Under the pieces are notes generated by a model. It had not been told where the DNA came from. It was given only the letters and a program-made list of their open reading frames with translations, and did not search any database. A DNA stretch of 63,714 nucleotides, the filler included, from Folioceros fuciformis (taxonomy: Eukaryota), in assembly GCA_049999805.1 (NCBI GenBank). It is 14 parts of 14 records of this genome, joined end to end, with 100 filler letters (N's around TTAATTAATTAA, not from the genome) between each part and the next. Parts side by side here need not be neighbours in the genome. Positions count along the whole stretch, not along the records: positions 55,682 to 61,531 come from JBNGIO010000871.1; 13 more parts are not named here. One strand, 5' to 3'. This document shows, one piece after another, positions 1-63,714 of this stretch (position 1 is the first letter of the stretch; each line of letters begins with the position of its first letter). A program made the translations under genes and the position numbers.

Positions 1-310
1 AAGTGTGTGAGAGAAGTCGCAGATCTGAGATGTTAGAGTCGTTGTAGTGACTGGAGTGAGTTTGTGGGCACCGAGAGAGGTGCAGCTGACCGCCGGATAG
101 CGAGGCCTGTCCTACGCCTGATCGGAGCTGGAGGGGAGCCCTCGAATCCATCATCGAGTTCATCAAGTCCGACCCTCCATCCACAGCAGCAGGGAACCCC
201 ATCGCTCTTCGTGGGAACGAAACCCAATGTCTCAACGACAGTGGGATAAGTGTGGCCACTAAAGGTGGAATCCGTCGGCAATCAGTGCCCGGGGTTTTGC
301 CTCCACAACA
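1..310 (+). repeat. 3' end of a long (>1.4 kb) LTR, probably Ty3/gypsy; copy A
   Basis: Closely similar to 31600-31907 (+) and to 3402-3710 (inverted). All three copies stop at the same ...TTTTGCC(T/A)CCAC(A)(A/C)CA terminus and none is followed by a PBS. Confidence 0.75.
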
Positions 311-1013
311 TGCTTGTGCAAATTTTGCAGCAGGAAGTTTCACTCACTCTCTGTGCGCTAATTGCTAGTGAGTGAGAAATTTCCGGCTAAGGGATCTACC
401 TGGATAGGTTTCAAAAACTGGTTGCTGTACCTTTGGGATGCAAGCCTGGGATGCGTATTAAAGAAATGTTGGAGACTTTGATGCTGAGCCTCTACACTTA
501 GACCAAGACTGCAGGCAAACGGATCTACAAGTATTTTCCCTTTTCCACGTGCTCTCGGCATCCCGCTTATCTATGATTATAGTGAAAGACAATATCTGCA
601 AGAATCTTGTCAGCCATGTCTTCGGTCCTAACCAGCGCTAATCGCATTGCAGAGATTGCCATGCGGAAGTGCTTGTGCAACAATCTTTTAATGCAGTCTA
701 CACTCCTGCAGGTTGCGCAATGCTTAGGTGGGGACATTGGCAAATCCATGCTCTGATACCATGGAAAATTACAAACTAGGATCGAGAGAACAAGATTGCA
801 GAAAAGAAAGAATTCAATTGTGCGCGGCCGGGATCGGCCTTAAGGCAAGAAGTGGGTGCGTTGGTTACCGGTGTTGTGATCGACGGTTAGTTAGGTCACG
901 ACACTATGAAACGCCGGAGCGTTTCATATCCCAGCGTTTCACACCTAATGAATTAATTAATTAATTAAGGCTGGCTGCTTAAAATGCTAATTACTACATA
1001 TTCGCATTTTCCA
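311..1013 (-). mobile_element. 5' end of an LTR retrotransposon: 252-bp LTR (762-1013), tRNA-iMet PBS (750-761) and leader, inserted into the LINE
   Basis: LTR bounded by 8-bp inverted termini TGGAAAAT...ATTTTCCA. TGGTATCAGAGC follows immediately on the minus strand. It truncates the LINE RT right after WRPIM. Confidence 0.8.
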
Positions 1014-3401
1014 TAATGGGTCGCCAATTAGCAATGGAGAGACTAGCATCCTGTTTCAGTAAAAGGGAGATGAGGCCCAGGTTAAACCATGGACCCATAC
1101 TACCTTCCTTCCAGATCGTATTGACTACCTCCATGAAAATCTGACTCATAAACTCCCAACCCCAGGCTAGAAATTCGGGGGGAATTCCGTCGTGCCCTGG
1201 GGATTTGTTCCACATCATCTCCTTCAGTGCTTGAGCCACTTCAGCCGTTGTGATAGGTTTGTCAAGAACACCGCGTTGCACCTCTGTCACTTTGGCAGGA
1301 AACTGACCATAGGATGAGCTCCAGAGATCCTGCCAACTTCCCGAGACTTGCAAATATTCCTACATAAAAACAGGTCATCAGATTTTTCAAGCCAATGAGG
1401 GAATCTTGCCTGATGCCCTTACCGTCCGGTAGAGCAGGTATTCTTGACTTGTGCCGATTCGCTGCCACCTTGTCGAAGAAGAATTTAGAGGGGCAATCTC
1501 CTTCTTGCACCCATTTAACTTTAACCCGTTTGTACCATCCCCTGGCTCTATCCTCTTCTAGCCTTGCAAGCTCGCCTTGTATTTCACAGAGCTGACCCTC
1601 CTCCTCGCAAGTAAGCGCTCGCACTTCTCCTGCTCTTTGGACAAAACCCAACTCATCCCGAAGGAAGTCCTCTGTCTAGCTTTTCTCCTTCTTGTGTTGT
1701 GAGCCTGGTCTCCTCAAGAAATTGGTGGCTTCGATATTCGCACTCATAAGCCTCTGCATAGCCGACTCATCACCTTGTTCTATTCCTTTCCATAGATCCT
1801 TGATGTGCTCATACACACCCTCTTCCGCTAAACGGGAGGTGTTCATCCGAAATCCTCTCCTGTCCCTTTTGTGCCGAAGGTCTCCGGGGGAGAGCTGCAG
1901 ATGCAAGCTAATCGGGTGGTGGTCTGATAGCACTGTACCCGCTAGGATACCCTATTCTTGCACAAATGGTAGCCACCCTGTGGGAACATAGAACCTATCC
2001 AGCCTTCGAGCCCCATAAGAAGCCTGCTGCTGATTGGACCAGCTGAACATGAGCGAGTCTTGATGGTGGTGTGTTGGAAGAGCCAGCCACGTGTCTTGCA
2101 CATTCAGAGCAATGTCCCTCAACTCCTGCCACAACAAGGGAACCCTCCGTATGTCAACCTCACTGACCCCTTGGATGTCTTCACGTCTCTCCACAAAATT
2201 GAAGTCGCCCGCCATCATCCAGGGTATTTGGTCACTCAAATGCTCACCAAGTCGACCCCACAGGAGATTCCTCTCCGACCCAGCATTAGGAGCATAGATG
2301 TTGCAAATACCCAGGGGGCCTTGAGCAGTCTGCAACACCACCCAGACAAATCTACCCATTTCGTCTTGCCCTGTCTCCAGCACATTTTGTGCTTGTTCCG
2401 AATGGACCGTAATGGCAACTCCCCCCCTCATGGCCGAATCACAGTCACCAGGCTAAGATCTAGTTCCTTCTTCTACAAATCGTGCCCGAACCCACACCGT
2501 ACGCTCTGGCAAGAAAATTTTCTTGATGCGCTATATGTGGTCAGTTGAAAGTTTGTGCTCTTGAATGCATGCCACATCGCAGGTGATGTCTTCTTGTAGG
2601 AGATGCTGCAGCCTGTGACACTTTGATGCAACTTTCGACCAACCTCCCAAACCACGCACATTCCAAGAAATAACCCGTAAGTGCGTCCCCCGCTCGTAAT
2701 TCCTCAGCCTGTCAATTCCCATCAATGTTGGCCTGCTTGCTCAAAAGTTTCTGAACTGCATTGGGCTTCAGCGTCCAAGTGCTGCCCCTGCCCACCAATG
2801 CTTCATGAGGATCACTAGACTTGTGCTCTTGCCTCTTCTTCTGTAGACGCTTTGATTTCCGCTCAGCAAAAACAGTTGTGTCCTCCTATTCCGTAACCCA
2901 CCCAGTTCCCCTTCCTTCCTGATCCTGCAACTTCCCATCGTAGCCATTCCCCCACGGGGCTGAAAAGCACCACCGCCACTCCGCTTGTAAGGGAAGTGCC
3001 AGAACAATAGCCTCCTTGAGCTGGATGTCCATGAATCGCTGTCCATTTGCTACGTACACACCACTAAAGTACTCAACTTCCTTTCCATCTTTGCTTGCCA
3101 AGACTCCTCCTGCTGCCAGCGTACGGAAGATCCTTTCCTTTAGTGTGCGTGATGGCTTTGCAACAATGGACACTGGCACCACTTCTCCTGGTGGAACAGC
3201 CATGGCTAGAAATTGATTCACTCCATTCATCTTCCTAACCACTGCCACACACATAGACTTCGGAGTCGCCTCACAGGCCGGAATCCTGGGTACTTCATTT
3301 TTGGTGGGGAGGGAAGTTTCAGGCTTTCTGGAGCTGAAACGCCACCCCACTAAGTCACCTGGCTGGCCACATGTACTGTCATGTGACTTAAAGGCTGTGG
3401 C
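1014..3401 (-). mobile_element. L1-clade LINE remnant: ORF1 C-terminus plus ORF2 (APE endonuclease and start of reverse transcriptase), pseudogenised
   Basis: ISWNVRGL, VACIQEHK, ICNIYAPN, MAGDFN, RRLDRFY, LSDHHPI, EGDCPSKFFF, KSPGHDGIPPEF and NWRPI motifs spread over several ORFs separated by stops and frameshifts. Confidence 0.9.
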
Positions 3402-4849
3402 TGTTGTGGTGGCAAAACCCCGGGCACTGTTTGCCAACGGGTTCAACCTTTAGCGGCCACACTTATGCCACTGTCGTTGAGACATTAGGTTTCGTTCCCA
3501 CGAAGGAGCGATGGGGTTTCTAGCTGCTATGGATGGAGGGCTGGAAATCGACTCGATGACGGATTCGAGGGCTCCCCTCTAGCTCCGATCAGGCGTGGGA
3601 CAGTCCTCGCTGTCCAGCGGTAAACTGCACCTCTCTTGGTGCCCACAAACTCACTCCAGTCACTACAACGACACTAACCTCTCAGATCTGCAACTTTCCT
3701 CACTCACTCCAGCACCAGCAACCAGCAATCAGCAACGTCACCACTACCTCCTACACGTCCCTATTGACTCCCCCTACTCGGCAAGAGTCACTAGACTAAC
3801 CGCAAAGAAAAGCATGCTGCCACCCACGATCCTACCAGACACCATGCAAGCATGGTCGGCACTCACTCTAGCCTTGTGAGGAATTGAGAATGACAGATCA
3901 TGGGAACACAACACGAAGAGCACGATCAAGAATTAAAAGGACCCCACCCTCAACCCTGGCCACCACTTCTCAAAGCTTTACCAGACGCTGCACACATGCA
4001 CAGCCGACACACACTGCTGTATCCAAGCAGGGACAGCCTGAGAGAACTCGCAAAGTGACAACCTGCCTCCTACAGGCTCACCTGATCTTATAGGAGCCTC
4101 TCTCTCTCTGACTTCACCTCTCTAGTATGAGAAATATTATTTTAATAGAACCACTAGCCTAGCCGGCTGTCAACAGCCACTTATTTAGACTTTCTTAGCA
4201 CATCCTGCCGCCAATGAGCTGGCCCTACGACCTACTGACCCTACCACCACAAGTATCTACCGCCTCTTAAACTATCCTGAGACTTTGAAGGATGCCTGAT
4301 CTTCAAAGATCTGCGAACGTCGCCTCTTCCTTGTTGGATGGTCGCCCGCTAAGTCTTCCTCTGCAACTGTTCCCCCTTGGTGGTTGAGCCTGCTTCTAGG
4401 AGAGGAGTATGAGCAGTGGGAAAGATAGAGAAGAGGTGGGAAGGATTGGGATCAGCAGCCGGAACCAAGCCTGAAAACGACAGGTTATTTAGTAGAATCA
4501 GCTTCCAATCAAAGTGGTTCCTCGGCCATGGAAGACTGACCCCGGGGTGCTGGAATAGGCCCCGAACTAGGAGGAAAAGAAAGCAGGTGAAATAGAGTTG
4601 AGTTGGAATTTCTAGAATTAAATCCAAAAAATAGTGGTGAAAATAGAAAAGGGGAAATTAGGAAAATAAAAAGAAAGATTTATGGGAATAAGTATATGGT
4701 ATACGTATCAATACATATTAAATACATATCAGAACCTTATAAAATAAGGAGAGGGTGGGGTGGTGGTGGTGGTGTACGTATACGAACCGTATACGGTCCC
4801 TAAGAAAACATTACATAAGGAGAAAGGAAGCGGAATGGCGCAAGAGGAG
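3402..4849 (-). repeat. Long LTR copy B, inserted in LINE ORF1
   Basis: Inverted homologue of 30440-31907. Terminal TG at 3402 on the plus strand (CA end on the minus strand). Confidence 0.75.
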
Positions 4850-4949
4850 NNNNNNNNNNNNNNNNNNNNNNNNNNNNNNNNNNNNNNNNNNNNTTAATTA
4901 ATTAANNNNNNNNNNNNNNNNNNNNNNNNNNNNNNNNNNNNNNNNNNNN
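4850..4949. other. Artificial contig spacer (N44-TTAATTAATTAA-N44). The same 100-bp spacer starts at 8204, 9372, 11651, 13284, 15711, 29193, 30297, 48196, 50998, 52436, 55582 and 61532
   Basis: Identical N-flanked 12-mer with stop codons in all six frames. Confidence 0.98.
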
Positions 4950-6791
4950 CTTGCATGAACAACATCCTCCTGTTCCTGAAGAAGGACAGAACGCAGCACT
5001 GGAGATGGATGATGATGATGCTGATCCTGTTTCTACCCAGCCTATATAGGAATCTCAGCCTATAGACCCATCTCAACGATATCCATCTTGTCACAGGCAA
5101 CCTCCAGATTATTATCGTGCGCGTGATTTTAGAGTCACCTCTTCACATTCGGAAGTCAATACGACCATGTCCTTGGATCCTGTTGAACCACAGTCCTACC
5201 AAGAGGCATTAAGTAGACCTGACCACATTGAATGGGAGAAAGCTATTTAGTCAGAATATGACTCCTTAATCGAAAATGGCACATGGGAGCTTGCAAAATT
5301 GCCACAAGGCAGAAAGTTGGTTTCGTGCAAATGGGTTTTCAAATTAAAAGTAAAGGCAGATGGTACCTTTGATAGGTACAAGGCTCGCTTGGTCGCAAGG
5401 GGATTCTCTCAGGTCCCAGGACTGGACTATATCTTGAAACTTCTGCTCTAGTCGTCAATCTTGCCACCCTTAGAACAATCCTTGCCATATCCACACACTA
5501 TGATTATGAACTGCAAATGTATGATGTCAAAACAACATTCCTACATGGGAAACTTGACACTGAGATATACATGCAGCAGCCTCCAGGTTATGAGGTAAAA
5601 GGAAAAGAGAATCATGCTTGTCGGTTGATTAAGTGCTTGTATGGTTTGACGCAGTCAGCTATGAAGTGGAACGCAGCCCTAGATACAGAGTTGCTGAAGT
5701 TAGGTTTCACTAAGAGCAAGGCATATAGTCGTCTGTATGTCTACATAAGGGAAGACGTCATATGCTACCTTGCTGTTTATGTAGATGATCTCATCCTCTC
5801 TAGCAACAGCTAAGACTTTATAACAAGCATCAGTGATATGCTAGCTACAAAGTTTAGGATGTCATGTCTAGGCCCTTTACAGAGTTGCCTAGGTATTCAT
5901 ATTCAAAGGAATAGGCAAGCTCGTGTAATGACACTATCTCAGCCCCGTTACCTTATAGATAGCGCTGAACAATTAGGCCTTAAGGATGCAAAGTCCGCTT
6001 CTAACCCTTTGCCCACAGGACTTAAGCTTAGTCGGAGTATGTCTCCTTCTACACATGCAGAAAAGGATCACATGTCAAAGATACCTTACAGAAAGGGAGT
6101 AGGTAAGCTGATATATGCATCGAATACAACAAGGCTAGAGGTAGCTTATGCAACGAGTGTCTTATCACAGTTCTTGGAAAATCCAAGTCCAGAACACTAG
6201 GCTAGTTTGAAACGTGTTTTTAGGTACTTGAAAGGGACACCAACTTTGGGAATCTCTTATAGACAACAGATTGGACAGACTTTGGACATTGAAGTCTACA
6301 CGGATTCTGACTATGCAGGTGACATAGACACAAGGAAGTCTGTCTCTGGATATGTGCTGTGTTTTGCTGGTGGACCAATATGTTGGTCTAGCAAGAAACA
6401 ACCGACAGTTGCTCTATCTAGTACTGAAGCAGAATATAGGGTGTTAACTGCAGCTGCAAAGGAAGTTGTGTGGTGCAGGTTACTCTTTTCAGAACTAGGG
6501 ATTCCACTCCCCACATGCACAACTATCTACACCGACAATCAAGGCTCAATGGCATTAGCCAAGAACCCTGTGTTTCATTCACGAACGAAGCACGTAGAAG
6601 TCAAATATCATTATATAAGAGAGCTGGTGGGAGCAGGAACCATAGCACTTGAGTATGTATCGACACAAAGCAACCCAGCAGACATTCTCACAAAGGCACT
6701 TAGCAGAGATGCTCACCAAAGACACATTCAATGCTTAGGGATGGGAGAGCCAAAAGCTCTCTTATCCGACAGCAGCAGTAGTTCAGTATAA
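4950..6791 (+). mobile_element. Ty1/copia pol fragment (RT-RNase H), degenerate
   Basis: KWVFK..K...YKARLVARGFSQ, YDVKTTFLHG, VYVDDL, YTDSDYAGD, SSKKQPTVALSSTEAEY, RTKHVEVKYHYIRE, ADILTKAL; internal stops and a frameshift. Confidence 0.95.
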
Positions 6792-6857
6792 TTCTCTAAG
6801 GCCTAGAAATGCGAGTCAAAGCTAAGCATGGTCAGAAGGGTAGCCAAAGTCCATTGA

Positions 6858-7175
6858 CTATCTAGAATGCGGAGACTCGGTTTCAGACTCCTCCTCTTCC
6901 TCGTAGGAGTCGTGGCCACAACTATTGGAAGGGGAAGAAAAACTCTCATCTAATCTTGGAGAGTTGCAGCGACGACGTTCTTCATAAGAAATCCATTCTT
7001 CAGACTCAAGTTCAGCTTTTTCTTCAAGTCTTATGTTAGACCCTGTATAGAAGAAGTGGGAGCAAACGTAAGATATCATCACAAGACAAAATAACAAGAG
7101 CAACCAGAACAAGAAAGGTTCATAGATGCTCACTGTATATACTAACAACGTGACCTGGATAGGTTCTGCAGCCAT
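6858..7175 (-). CDS. Putative antisense accessory ORF downstream of the copia RNase H (hydrophobic segment plus acidic tail)
   Basis: 105-aa ATG ORF containing FLFWLLLLFCLVMISYVCSHFFY followed by an E/S-rich tail. No homologue seen in the window. Confidence 0.35.
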   Translation of the reverse strand: MAAEPIQVTLLVYTVSIYEPFLFWLLLLFCLVMISYVCSHFFYTGSNIRLEEKAELESEEWISYEERRRCNSPRLDESFSSPSNSCGHDSYEEEEESETESPHSR

Positions 7176-7479
7176 GCACGCGAACCCTTTTCATGGTGAT
7201 CTCAGTACAACCTAGCCACACCTTATACCATACAGGTGAGCGAGGATGCTTTATATTCCCACAACTGACAATTCTTGTCTCACAATCTGTGTCAGTAGGT
7301 TTAGGGAACACAATAGGTAAGCAGAACGAGACTCATCATAAGAATAGGCAAAATCAGGCTGCTTCGGCTTCGGAAGAGGTTTAGTAGCTGCCTTTGCCTT
7401 AGGTGTAGGTGGGGCATAAGGGCAACCCATGTTGTAGCCGGCTTTATGTCAATAGGATCGACTCCAGTCTACGTGCAAG

Positions 7480-8203
7480 TGTAGGAGAGGAGAGGAGAGA
7501 AGAGAGGGTGGTATTGGTGATCACAACCATGAAAACAATACACATCACCACTGTCTTACTATGGAGGTCCGAGGTCTCCATTTAAGTAGTACATTTAGGG
7601 CTACACAACTTCCAAGTTCAATATGGGATAATCTACACTATCTTAAGTTCACTAATAACTAGAACTAGTCTAGTATGAACCCAACTGGGATAACTAACAC
7701 CACATGAGTTTAGCTCATATAGAGCTCGATAACTCAACACTCCCCCTCGAGCTTAACATAGCATCTGTACGCCTAACATAGCTCGGAATTTCTTCAGCTT
7801 CTCTGCTCCCATTGGCTTAGTAAATATATCAGCTATCTGCTCGTCTGTGTTGACATACACAAGATCAATAGCTCCAGATAAAATCCTTTCGCGAAGAAAA
7901 TGATAATGTATTTCAATGTGTTTTGTCCTGGCATGAAACACTGGGTTTCGCGCCAACTGTATGCTGCTAAGATTGTCACAGTAGATAACAACCTTGTCGT
8001 TGACCTGCAATCCAAAATCTCCGAGTAACTTACAAATCCAAGTCACTTCACACGCTGCCATTGCTGCGCCTCTGTATTCAACTTCTGTACTAGACAAAGC
8101 CACTGTAGGCTGCTTCTTGCTACTCCATGTAATTGCTGCACTCCCAAGTGAAAAAGTGAATCCACTTGTAGATCTACGATCAGTAACACTGCCTGCCCAA
8201 TCT
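7480..8203 (-). mobile_element. Ty1/copia 3' end: RNase H, PPT and 3' LTR (7480-7739)
   Basis: VALSSTEVEY...RTKHIEIHYHFLRE...ADIFTKP, then GAGGGGGAG/TGTTGAG on the minus strand. The LTR ends in CA at 7480. Confidence 0.9.
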
Positions 8204-8303
8204 NNNNNNNNNNNNNNNNNNNNNNNNNNNNNNNNNNNNNNNNNNNNTTAATTAATTAANNNNNNNNNNNNNNNNNNNNNNNNNNNNNNNNNNNNNNNNN
8301 NNN

Positions 8304-8398
8304 AAGTTCACTAATAACTAGAACTAGTCTAGTATGAACCCAACTGGGATAACTAACACCACATGAGTTTAGCTCATATAAAGCTCGATAACTCAACA
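8304..8398 (-). repeat. Near-identical partial copy of the 7480-7739 copia LTR
   Basis: Matches 7645-7739 with about one mismatch; interrupts the gypsy RT. Confidence 0.9.
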
Positions 8399-8404
8399 AA
8401 ATGC

Positions 8405-9371
8405 TCACACTTGCTTTACGTTGGTTGGGGGATCCATGGCAATGATGACAACCACCTTGTCCCAATCCACCTGTAACCCCCTCCCAGAGACACGATGGGC
8501 CAAAAGAACTCCCTCCAACATCCCAAAGAAACATTTATCCGGATGCAACTTAAAACTAGTTCCCCTACACTCCTCAAAACATTGGCGTAGGTGTCCAAGA
8601 TGTAACACCCTCCTTCCAAAGACACAAAAGTCATCTAGGAATACCTCCATGAACTTACGTAGGAACTCCTTGAAGATGGTATTCACAATTCGCTGAAATG
8701 TGGCAGGGGCATTGCACAGCCCGAAGGGCAACTTGGAGTAAGCAAAAGTGCCCCAATCTGTAGTGAAGGTAGTCTTGTCCTGATCCTCCTTCCGTAGGGC
8801 GATCTGATTGTACCCAGAGTAACCGTCCAAAAAACTGTACATCTCATGCCTTGCCACCGTGTCTAGGACACTGTCCAAGAAGGGTAGGGGATGGTGATCC
8901 TTCTTGGTTGCTTCATTCAATTTGCGGAAATCCTGGCAAACGTGCACCTTGCCTGGCTACTTCTTAGGGACCACAACTATGGGGGATACCCACTCGCTGT
9001 TCAAAATAGGATACATCACTCCTGCTTCCAAATACTGGTCAAGCTGCTCCTTCACTACCATGGAGTATTTTGGGTTCAAACGGTATTGTTTGACTCGGAT
9101 GGGAGTGCTCCCTTCCCTCAAGTCAATCTGGTGCACGCCCAATTCCTCAGGGATCCCAGTCATGTCAGTGATTTTAAAGGCAAAGACATCAAGATACTCT
9201 GTCAGTAAGCTTCGGAAGGCTTCCTTCTCCGCAGGGCTCAAGTATTTGGAGATCTTCACTACCTTCCCTGGTGCTAACTCCAATCTCTCTACAGCGTTAG
9301 GATCCACGTAGGTCCCCTCAGGATTGCTTCCTTGGCTCACTCCTGCCCCCTCATCTGGATGAGCAAATCCT
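8405..9371 (-). mobile_element. Ty3/gypsy (Athila/Tat-like) reverse transcriptase fragment
   Basis: SEWVSPIVVVPKK, DFRKLNEATKKDHHPLP, FLDGYSGYNQI, PFGLCNAPATFQR, VFLDDF. Confidence 0.95.
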
Positions 9372-9471
9372 NNNNNNNNNNNNNNNNNNNNNNNNNNNNN
9401 NNNNNNNNNNNNNNNTTAATTAATTAANNNNNNNNNNNNNNNNNNNNNNNNNNNNNNNNNNNNNNNNNNNN

Positions 9472-9950
9472 GAAAGATGTGGTTACCTGGACAGCTCTGA
9501 TTGCAGGATATGCCCAGCAAGGCATGGGCAAGAAGCTCTTAATCTCTACAATGGTATGCATTGTTGTCCCCAACTCTGTGACATATGTTAGTCTCCTGAA
9601 GGCATGTGCAAGCGTGGGCACCCCGGCTTGGGAGATGGGGAAGCGGCTACATGAGCAGATTAGAGAGCATGGCCATCAAGGTGATATGTTTGTAGTGAAC
9701 AGCTTGGTGAACATGAATGCAAAGTGTGGCAGCATAGAGGATGCCCGCACTGTGTTTGACGGACTCTGTGAAAAGAATGTGGTGACGTAGAGTGCCATAA
9801 CAGCTGGATATTCCCAGAAGGGCACAGGGCACCAAGCCCTTAGTCTTTACAGCGCTATGCATGAAGAAGGCATCATTGCACCCAATTCCGTGACGTTTGT
9901 GTGCCTCCTTCAGGCATGTGCAACTGTTGGTACTCCACGTCAAGTTCTTT
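9472..9950 (+). pseudogene. PLS-class PPR gene fragment, pseudogene
   Basis: DVVTWTALIAGYAQQG, VTYVSLLKACAS and NSLVNMNAKCGSIEDARTVFD motifs. TGG>TAG stop at 9788 and an internal deletion. Confidence 0.85.
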
Positions 9951-10189
9951 GGAAAGTAAGCATGTGGTGTTGTACTATTTGCTATAGTGACAGTGCAGTC
10001 CATTGAACCTACAACTTGTTTGCAAAGGTTGTTGGACAGAGTCAAGATGTTGTGCACAAGAGGTAAGATGACATAGTTTCTTTTCTAGAGTCATCCAACC
10101 CTATCTCCAAGAGGCAAGATCGCACAATTTCTTCTCTTTTCTTTTCTTTTCTTTCCTTCTCTTTTCTTTTCCTTTCTTTCCTGGTAAGG

Positions 10190-10680
10190 TCCAACCATCT
10201 AACTTGATGGTTCCAAGGGTGAGGTTGTCCATCTATCAGCAACCCCTCTGCTCTCCATCTTCTTTGAATGGCAATTGGAGTCCCCCCAAAGGTTAGGCTG
10301 TTGTGATCTAGTGTTTCTATCAAGCTTACTTGCTTACAGCAAACTAGTGGGACAGTTTGCTCATTGCAGCTCAGGAGGAATTCTATAAAATGTGCTCTAT
10401 GGGTGCTCCAAACAAAAGTCAACACCTGTTCTTTCGGTGCGACTATGTGTGAGTGGTTTGGAGACAGGTTTGCAAGTGGTTGCAATGCCTCTTCCAAGCA
10501 GCGGCGAATGTTGTTGTTACAAAACAGTTAGCTCTCTTTGCAAAGCGTAGGGAATCATTTGGCAAATCACTATTTAAGTTCCAATGGTGGGGGCTTGTTG
10601 CGGAGCTTTTGTCTCATGAGCTTATGGCTGACCTGAACGAATAATGGTTCACGGCAAGAAAGAACCACAGTCAGTCAAAT
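10190..10680 (+). mobile_element. L1 LINE 3' remnant (zf-RVT region)
   Basis: Translation CSMGAPNKSQHLFFRCDYV*VVWRQVCKWL matches the zinc-binding motif C-terminal to L1 RT. Confidence 0.55.
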
Positions 10681-10739
10681 CCTTGCTCTGGAAGATGTGG
10701 GAGCAAGTTTTGATTGCAGTAGAGGGGATAAAGTCTTGA

Positions 10740-10800
10740 GCTTCCCCAGGAATGCTCCAGCTTCCCCAGGAATGCTCGAGCTTCCCTAGGAATGCTCCAG
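10740..10800. repeat. Tandem repeat, 3 x 20 bp
   Basis: GCTTCCCCAGGAATGCTCCA units. Confidence 0.9.
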
Positions 10801-11131
10801 TACACTACACTACACTTCACTTGAGCAAGTGTACTGTAGTGTAGTGTACTGGAGACGGCTTGGATTCCTCGTGCTAGCGAGGGAGGTGAGGTGGAATCAC
10901 TCATGCTCTTGTAGAGGGCAATTTTTTCTTGTCTTTGATTTCAAATGTCAGGTATAAAGTGTCTCTCTAGCTACAGACTGTATTACTTGTTTGTTGGTGT
11001 GTCGAATTGCTTCTGATATGACCTTCTCACGTCTCCTCCCTCTCTACACCAGTTTGGCAAGAACATCCTCTCACATGGTCCTAGTGTGGATGAAGAGATG
11101 ATGTGTCGTGAAGGCCATGTGTATGGAGAGA

Positions 11132-11353
11132 AGATGGTGCTGTGGTCGCACACAGCTGGGAGCTCTTGGTTTCAAGACGAAAAGAGGGAAGATGGTGTTG
11201 TGGTCGTACACAGCTAGGAGCTTTTGGTTTCAAGACGAAAGGAGGGAAGATGGTGCTGTGGTTGTACACAGCTGGGAGCTCTTGGTTTCAAGACGAAAGG
11301 AGGGAAGATGGTGCTATGGTCGTACACAGCTGGGAGCTCTTGGTTTCAAGACA
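11132..11353. repeat. Minisatellite, about 4 x 58 bp
   Basis: AGATGGTGCTGTGGTCG(C/T)ACACAGCTGGGAGCTCTTGGTTTCAAGACGAAAGGAGGGA units start at 11132, 11190, 11248 and 11306. Confidence 0.9.
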
Positions 11354-11486
11354 AAAGTCCAAGTTTGTGGTGTTGACATTGTTATGTACATCAGGGTGAG
11401 GATGTATGGGATGTATGGGATGTATGCATCATATTCCCTTCCCGACCAGCCTAAAGCAAAGTTGGGACAAGATGTCCAAGTTTTGC

Positions 11487-11517
<31 letters not shown>

Positions 11518-11750
11518 CTAGATTCTTCTAGGCCTGGCTCACTTATAAAATAATAATAATGCTGTCACTTTATGATATTTTAGAGCATGGCCAGACATGC
11601 AATTAGGCACAAAAATCAGAAACCATTGTCAGGAAAAATGGTCTCTAATTNNNNNNNNNNNNNNNNNNNNNNNNNNNNNNNNNNNNNNNNNNNNTTAATT
11701 AATTAANNNNNNNNNNNNNNNNNNNNNNNNNNNNNNNNNNNNNNNNNNNN

Positions 11751-13283
11751 CTTCTACAAGGTTGGCCACCCTGCAGTGTGTGTCTTCAAGGGTGTGCCGG
11801 AACATGACCTGTAAAGGCTAGCTATGCAGTGTGTTTGGCCACCTACTGCTTACTCTATAGGCGTTGCCCCTTTGAATTCACAACAGTTGGCATCACTGTG
11901 GCATGCACGCTTAGGGCATGCTAACCGCCACAAGCTGATAGATATGTCAAAGCAATCTTGCCACAGGGAACCCTTGCCACCCTGCTTCAAGGGTCTTCCC
12001 GTCTGCGAGTCTTGTATTTTAGCCAAGGAGAGGGAGCTCCCGTTTCCAAGACATGCATACAGAGCAACAGGTCTGTTGGAGTTAGTCCATGCGGATATCT
12101 CTGGCAAACTCCACAAGCCCTCTCTTGGAGGTGCCCTGTATTATCTAACAATTACGGATGATTTCAGTAGATATTCATGGACCTACCCGATGCATCTGAA
12201 GAGTGACACGCTAGATTTTTTCAGGGAATGGTTACCTGTGGTGCAGAGGTAGTCAGGCTATCTCCTCAAGGTACTCCGCATGGATAATGGTACTGAGTTT
12301 GTGAATATTGCTTTTGATGCATTCCTCCAGGAGCATGGGATCCAGCTCTAGCTGATCGTGCCCTACACACAGCAACAAAACGGAGTTGCTAAGCGTAAAA
12401 ATCAGACGTTGCTCTCTATGACCAGAAGTATGCTCTTGTGGGCTAGCTTACCTCAGGATTTCTGGGCGGAGGCTATTGTCACTACTACATATATTCTTAA
12501 CATAGTTCTTACAAGCTCTGTTCCTGGCAAGACCCCCTTTGAAGTCTTCTGGCGCCGTAAGCCTAGCCTTCTTCATCTTCGCGTTTTCGGCTCCCGGGCA
12601 TATGCTTATATTCCAGCCGAAAAGCGAAAGAAGCTTGACAATCGAGCCCAGGCCCTTCTCTTCATCGGGTACAGTGAGACGGCCAAGGGCTATTGACTGT
12701 ATGATGCCCGCTCTCGAACAGTTACCCTCGCTCGGAGTATCACCTTTATGGAACCTTCACAGCTCGTTCAGTTATCTCCTCTTGATGCCCTTTTGCAAGC
12801 AGAGGGAGCTGTCCAGCCGGATGAGGATGACTCTGATGTCTGTCTTTACCCACAGGATGATGCCGAGCCCCCTACTTTGGTTGTGGTGCCACCAGTGGCT
12901 CCAGCCGCTCAAGGGGATCTCGCATCAGAGGGGGAAAGTGAGTTAAATGACAGCCACAGTGACACCGACAGCCAAAGTGATAGCCATAGCGAAAATGAAA
13001 ATGACGATCACCCAGTTGGTTATGAAGAAGATGACCTTGGACCATTTGAACTTGATGCCAATCCACCTGACCCAGTACCTAATGTGGAGCAACCTGAGCG
13101 TGAAGTTGTGGAAGAACCCGAACCTGAACTTTGACGTTCAACCAGACACAGACCTCCACCTGAGGACTGGAAGGAGCCACCATATGCTTCTATTGACTGG
13201 AGGACTTTTGGAGCTATAGTGAACATTCTGCCAGCTGATGAGCCTCGTTCCTATAAGGAAGCCATTGCAGGATCTGATAGTCT
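11751..13283 (+). mobile_element. Ty1/copia integrase region (GAG-pre-integrase, rve, SH3, acidic linker), degenerate
   Basis: LWHARLGH, CESC, LELVHADISG, TDDFSRYSW, PYTQQQNGVAKRKN, HLRVFGS, RKKLD..A..FIGY. Confidence 0.95.
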
Positions 13284-13429
13284 NNNNNNNNNNNNNNNNN
13301 NNNNNNNNNNNNNNNNNNNNNNNNNNNTTAATTAATTAANNNNNNNNNNNNNNNNNNNNNNNNNNNNNNNNNNNNNNNNNNNNGATGCGAGATTATCCTC
13401 CGTTGGGACACACTCAATAGTCACAAGAT

Positions 13430-14365
13430 GTGGGTTTAGGGTGCCAGGCCGCCCATAAGGGGGCGGGCAAGCCCCGGATGCGCCTAACCCCGCGGGGCAC
13501 ACAGGCGCCCGCCTAGGCCAAGGCACTAGCCCTACGCGCGCCAGAGCGCACTGATGCGGGCACCCGGTGCACGGGCGCCGAGGGCGCCGTACATGTCGCG
13601 GGCACCGAGGTCGGTGAAGGCGCCGTAGACGGTACAAGCGCTGTAGTTGGCACGGGCACCAAGTGATCATTTTGGTCGATACAAGCGACGCCGATGACGA
13701 CGTAGGTGCAAGCGACGTAGGCGCGTGCCAGCCAAGATCCCAACCGCGAGGCGGCCATATTTCGATCGGAGGATTTAGGCCCGCCGAGTCAGCTTGTGGA
13801 CAGCCGATTTGAAACGAGATTGAGGATAACAAAATCTACATTTCATTTCGACCGCTTTCTAACTAGCCTTTTGGTTGATTTGTATCGATTTTGAAACATG
13901 ACGTCCTCAGAAAACGTCATGTTCAATATCGAGAAGTTAGATGGTACTAACTTCCTGTTGTAGAAATAACAAGTGTATAATGTTCTAGTACAGAAGACTC
14001 AGATCAAGCCCATCAAGCAGCTAGGAGTGAAACCTGTTAGCATGACTCAGGATGAGTGGCAGGATCTAGATGCTTACTACATCTACCATCATGCTAACAT
14101 TGTCGAAGTCGGTCTTCTTCAATGTGAAAGACAAGACTACAAGCTACGAGCTATGGGAGAAGTTGTGTGACCTGTATGAGAAGCAAAGTGCAGCTTCTCA
14201 AGTGTATTGGTTGAAATAGCTGGTGGACTTGAAGATGAAGGAAGGGACAAGGATGTCCGATCATCTGAATGAGTTCAATACCATTTTCAGCCAGCTCTCA
14301 GCTCAAGGTATCTCGTTCCCAGATTCCGTGAGAGCTATGTTTCTATTGGTCACATTACCAGAGAG
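13430..14365 (+). mobile_element. Ty1/copia GC-rich leader and gag N-terminus (ATG 13898), degenerate
   Basis: MTSSENVMFNIEKLDGTNF..., LKMKEGTRMSDHLNEFNTIFSQL...LLVTLPES (UBN2-type gag). Confidence 0.85.
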
Positions 14366-15710
14366 CGGGGAAAATGACGTATTCCTTTTTGGATGGGTAC
14401 TCAGGGTATAACTAGTTACATTTCCAGGAGAGCGATTGGCCGTTAACTGCCTTCACCACTGACTGGGGAACATACGCCTACAAGCGCAGCGCATTTGGAC
14501 TGACTGGAGCACCAGGGTCCTTCATGAGAACAATTGTCAAGATTTTTAGGGATTTCCTACGAGACTTTATGGAAGTATTCCTGGACGATTTCTGTGTGTT
14601 TGGGTCAGCGGGGGAGCATCTACAGCACCTAAGGAAATGCCTGGAGAGGTGTAGAGAGGCCAAGCTATGCCTCCACCCGGAAAAGTGTTATTTCGGGATG
14701 TCAGAAGATATCTTATTGGGGCATAGAATTTCGGCTAGAGGGATTGAGGTGGATCCTAACAAAGTAAAGATCATTAAAGCACTCCGATCACCGACCACGC
14801 TAAAGGAGATGAGGGGATTTCTTGGGATGTTTGGATACTACCGGAGGTTCATCAAGAACTTCGCTAAATGGGCAGCGCCGTTGACCAGGTTGTTAAGGAA
14901 GGAGGAGGAATGGGTATGGACATCAGCACGGGAGGATGCGTTTCAGGATCTCAGGACCACGCTTGTAACTGCCCCAACGCTCAAAGGACCCGATTGGAGC
15001 AAGAAATTCCACGTATATGTCGACGTCTCAGCCTTTGCCATTGGGGTCGTGCTCGACCAACGAGATGAGAAGAAGAGGGACCACCCGATTTATTATGCAG
15101 GGCGACAACTGACAGAGGCAGAACGAAAATACTCAACCACGGAACGGGAAGCCCTGGGAATGGTGTATTCAGTCCGGAAATTTCGGCACTATCTGCTATC
15201 CTACGAATTCGTGTTCCATGTGGATCATTTCGCGCTAAAGCATTTGATGAACAAGGTAGATATGTCCGGAAGGATAGCCAGGTGGGTTTTGCTGTTGCAG
15301 GAGTTCACCTTTACAGTGGAGACCCGCCAGGGGCGCAAGCACGTCAACGCCGATTACCTCTCACGACTGCAGTCGGAGGAGGTAAGCCAGGATCAGGAGG
15401 ATGAGTTTCCGGATGAAGCTTTGTTCACAGCAGAAATCGAGGGTGAAGCGGCTGTGCCCAATCGTAAGCGCCAGCAGAAGGGGGGCACAGCAGGAAATGA
15501 GAAGGGGAGGGTCAAGTTTGTTCGGCCCACCTATTTGGGATTAGCGGAATTCCTGGAATCGGGGGTCATTCCTACCGATGTATCGAGACAGCAGAGGCAA
15601 GCTTGGGTGCACTACACTCGACCTTTCACCCGCAGCGGAGGGGAGCTGTATCAAACAGGGCCGGACGGACGCCCACGTCTATGGATAACAGGAGAAAGGA
15701 TTGAGCAAGT
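14366..15710 (+). mobile_element. Ty3/gypsy RT-RNase H fragment
   Basis: VFLDDF, RGFLGMFGYYRRFI, YVDVSAFAIG, YSTTEREAL, DH.ALK, ARWVLLLQEF, NADYLSRL. Confidence 0.95.
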
Positions 15711-15811
15711 NNNNNNNNNNNNNNNNNNNNNNNNNNNNNNNNNNNNNNNNNNNNTTAATTAATTAANNNNNNNNNNNNNNNNNNNNNNNNNNNNNNNNNN
15801 NNNNNNNNNNT

Positions 15812-16018
15812 TTGGACTGCATCTTCGGTGACAACGGACAGGGCCCGCTGCTCTACATCAAAATCGGGACCAGCAGCGGCCAAACTCACGAATGGGGCAA
15901 CGCGCTCGCAGTGGGCCTCAAGCTCAAGCTGGACGCCATCACTAACCTGCTCAGTCTCAGCATCTGCCGATTGAACGGTGCAGTCATCGTCATCAACGCT
16001 GGAGTTAGTGTTGGTTGA
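15812..16018 (+). CDS. C-terminal part of an unidentified gene, cut by the contig edge; paralog 1
   Basis: Open frame LDCIFGDNGQGPLLYIKIGTSSGQTHEWG... with strong G/C third-position bias, followed by AT-rich UTR-like DNA. Conserved in the 28985-29191 copy. Confidence 0.5.
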   Translation: MDCIFGDNGQGPLLYIKIGTSSGQTHEWGNALAVGLKLKLDAITNLLSLSICRLNGAVIVINAGVSVG

Positions 16019-16302
16019 AGTGTATCGATGCTGGGAAATTTTAGTCGATCTGTAAAGCAGCTTTATGTGTGATCACAGAAGTTGTGAATATCTGTAACTC
16101 CTCTTCCTGGACATGAGCTTGCTTGTTAGGAAAAACTTTGTGTATCTTTGGGTGTTTGGCAACCGTTTCTCTTGGACTTGCACTTGCGATCCTGTGATGT
16201 TTCAATTGTAATTTGCAATGTATAATGTGTAAAACCTTTGTTTGAAAGTGTAAGTTCGGTCCACTCTTTAAAATATCTGTAAGGAAATATGGCCAAGGCC
16301 AC

Positions 16303-16540
16303 GGTCATGGCCAGGAATGCATGAGAGCAGCTCTCTCCTATTGAACAGTGCAATGTGCAGCACGAGTGTCACTGAATTTCCTGGTCATGGCCAGGAATGC
16401 ATGAGAACAGCTCTCTCCAATTGAACGCTGCAATGTGGAGCACGAGTGTCACTGAATTTCCTCGTCATGGCCAAGAATGCATGCGAACAGCTCTCTCCAA
16501 TTGAACACTGCAATCTGCAGCACGAGTGTCACTGGTTTTC
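16303..16540. repeat. Tandem repeat, 3 x 80 bp
   Basis: GGTCATGGCCAGGAATGCATG... units at 16303, 16383 and 16463. Only one unit is present in the inverted paralogue. Confidence 0.9.
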
Positions 16541-17169
16541 CTGCTATGTGCCCTTTAATGCCCGCGATGTACATTTGTATGTGCCTGGCAGCTTTAATTT
16601 GATGGTTGGCATTTCCCAGAGTAGTCCGGAGGATATGTTGTGATCGACGGAGCGCAATTTGATGTCGCCTATCGAATCTTGGCCTTTCCGTAGAGGCCTG
16701 ATTGACTAGCAGGCCCATAACAAGGTCTGTATTTCACAGTTCCAATGTGCCACCGCTACAATGGGCTCGCTCATTTGGCTTAACTTGGTTGAGCTCAAGG
16801 CCAACCACTTGGCTACACTGCAGGTCACAGGGTTGAACCCAGTCCTGATTGCATGTTGTCTCGGTATATCTGCGACACATACAGATATCAATCGCTGCGT
16901 CACTTGACACCGTCATCGTGGACACTTTTACGTGGATGCAGAGGGCGATCTTCTCAAACCTTGGCAACGGGTGGCCACCTTTTTTTGAAGCTTGGACACA
17001 GATGTCCAAAGGCAACGGTCTCTGGTCCTAAATCTGGAAAGAGCAGAACTATTCGGGATTGCCAGGGTGCTATCCTTGGACACCAGTCAGCGAATAAGTT
17101 GCGCACGTGGCATGGACGGATTGGGAGGAACAAGGCCTGCGCTAAATCTAGAGTCACCAGTCACCAAGT

Positions 17170-17590
17170 TTTCATTGTAAGATGATAGGCTTGCCAACAA
17201 GAGCACCATCAAAGTTTTTTCCTTGAAGGCAGTGCCACTGCTTCCTCGAAACCCGAAGCTGTTCGTTCAAAGTTTCGACTTTAGCCAAATGCTCTTGCAT
17301 GTCGTCCTCTTCTACTATAATTCTCAACGTCATCATTTTCTTCAACAGAAAAACTTTAACTCCCTAGATCACCAGTCTGATAACGATCCTTCAATCTATC
17401 CCATGTCATCTTGGCCGTGGTCGCAGAGCAACCATTTTCAGCTGTTTGTCTTTCAATTACATGCAAATTGTGATAAACGCTGTCCGATAGCGTTGGCTCC
17501 ATCTGGTGGCAGCAACTTGTCATCGCTCATGACATAGTTTGCTCGCCCAGACACGACGTCCCACACTTCCTTCTATGCAGTATGATATGA
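17170..17590 (-). mobile_element. Highly degenerate copia gag remnant
   Basis: Across frameshifts: KEVWDVVSG...TAKMTWDRLKDRY...FLLKKMMTLRI...DDMQEHLAKVETL...LMVLLLASL. Confidence 0.65.
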
Positions 17591-19316
17591 TTTGTTTTTG
17601 AATTTCCACATGTGACAGTTCGGCTGAAAGAAGAAAGAAGAAGGCCACTAACTGGCATGGGAAGCGGGGAACGCGATCCGTTTCATTTTCTCTACATTAA
17701 CCTGGCTCAGGACGGGGACTACCTTCATGCCACACTGACTTTGCGCCGCTCAAATTTGCTCGGTTTACAGGAAGCAGTCCGTCCTGGAGTTACTGTCCGC
17801 TGTGCAAACTGTGTTCCAACCATGGTTTTAGACATGACCGTTGGTTGGGACTCGCAAACAAGGCGGGCTACAAAGGCAATGTCACGTCCCAGTCTGCAAG
17901 TTCCTTTTTGCATGAACGGGGGGTTACCACAAACCCGAGTCCGATCAACACTTACTCTCTCTACCGTTTTATATGCATTCTTACTCTCTCTACCGTGTCA
18001 CAATGCATATAACGCACCTTATTTGACAAATATGTGAAGATGGTGACGGTGAGAGTATCTAGTCCCTCTCCTAGAACAAGGTCTCTTTGAAGTAGAGACC
18101 TAGTCTCTAGCCTTTGGGAGTACACAAGTGAGCATGTTTTTGAAACATTGTGAATATGTATGTTTTGATGGATTAGTGAGGTAAAAGGAACATGCAAATA
18201 TATTCAATAAAATGACAAAACACGAAAGACCTAATATACAATGGAAAACGAAACATGTATCTATGGTCACAAGATATAGAAAAATGAAGAGGTTAGCACA
18301 ATGTAAGCTCTTTTTCTCATAGAAAAAAAAGTTCAAATTATGATAGCTTGTGCTGGTTATACAGTTACAAGGATAAAAACAAGGAGCAAGCATAAGACAC
18401 CCCCTTGAGATACACATGTGTAGTCACCTGCCCGTGTGTCCCAATCCAATGAGGCGTAAGGAGGGATGGGTCAAAGAATGTCTTGATGAGCCGGCTCTAC
18501 TCCGAAGTGGTATAGGTAGTCCAAGAGGCCAAGTATGGTTTCAAATCAAGGGCATGGTCGCACGGTGTATTCGGACCCCTAAGGAGGAGGGTGGAGAAGA
18601 ATGACAGGAAGGTGCTGGGGAGGTCGGGACAAGTGATATGTTCATTCTGCAATTGAGACTGCCGGGACTCTTGAGACTACTTCCACTACTATGCTCGAGC
18701 ACCAGAAGGAAGGTAAGTCGAGTTCGCATCCACAGCTTTGAGTTTGTCCCTTAGCATAGTATGAATAATAGCTATTATTTCCTTTTATTTCATTAATTTA
18801 GAAATGTAGTTATTACGAATAATTGACACATTCATGTAGCTAGAAAAAAGCTAGAACCCGGCAAGTGTGAGCATGCTAAAAAAACCCTTGAAAGACACTA
18901 ACACCAAGAGGCAAGGAAGTTAGTGTTCGAAGTTGCACCTAGAGAGCGTCGTAGTTAGAGAAGAAAGGCCTTGTACTCGTAAGTCCAGAATCTAGAGTTG
19001 GTTTTCTGTGTGCCCCTCGGATTGGTGCGAAGGTGTGACTGACAAACAGCCAGCGCGCGTACCCTGTATTGGCCCAGTTGCTTACACTGCAACTTTTGTG
19101 ATTCTCTCTCATCGCAAAGGAAAACACTTCACTTTGAAGACTCACGAGACCTTCATTATGTGGGGGTCTCCTACAATTAGGAGGGTGGTGCAGGTGTTCA
19201 TGAAGATTTGAGGAAGTAGGCCTATCGACCTGAGCCAAGCTTTAGCAGCGTCGATCTTCACCCAACGTCCTAGACATTGGCCTCAACTTGGCATCCTCAC
19301 ATCTAGAGCGGATGGT

Positions 19317-19830
19317 GGCAGTAGCAGCGCCCAACAGCACCAGCAGCGGCGCGTTGGCGGGCAGTAGCGGCGCCTAGCAACACCGGCGGCAGTAGTACCG
19401 CTGTCCAACAGCACCAGCGGCGGCAGTAGCAGCATGCAACAGCACTAGCGGCAATAGCACGCCCAACAACATTAGCGACAACCCGACGGAGGCAGTAGTA
19501 GCAGCGCCCAACAACATTGGCGGCAGCCTGGTGGAGGCAGAAGTAGCAGCGCCTAACATCATTGGCAGCAGCCCGACGAAGGTAGTAGTAGCAGTGCCCG
19601 ACAGCGGGCAAGAGAAGATCCCGGCCACAAGGAGGCGAGATCAGTCCTTGAGCACAGAGCAGTTCGGATCCCATCCGCGAGGCGGCGGGATTAATCCCTG
19701 AGCACGGGACAGCCTGGATCCCTGCCGTGAGGCAACAGCATCAGGCCCTAGGTGTGGGGCAGCCTAGATCCCAACCATGAGGCGACGGGATCAGGTACTG
19801 GGCATAGGATAACCTGGATCCCAATTGCCA
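19317..19830. repeat. Adjacent GC-rich tandem arrays (45-bp units, then 50-bp units)
   Basis: 45-bp CGCCCAACAACATT... units at about 19460, 19505 and 19550. GATCCC-anchored 50-bp units at 19617, 19667, 19717, 19767 and 19817. Confidence 0.8.
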
Positions 19831-20477
19831 GGTGGTGCGGCCGAATCCAGTGCTCGTAGGCATCCCCGGGATGCCCAAATACGGCTCGCTTGGTGGTGTG
19901 GCTGGGTCCACAGCCCAAAAGGGGAACTAATTCCGGCCACTAGGCAGTACGGCTAGATCCAGCGCCAATGTGCAACCAGATCCCAACCGTAGGCGACCCT
20001 ATCTCGACCATAGTGTGGCCAGATCAAGAACCGACCATAGGGCGGCCAGATTCCATCCGCAGGATAACCAAATCCTGGCCGCAATTAGCCAAATCAAGAA
20101 TTGGGCTTGGGAATATCAAATTTCAGCCACAAGTGTCCGAATTAGACCCCGACTCCAGTGTGGATCAGAATCGAGTCCAAGCACGAAGTGCCGGCCTCAA
20201 CCCGGGCCGCGAGGAGGATCGAATTACGACTCGAGCTCGAGGTGGTCACATCTAGGAGAGCTCACTCAGGATTCTCGGCTTCATCGACCTGCAGAAGACA
20301 TCCCAACTTGAGCAGCTTCATCGACCTGTAGAGGACGTCACAAATTGAGGAAGACCAGGAGACTTGAGCGGCTTCATCAACCTGCAGAGGACATTACAAC
20401 TTGAGGAAGACCAGGAGATTAGGAGAGCACTCTAAGAGGAAGTGCAGCCACAGGACAAGGAGCATTGTGGTTCAGGT

Positions 20478-21363
20478 TGTAAACTTTATAGATGCATGCT
20501 TATACATCTAAGAGGTGTGTGTGTGATTAATAGAAAGACTATACATATCTATTCTTGAGGTTAGTTGCAGTTATAACTGTCTTAGCTAACCTAACTTACA
20601 TCCTAGGGTTGCCCTAAGATATATAACCAATGTACTAAATAACTAATGTTTATTTTCTTAACACTCCCACTCATTGGGTATATATGCATTACCTACTTAA
20701 CCACTCATAAAATGACTAACCAGAACCAGTTTTTCAATATACTCGACTGCCGGGAAAACGTGGAAAAGATCCACTAAACCTACAAGCTACCAAACTCGTT
20801 TGGTCATAAACCTCACTGCGCACAACCCTGACTGCGCCGCCCAGTGCCGCTCAGCTCAGGATACCTTGCACTGCCAAGGATGGTGGCCAACGAGTCTGTC
20901 TTGGGTTCTGCACGCAAGCCAATTTCTCTAGACAACTCTTCTAAGAACGAGGATGAAGCTGGCCGCAGGAGACTCTACACAGTCGTTGAAGAGAAGGCGG
21001 AGGATCTACGTCCTTTGCACGCAGCTCCTGAAGTCCAGGCGCCGCCTATTCTACCTGAAGAGTTGCCTGCTCACATCACAGCTTACCTCGCTCCACGCCT
21101 AGCTCCGCTTGATGCCACTAACGCCAACGCTCTCATGTGCACCTGCCAGAGCGTTGCTTTTCGTTGTCCACAGCATGGTAGGGTTCCAAGGTGTCTAAGA
21201 GAGGTAGAGAAGGTGGCCAAGCGAACTAGCTTGTACTGGATGAGAAGAGTCCACCAGATGGAGGAACGTGAAGCTCTTCTGACTCACGAGATCTCTTCGC
21301 TCCGAAGACAGTTTCAAGATATATAACCAATGTACTAAATAACTAATGTTTATTTTCTTAACA
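20478..21363 (-). mobile_element. Internally deleted LTR retrotransposon: 47-bp 5' LTR stub, antisense ORF, PPT and full 3' LTR (20478-20662)
   Basis: Direct repeat 20617-20662 = 21317-21363. PPT GAGTGGGAG/TGTTAAG on the minus strand. Flanking TSD CAGGT/CAGGC. Confidence 0.8.
20880..21326 (+). CDS. Antisense accessory ORF of the deleted LTR element (CxC-x6-CxxH motif plus coiled coil)
   Basis: Uninterrupted 148-codon ATG ORF containing CTCQSVAFRCPQHG and WMRRVHQMEEREALLTHEISSLRRQF. Its end is created by the deletion junction. Confidence 0.5.
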   Translation: MVANESVLGSARKPISLDNSSKNEDEAGRRRLYTVVEEKAEDLRPLHAAPEVQAPPILPEELPAHITAYLAPRLAPLDATNANALMCTCQSVAFRCPQHGRVPRCLREVEKVAKRTSLYWMRRVHQMEEREALLTHEISSLRRQFQDI

Positions 21364-21916
21364 CAGGCCTACAGCACAAAATTCCCAGCTTGTTAATCAG
21401 CTTGCTCTTAGTTTCAAGTCTTGAATCCACCACCTCACATTCAATTTTGTAAGGTGGATTGCTTATGAATCACTCAATTGTTTACTTTCTCTATTCTAGC
21501 TGTTTGTTTAGGCACCGTTGTTTTTTCATATTCACGGGAGAATTGTATCCACATGCCAAATTGTGAATGTATTTCTAGCTGATCCGTAGGGACTAAGTGA
21601 TCCCTTCGTGAGGGGCATTATTCTCTTGGGAGGGTGGAAGGCTGCTAGCAACCTTTGTTCTTAACACCTATAGGGGATGCACTCTGAACAACATGAGTCT
21701 AGCCCTCGTTATAGGTTGAGGTCACGCGATATTCCTCGACAAGCCACCTCTCAGCAAGGACCGACCAGGAGACGACGGTCCTTTCAGTGGCAACAATAGC
21801 CACAAGAGGAATTGTTAGGAACCTAGTAGGAACCTAGCCCACCACTTGCCTTCTTGGAGTCAGTAGATAGCTAGTTTCCATTTTCTCATCTCACCACTAG
21901 CAAAGACTTCGGATCC

Positions 21917-23350
21917 TTGTTGGGAGATCACTTCGGACAATACAATCTTGAATCCAATTCTCTAGGAGTGAGATCAGATATAGCTGATCTTTTGGAGGAC
22001 TCGAACACCACGGAAGGTGGAGGGCCCTCATATGGGCAAGAGAAGTTCTCAGATAGGCCCAGAACTCAGTCATTGCGAGATTTTTGGCTGGCCTTGAATG
22101 CCATCATTAGTCGAGTTAATTTCAAGCATGGTGTTGCATACAACCACCAATACATGTTCAAATAGCTTTCCAGCTATCTTGCTGGTGAGGCATTGGATTT
22201 GTATGAGGTACATCAAGTTGATTTATCTTCCACTGTCTTCATAGCTAACCCCCAATTTTAGGGAGCGCTACAACTTGCCTACAATGGCAAGTTAGCCATG
22301 GCTGTGAGTGCCCACCAAGAGAAGATCACTGTTGGGACAGTTGCAGCCTCCATCCAACCACCATATGTGGTGAGCTTGATTGCTGCTGAACAAGTGACAG
22401 CCACAATAGGGATCCCAGAGTTCATCGAAACTCTTAAGTACAAAAACCCTCGCAAGAAGGGTGAGACTATATAGATGATCTTTCGCAGACTTCAAAAACT
22501 GTGAGAAGGGATAGGCATGCTCACTGACCAAGAGGTAGTTGAGAAGTTTTTTACTACACTGGAAGGTGACCCAGCTGGTGGACAAGTACAGGGACAACTA
22601 CACCCTGGAACAGGTGCATTAGGAGGCAGAGCACAAGGAGATTGCCTTCTCAGCATATGCCTCTCGGCATTCCAAGGCATTCACTCATTACCATAACATG
22701 TTCTCTAGCAAAGGGAGCACATCCGGAGGGGGAGGAGCTTCAAGTCCCAAGCCTACACATTCTAAGTCAACCAAGGCGGCAACTATGGCTACCTCAAAAG
22801 CATTGTGCAACCGTTGTGGTAGTCCTAACCATTTGGCGCTAGCATGCAAGCTTTTAATGGAAGGTATGTATTGCTCCCATTGTCACAAGACTGGCCATTT
22901 TATCACAGTCTATTTTCAAAGGCATCTGGAGTGCGGATATCATCAAGGTGGACTTGCATCTTCAATTGGGACTCCTATAGCCACCAATGGCAGCTCCAAT
23001 GCGTTGAAGGGTCATCCACCGCAAAATGGAGACAAGGCCAAGGGAGTAGCCAATGTGGACAAGATCTTAGGACTCACAGCCAAGCTAGAAACCCAACCTA
23101 TTGGTGGCAGCACCTCTACTCCCAAGCCATGGGATAGTTACGTTGACCCCTTACTGTGGATGCCAAGGGAAGGATCACAGCCTACCATAGGAGGCTTGTG
23201 CTATCCAGTGTCTTGTGGACACTAAGTCCAACCCAAACTTGCCAGCTACATAGGTGGGGTGTGAACTAAAGCAGGCACACTTGAATGTTGTAGAAGGGGA
23301 TGCTGACCTCGTGCGGAATGAAATTTTGTGTCCGGGGACACAATGAGTCC
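21917..23350 (+). mobile_element. Degenerate retrotransposon gag (probably Ty3/gypsy) with two zinc knuckles
   Basis: CNRCGSPNHLALAC and CSHCHKTGHFITV, plus a LSSYLAGEALDLY gag-like segment; many stops. Confidence 0.65.
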
Positions 23351-23567
23351 CACATTCACCCTCTATGTCGTTATAGCCCTAGGATTTGATCCCAAGGGAA
23401 TGGTTTGTGTCAAATTGTTTAAATTTACAACTACTAGACTCTCTACTAATAATTCCTACTTGAATGCACTCCACCACTGAACCTAAGTTCACCATTGTCA
23501 TCCTAATTCCTCCGTCACTGTAGTATGTTCCACCACCACGGTAGTCCATTCTAAAAACGGGCAAGAA

Positions 23568-24170
23568 TGTCTTAGCAAAAAAAGATTGCATTACCTATGT
23601 ACTGATGCGAGTTTATACAAGTACCGATTCAGTTACAACTGTTGTGAATACGGTTAAGTCCCTGAATAACTTAAGTAACTACTCGGCACTAACTGCTTGT
23701 CTAATGAAACGTGCCCTAAAGGGTTCCGGACATCTGTCAGCGTTAAACCCTTATCTACCTCCAACACTCCCCCTCGCTGCTGATCCGGAAGCTACTTTGC
23801 ACTGGTTGCCCATCGGCTGTGGCCTCAGTTTCGCACGCCTGCGTACAAATGATCCTGACTCTTCTTTCCAGCGTCTGGTGGTTTCTTCAGCTCCTGAGCC
23901 ACTTGGTCATGTGCATGATGGAGAAGATCGCAAGTCTCGAACAAACAAGGGTGCCCAAACGCAAGCCTGAAAAAACGAGAGGATGTTCATGTTCTGGCGG
24001 TGCCGGGCGAGATTCGCAGATGGATCGCGACTCGATCAGCATGGAGGAATTCATGAGGGCGTCTTCCCGACCTCTGCCGCCGGACGAAGAGTTCGAGTGA
24101 TGAAGCTGGGTAAAGAGCTGTTACTGCTTCAATCTCGGCTCCAACGTTGTCTAGATAAGCTTCCTTACTG
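23568..24170 (-). mobile_element. LTR retrotransposon 3' end (LTR 23568-23766, PPT 23767-23777), probably copia
   Basis: GCGAGGGGGAG/TGTTGGAG on the minus strand. The LTR shares TTAGGGCACGTTTCAT with the 52251 LTR. Confidence 0.75.
23819..24100 (+). CDS. Conserved antisense accessory ORF next to the PPT (small putative membrane protein), copy 1
   Basis: Protein-level homology to 51925-52197 (SSVWW.LQLL...VPK...SME.F.RA.SRPLP.DEE). The start codon here is GTG. Confidence 0.6.
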   Translation: MASVSHACVQMILTLLSSVWWFLQLLSHLVMCMMEKIASLEQTRVPKRKPEKTRGCSCSGGAGRDSQMDRDSISMEEFMRASSRPLPPDEEFE

Positions 24171-25939
24171 ATCAGCCCTACACAGTTGCAGCCTCCGTCC
24201 AGCCACACAATTCCTCTACCTACCCTTTCAGCTGGGTGAAGCAGCACATCAGTGAAAGTTTCGAAATGAATCACCGCCTCTCACGTTTGAAATCGGAACA
24301 CGTGGACTAGAAACCTTGAATTTCTTGAAAATGCGAATGCTTCTTTCTTCTGCCGTTGGATCGCTCCAGATGTGCACTTGAGAGCTTCCATGAAAAATTA
24401 GGAAGTTGAACATGAAAACATCACAATCCTGAAACAAATCAGTCGCCTGTGAGCTGGTTCAATTTCAAACCCTTTCGGGAATGCTGGCCAGAAACCTGTT
24501 TCATGCTATCTCGCTTGTTCTTCACGCTCTGTTCTTCGGTTTGCTTCAGGCTCTGTTGTCTTCTTCGTGCTGGAAACGAGTAACTGTGCGTTTCTTGAGA
24601 CTTCCAGCAGTGTGCAACATCCACTCGTTTCTGGACGTAGACTGGAATCGAAGAATATCGCCCACTGCTGAAAGTCTCGAGAAAATCGCAGCCACTCCGT
24701 TACTTCGTCCGAAATCTCATCGAATTCGCTGGGCACGCGCAGGCCTTGTCCTTGTCATTGCGCATAGGAGGGACAGATGACTTTGCTTCTCCTGAAACTT
24801 CAGGAGTGGGCTAGCTTTTCCCACAACCAGCCGATTAGTGAAATTGTGAGCCCACTGCTGAAAGTCTCAGGAAAGTCAGATCCACAGGAAAGTCAAATCC
24901 ACCATTCTGAACGACTTGCTCTTGAGGCATTCTGCCAATTCCTGGTACCAACGGCTTAATAGTTCTAGTAGTGATAGACTCACCCTCCTAGACAAGTTGG
25001 TGTGGTTGTCCAGAATAAGAACGACACGACGTCCAATCCATCACAAAAATGAGCAATCTTGCAGCACACATCACTGCAACAGCTAGTGCTGGGCAGAAGT
25101 TTGCAATCTCTATGCATCAATGAAAACACTGCCAAATCGATTTTGGAAGTCGAGCTTGCAAGCTCTGCATGTCACATGACCGCTGTCAGTCTACAGGTCC
25201 TGGGAGGGAACTTGCAAATGCAATGCGGCGGGAGCAGCTGGTTGTGGTGAGGGAGAAGCTGATGGAGCTGCACAGACTATATACCCAGGGCAGAGTGCGC
25301 ATCAAGCTTGTCAATTTCAACCCAGAAAAGACGTTGAATTCAGTCTACGGTCTCCTGGGTCGTGTACTCCGAGTAACAAGTCAACAGTGCACACTGTGGG
25401 TTGGGACATTGATGTGGGATTGGTTCTTCGTTTCCCTGATTTGTCCTGTCCACCAGTTCTTAGGGGACAGACATGGCCCGGTCCAAAACTTGTCGTGCAA
25501 GTTCCAGAGGCTCGTGCTTGCTGAGCAGTAGATGTGGAAAAATGAACTGAGAAAAAATTATAGAATATATTGTGGCAAAACTTTCGTTTGACTTTCACGC
25601 GAGTAGCTTCAACTCTGTTCCTTGAAGGGAATATGCAAGTCGCTTGGAAGCCACTCATGTGCGGGCTGCACAAGATGGCACAACCCGGGACTCGTGAAAG
25701 CCAGCCTGTGGCAGTAGATCAGCTCAGATATCAAACTATTGCAGTGGGGATAGGATCTTGGACGTGGGTTTAGCGAAACGGCACGTTTCCTTGACTTCGG
25801 CAATAGTATAGACAACGTAGAGACCGTCGTGTGGCTAAGGACCCACCGCTTCTCGCTGTGAACGGTATCTACCGGGACATTTTTCAGTCTTGGAGACTCT
25901 CTCCTGCATGTCTCCACCGACGGGGAGGTGAGGTCAACG

Positions 25940-28075
25940 ATATTTAATTTAGCGAAGGTTGAAGGAGGATGTGCTTGCAAGGAATACTTGGCTACCCGCC
26001 ACTCAGGCGCCCCATCCCAAACGGAGGAATATCCGGGCCATGTCCACAGCAGGAAGACGAATTCCGAACGGAGTGCTCCATCACCCACCAGCCCGGAGCT
26101 GGGAATCTCCTGGCCCCCTCATCGGCTCGAGGATCAACACCCAAGATTCTAGAAGAGGCGGACCGCATAGAGCTAGTCCGCTTGGCCGCACAACTGGACT
26201 CCAACGAGCGGCACGGCATCGGGCCCTCCGGAATCAAGCGGCCTCCTTCACCTCGTGGACGAAAGAAGGGGAGAGGACCTCGCTCTCCCAGTCCACGTCC
26301 CGCTGGAATAATCCCGTCTTTGGCTCTCTGATTGTCTCCCAATCCAGCCCAGGAAGAGGCAGACCGCCGGAAGACCTTACCTCGTTCCATAGTCCTAGAG
26401 GACATAATCGATGGGGGAATCACGAACCCAGAAGCCATGAGGAAGGCTATCTGGACGTCCTTCAGGAGGGCCAAGCTACCTCCTAATTATTGGTTGTACA
26501 CTGGAGTTACATCGGAGGGAGCTACTCAATCAGCCCAAGGGATCGGGCCAGCGTGGCGGAAGGACTTGCAGGTGGCGGCATGGGAGAGTGAAAACATCGC
26601 TCTCCGGAGGAGGATGACTGAATTGGCCACTCAGTTATCCGTGCTAAAGGACAAGGCAACCGGACACACCACCGAGCTGCAAGAAGAGTCCGTCAGGCAC
26701 CGAGAAGAGCGGGATAGGTACCTACGGGAGTTGACGGACTTGAAGACCCAAGTCGTTGGTAGAACCACGCACCAGGAGAACCAACTCGGGGCAGCACAAG
26801 GGGAGCTGGAGTGATCGCAAGTGGCGATGGAGGCCATCCATGCCGAGGAACAACAGGCATGGAGGAAGCGAGAATTGAACCTCCTGATCACTTGCAAGCA
26901 GCATACGTCGGACCAGGACCGCTATCGAAAGGAGTGCATCCGGGCCCTTGAGGTAGAAAAGGAAGCCTCATGAAAATTGGCCGAAGCAGTCCAGCAGGTG
27001 CGGGGTAGGTTACAGACCTCCCATACAGCGAAAAAGGCCGCGCACCAAGAAGGTCGGATGCTGAAGGCCGAGCTTACCCAGACCAGGGAGACCATGCAAA
27101 GCCATGAACAAGTCTAGGAAGAAGACCGCAAACAGCTGGTAGACCGAGTCAATGGATTCCAAGCAAAGGCAGTGGAGCTGCAAGCACAACTAGCCGACTT
27201 TGAGACGCAGGAGGGTCAACGTGAAGTCGCCTTGCTTCAGGCTCAAACAGAGGCTGTGTCCACTTTACGTCTTTAAGAGTCCGCAATGGTTACCTCAGCC
27301 ACGCTCGAAGAACTCCGTCGGTACGTTGGCATCATTGCTGCCCAGCACATCGACCTACCGGAGGCGAGGTGGTGACCGGAGTACCGAACTCTTAGGAGAA
27401 TGGTCGTTGATGCCATCCAACAACTGGATGACAGTCATGCTTTGCTCCACGAAGAGATACTCTGGACCTGACCGAGACGGCGAAGGCCGTGTTGGTGTGC
27501 GGAAAGTGAAATTTTGGGATGCGAGAAGGGCTATCCTACTGTTTTGAGTGTTTTGCCCAGAGTTTGGTTTGATTTGTGTCTTCTTTTCTCCTTTGTGTCT
27601 ATTTGAGTCTTGTTTTGTGTTCGTTGGTCTTTGGTGGTTAACTTGCGCGTCCAACATACTTACGCATTTTGTAGGTCTGAGGGTTACTGTCTAACCAAAT
27701 TTCTCATTGATTATTTTAGTTCCTGTCAGAGAGAGAGCTGGACTGTTAGGATTGGCCTGGAGGCTAACTTGCGCGTCGAACATACCTACAAAATCTAAGG
27801 GGTTAGACATGATTATTTTAGTTCCTATCAAAGAGAGTGGAATGGAGGAGGCTGTGAGGCCTAGGCCCATGAGGTCCCATACTTCTAGTCAACTAGTTAG
27901 TCTCATGCTTCTAGTCAACTAGTCAGTCCCATGCTTCTAGTCAACTAGGCAGTTCCATGCTTCTAGCCAACTAGTCACTCCCATGCTTCTAGTCAACTAG
28001 GTAGTCCCATGCTTCTAGTCAACTAGACAGTCCCATGCTTCTAGTCAACTAGTCAGTCTCATGCTTCTAGTGGCT
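25940..28075 (+). mobile_element. LTR retrotransposon 3' end (probably gypsy): about 500-codon degenerate coiled-coil accessory ORF (25940-27490), PPT (~27830-27852) and 3' LTR from 27853
   Basis: One long frame broken only by isolated stops, with heptad-rich E/Q/R/L sequence. Purine tract AAGAGAGTGGAATGGAGGAGGC followed by TG. Confidence 0.6.
27874..28071. repeat. Tandem array, about 7.6 x 26 bp, inside the putative LTR
   Basis: GTCCCATGCTTCTAGTCAACTAGTCA units. Confidence 0.9.
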
Positions 28076-28984
28076 ATGAGCTAAGCCCATCCAACCACAA
28101 TCACAACCCATTGCCTTTGGACTTCTATGTCCAAGCTTAACAAAGGTGGGCATCATGGCTACTCGAGCTAAGCCTGTCCAACCACAATCACAACCCAATG
28201 CCTTTGGGCTTTTGTGTCCAACTTAATAAAGGTGGGCATCATTGCTACTCCTTGAGAAGATTGCATACATGTGATAGTATCTACCATTAATATATGTATC
28301 GCACATAGACCAAGACATCTTTCAGTCAAGAGTGGGTTCATTCATATGACCTGTAGTGTAGCCAACATGGTTGGCTTTGAGTTGAACCAAGCTGAACCAA
28401 GTGAGCTAACCCATTTTAGTGGAAACACATTTGAACCTCTAATAGCTAGCGTTCGACAAGCGAGATCTACTAGTGCTTCCACAATCCCCAAAGGGCTCTG
28501 GAGTATTCTTCCAAAGCCTGACCATCAAATTAAAGCTAGCAGCCACATACAAATGGACATTTCGAACATTAAAAGACACATGGTAGGAAATGCAAGGCTC
28601 ATAGCAGGAAATCCAGGGCACATGGTAGAAACCCAGTGACAGTCGTGCTGCACATTGCACTGTTTAATTGGAGAGAGCTATTTGCATACATTCTTGTCTA
28701 TGTTCATATTTCCTTTCGGATCTTTTAAAGATTGGACCGAACTTACACTTTCTAACCTAAGGTTTTACACAATATACATTGAAAATTACAATTGAAACAT
28801 GAGAGGATTATACTGCAATCGCAAGTGCAAGTGCAACGGTTGACAAACACCAAAAGACACACTAAGCTTTTCCTACCAAGCGTAGCCATGTCCAGGAGGA
28901 GGAGTTACAGATATTCACAACTTCTGTCATAACACATGACAGCTTCTGTACAGATAGACTAGAATTTGCCAGCATCGATACACT

Positions 28985-29191
28985 TCAACGAACATTAACT
29001 GTAGCGGTGATGAAGCTGAGTGCGCCGTTGAATCGGCAGACGCTGAGACTGAGCAGGTCAGTGATGGCGTCCAGCTTGAGCTTGAGGCCCACTGCGAGCG
29101 CGTTGCACCATTCGTGAGTTTGTCCGCTGCTGGTGCCGATTTTGTTGTAGAGCAGCGGGCCCTGTCCGTTGTCACCGAAGATGCAGTCCAA
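28985..29191 (-). CDS. C-terminal part of an unidentified gene, cut by the contig edge; paralog 2
   Basis: Same length and frame as 15812-16018, with the stop at the same codon. Confidence 0.5.
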   Translation of the reverse strand: MDCIFGDNGQGPLLYNKIGTSSGQTHEWCNALAVGLKLKLDAITDLLSLSVCRFNGALSFITATVNVR

Positions 29192-29292
29192 ANNNNNNNN
29201 NNNNNNNNNNNNNNNNNNNNNNNNNNNNNNNNNNNNTTAATTAATTAANNNNNNNNNNNNNNNNNNNNNNNNNNNNNNNNNNNNNNNNNNNN

Positions 29293-30296
29293 AACTTGGT
29301 GATGCACAGCAGCTCCCGGTGACACTTTGGTGCGATAATTAGAGTGCAATAGCACTCTCGGAGAATCCACGCTATCATGCAAGAACAAAGCACTTGGAGG
29401 TTCAACACCATTTTATCAGAGAACAAGCCGCAAGTGGACTCGTCCAGGTTAGCTACTGCCCGACAGGCAACATGACCGCAGACATCCTCACAAAAGCTCT
29501 AGGCAAGTTGAAGCACGACGAGCATTCCTATGGCATGGGCTTGCGGGCAGCATCTGGTAAGTCAATCTGGAGTGTGGGAGCAGCAGCCACGGGCGCCTCT
29601 AGCTCGCGCACATCAGGCGCAGGAGCTCCAAGCTCAGAGACAGCTGCAGGGGCGGGCAGCTCCAGCCCGACTTTTGAAGGCGCAGGCGCATCCAGCTCGC
29701 GCCCGACCTTGGCAGCTGGTACAGGCGTACCCAGCTCACGCGCGACAGCAGCAGTTGCAGGCGCCAGTGGCGCAAGAGCAGCTGGAGCTGGCTTACCCAG
29801 CTCCCATATATCAGCCGGCGCGGATTCTGATGCCGCGCCAACAGGATTCGGCGCGGGCAACCCCACTTGGCACACATGAAGAGCACGGCGACGGCGACGG
29901 CGATGGCGGCGGCAGCGACGGCACGGCAACGGCGGCGCGCTGGCATCCCTAGGAGGTAGCTCGGCCATCTCCAGCTGAAGCAGTTCACGGGCAGCAGTTG
30001 GAGGTGACCACACCTGGCGCGGCGATGAAGACGAAGACTGGCGTTTCATACGCCGGGCGTTTCTTACTCCGGGCAAAGTTTTTTTTTTTGCTTGGATTAG
30101 GTTTCATAGAAAGTTTTAAAGTTAATTAAGACCTAACTCCTGAGTGGGAGTGAAACTATGAAACTATGAAACTACCGGTGATCTTAAAAATGATGACCTA
30201 TATCATCTAAGGGTTCGTCACCCTTCTGAAACTATAGTAAATAGTTATATATTCAGTAATTAGGTTAATTAGGAACCTTAGTAGTAAACCCTAATA
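29293..30296 (+). mobile_element. Ty1/copia 3' end: RNase H, 3' region, PPT (30141-30150) and start of the LTR (30151)
   Basis: HARTKHLEVQHHFIRE...ADILTKAL; TGAGTGGGAG/TG. Confidence 0.85.
29528..30049 (-). CDS. Putative antisense accessory ORF with RELxAPA repeats
   Basis: ATG at 30049, about 100 bp inside the PPT. 173 codons with about six (R/W/S/L)ELxxPAP-type repeats. GC-rich, so the long frame could be incidental. Confidence 0.35.
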   Translation of the reverse strand: MKRQSSSSSPRQVWSPPTAARELLQLEMAELPPRDASAPPLPCRRCRRHRRRRRRALHVCQVGLPAPNPVGAASESAPADIWELGKPAPAALAPLAPATAAVARELGTPVPAAKVGRELDAPAPSKVGLELPAPAAVSELGAPAPDVRELEAPVAAAPTLQIDLPDAARKPMP

Positions 30297-30439
30297 NNNN
30301 NNNNNNNNNNNNNNNNNNNNNNNNNNNNNNNNNNNNNNNNTTAATTAATTAANNNNNNNNNNNNNNNNNNNNNNNNNNNNNNNNNNNNNNNNNNNNGGCA
30401 TGGATAGTAGCGCCATAGCACTGGTGGATAGGAGATGAA

Positions 30440-31907
30440 GGAAGAAATTAGATACGGTTTAGATATGTATTTAATACGTATTGATACGTATACCATATAT
30501 GTATCCCCGTATTTCTTTTCTTTTTATTTTTCTAATTTTCCCTTTTCTATTTCCATTTCTATTTTTCTGGATTTAATTCCATAAATTCCAATTCAACTCT
30601 GTTTCACCTACTTTCTTTTCCTCCTAGTTCGGGGCCTATTCCAGCACCCTAGGGTCAGTCTTCCATGGCCAAGGAACCATTTTGGCTGAAAGCTTATTCC
30701 GCTGAATAAGCTACCGTTTTCAGGCCAAGTTCCGGCTGCTGATCCCACTCCTTCCCACCTCTTCTCTATCTTTCCTATTGCTCATGCTCCTCCCCTGGAG
30801 GCTAGCTTAGCCACCAAGGGTGAACAGTTGCAGGGGAAGACTTAGCTAGCGGCCATCTAGCAAAGAAGAGGCGGCGTCCGCAGATCTTTGAAGATCAGAT
30901 ATCCTCCAAAGTCTCAGGATAGTCTAAGAGGTGGTAGATCCTTGTGGTGGTAGGGCCAGCTCATTGGTGGCAGGATGTGCTAGAAGTCTACATAAGTGGT
31001 TGGTGACAACCGGCTAGGCTAGTGGTCCTATTAAAATAATATTTGTCAAGTTAGAGAGAGGTGAAGTCAGAGAGAGAGAGGCTCCTATAAGATCAGGTGG
31101 TCCTGTAGGAGGAGGTAGTCATTCACTTTGGGAGTCAGTCTATCACTTCGTGAGCTCTTGGAGGTACTCTCTTCATGAGCTCTTGTGGTCTGTCCCTGCT
31201 TGGTTTAGGACCTGCAGTGTGTTGCCGACTGTGCATCGTCTGGTAGGATCGCAAGCCGCGTGTAGTCGGTTGTACAGTGTCTGGTAGGATCACAAGGTGT
31301 AATGACCAGGGTGAAGGGGCTTGCCCCCTAGCTCTTGATTGTAAAGGATGTGTCTTTCTCTCGACCTGTCCACTCTTGTTCCTTGTTTGGACAAGTGCTG
31401 TAGGCCGGCCATGTTTCATGGCGTCTGGTAAGGTTGTGGGGAGGAGATATCTGAGAGGGGAGTGTGTTCCCTTCTTTCTTTTCTTTGGAGTTACTCTAGT
31501 GACTCTTGCCGAGTAGGAGGAGTCGATAGGGAAGTGTAGAAGGTAGTGGTGTCGTTGTTAGTTGCTGGTGTTGGTGCTAGAGTGAGAGAGCGAGTGAAGT
31601 GAGTGAGGGAAGTCGCAGATCTGAGAGGTTAGGGTCGTTGTAGTGACTGGAGTGAGTTTGTGGGCACCGAGAGAGGTGCAACTGACCGCTGGACAATGAG
31701 GCCTATCCTACGCCTGATTGGAGCTGGAGGGGAGCCCTCGAATTCATCACCGAGTCGATTGAGTCCGACCCTCCTTCCACAACAGTAAGGAACCCCATCG
31801 CTCCTTCGTGGAAACAGAACCCAATGTCTCAAGGACAGTGGGATAAGTGTGGCCACTAAAGGTGGAAGCTATCGGCAATTAGTGCTCGGGGTTTTGCCTC
31901 CACACCA
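30440..31907 (+). repeat. Long LTR copy C
   Basis: Homologous over about 1.45 kb to 3402-4800 (inverted) and to 1-310. Confidence 0.75.
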
Positions 31908-32099
31908 TGCCCAACTTAAGAGCACCACTTCGCGAGCGGACCCACCACCACGAGCGGCTGCTGAACTTAAGTTGGGCATTGTTTCACTGGGGAGCACGTC
32001 CCCTCGAAGGGGTGCGCTGACTAGGCCGCGCTCTACGCCTCCCACCCGCACGTGCCCACCACTCCCAACCTCTACAATGGATCCTACTAGAGGCTATTG

Positions 32100-33349
32100 A
32101 TGCATGAATGGTTGACCACCCCCTGACAGTTCATATCCTCCCTCTACTGCGTCGCCATGCATGGCCTTGGGAAAACGAGCGCTCGTCCACACGGGATTTC
32201 CTTGTGAGGAGAAATTGCGATGACAATCAGATCGTCATTGCTCTCCCCCCATGCATAATTTCTTAGAGAATTAATTTTGACAGACAAATCCTCATCATAA
32301 GACTTTCTTGCATCTTCACGATGCCCTACAATTTGAAGAATTGGGTTGAGAATCAACTGAGAAACCAGAACGCAGGGCTTGTTCTTGCAATCTCCTATGT
32401 TGGCAATTGTTATGTCTTGGTGATCGCTGGGAGCTTCGTTCACCAAAATTGTGAACCAGATCAAATTGGGGCGACCACCCTCTATTCTCCAAAGCCTAGA
32501 TTATAACATCCAGAAAATTGTCGCCCAGAGATTGTTGGTGCCATGGTAAATTTTGCCATCCAACACCCCGTGTGCTTCTCCGTTGTGTTGATTGCCCTTG
32601 AGAACACCCTAAATCATCACCAGAGTGTTAAGAATATGCAATATTACGCTGATTCCTAGCCATATTGGTGTGGAGAAGTGAGGCTTTCCAAGATAAGATG
32701 AAAGTACGGGCTTAGAAAAAGCTACTGAGAGGAATGAGGCAGTATGCCTTCTCCAAAACTCAAAGCTGTGATTATAAACCGATTTCAAGTACCCATCAAA
32801 TCTCCTTTTTTTAATAATATAGAAGAAAAATATTATAAAATAGAAACATAATTTTCTATTTAATTTTTCCTTCTAACAAAAAGTAGAACAATAAATCCAA
32901 GCCTATAAGAGTAGAGAAGCCTATAGAAGCTTGGAAGAGTCTTTTGATTGGATTGTATGAAAGCAACGATGATGATATCTGAAGAAACTTTCAACACTAA
33001 TAATGTTATTCCAAGCAACTTATATAAAAACGACATATCATTTTCTTCAAACCACAAATGAGAAAAAAAAAGGTTTTATAGTCAAATTGCTCATCTAGTC
33101 AATGATGCATGCGTCCTATAGCTATTGGAGATGAAGACCTTGGTGAGAGTTCGTGGCTCTGATACCAAGTTAAAACTGCATGCGAAAGTGTCTTTTGCAA
33201 AGATGCTATATTAACAATAATTCAAGTGTGTTCACAGGTGGGCTTTCATTGGTGATTACGAAGAGGTTTGTCCTTTCGGTATCCTAGCTATCTACCTATA
33301 CTAACTGCTAGGTCTAGCTGACTAACCATATATCAATACAGAACCAACG
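32100..33349 (-). mobile_element. Degenerate LTR retrotransposon 5' end (LTR ~33169-33349, iMet PBS 33156-33167, decayed internal region)
   Basis: GCTCTGATACCA (minus-strand TGGTATCAGAGC); only faint gag-like translation downstream. Confidence 0.5.
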
Positions 33350-33354
33350 TGGTC

Positions 33355-35036
33355 TACTATTATTTCTAACTACCACTATTCCCATTTGAGAAATGGGGAA
33401 TAGACTTCATTGGACCCATCCAGCTGCTGACCAAACACACCCACCGGCAGTATATCCTATTGGCAACAAACTACTATACCAAGATGGTGGAGGCTAAAGC
33501 CACAACCCGAGACGACGCCTCTGTGGTTGCCAAGTTTCTTTACGAGAAGATCATCACCCAATATGGGTGTCCTTTAGAACTTGTTAGCGATTGAGGGACA
33601 CACTTCTTAAACGTGGTGGTGCAGGCGGTCACCGGACATTTCAACATTTGCCACCACAAAACCACTCCACACAACCTGAAAGCCAATGGGTTGACGGAGC
33701 GAGCCAACGAATTGCTATGCAACATCCTCGCGGAGATCACAGTGTCCCATATCCAAGACTGGGACACGAAGCTACACTCAACGCTTTGGGCCTACTAGAC
33801 CACCAAGAAGGTAACTATTAAAAGGTCACCTTTCTTCATGACTTATGGCACCACTCTTGTTCTCCCAACAGAATTTGAAGTCCCCAAGTACTGGATATTG
33901 TGTTCCAAGCGGCTGCCGCTGGAAGTTAGCCAGGAAGTTCGTCTTCAGTCTTTCCTACAACATGAAGAGGAAAGGGAGAGCGCAAGGATGGCGAACTAGC
34001 ACCATTAGGAGTGATTTAAACAATAGCATGATTGGAAGCTCCGTCCCAAACAACCCTTGGCACAGGGTGACCTGGTGCTCCTTTACAATAGCCGGCGCAT
34101 GGACATCCCAGGCAAACTACACCTCCAATGGATGGAACCATATCGGACCACGACAATGTTCTCCAATGGATATGTCCAACTAGAGACATTAGGTGGAGAA
34201 CTTTTGCCCACTCGGGTAAATAAGTGGCGGGTCAAGAAGTACAGGGCACCATCGTATGCCAATGTTTGCAAAGGTGCAAACATTTGAGAAGGGAGGAATA
34301 TGTCAGCCCCAAAAATAATCATCGAAGGATTACTCCGATGGCCCACCAGACTTGTCTACACAGTCTAGAGGGAAGGCTCTGTCTTCTAATAAATGGGTAT
34401 TTTTGGCGGACCCGAGTTCATCAGAGTAGAAGACATGCTGAACTCAGCGGCGCTGGCTGGACAATTGGATTGACAGTAAGGACAACCCATTGAAGATCCA
34501 GTACTCTGCCATCATGTAGAAAGCGGGGCATAATTGTCCTGGATGGTTGCAAGCATATTGGCGATGCCGGCATAAGGTTTTACGCTAGTGTGCACTAACT
34601 AATACGCCCCACTCCCTACTCTCTCCTGTCCGCCTCGCCTGTGTCTCATTTTGACCTCTTCGTTTTGCTTCGATCTTCTTCTGCTCCACTCCGCCTGCTC
34701 GCACCTCACGTACTTGCTTTCCGCTTTTGGCTTTGCTTCCACCCGCTCTTGGAACATGGTGCGGCACCACCCTTTGCTCCCTCCTTCGCGTTCTCCGGCT
34801 TGCAAGACCTCTTCGTCATGTCTCCGGGGTAGTTCCTTGAAATCGGCAACACCTGGAGGCTCAACGCAGAGCAAATTCAAACATGCTCCTATCCAAATTT
34901 TGTGCCTTGGATAGCAGCAGTAGGGGATCTCGTGGAGCAATGGGAATTGGGCATCTTCCAGTTCCCCTGGGGCATCAACTCCCCGGCCATCGTCCATGAA
35001 TTCACTCGAACCATGCTACAATGTGCTCGCAGCAAC
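33355..35036 (+). mobile_element. Ty3/gypsy (non-chromovirus) integrase followed by the start of a sense accessory ORF; the ORF resumes at 41696-41998 after the copia insertion
   Basis: PFEKWGIDFIGP, YGCPLELVSD, ANGLTER, WDTKLHSTLWAY and GKL...W.EPY. The accessory piece WIAAVGDLVEQWELG...AIVHEF aligns with 63270-63420. Confidence 0.85.
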
Positions 35037-38000
35037 CAGAGATAGGTTAACTAACCAGGGTTAGTCCTAGACCTTTAAAAACCAATTTTGTAATACTTTG
35101 ATTATTATCTTTTTTAGATTTCATGCTTCCGCAACTTTGACATGGTATCAGAGCCATGGTCTTTAGCTTTTAAAAAAAAAAATTCCTTGGACCTTGAAAA
35201 TGCTGTTGAGTTATGGTGATGGCTTTTCTAGTCCTAGGTTGTTGATATTTGTGCATTTATAAGAATTGTCTATATATGCCTAGGCATATACATCTTATTT
35301 AGATGTATTGCTAGTTGTCTATTGTTGGAATTAGGAATTCAATGGGAAACCCATTTTTGTGATAAATGGTTCTGAATTGTTGGTTCAATGGCTTGAGGTG
35401 GGAGGCGGTCTTATGAGGATTTGCTGCCTTTGTTTTTGTGGAGACAACGTTGTTATCTTAGTAGGCCAGATCGAGTCAATAGACAGGGTGGCTACCTTGT
35501 GCGACAAGATTTCTTTGGTGACTCAGAGAGGTGGTATAATACTGGATTTCATTCAAGCAAAGCTGCTCACAAAAATTTCAGACACAAGACATTTGACGCC
35601 GTGCTATCGACACTAATTGATCGCCTCGAATCCATTGAGTTCCTCCTCAGGCGTGTGCTGAACAGCCAGACCAAACAAGAGTCATGGTTAGATTGTTTTG
35701 CAGTCAGAATTGCTAGATTGATTGAAGATTTTGGTGAAGCTAGCACCTTGGGTCAATCTTCATCAGCAATTCAAGATTGCCCGTCATGTGGATCTGGCAA
35801 GGCGCATCCTACATCACATGCACCCGTGCCCAGGCATCATCGCGACAAGCCTCCGCTGTGAAATTCGTGGCAGATTGGGAAGGACGCGTGTGCGGCCGGT
35901 GTCGTTTCGGCTCCTAGAATGTCTGCAGCCAAATGGACAGGGACGAACAGTTAGTTTACCGTTTCGTGTTCTAGGACTGGCTTGTCGTTTCGATAACTTA
36001 AGTTGTTGTTTTTTTTGGGTCATGCTATTGCCTACTGAAACTTAACATGGAACAGTGGAGTAAGTCTTACCTGATCTGGTTGTTGGTTGATGTTTTTGCC
36101 TCTGTGCTTGTTGGATGGATGAGGATGACTTAGATCTTGATTCCTTGTTCGAGTCCTTAACCCGCCTAGTCTTAGCTTCAGGTTATGTTGAGGATGTAGG
36201 CTTGGTTACTTGTCCTTCATAAGTCACAGTGGCAAGTCAGTTATCACAACCTCAGTTAGCTGCAGCCATGGCTAGCACGTATGTGTCTTCTCCTGTTCCC
36301 TCTATTGTTCCTAGTGGCTATGGAGGAGAATTCAAAGAAAAGGATCGGTTTGATGGAAAACCAACTAGATATGAGGGTTGGCGAGCTCGGATGAAGGCCT
36401 ACCTGGATGCGCAGGATGTGTGGGAGTATGTTAATGGTACCCTGCCTGATCCTCAACAAGATTCCAGCAACAGCCCCAGTCCAACCAATTGTTGATGAGA
36501 TTGCTATGTAGAACAAAGGCAATAAAATTGCTTTTGCTATTCTTCTATCTGGCCTAGATGAAACCACGGTGACAGAAGTTGAATACTTAGAGTCTACAGC
36601 AGCAGTGTGGAATTAGCTCAAAGAAACTTACCAGGTGCAGAATATCCTTACTCTGGTTGCTGCTAGGAATGAATTTCACTCTTTGAGGATGAAGAAAGGC
36701 GATTTTGTTGCTATATATATAAGTCACTTCAGGGTGTTAAGAGCTCAACTAGCTTCTGTGGGCAGTGTACTTACTGAAAATGAGGCAGTTGCTCAGTTGC
36801 TGTCCGGCCTTCCTCCCTCCTATCAGAGTTTTGTTTCAACCCAGAATGCTGCCTTGAGATTTTCTATAGCTGCTGTCTCTGCTGGGCAGGCACAAACACT
36901 TACATTTAGCAAGTTGACTGGTGCACTCTTTCAAGAAGAACAGTCCCGCCATAGACTTGGGGGACAGCATAAAAAAGCCAAGAGTGAGAGGGTGTTAGTT
37001 GCTACCAGAGGGAAACCATTTATGAAGGGCAAAGGAAAGAAGACACCTAGTGGCATAGGAGCTTCACTTACCAAGAGACAAGAAAATTGTCATTGGTGTC
37101 AGCTGCCTGGTAATTGGGAGAGAGATTGTCGCAAAAAGAAAGCTTGAGAGCCGAAGAAGGAGGTTCGGCCAGAGGCTCATGTCGCTGTGAAGGACAAGGG
37201 CTCTGCAACCACTTCTCGTAAGAGCAGCTCCACTATTCTTACAGTCTGTTTCACGTCCACCAGGGATTCTTCTTCTGCTTGGTTCATAGACTCTGGTGCT
37301 ACATCACATGTGTGCAATAATCATAGTCTATTCACCAACTTCACATCACAAACATCACCTCAGTTAGTGTATGTGGGGGATGCGAGAGGTGTAGATGTCA
37401 AGGGTTCAAGTACAGTTACCATTTCATTGTTGGAAGGTGAGGATATACAACTTGAAGGCGTTTTGTATGTACTTGCTATGTCCAAGAACCTGCTATCTGT
37501 TAGAGCAGCTACAAAATCAGGCTGCTATGGTTTTACCTTTGAGCATGGCAGTTGCTGCATGTACAAACTGTCAGCTCCTGGACTTTTCATAGCACGAGGA
37601 GAGCTTGTGGATGACTTGTATAGGTTGCATGTCAGTCCTTCTTCTCCCTTGGTGTATGCCTTGTCATCCTCCTTTGAAGCAATTATGTGGCACAGCAGGC
37701 TAGGACATGTCAACAAGGAAAAGCTCAACTTGATGGCTTCTCTAAATAGCTTCAAGGAGAAACTACATGCTTGTTTTAAGAATCTACCAGTGTGTAGCTC
37801 TTGTGTTCTTACTAAGCAGAAGGAGTTACCTTTTAAGAACAAGCAAGCACAAAGGGCAAAGTCAATTTTTGGAACTTGTTCATGCTAACCTTGCTGGAAA
37901 GCTTAAAGTCAAATCCTTGGGTGGTGCTGAATATTATCTTACCTTGACTGATGACTTCTCTCGATATACTTGGGCATTCCCGATCATACTTAAGAGTGAT

Positions 38001-41000
38001 GCCTTTGAGTGTATTGAGTCTTGGATTTCTTTGGATTAAAGACAGACTAGGAACCTCATCAAATGTCTTCGAATGGATCATGGTGGAGATTTTTCAGGCC
38101 ATAGATATGATGATCTGTTCCAATCACAAGGCATTATACATCAGTATTCCGTACCATACACTCAGCAACATAATGGAGTTGCAGAAAGAAAGAATCAAAC
38201 TTTAATGTGGATGATAAGAAGTATGCTCAATTGGGCTGGCTTACCAAAGAGGTTTAGGGAAGAAGCCATTTCAACAACAGCTTATATCCTGAATTGTGTG
38301 CTTACAGCAGCAGTTCTGGAAAAACCTCTCATGAAGTGTTCTGGAAGAAGAAACCAAGTCTTCTACATCTCAGGGTCTTCAGTTCTTTGGCATATGCATA
38401 TGTCCTTAAGCCATGCCGTCGTAAGCTTGATTATAGGGCAAAACCATATATTTTTCTAGGACATTCAGAGACTTCCAAAGCTTACAGGTTGCTTGATTCA
38501 CCTATTCAGAGAGTGGTGCTGGCGAGGAGTGTGGTGTTTGATGAACCTATTTCTCCTCGTTCAAGTCTTGCTACAGACCAGCTTGCTTCAGTGGGGGTTA
38601 ATTCAGAATCTGTTACTATGCCTGCTGAAGATAATTTCACTCCTGTTAGTTCAGCGACTAATCTTGATCCAATTGCACCTGTCCTTTCAGATGATGAGCT
38701 AAATGAGGACCTAGATGCTTCAGAAAGTTCTTCTTCTGGAGATGAAGACCAGACAGATTATGAGCCTCCAGTTGCTCTTCCTCCAGTTGAAGTCCCTGTT
38801 CAACTTGAACCTAGGTACCCTACATGTGACAGGCGCCCTAGGGAATAGTGGTATGAACCTCCATATCAGTCAATTGATTTTCGCCGCTCTCAAGCTCATG
38901 TTGTAGATTTGAGTGTACCTGAAGTACGACATGATCCCCAATCTTATGCTAAAGCATTTAATGGTCCTCATGAAGAAAAATGGAAGCTCTCTATTGTTGA
39001 TGAGTACAACTCACTCATTAAAAATCAGACTTGGGAATTGGTTGATATGCCACCAGGAAGAAAACCCATTAGTTGTAAGTGGGTCTTCAAAACTAAACTC
39101 AATGCTGATGGCACTATAGCCAGATATAAATCTAGGCTAGTAGCAAGGGGTTTCAGCCAAATACCAGGGATAGATTATGGTGATACCTTTTCTCCAGTGG
39201 TAAAACCCCCTTCCATTCGTATTTTGATGGCCTTGGCAACTGAACTTGATTTGGAGGTGCAGCAGATGGATGTCTACACAACATGTTTACATGGTGAGTT
39301 AGAGAAGACATTATACATGAATCAGCCTGAGGGCTTTGTGGACAAACAGTATCCACAGAAAGTTTGTAAGCTGCTCAAAACGATCTATGGTTTAAAACAG
39401 TCTCCTAGAGCTTGGTACAAGAGAATTATGAAGTACCTTAAACAGCTTGGTTTCCTACAGTCTCTTGCTGATATGAATGTGTTCTTCCTTCTGGCTGGTG
39501 CTCAGCTTGTCATCCTTGCGTTGTATGTGGATGACTGTGTGTAATTGAGTACCAACCTTGAGCAACTTGTCACTGTTGAAGAGATGTTGCGCCAAGAATT
39601 TGAGACGACATATCAAGGAGATCTTCAGTTTTGTTTGGGCATTCAGATTTTGAGAAATCGGTCAGCTGGCTTGATAACTATGCATTAGACTAAGTACTTG
39701 AAAGAAATTTTATGTCGTTTCAACTTACAGCATGCTTAGACCAGTTGCTACTCCCTCAGCAGTGGGGGTTAGGTTGACAGCTGAAGATCAGACCAGTGTT
39801 GACAAAGCTGAGATGGCAGCTGTCTCCTATGCCAAGGCAGTAGGTTGCCTCATTTTTCTCTCTAATTGGACTCGTCCAGATATCAATTACTTTGTCAGTG
39901 TTGTGTCTCAATTCTTGAAGCAACCTAGACGCATACGTTGGGTTGCTGTCAAACGGATTTACAGAGATTTGAAAGGCACAGTTTCCTATGGCCTACAATA
40001 TTCAACAAGTGGCAGTAAGAGGTTGGTACTTAACTCTTTTGCAGATGCTGATTGGGCCTCGGATACAGATTCTCGAAGGAGCCTTCCAGCCTACTGCTTC
40101 TTGCTGTCTTCTGCTGTGGTGAGTTGGAGCTGTAAGAAACAGACTTCTCTTGCTCTCTCATCAACTGAAGCCGAATGTAAAGCACTTATAGATGCATGCA
40201 AGGAGGTTGAGTGGGAAAGACAGTTTCTTGAATCAATTTAGCAGAAGCAAGAGGGTCCTACTAGATTGTTTTGTGACAACATGAGTGCAATAGCCCTTGT
40301 CTCGAATCCACGCTTTCATGCACATACCAAGCATATTGAGTTATACCATCACTATATACAAGATGCTGCAGAACGTGGAACTGTTAAGGTGGAGTATGTA
40401 AACACAAATGACAACACTGTAGACATTCTTACAAAAGGGTTGTTGAGGAGTCGCCATTTTCAACATGTTGCAGCTTTAGGGTTATGAGAGTTTACATAAT
40501 CCATGATAAATTACTTGTTTGGGTGTTGTCTGGTCTCTCCCCTATTTTGTAGTTCATCTAGTTTTTCTACTTATTGTCACAGGCTGATTGCCAAAAACAC
40601 AGAACCGTAGCTTCCTAACTTCTTCTGTTTGTTGGGGCTTGTTTGTGTCCTTGTAGTCCTGTCTTCTATGTCCGCGCTTGTGAGAAACCATGTAAGGGTG
40701 AGTATCCTAGTCAGGGGATGAAGCTGTCGTTCAGAAATCTAGACGTGACTAGTGAAGAAAAGTCTTACTTGCTTGCTGTTAGATCTCCTTGTGATATTTC
40801 CTACCACACACAGTGCACCTTCCATCTTGCCTAGCACAAACCCAGCATCGTTGTCTTTTGTATGGAAATCGTGGGGCTGCTTGAGCAGGTACATCTTCCT
40901 CAACAAAGGTCTGCTGATCATCTTCTTTAGCTCGCTGGGCTTCGAGAAGATTAGTTGCTTCTGCTATGTTGGTGAGGGCTACCTACAGCTGAGAGTTGAC

Positions 41001-41695
41001 GATGGCACCACTGCTGCTTGAGTTTTGGGCCAGATATCGGTTTATGTACCTTCTGTTCACCTCTTCCTCCTTCTCGCCTTCTGAGTTGGCAATGGAGTCA
41101 AGTGTGGTGACAGTGGCAGTAGGTTGCGAACTGAATCCCTCCTCCTATGCAGCTGTGTGTTGCACAATCCCAAATGGTCCGCACCACCTCACTCACAGAC
41201 CATGGAGAGCTTGATCATGGTGTGTTAGTAGCTCGGGATCTACTGAAGTGGGCGGTGTTGAAGCTGTTGGTGGGTGTTTGACGGGCGCCTCGTCTCCAGA
41301 AACTCCTTGGCATATGGCTCCACGGCTTCTCGTTCTTGGTGGCATTGTGTTGTGAATGTCTCGTGCCAGTGCACTGCCTTCACGTGATTCTGGTTGAAGC
41401 CTTGCGGTTCCTCAACTCTTATGTTGTGTCGGCGCGTGCTTGTGTAATGAGGGTGTGTCTTTTGGAACCCGTGTTGTGTACTTAGCCGTAATCTGTTAGC
41501 GATGTATGCCCAAAGCATGTTGGCTTAAGTGGGGGTGTTAATGGGGTTAACCCAACATGGGTTATTTAACCATAGATGGGTTATTTAGCCATAGATGGGT
41601 TAACTAACTAGGGTTAGTCCTAGACCTTTAAAAACCAATTTTGTAATACTTTGATTATTATCTATTTTAGATTTCATGCTTCCGCAACTTTGACA
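35037..41695 (+). mobile_element. Near full-length degenerate Ty1/copia element (5' LTR truncated ~35037-35142, PBS 35143-35155, gag-pol ~36268-40487, PPT, 160-bp 3' LTR 41536-41695)
   Basis: LTR copies match; PBS TGGTATCAGAGCC; gag knuckle CHWCQLPGNWERDC, PR WFIDSGAT, INT, RT (LYVDD) and RH in copia order; many stops and frameshifts. Confidence 0.95.
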
Positions 41696-43114
41696 CCCAC
41701 TTTGTGCATTGTCCAGATGATGCGTGAAGTGTACAGATGGCCAGCAGAGGAGCTTGGCAAACTCTACCTTAATTCGTAGTGCAATAAGGACCTGGTGAAG
41801 GAAGCAGCAACAACGCTTGTGGAAGAGAACTCCACCAACGAGTGGTTGATTCATGACCTCACGGACCCTCGAATCAGGGGAGTGGCTCGTCTAATCATCA
41901 ATTGGATGCTGATGACAAAGACAGATCACATAGCAAACGGAGTACTCGTACTCCTTGACGGGCTAGCAGAGGGCACCCTAGTCGATTGGGGAAAGTGAAG
42001 ACACCATCGGTCTAGGCGCCTCAGCCTAAACGGTGGAACATGGCCCGACCCATAGCCCCTAGGGTATTTCCTTTAGATTGAACCAACAAGACTTAAGCCT
42101 TAAAATACTATGCTAATTCCTAGTGTACATGCATATAGCTGTTAAATGAGGATGGTTTACATAGTTGCCATTGAAAGTTAGGCAAAAAATCATCATGTAT
42201 GATGCCTCAGAGAGGATTTTGAAGACATGGTGATGTCATGGTAACAAGTGCATGGAAGATTCAACCTTATAAGCTAGTAAAGCAAGGCAAAACCCCATAA
42301 GCTACAAAAGATAGGAACTAAAATAACAAGGCGAGAATCTTAATATGAAATGACATTGATGTGCGTAGGCCAACACTTAGACATTTAGGTTAATGGTTAA
42401 GCCAAACCTTTAGATATTTGAAGGATTCCGGCAAATATACAATATGAACATAAATACTAAATCTATCTTTCAATCATGAAAGGATTGACCATGACCCTTG
42501 CTATTCTCTGTTAAGGACACACAGACACACTATGCCATTGATGAGTCCATGCAACCTAGAAAGCCTGAAACTAAAGATTGAAAAAATAAAACTAAAATCA
42601 AAGTTCACTAGACTATCAAAGCTTAACCCACCAGCCCAAAGGTACAATAAATAAAAAATTTAGATATTCATATTCTAAGCTAATACAATAAATATATGTA
42701 TATTCTGTGGAGAGAAGATGGAAACTCATTGGCCAAGAGTGCGACAATGCCACGAGGGACAAAGGCATGGTGATTAGATTGCCAAACGACCATTGAAGCT
42801 TGGTCCAAATAAGAAGGGTATTCAACAGGAGCGACTCCATTTCTACCTGATTCTTTTCCTAGAGAGTACCCCTAGGAACTCCTACCGAACTTATTTTGAC
42901 GGGACGGATAGGACCTCACCTGGATGACAGAATATCATGGCACAAATACTCAGCATTTAATCATCTACTTGTCAACCAAAAAACTCTCACCTCTTAATCA
43001 ATTTTTTTCACCTTGCAAACGGACTTGAACACTGTGTTGGGTGGGCCAATTGGCCACAATTGACCAACACCGTGACAAGTGCACACATAGCCCAGCCCTC
43101 TCTTAGAAGGTGTG

Positions 43115-45960
<2,846 letters not shown>

Positions 45961-46506
45961 AGTTGCTGAATCTTGGGACCTAGTTCGGACGCGAATTAGA
46001 TCTGCTGGCTTCTATTACACCTCCTGCATCCCATTTCGAGGAAGTTGTCATGCACTAGTTCCAAGGGTAAGTTTTGGCTCGTAGAATCTGCCAACCCAGA
46101 TCAAGTCAGCTTCGGGATCAAAAAAGAATCCAGCATGCGATACATTGTCGCAGTGAAAACAACATTCAACGTTAAGGTGCGGTTGCGACTAACACATGAA
46201 GCTGTGCTCTCGCGGGCACCCCGCACAGCGCACAGTGGCGCTTCGACATCGTCCTGTAATCGATGTGTTTGGAAGCCCTAGGTACGCTCTTCATGGATCA
46301 TTGAACGTGACTGGGCTCAGCAGCGTGAGGTCAATTTCCGTAATAATGGACATTCTATTGGTAATGGTGTGTAAATGAAGAAGCAAAGACTCACACGTGC
46401 CTATATAAAACATATATAATTACGTCAGTCTATGTTCTTCACCTCCGCCATCCATATGCATGTATGACCATTTAAACCCTACTCAGGGGCTGTGCGCTCG
46501 CGCGCG
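45961..46506. promoter_or_regulatory. Short divergent intergenic region between CIPK and ClpT with G-box/ABRE-like and TATA motifs
   Basis: 546 bp between the two ATGs; CACGTG at 46394-46399, TATATAAAA at 46402, TACGTCA at 46421. Confidence 0.5.
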
Positions 46507-47568
46507 ATGGCGGCTACGATCAGCAGCAGCAGCAATGTACTGGTGCTGGGCCAGGCGCTAACGTTTGCGAGCACTCGGGACTCGGTTAGCTGTCGTCTTC
46601 GGTTGCATTTGAATTGGCCCGTGCTACAGCCTTTGAGATGGAAGTTGGCCCACTCCGGCAGGCAACCATGCGCGCGCCAGCGGATCTGGATGGTGTTGCC
46701 CACAGGGTGAATAGCCTACGCTCTTTTGCATATCCCCGCCTCGCTGTGTTCATTGTCTTGGGTTTGGTGGGAGCAAGGGGCGTCGCTTACTGTAACGCAA
46801 CACTTCCTGCGCAGGCAGCCGGATGGGAGCCGTGAGCACGCCCGCCCCCTGTGCGTGGCTCCTCCTCCACACATGTCAATGGTTCTGGGCACACTGACTT
46901 TTCCTTATGTTATGCGTTTGCAAACAGTCAATAACCGCATATCTCCAGGTGGTCAGCCAGAGCTATCAAGGCATTCAGCATGGCAGAGTTGGAAGCCCGC
47001 AAACTGAAGTACCCTACCACCGGCACGGAGTCTCTACTTCTAGGCATTCTCACCGAAGGTTGGCATTGGCGCACGTTTCTGTTATACCAATGGCGTCGCC
47101 TTGCTGCTCATTACTGTTTTGTTTTCAGGCACTAGCCACGCTGCGAAGTTCTTGCGTGCAAATGGCGTCACACTCTTCGGAGTTCGAGATGAAACAGTGA
47201 AAATACTGGGAAAGGCGGATATGTATTTCTTCAGTCCTGAGCATCCACCGCTTACTGATGCCGCCCAAAAAGCCCTTGACTGGGCTCTTGACGAGAAGAC
47301 CAGACAAGGTATGTAGTCGCTGCACTTCCAGGTTAATCGGTCTACCTGTTTCCCACTCCGGAAAGTTTCACTGGTGTGGGTGCAAGGCTGTGTTACAGGC
47401 GGGGATGGGGAGGTGACAACGTCGCACATCCTGCTGGGAATATGGTCGCAAAAGGAATCCGCCGGCTATCGAGTGCTCGCAGCTCTGGGACTTTCTGACG
47501 CGCAAATGGGAGACCTTTCGAATTCCGTCCGCAAATTTCATCCCCTAGAAGCCTGCAAACGCTCCTGA
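46507..47568 (+). CDS. ClpT: Chloroplast Clp protease accessory protein ClpT-like (double Clp-N domain) with transit peptide
   Basis: Exons 46507-46706, 46815-46850, 46949-47058, 47129-47308 and 47399-(47526 or 47568). They encode WSARAIKAFSMAELEARKLKYPTTGTE, FLRANGVTLF, DMYFFSPEHPPLT and HILLGIWSQKESAG. The exact C-terminus is uncertain. Confidence 0.92.
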
Positions 47569-48295
47569 ATGCTCCGTTCCAATCCGATGGACTTCTTTCA
47601 TTTTTGTGGTCGAGAAACGCATACCGTGGCCCGTAAATCTGAACATTGCTTTAACAGTCTTCGCAATTGTTTAAGTCAAGTCCTGTTCACATAGGAACCC
47701 GGCGTTCTGCGTGGGCCCGTTGTAAAGACTGGGGTAAATTTCGCCTTTTTCGGTATCTTTGTGTACTTGCGAAGCAACGGGAGACGCCGCTTCCCATGCG
47801 CGGAGGGCAGCGGGACAAAGTGGATCTGAGGGGGGTTGGGCTAGCCCTTTACAAGTAACGGGCCGGCCGGCTCTTTGAGCTTATCTCTCTCTTTTAGTAA
47901 TGTTATACCTTAACTTGGCTAAAGCTCCCCAAAGCGGCTAGTTAGAAGGTTGGTTTTCTGCGCTGCGACGGCGCTTATCGTTATTGGCTTGTAGCTCTCG
48001 GGGCTTTAGCCAAGTCCGCCTTTTTTTGGTGGGGATTGGGGATTAGTTTTGGCAGCTCTATGTTATGCTTCCTAGACACCGATCTAGAAAAAGTACCACC
48101 AGGATATCCTCTCTCGTCTACTGTGTAATATATACTGGCACGAGTTAGGCTGAAGAGTAGCCAAAAAAATAGCTGAAGAATATTCACGCGGCGGCNNNNN
48201 NNNNNNNNNNNNNNNNNNNNNNNNNNNNNNNNNNNNNNNTTAATTAATTAANNNNNNNNNNNNNNNNNNNNNNNNNNNNNNNNNNNNNNNNNNNN

Positions 48296-50997
48296 GGCAG
48301 GCACAACCTTCTTGGCACTGCTCACACACATGTATTTGTAGCAAATCCGAACATGAAGAGAACGTCCATTTTCCCAAAGCTGGAATCCAGAGCTGCCCCG
48401 TAACATCTTTGGTATCAGAGCCTATGAGCTAGCCACCCTTAGATCTAGGATCAAGGTCGGTAGCCAGGATCTAGAGTCCGAGTTCGGGAGCACCTAGAGG
48501 TGGTAGCAGCAGCTTCCCAGCAACCATCACCAGCGACAGAGAACGGACCAACCAGGAGGAGGGCATAAACTAGGAGGAGTCTTGGAAATTTCTCCAAGAA
48601 AGGTAGCATGGACAATCGCACCTTGATCCTAGCAGAGGAACCAGCAATCTCCAGCACAAGCGAGGAAGAAGACCCATTCAAAGGGATTGGAGAGAGGGTG
48701 TGCCGCCGCGCACAACAGCACCTCCGTGATTCCTCAGGAGGCCATCTCCCCCTCATTCCACCACCGGGGCCAGAAATCGCAGAAGTGCCTGCTCCCTAGG
48801 AGTGCCAGAGCCGGGAACACACTCGCCGCCTCCTGGCTCGAGAGGAGGTCGAGAATCGGTTGCAGAGGTGCATCAAAGCAATGGTGAGGCGTCTGCAGAT
48901 GATGAGATATGAGCATTGGGAGCGCCAAAGAGGTCGATCGAGTGGAGAAGCTCAAGGGGGAGAAGAATACCTGTTCAAACCGAAGCCCCAGCTCGACAAG
49001 GAGTTACACCAGAAAATCAAGACCACAACGTTCGACGGAAGTGCCAAAGATGCTCAAAGTGTGCATGACTGGTTGGACAAACTCAACAAGTACCTTGTAG
49101 CCTCTAACAAAGACGATTTGCAAAAGATCCCGTTCTACGTGATGTTGCTTGAAGGATATGCCTACCATTGGTGGCGCTAGAGAGAAAAACAGGTGGACCT
49201 CGGCATGGAACTGCCTGTGTACTCCTGGCTAGTCCTCAAGTAGCTCTTCTTGGAACAGTTCCTACCAGTGAATCATCGTAGAGACTTGTATCAACAATTC
49301 CGAAAGATATTCCAATAAGGTAATGTACAAGAGTAATGTGATAAGTTTCTCCAACTCACACTTGACATGCCCAAGGTGGATGAGAAGCAAAAGATCGAGA
49401 AATTCATCGATGGACTGAAATTCGAAATGAGAGCGGATGTAAACCAAACGAACCTAGCAACTTTGGTCGAAGCGATGCGAGCAGCCATCAATTATGGTAT
49501 GAACAAATACAAACACTTCTCTTCCACATGTCCCTCTAAGCCTAAGTGGAACAAGACAGCGAACCGTCAGACAAGAAACCAACTTTCAAAATACTGACGG
49601 AGGAGGAGAAGAAGGGATACAATGAGAAGAGGAAATGTTTCACTTGCATGGCACAAGACCACGGTTCAAAGAACTGCCCTTTCCGCAAGGACTTCATCAG
49701 CTGGTTGAGAGAAACTGGGAAGACCACCAGAGGGAGCCAACCAAACCCAAACCCTCCCAAGAGCGGACATGCCATCAACACAACCGAGGTCAGTACCCAT
49801 GCCATAGCTGCAGTGATCTCAAGGAAGTCAAATCTCCAAGAGGGTTACCTGACCCACGTGCCCATCAAACTAGAGGTTGGTCTAGAAGGTGCCCGAGCCA
49901 CAGCCCTGCTAAACTCTGGTGCCAATCATCATTATGTGTCGAGATCCACTGATGAAAAGGTTGGCCTGCAGATCCGTACCTCAGGACATGTGTCCACAGT
50001 AGTGACAGCGTTGGGCGAGCATGAAACGAGCAAGGAAGAGTGGATTGATGCACTAGTCACCTTCCCAGGTGGCTTTGCAGAAGTCTTCAAGTTGACTGTA
50101 ATGCCGTCCTTGTGTCATGACATCATTATTGGTAAGCCCTGGCTGGCCAAGCATACCCACACATTAGACATAGACTAGTTGTCTAACATAGTAAGTCTTA
50201 CAAAGGGGGACAAGACATACACCATGCAGGGTGAACAGTATACCCCTGACAAACAGTTGTTTGCAATATCTGCTTTCAATGTAGCCATTGCCTCTGGCAG
50301 GTTCATGTACGTAGCTAAGCTGAAAAAAGTCTTACCCCTAGAAGGAACCCCAGAGCCCAGAGCTGTAGAAGCCAAGGCTCATGAGGAACTCCTACCACCC
50401 ACCATGAAGTCACAACTACAAGAGTTCGAAGATGTGTTCACCGAACCAGCAGAACTTCCCTCTAGACGTCCTATCGACCATGCCGTAGAGCTCCTGCCAG
50501 GCCATAAACCCATCAGTATCCAGCGATACTATACGTCAGCCACTGAAAACGAGGAAATAAAAAAACAAGTAGGCGAACTTCTACAGAAAGGGTTTGTATG
50601 CCCTTCAGTGTCCCCCTTCGGAGCCCTAGTCCTTCTTGTTGGCAAACCAGATGGTGGTGGTTGGCGACTATGCATTGACTATCGAGGACTCAACCGGGCC
50701 ACAGTCAGAAATGTCTACCAGATGCCGAGGATCGATGAGATCCTGGACCAACTTCACGGTGTAAAGTGGTTTACCAAGATTGATCTGAGATCCGGCTTCC
50801 ACCAGATCATGATCAAGGAAGGGGATGAGTCTAAAACCGCCTTCCACACAAGACATGGCCACTTCAAGTTCAGGGTCATGCCGTTTGGCTTGACAAACGC
50901 ACCTGCAACATTCCAATGTCTCATGCAAGACATCTTATGACCATTGTTGGGGCACGGCGTAGAAGTTTTCCTCGACGACATCCTCATATACACACCT
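48296..50997 (+). mobile_element. Ty3/gypsy chromovirus-like element 5' half: LTR end (48405), iMet PBS (48410-48422), gag, PR and RT; degenerate
   Basis: TGGTATCAGAGCC; gag LLEGYAYHWW and CFTC; PR ALLNSGANH (catalytic D>N); [45 protein letters not shown]. Confidence 0.93.
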
Positions 50998-51097
50998 NNN
51001 NNNNNNNNNNNNNNNNNNNNNNNNNNNNNNNNNNNNNNNNNTTAATTAATTAANNNNNNNNNNNNNNNNNNNNNNNNNNNNNNNNNNNNNNNNNNNN

Positions 51098-51915
51098 TTG
51101 AGGCCTGCAGGAGGTCATCGAAGGATGAGTTGACGAATTCGGTGTTGTTATCAATCATGAGGGTCTTCAGGAGCTGTCCCGACTGCCTCTGGGCTATGGT
51201 AAGCCATCCCTTGAAGCAAGCATAGGTGTCGCTCTTCAGCTGCATGGGGTAGGTCCATGTATAACGGCTGTAGTCATCAGTGACTGTTAGAAAGTAGCGA
51301 GCACCTCCAAGGGAGGGTCCGTGGACTTTGCCTGAAATGTCCGCATGGACTAACTCGAGAACACAGGTAGCCCTCTCTGGAGGTGAGTTGGGAAATGAAG
51401 ACTCCTTCTGCTTGGCAATAATGCATGATTCGCACACAAGTAATTGCTGAAAGCACTTAGGTAGAAGTTCTCGGTGGCACTCTAGGGCTGACATATTGAC
51501 TAGCTTGGACCTATTGACGTGTCCTAGGCGGGCATGCCACAGCAGAGCCTGCTATGCCTGACTTAGGTTGGGGCCTGTGGTTGAGTGGGCAGCCTCTGTA
51601 TGTAGGTCTAAGCTGTGATAGGTGATATTAAGCCTGTATAGGTTGCTCTCGGGCACTCCCTCAAAGGCACATGTGTGGGGAGAGGACTGCTTGTAGAAAC
51701 AGCAGTGCTCAGAGTCTGCGTGCATGTAGAAAGCCCGTTGTCCCATGAGTTGGCTCATGGACACAAGGTTCTTGGCCATGCCTGGAACATAAATGACGTC
51801 TGTCAGGGTTAGTTCAGTGCCGTCATGGAGGCTGAACGCGTAGGTACCCTTGCCCTCGATACGTAGGCTTGTCTTGCTCTGCTCATCTGCGAGGTATACT
51901 TGACCTCCTTTTTGT
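51098..51915 (-). mobile_element. Ty1/copia protease-integrase fragment
   Basis: LTDVIYVPGMAKNLVS, LWHARLGH, CESC, LELVHADISG, TDDYSRYTW; related to 11751-12360. Confidence 0.92.
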
Positions 51916-52435
51916 CTCCTCATACTTCTCCTCATCTACAGGTAGAGGCCTAGAAGCAGCCCTCACAAACTATTCCATGCTGAATGAGTCGCAATTCACC
52001 TGCGAAGATCGCTCAGCGTAGCCCGCACGCGAAGACTTCTCCTCTTGAGGTTCGTACTTGGGCACTCCAGCTCGTTCGAGTCTCGCAACCCGCTGCATCA
52101 CACAAACAACCAGGCCAAACAAGAGCTGAAGTAGCCACCATACACTGGAGAAGAGGCTCAGTGTCATCTGCATTAGCGCATGCAAGACTGAAGACATGGC
52201 TAGATAGTCAACAAGTGCACTTCATATCCGTGATAAGTAGCGAGGGGGAGTGTTGGAGAAAACTAGGTTTAAGTGCTGCCTGATACCTGTTACTGAATTA
52301 GGGCACGTTTCATAAACTCACTAGTTAAACATAGCTTAGAGGTTCGAACAGTTAAGTAGGTTACTCAAGTTACTAACCGATTAATCACGGTTATAACTAA
52401 ATACACTTTGTATTTAAGTCGTATCATTAATGCTC
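51916..52435 (+). mobile_element. LTR retrotransposon 3' end (PPT 52240-52250, LTR from 52251), same family as 23568-24170
   Basis: GCGAGGGGGAG/TGTTGGAG; shares the antisense ORF. Confidence 0.75.
51925..52197 (-). CDS. Conserved antisense accessory ORF next to the PPT, copy 2 (one premature stop at 51970)
   Basis: MSSVLHALMQMTLSLFSSVWWLLQLLFGLVVCV...SME*FVRAASRPLPVDEE aligns with 23819-24100. Confidence 0.6.
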
Positions 52436-54478
52436 NNNNNNNNNNNNNNNNNNNNNNNNNNNNNNNNNNNNNNNNNNNNTTAATTAATTAANNNNNNNNN
52501 NNNNNNNNNNNNNNNNNNNNNNNNNNNNNNNNNNNTTGGAGTAAGGCTTAAGTCAATTATCTCAAGATGGAAAATACAACAAAGGTTCTCACAACTTCTT
52601 CAAGGTTTCAAACATGAGGATTAGTAAAAATAAGCTAATATTCACACTAAAAAGGTATTAAAAAGGATTAAAATGATAAAAAAAAGATAATTAAAAAATG
52701 AAATAAAATTTATAAATTTGGAGGAAGTGTTGCACACTTGTGTGTGTTAGTTCCTAAAGAAAAAAAAAGGATTTTTTTAATTTTTATAATATTGTTTTGA
52801 AGTTATGTGAACTTTGTACAAGTAAGAGTGTATTTGGAGTTGGTTGGTGCACAATTGTTCACCCCAACCAACTCTTGGGGTGCCATTGTGTGGGGTAACC
52901 GGCTTCCAATGTGTAGTTCTTTGTGCCATTTGGGTCTAGAACGCGTCAACTCGTTCTCTATGCGCACTTGTGAGCACCAGCTAATTCTTGGCACACACTT
53001 GTGAGCCAAACCTCATAATCTGTTCTTTGGTGGATCCTATTGGACTCTACAACAAGATGAAGAATACAAGGAGAAAAGGATTTTCAGCAATTTTAAAGAG
53101 CATATCAATGTCGTACATAAAAAGAAACAACTCCACGCTTCGCAATGCAAACTTGCATTGGAAGACAATGATGCAAAATTCTCATCATTCCAAGTTCCAA
53201 ATAGTAAGTAGAAGGTAATGTATTATATTGTTATTGGTGATCTTTAAGAGATGACAACGTATCTTAGTAAAGGACCCTATAAGTTGTTAATTCAAGATAT
53301 GCCTCTAAGTAAATTTTCTAGATATAGGACAAGGAACTAACAATAGAAGACTTGGAAGAGATAATGAAAGGCTCTTTCTAAGTCATAGAAAGTAAGACTT
53401 TTCAAGTCATACTTAACCATAGCCCATATGAGATACTATTTTCAGTTGGTGTTTGTACAATGGAGTGTGTGTGGAGGAGTGCATACCATGGTTTGGGAGA
53501 AGGATAATGTTTTAGAGCTTAGGGTGTCCTCTTACGTAAGAACATCCTATGTTGCATGCAAAAAAGGGTAGAAAAGAGGTAGCTGCCAGACAATCCACAA
53601 AACCAAAGATCCAATTCTTCACATGGTTGAAGGAACTTGTGCTCCAATTGACCGATTGAAGATTATGAGCCAAACTCAAGGGTATTAAAAAATACCAAGG
53701 GAAAATCAAGAGATGTGAAATAAGAGAAGTCGAAACGTTTGGAAGGAATGTGAGAAGTCAGAACATTGCACATTGCCTATTGCATGATGCACAAACATTA
53801 AAAAAAAAAGTATGAAACTTTGGGGCACCGTTATTTGGGACCATGAAATACATACTATTCTAACAAAACTCTGGACGTGAAAGGTGAAAGTACATGCACT
53901 AAAGAACTATAAAACTTGCTCCTATACCACCTTGTTGGTATGCTTTCCCAAGTTGCTCCTATACCACCTTGTTGGTCTACTTTCCCATCCATACCGATGG
54001 CCATTAAGGCAAATATGGTCAGCAGACCCGTGCAGATGCGCAACCTGATGTACGGCGCAACCCGATGTACCGTGCCTTCATATCGACATACACGACACAC
54101 CAGCAACATTAGTTTGTGGTTCCCGCCGCATACTCGGGTTTTTGCACCCGTTCTATGTACTTGTATTTCCATACCCGGCTTTCCATACTTGGGATGGAAG
54201 GATTTCAAACCCGTCGGTTTGAAGTCCAGGTTTCAAATAAGCTTTTCAAAGTTGTGCACTTCTCATCGTGGGGGAACCGATCTAAAAAGAAAGCGGTGCA
54301 GATATGACAAGACACCTAATCTGCTGCCCGGTGCAGATGCAGTCGGCTGACTTCCTGGCGGTTTTCGTGTCCAAGAGGAGAGTGGGTGTGCTGGTTGAGA
54401 CTGAGTTTCGGGTTGCGAAGATGCGTAAACTCAGGATCTATTTGGTGGCATTAGGGCTGTTTTGGGAATTCTATCAGG

Positions 54479-55207
54479 ATGGCAGAACTCGCAATGGTTG
54501 TGGCCCAGGTCCTACTCAAGGTGGTTTTGCTGGCGCACGACTTGTGGGCTCCCAAAAGCCAGAGCTGTCAAGTGGCTGCGGAGCTGAGCCTGCTGGAGAA
54601 GAACTTGGAACAAAACATGATGGCGCCGGGCAGCAACCAGTTTTGTTGCAAGAACACAACAACTTGGGCTCTTGGAATGTGTCTTGCAAGCAGTTGTGTA
54701 GTTGTTTGCTGCCTATGATACTGGTGTATGTGGTGCAGTCACTGATGAGAGTGAACTTGTGTCTACCATTTTGTAGGGGCCTTGGAACAGGAACTTCGGC
54801 ACACAATCAAGGATGGGCACAAAATTCTAGGCATGGGGTTTCTGGAGGCGCACTGGGACGCCAACCAGATACTTTCTAAACTACACTCGCTCCGACAGCG
54901 TGTGATGATTTTCTTTCAAACCATGCTGTTCATTACTTTCCTCGAAGTATGCAGCCTGTGTGTAGCCTTTTGATGACAATGATGCTCCTTCGTAGCACCG
55001 TGTTTTTATTTCTCTACTGTGTGCATGAGGCGTCAAGTGGTAGTGAAGAGCATGGCACAGCGGGACGAGTTCCAGTTGGCTCTGTCGCAGCTACAGACTA
55101 TGCTCAAAACCTACACTGGGACCTCTTCGTCAACATCCCATAAGGCTCTTCGACAGCAGTTGCCGAATTCTCACCTTCTAAAACCAGAAGAGGATTCTGA
55201 CCCATAA
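54479..55207 (+). CDS. Putative three-exon gene for a small helical protein, weakly RPW8/HeLo-like
   Basis: Three same-strand helical ORF pieces (54479-, 54777-, ~55030-55207) separated by short T-rich intron-like gaps. Acceptor TTGTAG at 54776; donor sites are uncertain. Confidence 0.35.
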
Positions 55208-55315
55208 GGCTCTTCGACAGCAGTTGCCGAATTCTCACCTTCTGAAACCAGAAGAGGATTCTGATCCATAAGGCTCTTCGACACTAGTTGCCGAATTCAG
55301 AAGAGGATTCTGACC
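55139..55315. repeat. Tandem repeat with 64-bp period (2 full units plus 1 internally deleted unit)
   Basis: CATAAGGCTCTTCGACAGCAGTTGCCGAATTC... at 55139, 55203 and 55267. Confidence 0.9.
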
Positions 55316-55681
55316 TCTAAGACAAACAGCGTAATTAACCCGATCAAAACTGAGTGCTATCTGTTATCTTCTCTCAGCACCCTACAAAAGTGGATTGGTC
55401 AAGTTCTAAAACCAAAAGCCTATTTCAACTCATCAATCCACTCTTTATCAACTGCCTATGTTCCACCTCACCGTCTTTTTCTTCTTATACACAACTTCCT
55501 CCAAACCAACATATCGTTTTAGTCTATTTGTGCCCTCATTCTCAGCAAAAGTTTCCAACACTTGTTTCCGTTGAGGTTGTTNNNNNNNNNNNNNNNNNNN
55601 NNNNNNNNNNNNNNNNNNNNNNNNNTTAATTAATTAANNNNNNNNNNNNNNNNNNNNNNNNNNNNNNNNNNNNNNNNNNNN

Positions 55682-55865
55682 AAGGCTCCTGGAGTGACCA
55701 TGGTGCAATGCGCTCGAGGGAAGGCTCCCTCCAGGAAAGTGCGGAATGCACCTGATCGTCAACATGCTCTTGGTCACCAAAACGGACCATATAGCTGATG
55801 GGGTGGTATTGCTTCTCTACGGACTGGCGAAAGGCACCCGGGTGGATTGGGAGAAAGTGGTAGGC
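55682..55865 (+). mobile_element. Fragment of the gypsy accessory ORF family, abutting and truncating the PPR pseudogene
   Basis: LIVNMLLVTKTDHIADGVVLLLYGLAKGTRVDWEK aligns with 41890-41998. Confidence 0.7.
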
Positions 55866-57698
55866 TCAATGATGCTCAATAATAGGCTCGATGCCATGCT
55901 GTTGAGCCATGGAGTCATAGAGCTTGCGACCCTCCTGCACCAGCCCGTCGTGACTGCAAGCCACTAGAAGGCAAGTAAAAGTTGCATCATCAGGCTGAAT
56001 GCCAGCGACCATCATCTCGTCGAAGCAAGTTAGTGCCTGGTGAGCTTCATCACAAGAGCCACAGCCAGATATGAGGGCATTCCATGTCACCAGGTCCTTG
56101 GTCATTTAGCTGTCAAAAGCCTGACGTGCATCGTCCAGTTCACCACATTTTGCATACATGTCTACCAGGCAGTAGCCGAGCGATACGTTGTCTACCCGTC
56201 CACGTTCTACGACCTGTGAGTGCAGATGCCTGCCCATCTGTACCGCGCCAGTGAGGGCACAGGACTTGAGAAGGCAAGCAAAAGTGACATCGTTAGCGAC
56301 ACTCAGGCCCTCCTGCTCCATTCGTGCGTACACAATGAGCGCCTCGTGCCCGAGTCCTTGCTGGGCGTAGCCAGCAATGAGTGCAGTCCATGACACCACA
56401 TTTTTGGTGGCCAAGCTTTCAAACACACTACGTGCGTCTTCCAGTTGGCCACATTTTGCATACATGTCTACCAGGAAGGTGGCCACCAGCAAGTCACCAA
56501 GCAAGCCTCTTTCCACCATGCGTGCGTGGAGCTGCCTGCCGCTCTGCAAGTCACCAGTGCTTGCACAGGCCTTGAGAAGGTACGCGAAAGTAACAGTGTC
56601 AGCCAAAATGAGGCCCTCTTGCTCCATCTGAGCATAGAGAAGAAGCGCCTCTTAGCCCAGCCCCCTCGGCGTGCATAGCCGCCAATGAGGGCGGTCCATG
56701 TCACAACACCCTTTCTGGTCAGGCTGTCAAAGGCTTAGCGTGCATCCTGCAGCTCGCCACATTTTGCATACATGTGCACCAGGCAGTTTCCAACGAAAAC
56801 GTTGGAAAGAATGCCACTGCGCAGGACATCATGGTGCACTTTTCTGCCAGATTCCAGGTCAGCGGCAAATGCACAAGCTTGGAGGGCTGCAACAAAGACG
56901 TGAGCATCCGGCTTCACTCCTGACCTGCCCCATCTCATGGTACAGTTGCACGGCCTCACTAGCTTTCCCATGCTTAGCATATGCAGAGATTATGGAATAC
57001 CACATGAAGGCATTTGGTGTAGGCACCCTGGTGAACACATTCATGGGCTCCGGCAGACAACCTCCGCATGCGTACATGCGCAAGATATGGTTCCTCAAGT
57101 ACGCATCCGACTCGTACCCGAGTTTGACAGCGAGGTGATGAAGTCGTCGGCCCACAACCACGCCCTTCTTGGCTGCAAACAATTTTAGCACAGCGTATAA
57201 CAGAGAGTGAGAAGTAGCAGAATGTGTGTGCGCCAGAGACTCGAGAGCAGCAACGGCCTGAAAAAGATTCCCCTGCTGACATAAAATGGTGACGGTTCCA
57301 GGCGTTACCGATCCTGTAAGCCTCCTGGCCTCCTCAGGCTTATTCTTGTCCTTGAAGGTGAGATTGGAAGGAGAGGCACAATGAGGCCTGTGCGTGTCCA
57401 AGGAAAGCAGGTGGTGATCGACCCAACGTGGCTTCCACATGCTGTTTAACCACAGGACCTCGCCGGAACCCTTGCGACGGAAGTCAGGCGAACGGGAGCT
57501 CTTCTTGTCTCGTCTGTTGTCCCACCACATGGTAGGGTCCAGAAAGTATTGTTGCCACAAGAGCTCCTGCTGCTGCTCCTCCTGGCCACGGCCATCGGAA
57601 GAGTATCCTGGTCCACCCACACATTTTCTGGGGAGCGAAAGTGCTGTGCTCCTTACCCTGGTGAACCTGGAGGCTTGGTTGTTGGCCGGGTTTAGGGT
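55866..57698 (-). pseudogene. PDF-motif + PLS-PPR pseudogene, paralogue of 58393-61062
   Basis: PDF motif WQQYFLDPTMWWDNRRDKKSSRSPDFRRKGSGEVLWL (57396-57557), then P-L-S repeats up to L2. Frameshifts near 56930 and 56660, stops at 56735 and 56106. Cut before the E/DYW domains. Confidence 0.88.
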
Positions 57699-58392
57699 TT
57701 AGTCCATGGCGCGAGGGGAGCGGGTGCTTCTCGTACTCCTACGATTCCAGGTCCAGATCCAATTTCTTGGATCGACAAGGGGTCCAGCTGCCATACTTCA
57801 GGGATCGCTGCCGACACACCAGTGACACGACAGAGCATGCAGCCATGCCCCAGCCTTGATGTTGCCCTTGGACCACATCATCCGGGCAGGTTCCCAAGGC
57901 CCCAGACCAGCCCGGACCAGCCCAGCCCAGCCCCCGGAATCCCCGGAGGCCCTCAATGCAAACCAGTGAAGCCTGTAGCCTGCCAATCACAAGAATGAAG
58001 ATCGAGAGCACCACCAGTCAGTCCCCATCAACCACCATCCAGATAAGCCCACGGCGCCATACAGACCTGCCCTGCCGTCCTTTGCCAACAAGTGCGAAGG
58101 CGACCCCTTCGTTTCATGAAATAGTCCACCTTCGCATTCTTTTCTTGTGGGATGCAAGTACTGTCCTGCAAGTCAGGTTCGATAGGGGCCTCATGCTCGG
58201 TGTGGAAGAAGCACCGTCTTCCAAGATTCTGCAAGGCAGGCCATTTGGGGACTCCTTGTCTTAGATATGGAGGCCCGAGCTTGAGTGCTCGCTTTGCTTT
58301 TCAGCAGCTTGGCTTTACTGGCTTCGTCCTCGTGGAGTGTAGGACCTTCAAGCAACCCTGGCCTGGCTGTGGGCTTCGTGCGCGTACAGAGG

Positions 58393-61062
58393 ATGCGCTT
58401 GCGAGCGGCCTTTGTCTTGCCCATGCAACTCCAACAGCGCTCCCTGTGCGATGGCCACAGTGTGGCAACCGGATCCCATCCATTTTGGACCCACCAAATT
58501 GGTGTGTCCACTTACTCACTGTCAGGCATTGTAGTCTCAGGAGGAGCTCCTGCTGCCCTCAGCCTAGGGAGTCGGAGTCCACCCCTGGCAAACAAAGCCA
58601 TCGTAAGGAGCCCAATACTTCCAATTCCCGCGAAGTTTGTGGATGGGCATGGGTCTCCCAGCGACGCGCGTTGCCTGGGGCAGGCACACACATGGCAACT
58701 GTTTCTTCTGGAGCCCACCATGTGGTGGGATAGCAGACCAGAGAAGAAGCGCTCCCGTGTGCCTGACTTCCGTCGTCACGGGTCCCCTCAGCTGCTGTGC
58801 CTGAACAACATGCGTAAGCCACCTTGCCTTCATCAGCAGCAGCTGGTCTCCTTGGACCATGCTGCCTCTCCGTTCCAGTCCAGCTCTCCGGACCAGCCTA
58901 AACCTGGCAGGCGTGGGCAATCGCAAGTCACCGTCGTTACTGATGTCACCGTGAGGACGTTATGTCAGCAGGGGAAGCTTTCTGAGGCCGTTGGAGCGCT
59001 GGAGTCTCTTGCGCAGAAGGACTCTGCAATTTCGTACTCTCTCTTGTACACTCTGCTGAAACTGTGTACAGCTAACAAGGATTTGGTTGTAGGCCGTCGA
59101 CTTCATCGTCTCATTGCCAAACTTGGGTACGATTCCAGCTCATTCTTGGGGAACCATATCTTGCGCATGTATGCATGTGAAGGGAGGCTGCAGGAGGCCA
59201 TGGATGTGTTCACCAGGGTTCCCAAACCAAACGTCTTCATGTGGTTTTCCATAATTTCTGCACATGCTAAGCTCGGGAAACCTCACCAAGCCATACAACT
59301 TTACCATGAGATGCGTAGGTCAGACGTGAAGGTGGATGCTCACGTCTTCGTAGCTGCCCTTCAAGCCTGTGCACTCGCCGCTGACTTGGAATCTGGCAGG
59401 AGAGTGCACTGCGACGTGCTCCACAGTGGTATTCCTACTAACTTGTTTGTTGGCAACTGCCTCGTGGACATGTACGCTAAATGTGGTGAAGTGAAAGAGG
59501 CACGCCAGGTTTTTGACAGCATGGCCACGAAGGATGTGATCACATGGAATGCCCTGATTGCTGGGTATGCACGCCAAGGATTTGGCCAAGAGGCGCTTCT
59601 TGTGCATGCACAAATGGAGGAGGCGGGCCTCATGTTGGCTGATCGAGTTACTTTTGCTTGCCTTCTCAAGGCCTGTGGAAGCACTGGTGCCTTACAGAAG
59701 GGCATGCAATTGCACTCGCAGATGGTTGATAAAGGACTGCTGGATGATGTAATCCTGGGCACGTGCCTGGTGGACATGTATGTCAAATGTGGTGAACTGC
59801 AAGATGCACGCCAGCTTTTTGACACCTTGGCCTCGAAGGACGTGGTTACATGGACGGTGCTCATTGCTGGGTATGCACAGCAAGGACTCGGCCAAGAGTC
59901 GCTTCTTCTGTACGGACAGATGGAGGAGGCAGGCCCTATTTTGGCTAACCACGTTACTTTTGCTTGCCTTCTCAAGGCCTGTGCAAGCACTGGTGCCTTA
60001 CAGATGGGCAGGCATCTGCACTCACTGATTGTCAAAAGAGGGCTGCTGGGTATTGTGGTGTTGGGCACGTGCCTGGTGGACATGTATGCAAAATGTGGTG
60101 AACTGGAAGATGCACGCCGGGTTTTTGACACCATGGCCTCAAAGGATGTGGTGACATGGACCGCCCTGATATCTGGCTACGGCAATTGTGACGAAGGTCA
60201 TAAGGCACTAGCTTGCTTTGAGGAGATGTTAGTTGCTGGTGTTCAGCCTAATGATGCTACTTTTACTTGTCTTCTTGTAGCATGCAGTCACGAGGGACTG
60301 GTCCACGAGGGTCGCTTGCACTTCCATTCCATGGCTGAACAGTATGGCATTGAACCTGCTATTGAGCATTACGTTTGCATGGTCGATCTTCTCGGGCGTG
60401 CTGGCCATTTAGATGAGGCAGAGAAGATGCTATCAACGTGTGAGGGCCAAAGTAATGTTGTGGTCATGACCACTTTGCTGAATGCCTGCAAAAGTCACGG
60501 GGACATAGAGAGGGCACTGTGGTGTTTTGAAAGCATTGTTAGGCTGGATCCCCTCTGGGCGCCTGCGTATGTGCTCATGGCCAACGCGTATGCAGATGCA
60601 GGTAGATGGACCGATGTACACAGAGTTGAAACGCAAAGAAGGGTAGCAGGAGCTAACAAGTTGCCTGCAGTAGCCAGCATTGAGGTGAACAAGGCGGTAC
60701 ATAGATTTCTGGTTGGAGAAAGCAGAGGGAATATTTCGTGCAAGGTAGAGAGCACGAATGCACGTCTGAAGCAGGAAGGTGGCCACGTACCTCACACGAA
60801 ATTGGTGTTGAAGCCACTGTCTGAGAAGGAAAAGGAAGATGTTCTCTGTGGGCATGCTGAGAAACTAGCTCTTGCATTCGGTCTCTTGAACACTCCAAGT
60901 GGGACACCCCTGGTGATTACGAAGAACTTACGCATGTGCAGTGACTGCCACAGTTCCACGGAGATCATGTCAAGGCTTGAAGGCAGAGACATTGTTGTGA
61001 GGGATGGCTACCGCGTGCATCGATTCACAGCCGGTTGTTGCAGTTGTAAGGGTCGAGCGTGA
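58393..61062 (+). CDS. Intronless PLS-class PPR protein with N-terminal PDF motif and C-terminal DYW:KP (GRP-like) deaminase-fold domain; candidate organellar U-to-C editing factor
   Basis: First ATG at 58393 (889 aa). About 15 P/L/S repeats, then E1-E2, then KLPAVASIEV...GGHVP...LCGHAEKLA...KNLRMCSDCH...CSCKGRA. Confidence 0.93.
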   Translation: MRLRAAFVLPMQLQQRSLCDGHSVATGSHPFWTHQIGVSTYSLSGIVVSGGAPAALSLGSRSPPLANKAIVRSPILPIPAKFVDGHGSPSDARCLGQAHTWQLFLLEPTMWWDSRPEKKRSRVPDFRRHGSPQLLCLNNMRKPPCLHQQQLVSLDHAASPFQSSSPDQPKPGRRGQSQVTVVTDVTVRTLCQQGKLSEAVGALESLAQKDSAISYSLLYTLLKLCTANKDLVVGRRLHRLIAKLGYDSSSFLGNHILRMYACEGRLQEAMDVFTRVPKPNVFMWFSIISAHAKLGKPHQAIQLYHEMRRSDVKVDAHVFVAALQACALAADLESGRRVHCDVLHSGIPTNLFVGNCLVDMYAKCGEVKEARQVFDSMATKDVITWNALIAGYARQGFGQEALLVHAQMEEAGLMLADRVTFACLLKACGSTGALQKGMQLHSQMVDKGLLDDVILGTCLVDMYVKCGELQDARQLFDTLASKDVVTWTVLIAGYAQQGLGQESLLLYGQMEEAGPILANHVTFACLLKACASTGALQMGRHLHSLIVKRGLLGIVVLGTCLVDMYAKCGELEDARRVFDTMASKDVVTWTALISGYGNCDEGHKALACFEEMLVAGVQPNDATFTCLLVACSHEGLVHEGRLHFHSMAEQYGIEPAIEHYVCMVDLLGRAGHLDEAEKMLSTCEGQSNVVVMTTLLNACKSHGDIERALWCFESIVRLDPLWAPAYVLMANAYADAGRWTDVHRVETQRRVAGANKLPAVASIEVNKAVHRFLVGESRGNISCKVESTNARLKQEGGHVPHTKLVLKPLSEKEKEDVLCGHAEKLALAFGLLNTPSGTPLVITKNLRMCSDCHSSTEIMSRLEGRDIVVRDGYRVHRFTAGCCSCKGRA

Positions 61063-61077
61063 GAATGATAAAAAAGG

Positions 61078-61136
61078 GTCGCCAGTGCTCGATAGAAAGT
61101 GTCGCCAGTGCTCGATAGAAAGTGTCGCCAGTGCTC
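61078..61136. repeat. Tandem repeat, about 2.6 x 23 bp, just after the PPR stop codon
   Basis: GTCGCCAGTGCTCGATAGAAAGT units. Confidence 0.85.
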
Positions 61137-61631
61137 TTTCGGGTGATTGTGCTTGCTGGGAAATGGACATGGACAAGTCCATTTTTTTTCTCAACTGAGA
61201 CGTGGACATGGATAATCCTGGCCTCCTGTCAGCACAATAGAAAGAAGCAGGAACGAGTTGCACGGGGTGAAGTCCGTGCTCTCGTGTGGACTCGCTTGGG
61301 ATCTGGCCGGCTCTTGGAGGTCAGGGATGAGGACCCGAGTGCAGGCCTGGGATCTTGGCTCAGATCCTGTGGAATGGGAGCTGTGCTTGCTGGATTCAGG
61401 TTGCAGTGCTGCGAGAGAGCTGCTTCGCAAGTCTTTTCAGTTCTCCTGATGTGGCTATTGGAGCAAACTCGCCAACCTGCAAGGCACCTCCAGTGCTCTC
61501 CGTGTGAGAGTTGTTCTAGGTTGCCTGTCCANNNNNNNNNNNNNNNNNNNNNNNNNNNNNNNNNNNNNNNNNNNNTTAATTAATTAANNNNNNNNNNNNN
61601 NNNNNNNNNNNNNNNNNNNNNNNNNNNNNNN

Positions 61632-62074
61632 GCATCTAAGAGCAGATCATTGAGTAGTCTACTAATGTAATCTGCCCTAGCAGCCCAAGGAGATGAAGAG
61701 ACAGGCTGTATACGCCTACCACTCCTTCTAGGCATTTTAAGCATAGGAACAAGAGTCTAATGTGCCTATCAGATTGCTAGGACACCAGAGTAGACACACT
61801 AGACCCAACATATTTGACAATCACATGGCAAAAAGCATATGTAAAAGTAGTACAGCGGAAGACTCAGAGCATCGAGAGGTCTGATACCATGTTATTTTAT
61901 GCATTTGTTTAAGGATAATTTAGACAAAGAATACTTGAGACAATGTAGTAAAAGAGCTTGATTCAATTAATACAAAATTGTAGCTTTTATAGTGTCAAGT
62001 TTGTAAAACCCAAAAGTCACGTGTTTAACCGAGTTAGGTTAATCCAACCAATGGTTACCTAAATAACCTTAACA
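61632..62074 (-). mobile_element. 5' LTR (61890-62074) and iMet-like PBS of an LTR element inserted in the gypsy accessory ORF
   Basis: TGTTA...TAACA termini, followed directly by TGGTATCAGACC on the minus strand. Confidence 0.75.
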
Positions 62075-63520
62075 GTCCTCACTCAGTACCCGCTGCTTGT
62101 CTTCCAAGAGCCGCCGTGCTGTCTCGGACTCCGCCAGTTGCCTCCAGGCTTCGGCCTCCTTCCCTCTCGCCTTTGCCTCCTTACTCCGGGCCTCAGCCTC
62201 CCTCTTCGCTTGCATGCTTAGCCAGGTCAGCGCCCTAGCTGCTTGGTCCAGCAGGTCCGCTTGTGCCTGCCCCATTGCTGAGGTTAGTCCTGGCAGATCC
62301 ACCTCCTGTGACTCCACGGGGGCCATTCCCCTCTTGGTTATCTGTCTCCCCAACAACGCTCGCAGCCTCTCCAGCTCCCCTGCTTGCAGCCTATCCACCT
62401 GAGGAATTCTCCTAAAAACCTCTTCCCATCCTGATCCGGAACGTGCCCTAACTCGCTCATCACCTCATGAGGGGCCATCTCCATTTCTGGCACCTGCTCC
62501 TCATATGCCTCTAGCTCTTCCTCGTTCTGTTTCTGCCCTGCTGGCTCCTGGGCAGCCGCTGGTTCCTGTTCAGCTTGCTCTGGGGCTGCCTCCTGTGGCA
62601 CTGACCCACTTCCTCTCTTGGTGACTACTACCTCTCCTGGTGCCCACTAGCTCTTCTCCTTTTGGCAGGAGTCTTCTTCTTTGCCCCCGCCTTCCTCTTC
62701 TGCCTGGTGGGAGTCTCCTCCTCTGAGTTGTCCACGCCTCCCGACTCTCAGCTGCTGGAGTCGGCTCCCTCTAGCTCGGCGGGCTTCCACTTCACGTCCC
62801 TTATTGGCCTCCACATATGCAGCGAGGCAAGTATCTCCAGCTCAGACATAAGGTTAGCATAACAATAAATATGTACCAAGAAGGGGGAGATCATCGAAGG
62901 CAGAGGAGAAGGCAGGGTCAAATTTTGCCTCTCCTCATCCATCCTGACATAGAGGATTTTCCCCCAGACCACCTTACCCCCCTTAGTGACCTCGTGCACA
63001 AACAGGAGCATATGATCCGACAGGTAATCCTGCTTGCGAATCTGCAGGAAGCTAAGGAACCATTTGGCCAGACCCATCAGCTGGGGATTGGCCATGTCGC
63101 GGATTAGCCATTCGTTGGCTTCCCGTTTGGTACCCGGCTTGAACAGCGCCTCGGCATCCACTGTGCTGCTGCGCTTCTTCAGGGACTCCAGCACGAGTCC
63201 TCCCTCCTCCCCCTGGTCGCGACTATACACCCGCTTCACCAGCTCTAGGTTCCAATCCAGGGGTTTGCCTCACATTCCTTCTTCACGGGCTGGCTCCCTC
63301 AACCTCAGGGCGCACTCCCTGACCAGCCTTGGCGCTGCATGATTCCACCTATGGGCCATGAACCCGAGGCCTAGTTCTTCGACCAGCCCTCCGGCTCTGA
63401 CCCTCCAATGCTCCATATTGAGCCATAGGACGACGTCAATCTTTGGGACACGAGGTCCTTCCTCGTCTCCTGTCGCCGTTACTCCTGGCAGCAGCTCAGG
63501 AAGAGACCTCATTCTGCCTG
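62075..63520 (-). pseudogene. Longest copy of the gypsy accessory ORF family (conserved N-domain, acidic linker, coiled coil)
   Basis: NEWLIRDMANPQLMGLAKWFLSFLQIRKQDYLSD...GGKVVWGKIL aligns with 41795-41998 and 55746-55860; stops present. Confidence 0.65.
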
Positions 63521-63714
63521 ATCACCTTTCGTGCTCCCAACGCCGCTGCCCTCCTGTGCCTATGGTCGCCTAGCGTCCTCTGGCCCGCCTCTCCGTTGCC
63601 TCAGCGCCCCCTCTACTCCTGGTTGTCGTCGCGCTCCACGGCTACTCTCGCTCTCGCTCCAACTCACGGACGCTCTTGCCTCGAATACTGCCCAAGTCCC
63701 CCTGACTTTCTCTA

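Follow-up and report, generated by a model that had tools for sequence, protein, structure and literature searches.

A degenerate OSB-type PDF motif ahead of the PPR array of a KP-like DYW protein from Folioceros fuciformis, probably inherited from an old PDF-PPR family

A true OSB-type PDF motif was identified in the N-terminal part of an intact PLS-PPR-E-DYW gene in the window (the whole 63,714-nucleotide stretch of Folioceros fuciformis DNA analysed here), and the fusion of this motif to PLS-type PPR arrays was found to be old, widespread in mosses, clubmosses and ferns, and not specific to the DYW:KP class. In the reading that we favour, and hold to be reasonably probable, the motif is an inherited one which is now weakened or vestigial on a KP-like DYW candidate editing factor. 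It would have descended from an old family of PDF and PLS-PPR proteins, present in a moss, a lycophyte and several ferns, and would have been gained neither by the intact gene itself nor by the DYW:KP class. In most family members the motif appears as conserved as in OSB proteins and would presumably touch single-stranded nucleic acid irrespective of sequence, from a position at the 5′ end of the RNA stretch gripped by the PPR array, while target choice and catalysis would be carried by the PPR array and the DYW domain. In the intact gene the motif would have been under relaxed constraint since a local duplication and, because two near-invariant tryptophans have been lost, it is most likely weakened or vestigial. 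Loss of nucleic-acid binding, like any editing role of the motif, is something that we infer from sequence.

In the usual description, a PLS-class PPR editing factor consists of a transit peptide followed by PPR repeats and E/DYW ends. The intact gene was delineated within an uninterrupted 925-codon stop-to-stop ORF (58285-61062, plus strand), the frame being open from 58285, and its coding sequence of 890 residues (58390-61062, plus strand; ORF, translation and Pfam) was taken to begin at the first in-frame ATG, ORF residue 36, which is a presumed start codon. A putative organelle transit peptide (58390-58692, plus strand) was recognised from residue composition: the 98 residues scored upstream of the motif (ORF residues 36-133, the first of them printed as R) contain seven R and two K versus three D and no E, and S, A, G, P and L are abundant. 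The motif itself (58693-58857, plus strand) is followed by a Ser/Pro/Gln-rich linker (58858-58929, plus strand, from the translation) leading to the first PPR-like helix, and then by a PLS-type PPR array (residues 216-737; 58930-60495, plus strand) with Pfam PPR on 10 stretches and PPR_2 on eight (PF01535, E 1.4e-67), which from its length would hold approximately 15 repeats. An E motif (residues 738-800; 60496-60684, plus strand; PF20431, 39.5 bits) and a KP-like DYW-family deaminase domain (residues 833-923; 60781-61053, plus strand; PF14432, 113.5 bits) complete the protein, so that the PPR tandem, the E motif and a DYW deaminase with HxE and CxxC, all features of PLS-class PPR-E-DYW proteins, are present. 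Pfam and the translation thus agree with the preliminary description in placing the motif after an N-terminal presequence and ahead of the first PPR in a protein of the PLS-E-DYW kind. The predicted product is probably organelle-targeted, which makes it a candidate organellar RNA-editing factor.

The peptide of the motif reads WQLFLLEPTMWWDSRPEKKRSRVPDFRRHGSPQLLCL...LVSLD in the intact gene, and a second copy, reading WQQYFLDPTMWWDNRRDKKSSRSPDFRRKGSGEVLWL..KPRWV..LLSLD, lies at 57396-57557 on the minus strand; a six-frame pattern scan of the window returned exactly these two WWD..PDF sites. A profile built from both copies was searched against 1,835,955,588 proteins and gave 502 matches at E ≤ 1e-3, 90 at E ≤ 1e-10 and 13 at E ≤ 1e-30. 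Among the best 150 of these 502 matches, 49 carry Pfam SSB and several, from Populus, Drosera, Lupinus and Chenopodium, bear the source names OSB1-like or OSB3-like. For the reverse search, an HMM of 329 PDF instances from 141 non-PPR matches was run against the 1346 stop-to-stop ORFs of the window, and it scored the neighbouring copy at 73.4 bits (E 7e-22) and the degenerate copy of the intact gene at 44.1 bits (E 1e-12), with the next-best ORF at 7.9 bits (E 0.19); the training set had been gathered with the profile from the window's own copies and is therefore not fully independent. A chance or low-complexity resemblance to the PDF motif was rejected and is scarcely credible given these two E values, the E of 0.19 for the next ORF and the 502 database matches. 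The reciprocal profile evidence, including the significant match to an HMM made of non-PPR instances, thus upholds the earlier identification of an OSB-type PDF motif at 58693-58857. Nothing in Pfam-A matched residues 1-215 of the protein at E ≤ 1, and hence there is no Pfam-A model for the PDF motif. Word-index protein searches with the motif regions, a tool of limited sensitivity, returned nothing useful, and no usable match was obtained from the ESM Atlas.

The motif of roughly 50 residues is the same as that of OSB proteins, as the reciprocal and highly significant profile match indicates, but the two contexts differ. In OSB proteins the PDF motif is C-terminal and follows the OB fold, whereas in the intact gene it is single and N-terminal and is followed by the PPR array. 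The protein of the intact gene has no SSB domain (PF00436) in Pfam at E ≤ 1 and lacks the two near-invariant tryptophans; because the SSB-like OB fold is absent, the gene is not an OSB. A 2026 census of OSB proteins, in the part of it available, demanded both an OB fold and a PDF motif and was by design blind to PDF-PPR proteins. A common design, in which a sequence-specific PPR array is joined to a general nucleic-acid-binding module, is seen in maize PPR4 as described in the accessible part of PMC9459714, although that protein is a P-type splicing factor with an RRM whereas the intact gene is PLS-type with a PDF motif, and homology is not implied.

At least 11 of the best 150 of the 502 profile matches are PDF-PPR proteins, nine of which match the PPR-DYW body from the window in phmmer, P0143 and P0111 having been added to these. 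Pfam PPR was found on 10 of the same 150, one of which also carries the only DYW domain among the 150. The named sources are Ceratopteris richardii, Adiantum capillus-veneris, A. nelumboides, Pteridium aquilinum (transcriptome ORFs), Diphasiastrum complanatum and Sphagnum jensenii, and the closest named relatives of the intact gene, among the matches listed, are from ferns and a lycophyte; a word-index search with Adiantum P0077, again of limited sensitivity, returned the congener only. Like the intact gene, P0084, Adiantum P0077, P0168 and P0041, Ceratopteris P0129 and P0112, Pteridium P0090 and P0151, Diphasiastrum P0123 and Sphagnum P0143 combine an N-terminal PDF motif, in one to three copies, with a short linker and a PLS-type PPR array. 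Unlike it, they mostly lack a DYW domain and terminate in E/E+ motifs, and their PDF motifs score 66-89 bits versus 44.1. One relative (P0182) has a PG-type box, and one (P0084) has the whole architecture in common with the intact gene, from PDF motif to KP-like DYW domain, at 44-53% identity. The motif starts at residue 3-79 in most relatives and about 98 residues after the first ATG in the intact gene. In the source databases these relatives are named only 'hypothetical' or 'pentatricopeptide repeat-containing'.

The fusion was originally argued to predate the local duplication, and the moss, lycophyte and fern PDF-PPR proteins make it far older than that. The co-occurrence of the PDF motif with DYW:KP ends that had also been raised was not borne out, since a DYW domain is present on only one of the best 150 of the 502 matches, most relatives are of the E/E+ type and P0182 is PG-type. 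No description of the PDF-PPR architecture was found in the searchable literature, which within that scope accords with the earlier remark that none was known.

The DYW domain of the intact gene contains HAE and KNLRMCSDCH, is preceded by the box NKLPAVASIEV and ends in ...CSCKGRA, and was aligned to solved PG-type DYW chains (9kfx, 7w86, 7o4e) and to P0084. DYW:KP PPR proteins are candidate U-to-C editing factors in hornworts, lycophytes and ferns according to the accessible text of PMC11845758, from which the features defining the KP subclass were also taken. According to that text, Ala or Cys replaces Ser after the zinc-binding His, and Ala is found here (GHAEKLA, versus HSEKLA in the three PG-type chains). 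The C-terminal triplet is unlike DYW in the intact gene, as in P0084 (...CRCGGRP), and the lysine of KNLRMCSDCH lines up with that of KNLRVCGDCH in the solved chains as the active-site residue, its equivalence to Lys88 of KP6 being drawn from the description in the accessible text of PMC11845758 and not from an alignment with KP6. The Lys-Pro pair itself reads LP, with Leu and not Lys before Pro, and Ala and not Gly follows the Pro as in P0084 (KKPAVAGIEV), so that the box is one substitution from the KP form. Three of the four sequence features of a DYW:KP-type deaminase, as the domain had been labelled before, are therefore present, with LP in place of the KP pair. The intact gene is like PLS-E-DYW:KP proteins in its PLS array, E motif, HAE, non-DYW end, KNLR lysine and CxxCH, and differs from them by the LP pair and by the N-terminal PDF motif, which is absent from the KP architecture as described in the searchable literature.

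The second PDF motif belongs to a head-to-head copy comprising PDF and PLS-PPR parts (55866-57698, minus strand, from a three-frame translation). Although it had been taken for a neighbouring paralogue, this copy is a pseudogene: it is interrupted by frameshifts near 56930 and near 56700 and by in-frame stops at 56859-56861, 56735-56737, 56106-56108 and 55866-55868, has no in-frame ATG ahead of the motif in the three-frame translation, and shows no E or DYW part up to the masked run at 55582. At 56929/56930, a single base is missing from contigs of related copies. Its motif is, as had been noted, the more canonical of the two (73.4 versus 44.1 bits). The locus offers a natural contrast between an eroded motif on an intact DYW gene and a near-canonical motif on a dead gene. 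The data also suggest that KP-type U-to-C editors could be engineered with the motif left out, so that it would be no hidden requirement.

At 44.1 bits, the motif of the intact gene ranks last among 20 PPR-linked PDF instances and falls below all but 0.3% of 330 scored training-set domains, whereas the copies on other relatives reach 66-89 bits, the training median being 79. The second-lowest PPR-linked instance is that of P0084 (53.8 bits), so both DYW-bearing members rank lowest of the 20. In the intact gene, TGC (Cys) codons replace the tryptophan of the 'LWL' position (58798-58800, plus strand; W42 of alignment A2) and that of the 'P.WV' position (58825-58827, plus strand; W51), both being Trp in at least 90% of the 33 PDF motifs aligned. 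Of the 15 columns that are invariant or nearly so in this 33-row alignment, the intact gene keeps 13, among them W..P..WWD.R..K and PDF. In P0084 the Pro of 'PDF' is gone, as is one of the two tryptophans of 'WWD'. Between the intact gene and P0084 the motif is the least conserved part, at 40.7% identity versus 60.3% for the PPR-DYW body. In the Adiantum/Pteridium pairs, identity reaches 86.0% and 73.7% in the motif versus 80.0% and 71.5% in the PPR body, with the linker at 71.4% and 42.9%.

A tree of the motifs joins the two window copies as sisters (SH-aLRT 96); the terminal branch leading to the intact gene has a length of 1.04, that leading to the pseudogene a length of 0. Lineage-specific changes within the motif number 12 in the intact gene versus two in the pseudogene (54 sites, binomial p 0.013), a count for which P0084, its own motif degenerate, was the outgroup and in which 20 of the 54 sites fall into an uninformative 'other' class. 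The corresponding counts are 12 versus 11 for residues 192-343 and 23 versus 22 for residues 431-696. Pairwise dN/dS between the two copies is 0.50 for the motif, 0.33 and 0.27 for the PPR parts and 1.09 for the linker (23 codons). Because change in the PPR parts equals that of the pseudogene, constraint on the intact gene is evidenced only by its open frame and the dN/dS of 0.27-0.33. In the intact gene the motif is degenerate, and the acceleration is confined to it. Some constraint, and hence some function, may be left in it, since 13 of 15 positions are kept and its dN/dS of 0.50 is below the 1.09 of the linker. Adaptation to a new ligand, and not decay, could also underlie the acceleration, and 54 codons are too few to tell these alternatives apart.

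An AlphaFold2 model of the motif, calculated from the 33-row alignment with a mean pLDDT of 75.7, predicts a helix at 3-12, short strands at 17-19 and 32-34 and a second helix at 51-63. Foldseek against the PDB returned no match to this model at E ≤ 0.001, the best Z from VIA-align over 48,161 chains was 2.9, and a sequence profile matched PDB chains only through the OB-fold portion of the OSB rows. These searches do not establish the PDF fold as new.

The preliminary description had proposed that a working ssDNA module tethers the DYW:KP factor to nucleoid ssDNA, transcription bubbles or R-loops for co-transcriptional U-to-C editing. The PDF motif of AtOSB1 is reported, in the accessible parts of reviews (PMC6963530, PMC4166229, PMC13393729), to be sufficient for ssDNA binding, and a preference for ssDNA over dsDNA or RNA is likewise reported in the portions of the literature available; the WWD..R..K..PDF core is retained in the intact gene, and P0084, a second KP-like protein, also retains a PDF-derived segment. 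However, it is precisely the two DYW-bearing members whose motifs score lowest of the 20 (53.8 and 44.1 bits), P0084 lacks the Pro of 'PDF' and a 'WWD' tryptophan, the intact gene lacks two near-invariant tryptophans with acceleration confined to the motif, and the well-conserved copies sit on E/E+ type or PG-box proteins and not on KP proteins. An ssDNA tether for co-transcriptional U-to-C editing by the intact gene finds no support in the present data and we regard it as quite unlikely. A broader proposal, tentative and on balance improbable, is that the PDF and PLS-PPR proteins of mosses, lycophytes and ferns are an old class of organellar RNA-processing factor, not yet described, whose OSB-type module physically couples site-specific editing to the nucleoid or to transcribed ssDNA, the window gene being a late, partly decayed member with residual tethering. 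If true, the conserved DNA-binding motif ahead of the array, from Sphagnum to ferns, would be an unrecognised module of the PLS-class PPR family and would suggest a direct link of organelle DNA with RNA processing.

The motif might instead contact RNA 5′ of the PPR footprint or bind a protein partner, for example by recruiting a trans-acting deaminase to E/E+ PDF-PPR proteins, and would then be dispensable or changed in the DYW-bearing intact gene. Consistent with such retargeting, only one of the 10 PDF matches with Pfam PPR (among the best 150 of 502) has a DYW domain, the DYW-less relatives keep the motif as conserved as their PPR body while it decays in the DYW-bearing lineage, and PPR proteins with accessory RNA-binding domains are known, such as maize PPR4 with its N-terminal RRM (accessible part of PMC9459714). 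Weaker binding of RNA than of ssDNA by OSB1/2, reported in the available portion of the literature, and the small sample, with one KP-like and one PG-box homologue, argue against it, and we consider it unlikely. That the motif is missing from the mature protein, through a downstream translation start or removal with the transit peptide, would fit the presumed start codon, the next ATG after residues 36 and 47 being residue 153, within the motif, and also the start of the motif about 98 residues past the first ATG instead of at residue 3-79 as in most relatives. It is nevertheless very improbable, as public gene models and two Pteridium transcriptome ORFs put the motif in the frame of the PPR array, the frame of the intact gene is open from 58285, and purifying selection acts on the protein sequence of the motif in relatives.

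In three other sequencing runs, contigs with 90-95% identity accumulate over the PPR body and over the motif of the pseudogene, with 19-60 contigs per run at position 57547 and almost none on the motif of the intact gene. This pattern fits a multi-copy family with the copy in the intact gene as an outlier, contig depth not being copy number. The best-covering run, X1, shows zero differences across intergenic stretches and the pseudogene and, because these are covered, behaves like DNA.

The peptide identified in the preliminary description as the PDF motif of OSB proteins was located exactly at 58693-58857 on the plus strand, and a six-frame pattern scan of the window returned one other site, at 57396-57557 on the minus strand. 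Both copies were combined into a forward profile (alignment A1), which was scored against 1,835,955,588 proteins. The E<=1e-3 cut left 502 matches, of which 90 reached E<=1e-10 and 13 reached E<=1e-30; their composition was taken from the best 150 of the 502. Among these, 49 carried the Pfam SSB domain (24/75 and 25/75), most contained several motif copies, and source names included OSB1-like (Populus, Drosera) and OSB3-like (Lupinus, Chenopodium) proteins. A reverse HMM was trained on 329 motif instances from the 141 of these matches outside the phmmer list of matches to the window's PPR-DYW body, the instances having originally been collected using the window's own profile. When every stop-to-stop ORF of the window was scored (1346 in total), the minus-strand copy reached 73.4 bits (E 7e-22) and the plus-strand copy 44.1 bits (E 1e-12), compared with 7.9 bits (E 0.19) for the next-best ORF. 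The proposed identity was upheld: both copies are PDF motifs. In reviews, this motif of ~50 residues is described as enough to bind ssDNA in AtOSB1, and the proteins OSB1/2 as preferring ssDNA over dsDNA or RNA (PMC6963530; PMC4166229). An AlphaFold2 model of the motif (mean pLDDT 75.7) showed a small sheet between two helices. For this model, Foldseek returned zero solved relatives at E<=0.001 and VIA-align none that was convincing (best Z 2.9); a PDB sequence profile matched the OSB rows in their OB-fold part only.

The plus-strand copy lies in an ORF at 58285-61062 (+), open for 925 codons and referred to here as the intact gene, in which the first in-frame ATG is residue 36 (58390). Pfam identified PPR repeats (PF01535, E 1.4e-67, 10 stretches), an E motif (residues 738-800) and a DYW-family deaminase domain (residues 833-923, 113.5 bits), and gave zero matches at E<=1 in residues 1-215. 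The 98 residues directly upstream of the motif contain 9 basic and 3 acidic residues and are rich in S, A, G, P and L, a composition from which organelle targeting is inferred. A third PPR fragment, at 9473-9931 (+), shares 46-48% identity with the intact gene's residues 416-671 and adjoins the masked run at 9372-9471; no PDF motif was found near it.

The DYW end had been assigned to the DYW:KP subclass, for which the criteria given are KP instead of the PG pair, Ala or Cys replacing the Ser that follows the zinc-binding His, a C-terminal triplet that varies, and an active-site Lys that is conserved (PMC11845758). It was aligned to the solved PG-type chains 9kfx, 7w86 and 7o4e and to P0084, a public protein of the same PDF-PPR-DYW(KP-like) architecture, revealing HAE instead of HSE and the segment KNLRMCSDCH; the protein terminates in GRA. 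Its box, NKLPAVASIEV, has Ala after Pro, as in P0084 (KKPAVAGIEV), but Leu, not Lys, before Pro. Judged from its sequence, the domain is KP-like by three of the four criteria: HAE, the Lys and the GRA end agree with the assignment, whereas the defining pair is LP, one substitution away from KP.

The supposed neighbouring paralogue proved to be a pseudogene, running from 57698 down to 55866 on the minus strand, head to head with the intact gene at a distance of ~1.1 kb, with frame changes, stops and missing parts. No in-frame ATG was found before its motif, its frame shifts near 56930 and again near 56700, in-frame stops occur at 56859-56861, 56735-56737, 56106-56108 and 55866-55868, and no E or DYW part was found up to the masked run at 55582. 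Contigs of related copies have one base fewer at 56929/56930, as would be expected if the window's copy had gained a base at its first frameshift. In four public runs, the best of which looks like DNA from this genome or one very near to it, 19-60 contigs per run matched the PDF-coding stretch of the pseudogene (57446-57639) at >=90% identity, and almost none matched the intact gene's motif (compared over 58610-58803). From this pile-up, several organisms appear to carry a multi-copy family of PDF-bearing PPR sequences close to that of the pseudogene.

PDF-PPR fusions extend beyond the window. Within the best 150 of the 502 profile matches, 9 matched the window's own PPR-DYW body (phmmer) and 10 contained Pfam PPR at E<=1e-3 (2/75 and 8/75); P0143 and P0111, in which Pfam found PPR, were missed by phmmer, which brings the PDF-PPR proteins to at least 11 of the 150. 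Evidence for PPR was weaker in P0098 (E 0.0038). Named sources were Ceratopteris richardii (P0129, P0112), Adiantum capillus-veneris (P0077, P0041), Adiantum nelumboides (P0168), Pteridium aquilinum (transcriptome ORFs P0090, P0151), Diphasiastrum complanatum (P0123) and Sphagnum jensenii (P0143), where the proteins are annotated just as 'hypothetical' or 'pentatricopeptide repeat-containing'. N-terminal PDF copies number three in P0004 and two in P0041. By Pfam, the E motif was found in 3 of the best 150 matches and the DYW domain in P0084 alone; P0182, a 692-residue PDF-PPR-E+ cluster mate of P0128, has a PG-type box (KKPGKAYIEV). In a tree built from 153 motif instances, PPR-linked copies group together: 7 label changes suffice, shuffled labels needed 18.2 on average, and 0/500 shuffles gave as few as 7. 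The 57 columns behind the tree are compatible with one origin of these copies as well as with several. On this distribution the fusion is old, widespread and not KP-specific, so that a tie of PDF to DYW:KP was not borne out; that the fusion predates the local duplication was supported by its occurrence in Sphagnum, Diphasiastrum and ferns.

PPR arrays bind RNA with their N-terminal repeats at the 5' side. In the PDF-PPR family, the module N-terminal to the array would therefore be positioned 5' of the recognised RNA segment, where it would presumably provide general affinity for single-stranded nucleic acid; alternatively, it may connect the protein to nucleoid DNA. Identity in the Adiantum pair was 86.0% for the motif, 80.0% for the PPR body and 71.4% for the linker, and in the Adiantum/Pteridium pair 73.7%, 71.5% and 42.9%, respectively. 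That E/E+ type members conserve the motif speaks for a role there.

Scored against the HMM of non-PPR PDF instances, PPR-linked motifs reached 66-89 bits (training median 79), the lowest scores belonging to the two DYW-bearing proteins, P0084 (53.8 bits) and the intact gene (44.1 bits, below all but 0.3% of 330 scored training-set domains). In a 33-row alignment the intact gene's motif retains 13 of 15 invariant or near-invariant positions, and the two missing ones are Trp to Cys (TGC) changes at 58798-58800 and 58825-58827 (+); that it acts as a working ssDNA tether, as had been suggested, seems quite improbable. Compared with P0084, motif identity was 40.7% and body identity 60.3%. The two window copies are sisters in the motif tree (SH-aLRT 96), and the end branch measures 1.04 in the intact gene's copy and 0 in the pseudogene's. 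With P0084 as outgroup, 12 motif changes were unique to the intact gene and 2 to the pseudogene (54 sites, binomial p 0.013), a count from 54 codons only, with 20/54 sites uninformative and the outgroup motif itself degenerate; the corresponding counts were 12 and 11 for residues 192-343 and 23 and 22 for residues 431-696. dN/dS between the two copies was 0.50 for the motif, 1.09 for the linker and 0.33 and 0.27 for the PPR parts. That the motif has been retargeted to an RNA or protein contact we consider unlikely. Were almost all of the change in the motif placed on the branch of the intact gene, omega there would be ~1, a rough estimate rather than a fitted value. Because two conserved aromatic residues are lost and the acceleration is motif-specific, the module in the intact gene is probably weakened or vestigial.

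PDF and PPR modules are both known, and PDF-PPR proteins sit in public records without comment. Within the literature searched, no paper was found to join the PDF motif with PPR proteins, and 'OSB' and 'PDF' are absent from the main text of a 2026 kingdom-wide editing-factor study. For inclusion in a 2026 OSB census an OB fold was required, so PDF-PPR proteins would go unlisted there. The family-level observation merits pursuit, the window locus being a decayed example.

Several other PDF-bearing proteins were encountered. P0013 and its cluster mates represent a 730-residue protein with 8 PDF-like stretches and the dinoflagellate Effrenium voratum as named source; the motif is described as conserved in green plants only (PMC4166229). 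In P0054, a gene model from Coptis chinensis that may be a fusion artefact, an OSB-like N-terminus with three PDF motifs is linked to a kinesin motor (Pfam Kinesin, E 1.8e-86). Pfam PTS_2-RNA (Tpt1/KptA RNA 2'-phosphotransferase, E 1.1e-5) occurred in 1/75 PDF-bearing proteins of alignment A4. Three short proteins (179-186 aa) from ENA/Logan contigs, P0085, P0134 and P0139, have a C-terminal PDF motif and N-terminal parts dissimilar to OSB and PPR proteins. The window itself is repeat-rich and gene-poor, like a large plant genome, with broken LTR-retrotransposon ORFs at 14416-15762 (+; RT and RNase H), 36617-40241 (+; copia-type gag, pre-integrase domain and RVT_2) and 49546-50940 (+; aspartyl protease and RT). 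It also contains 26 runs of exactly 44 N (13 pairs 12 bases apart, 1144 N in total), which look like masking rather than assembly gaps.
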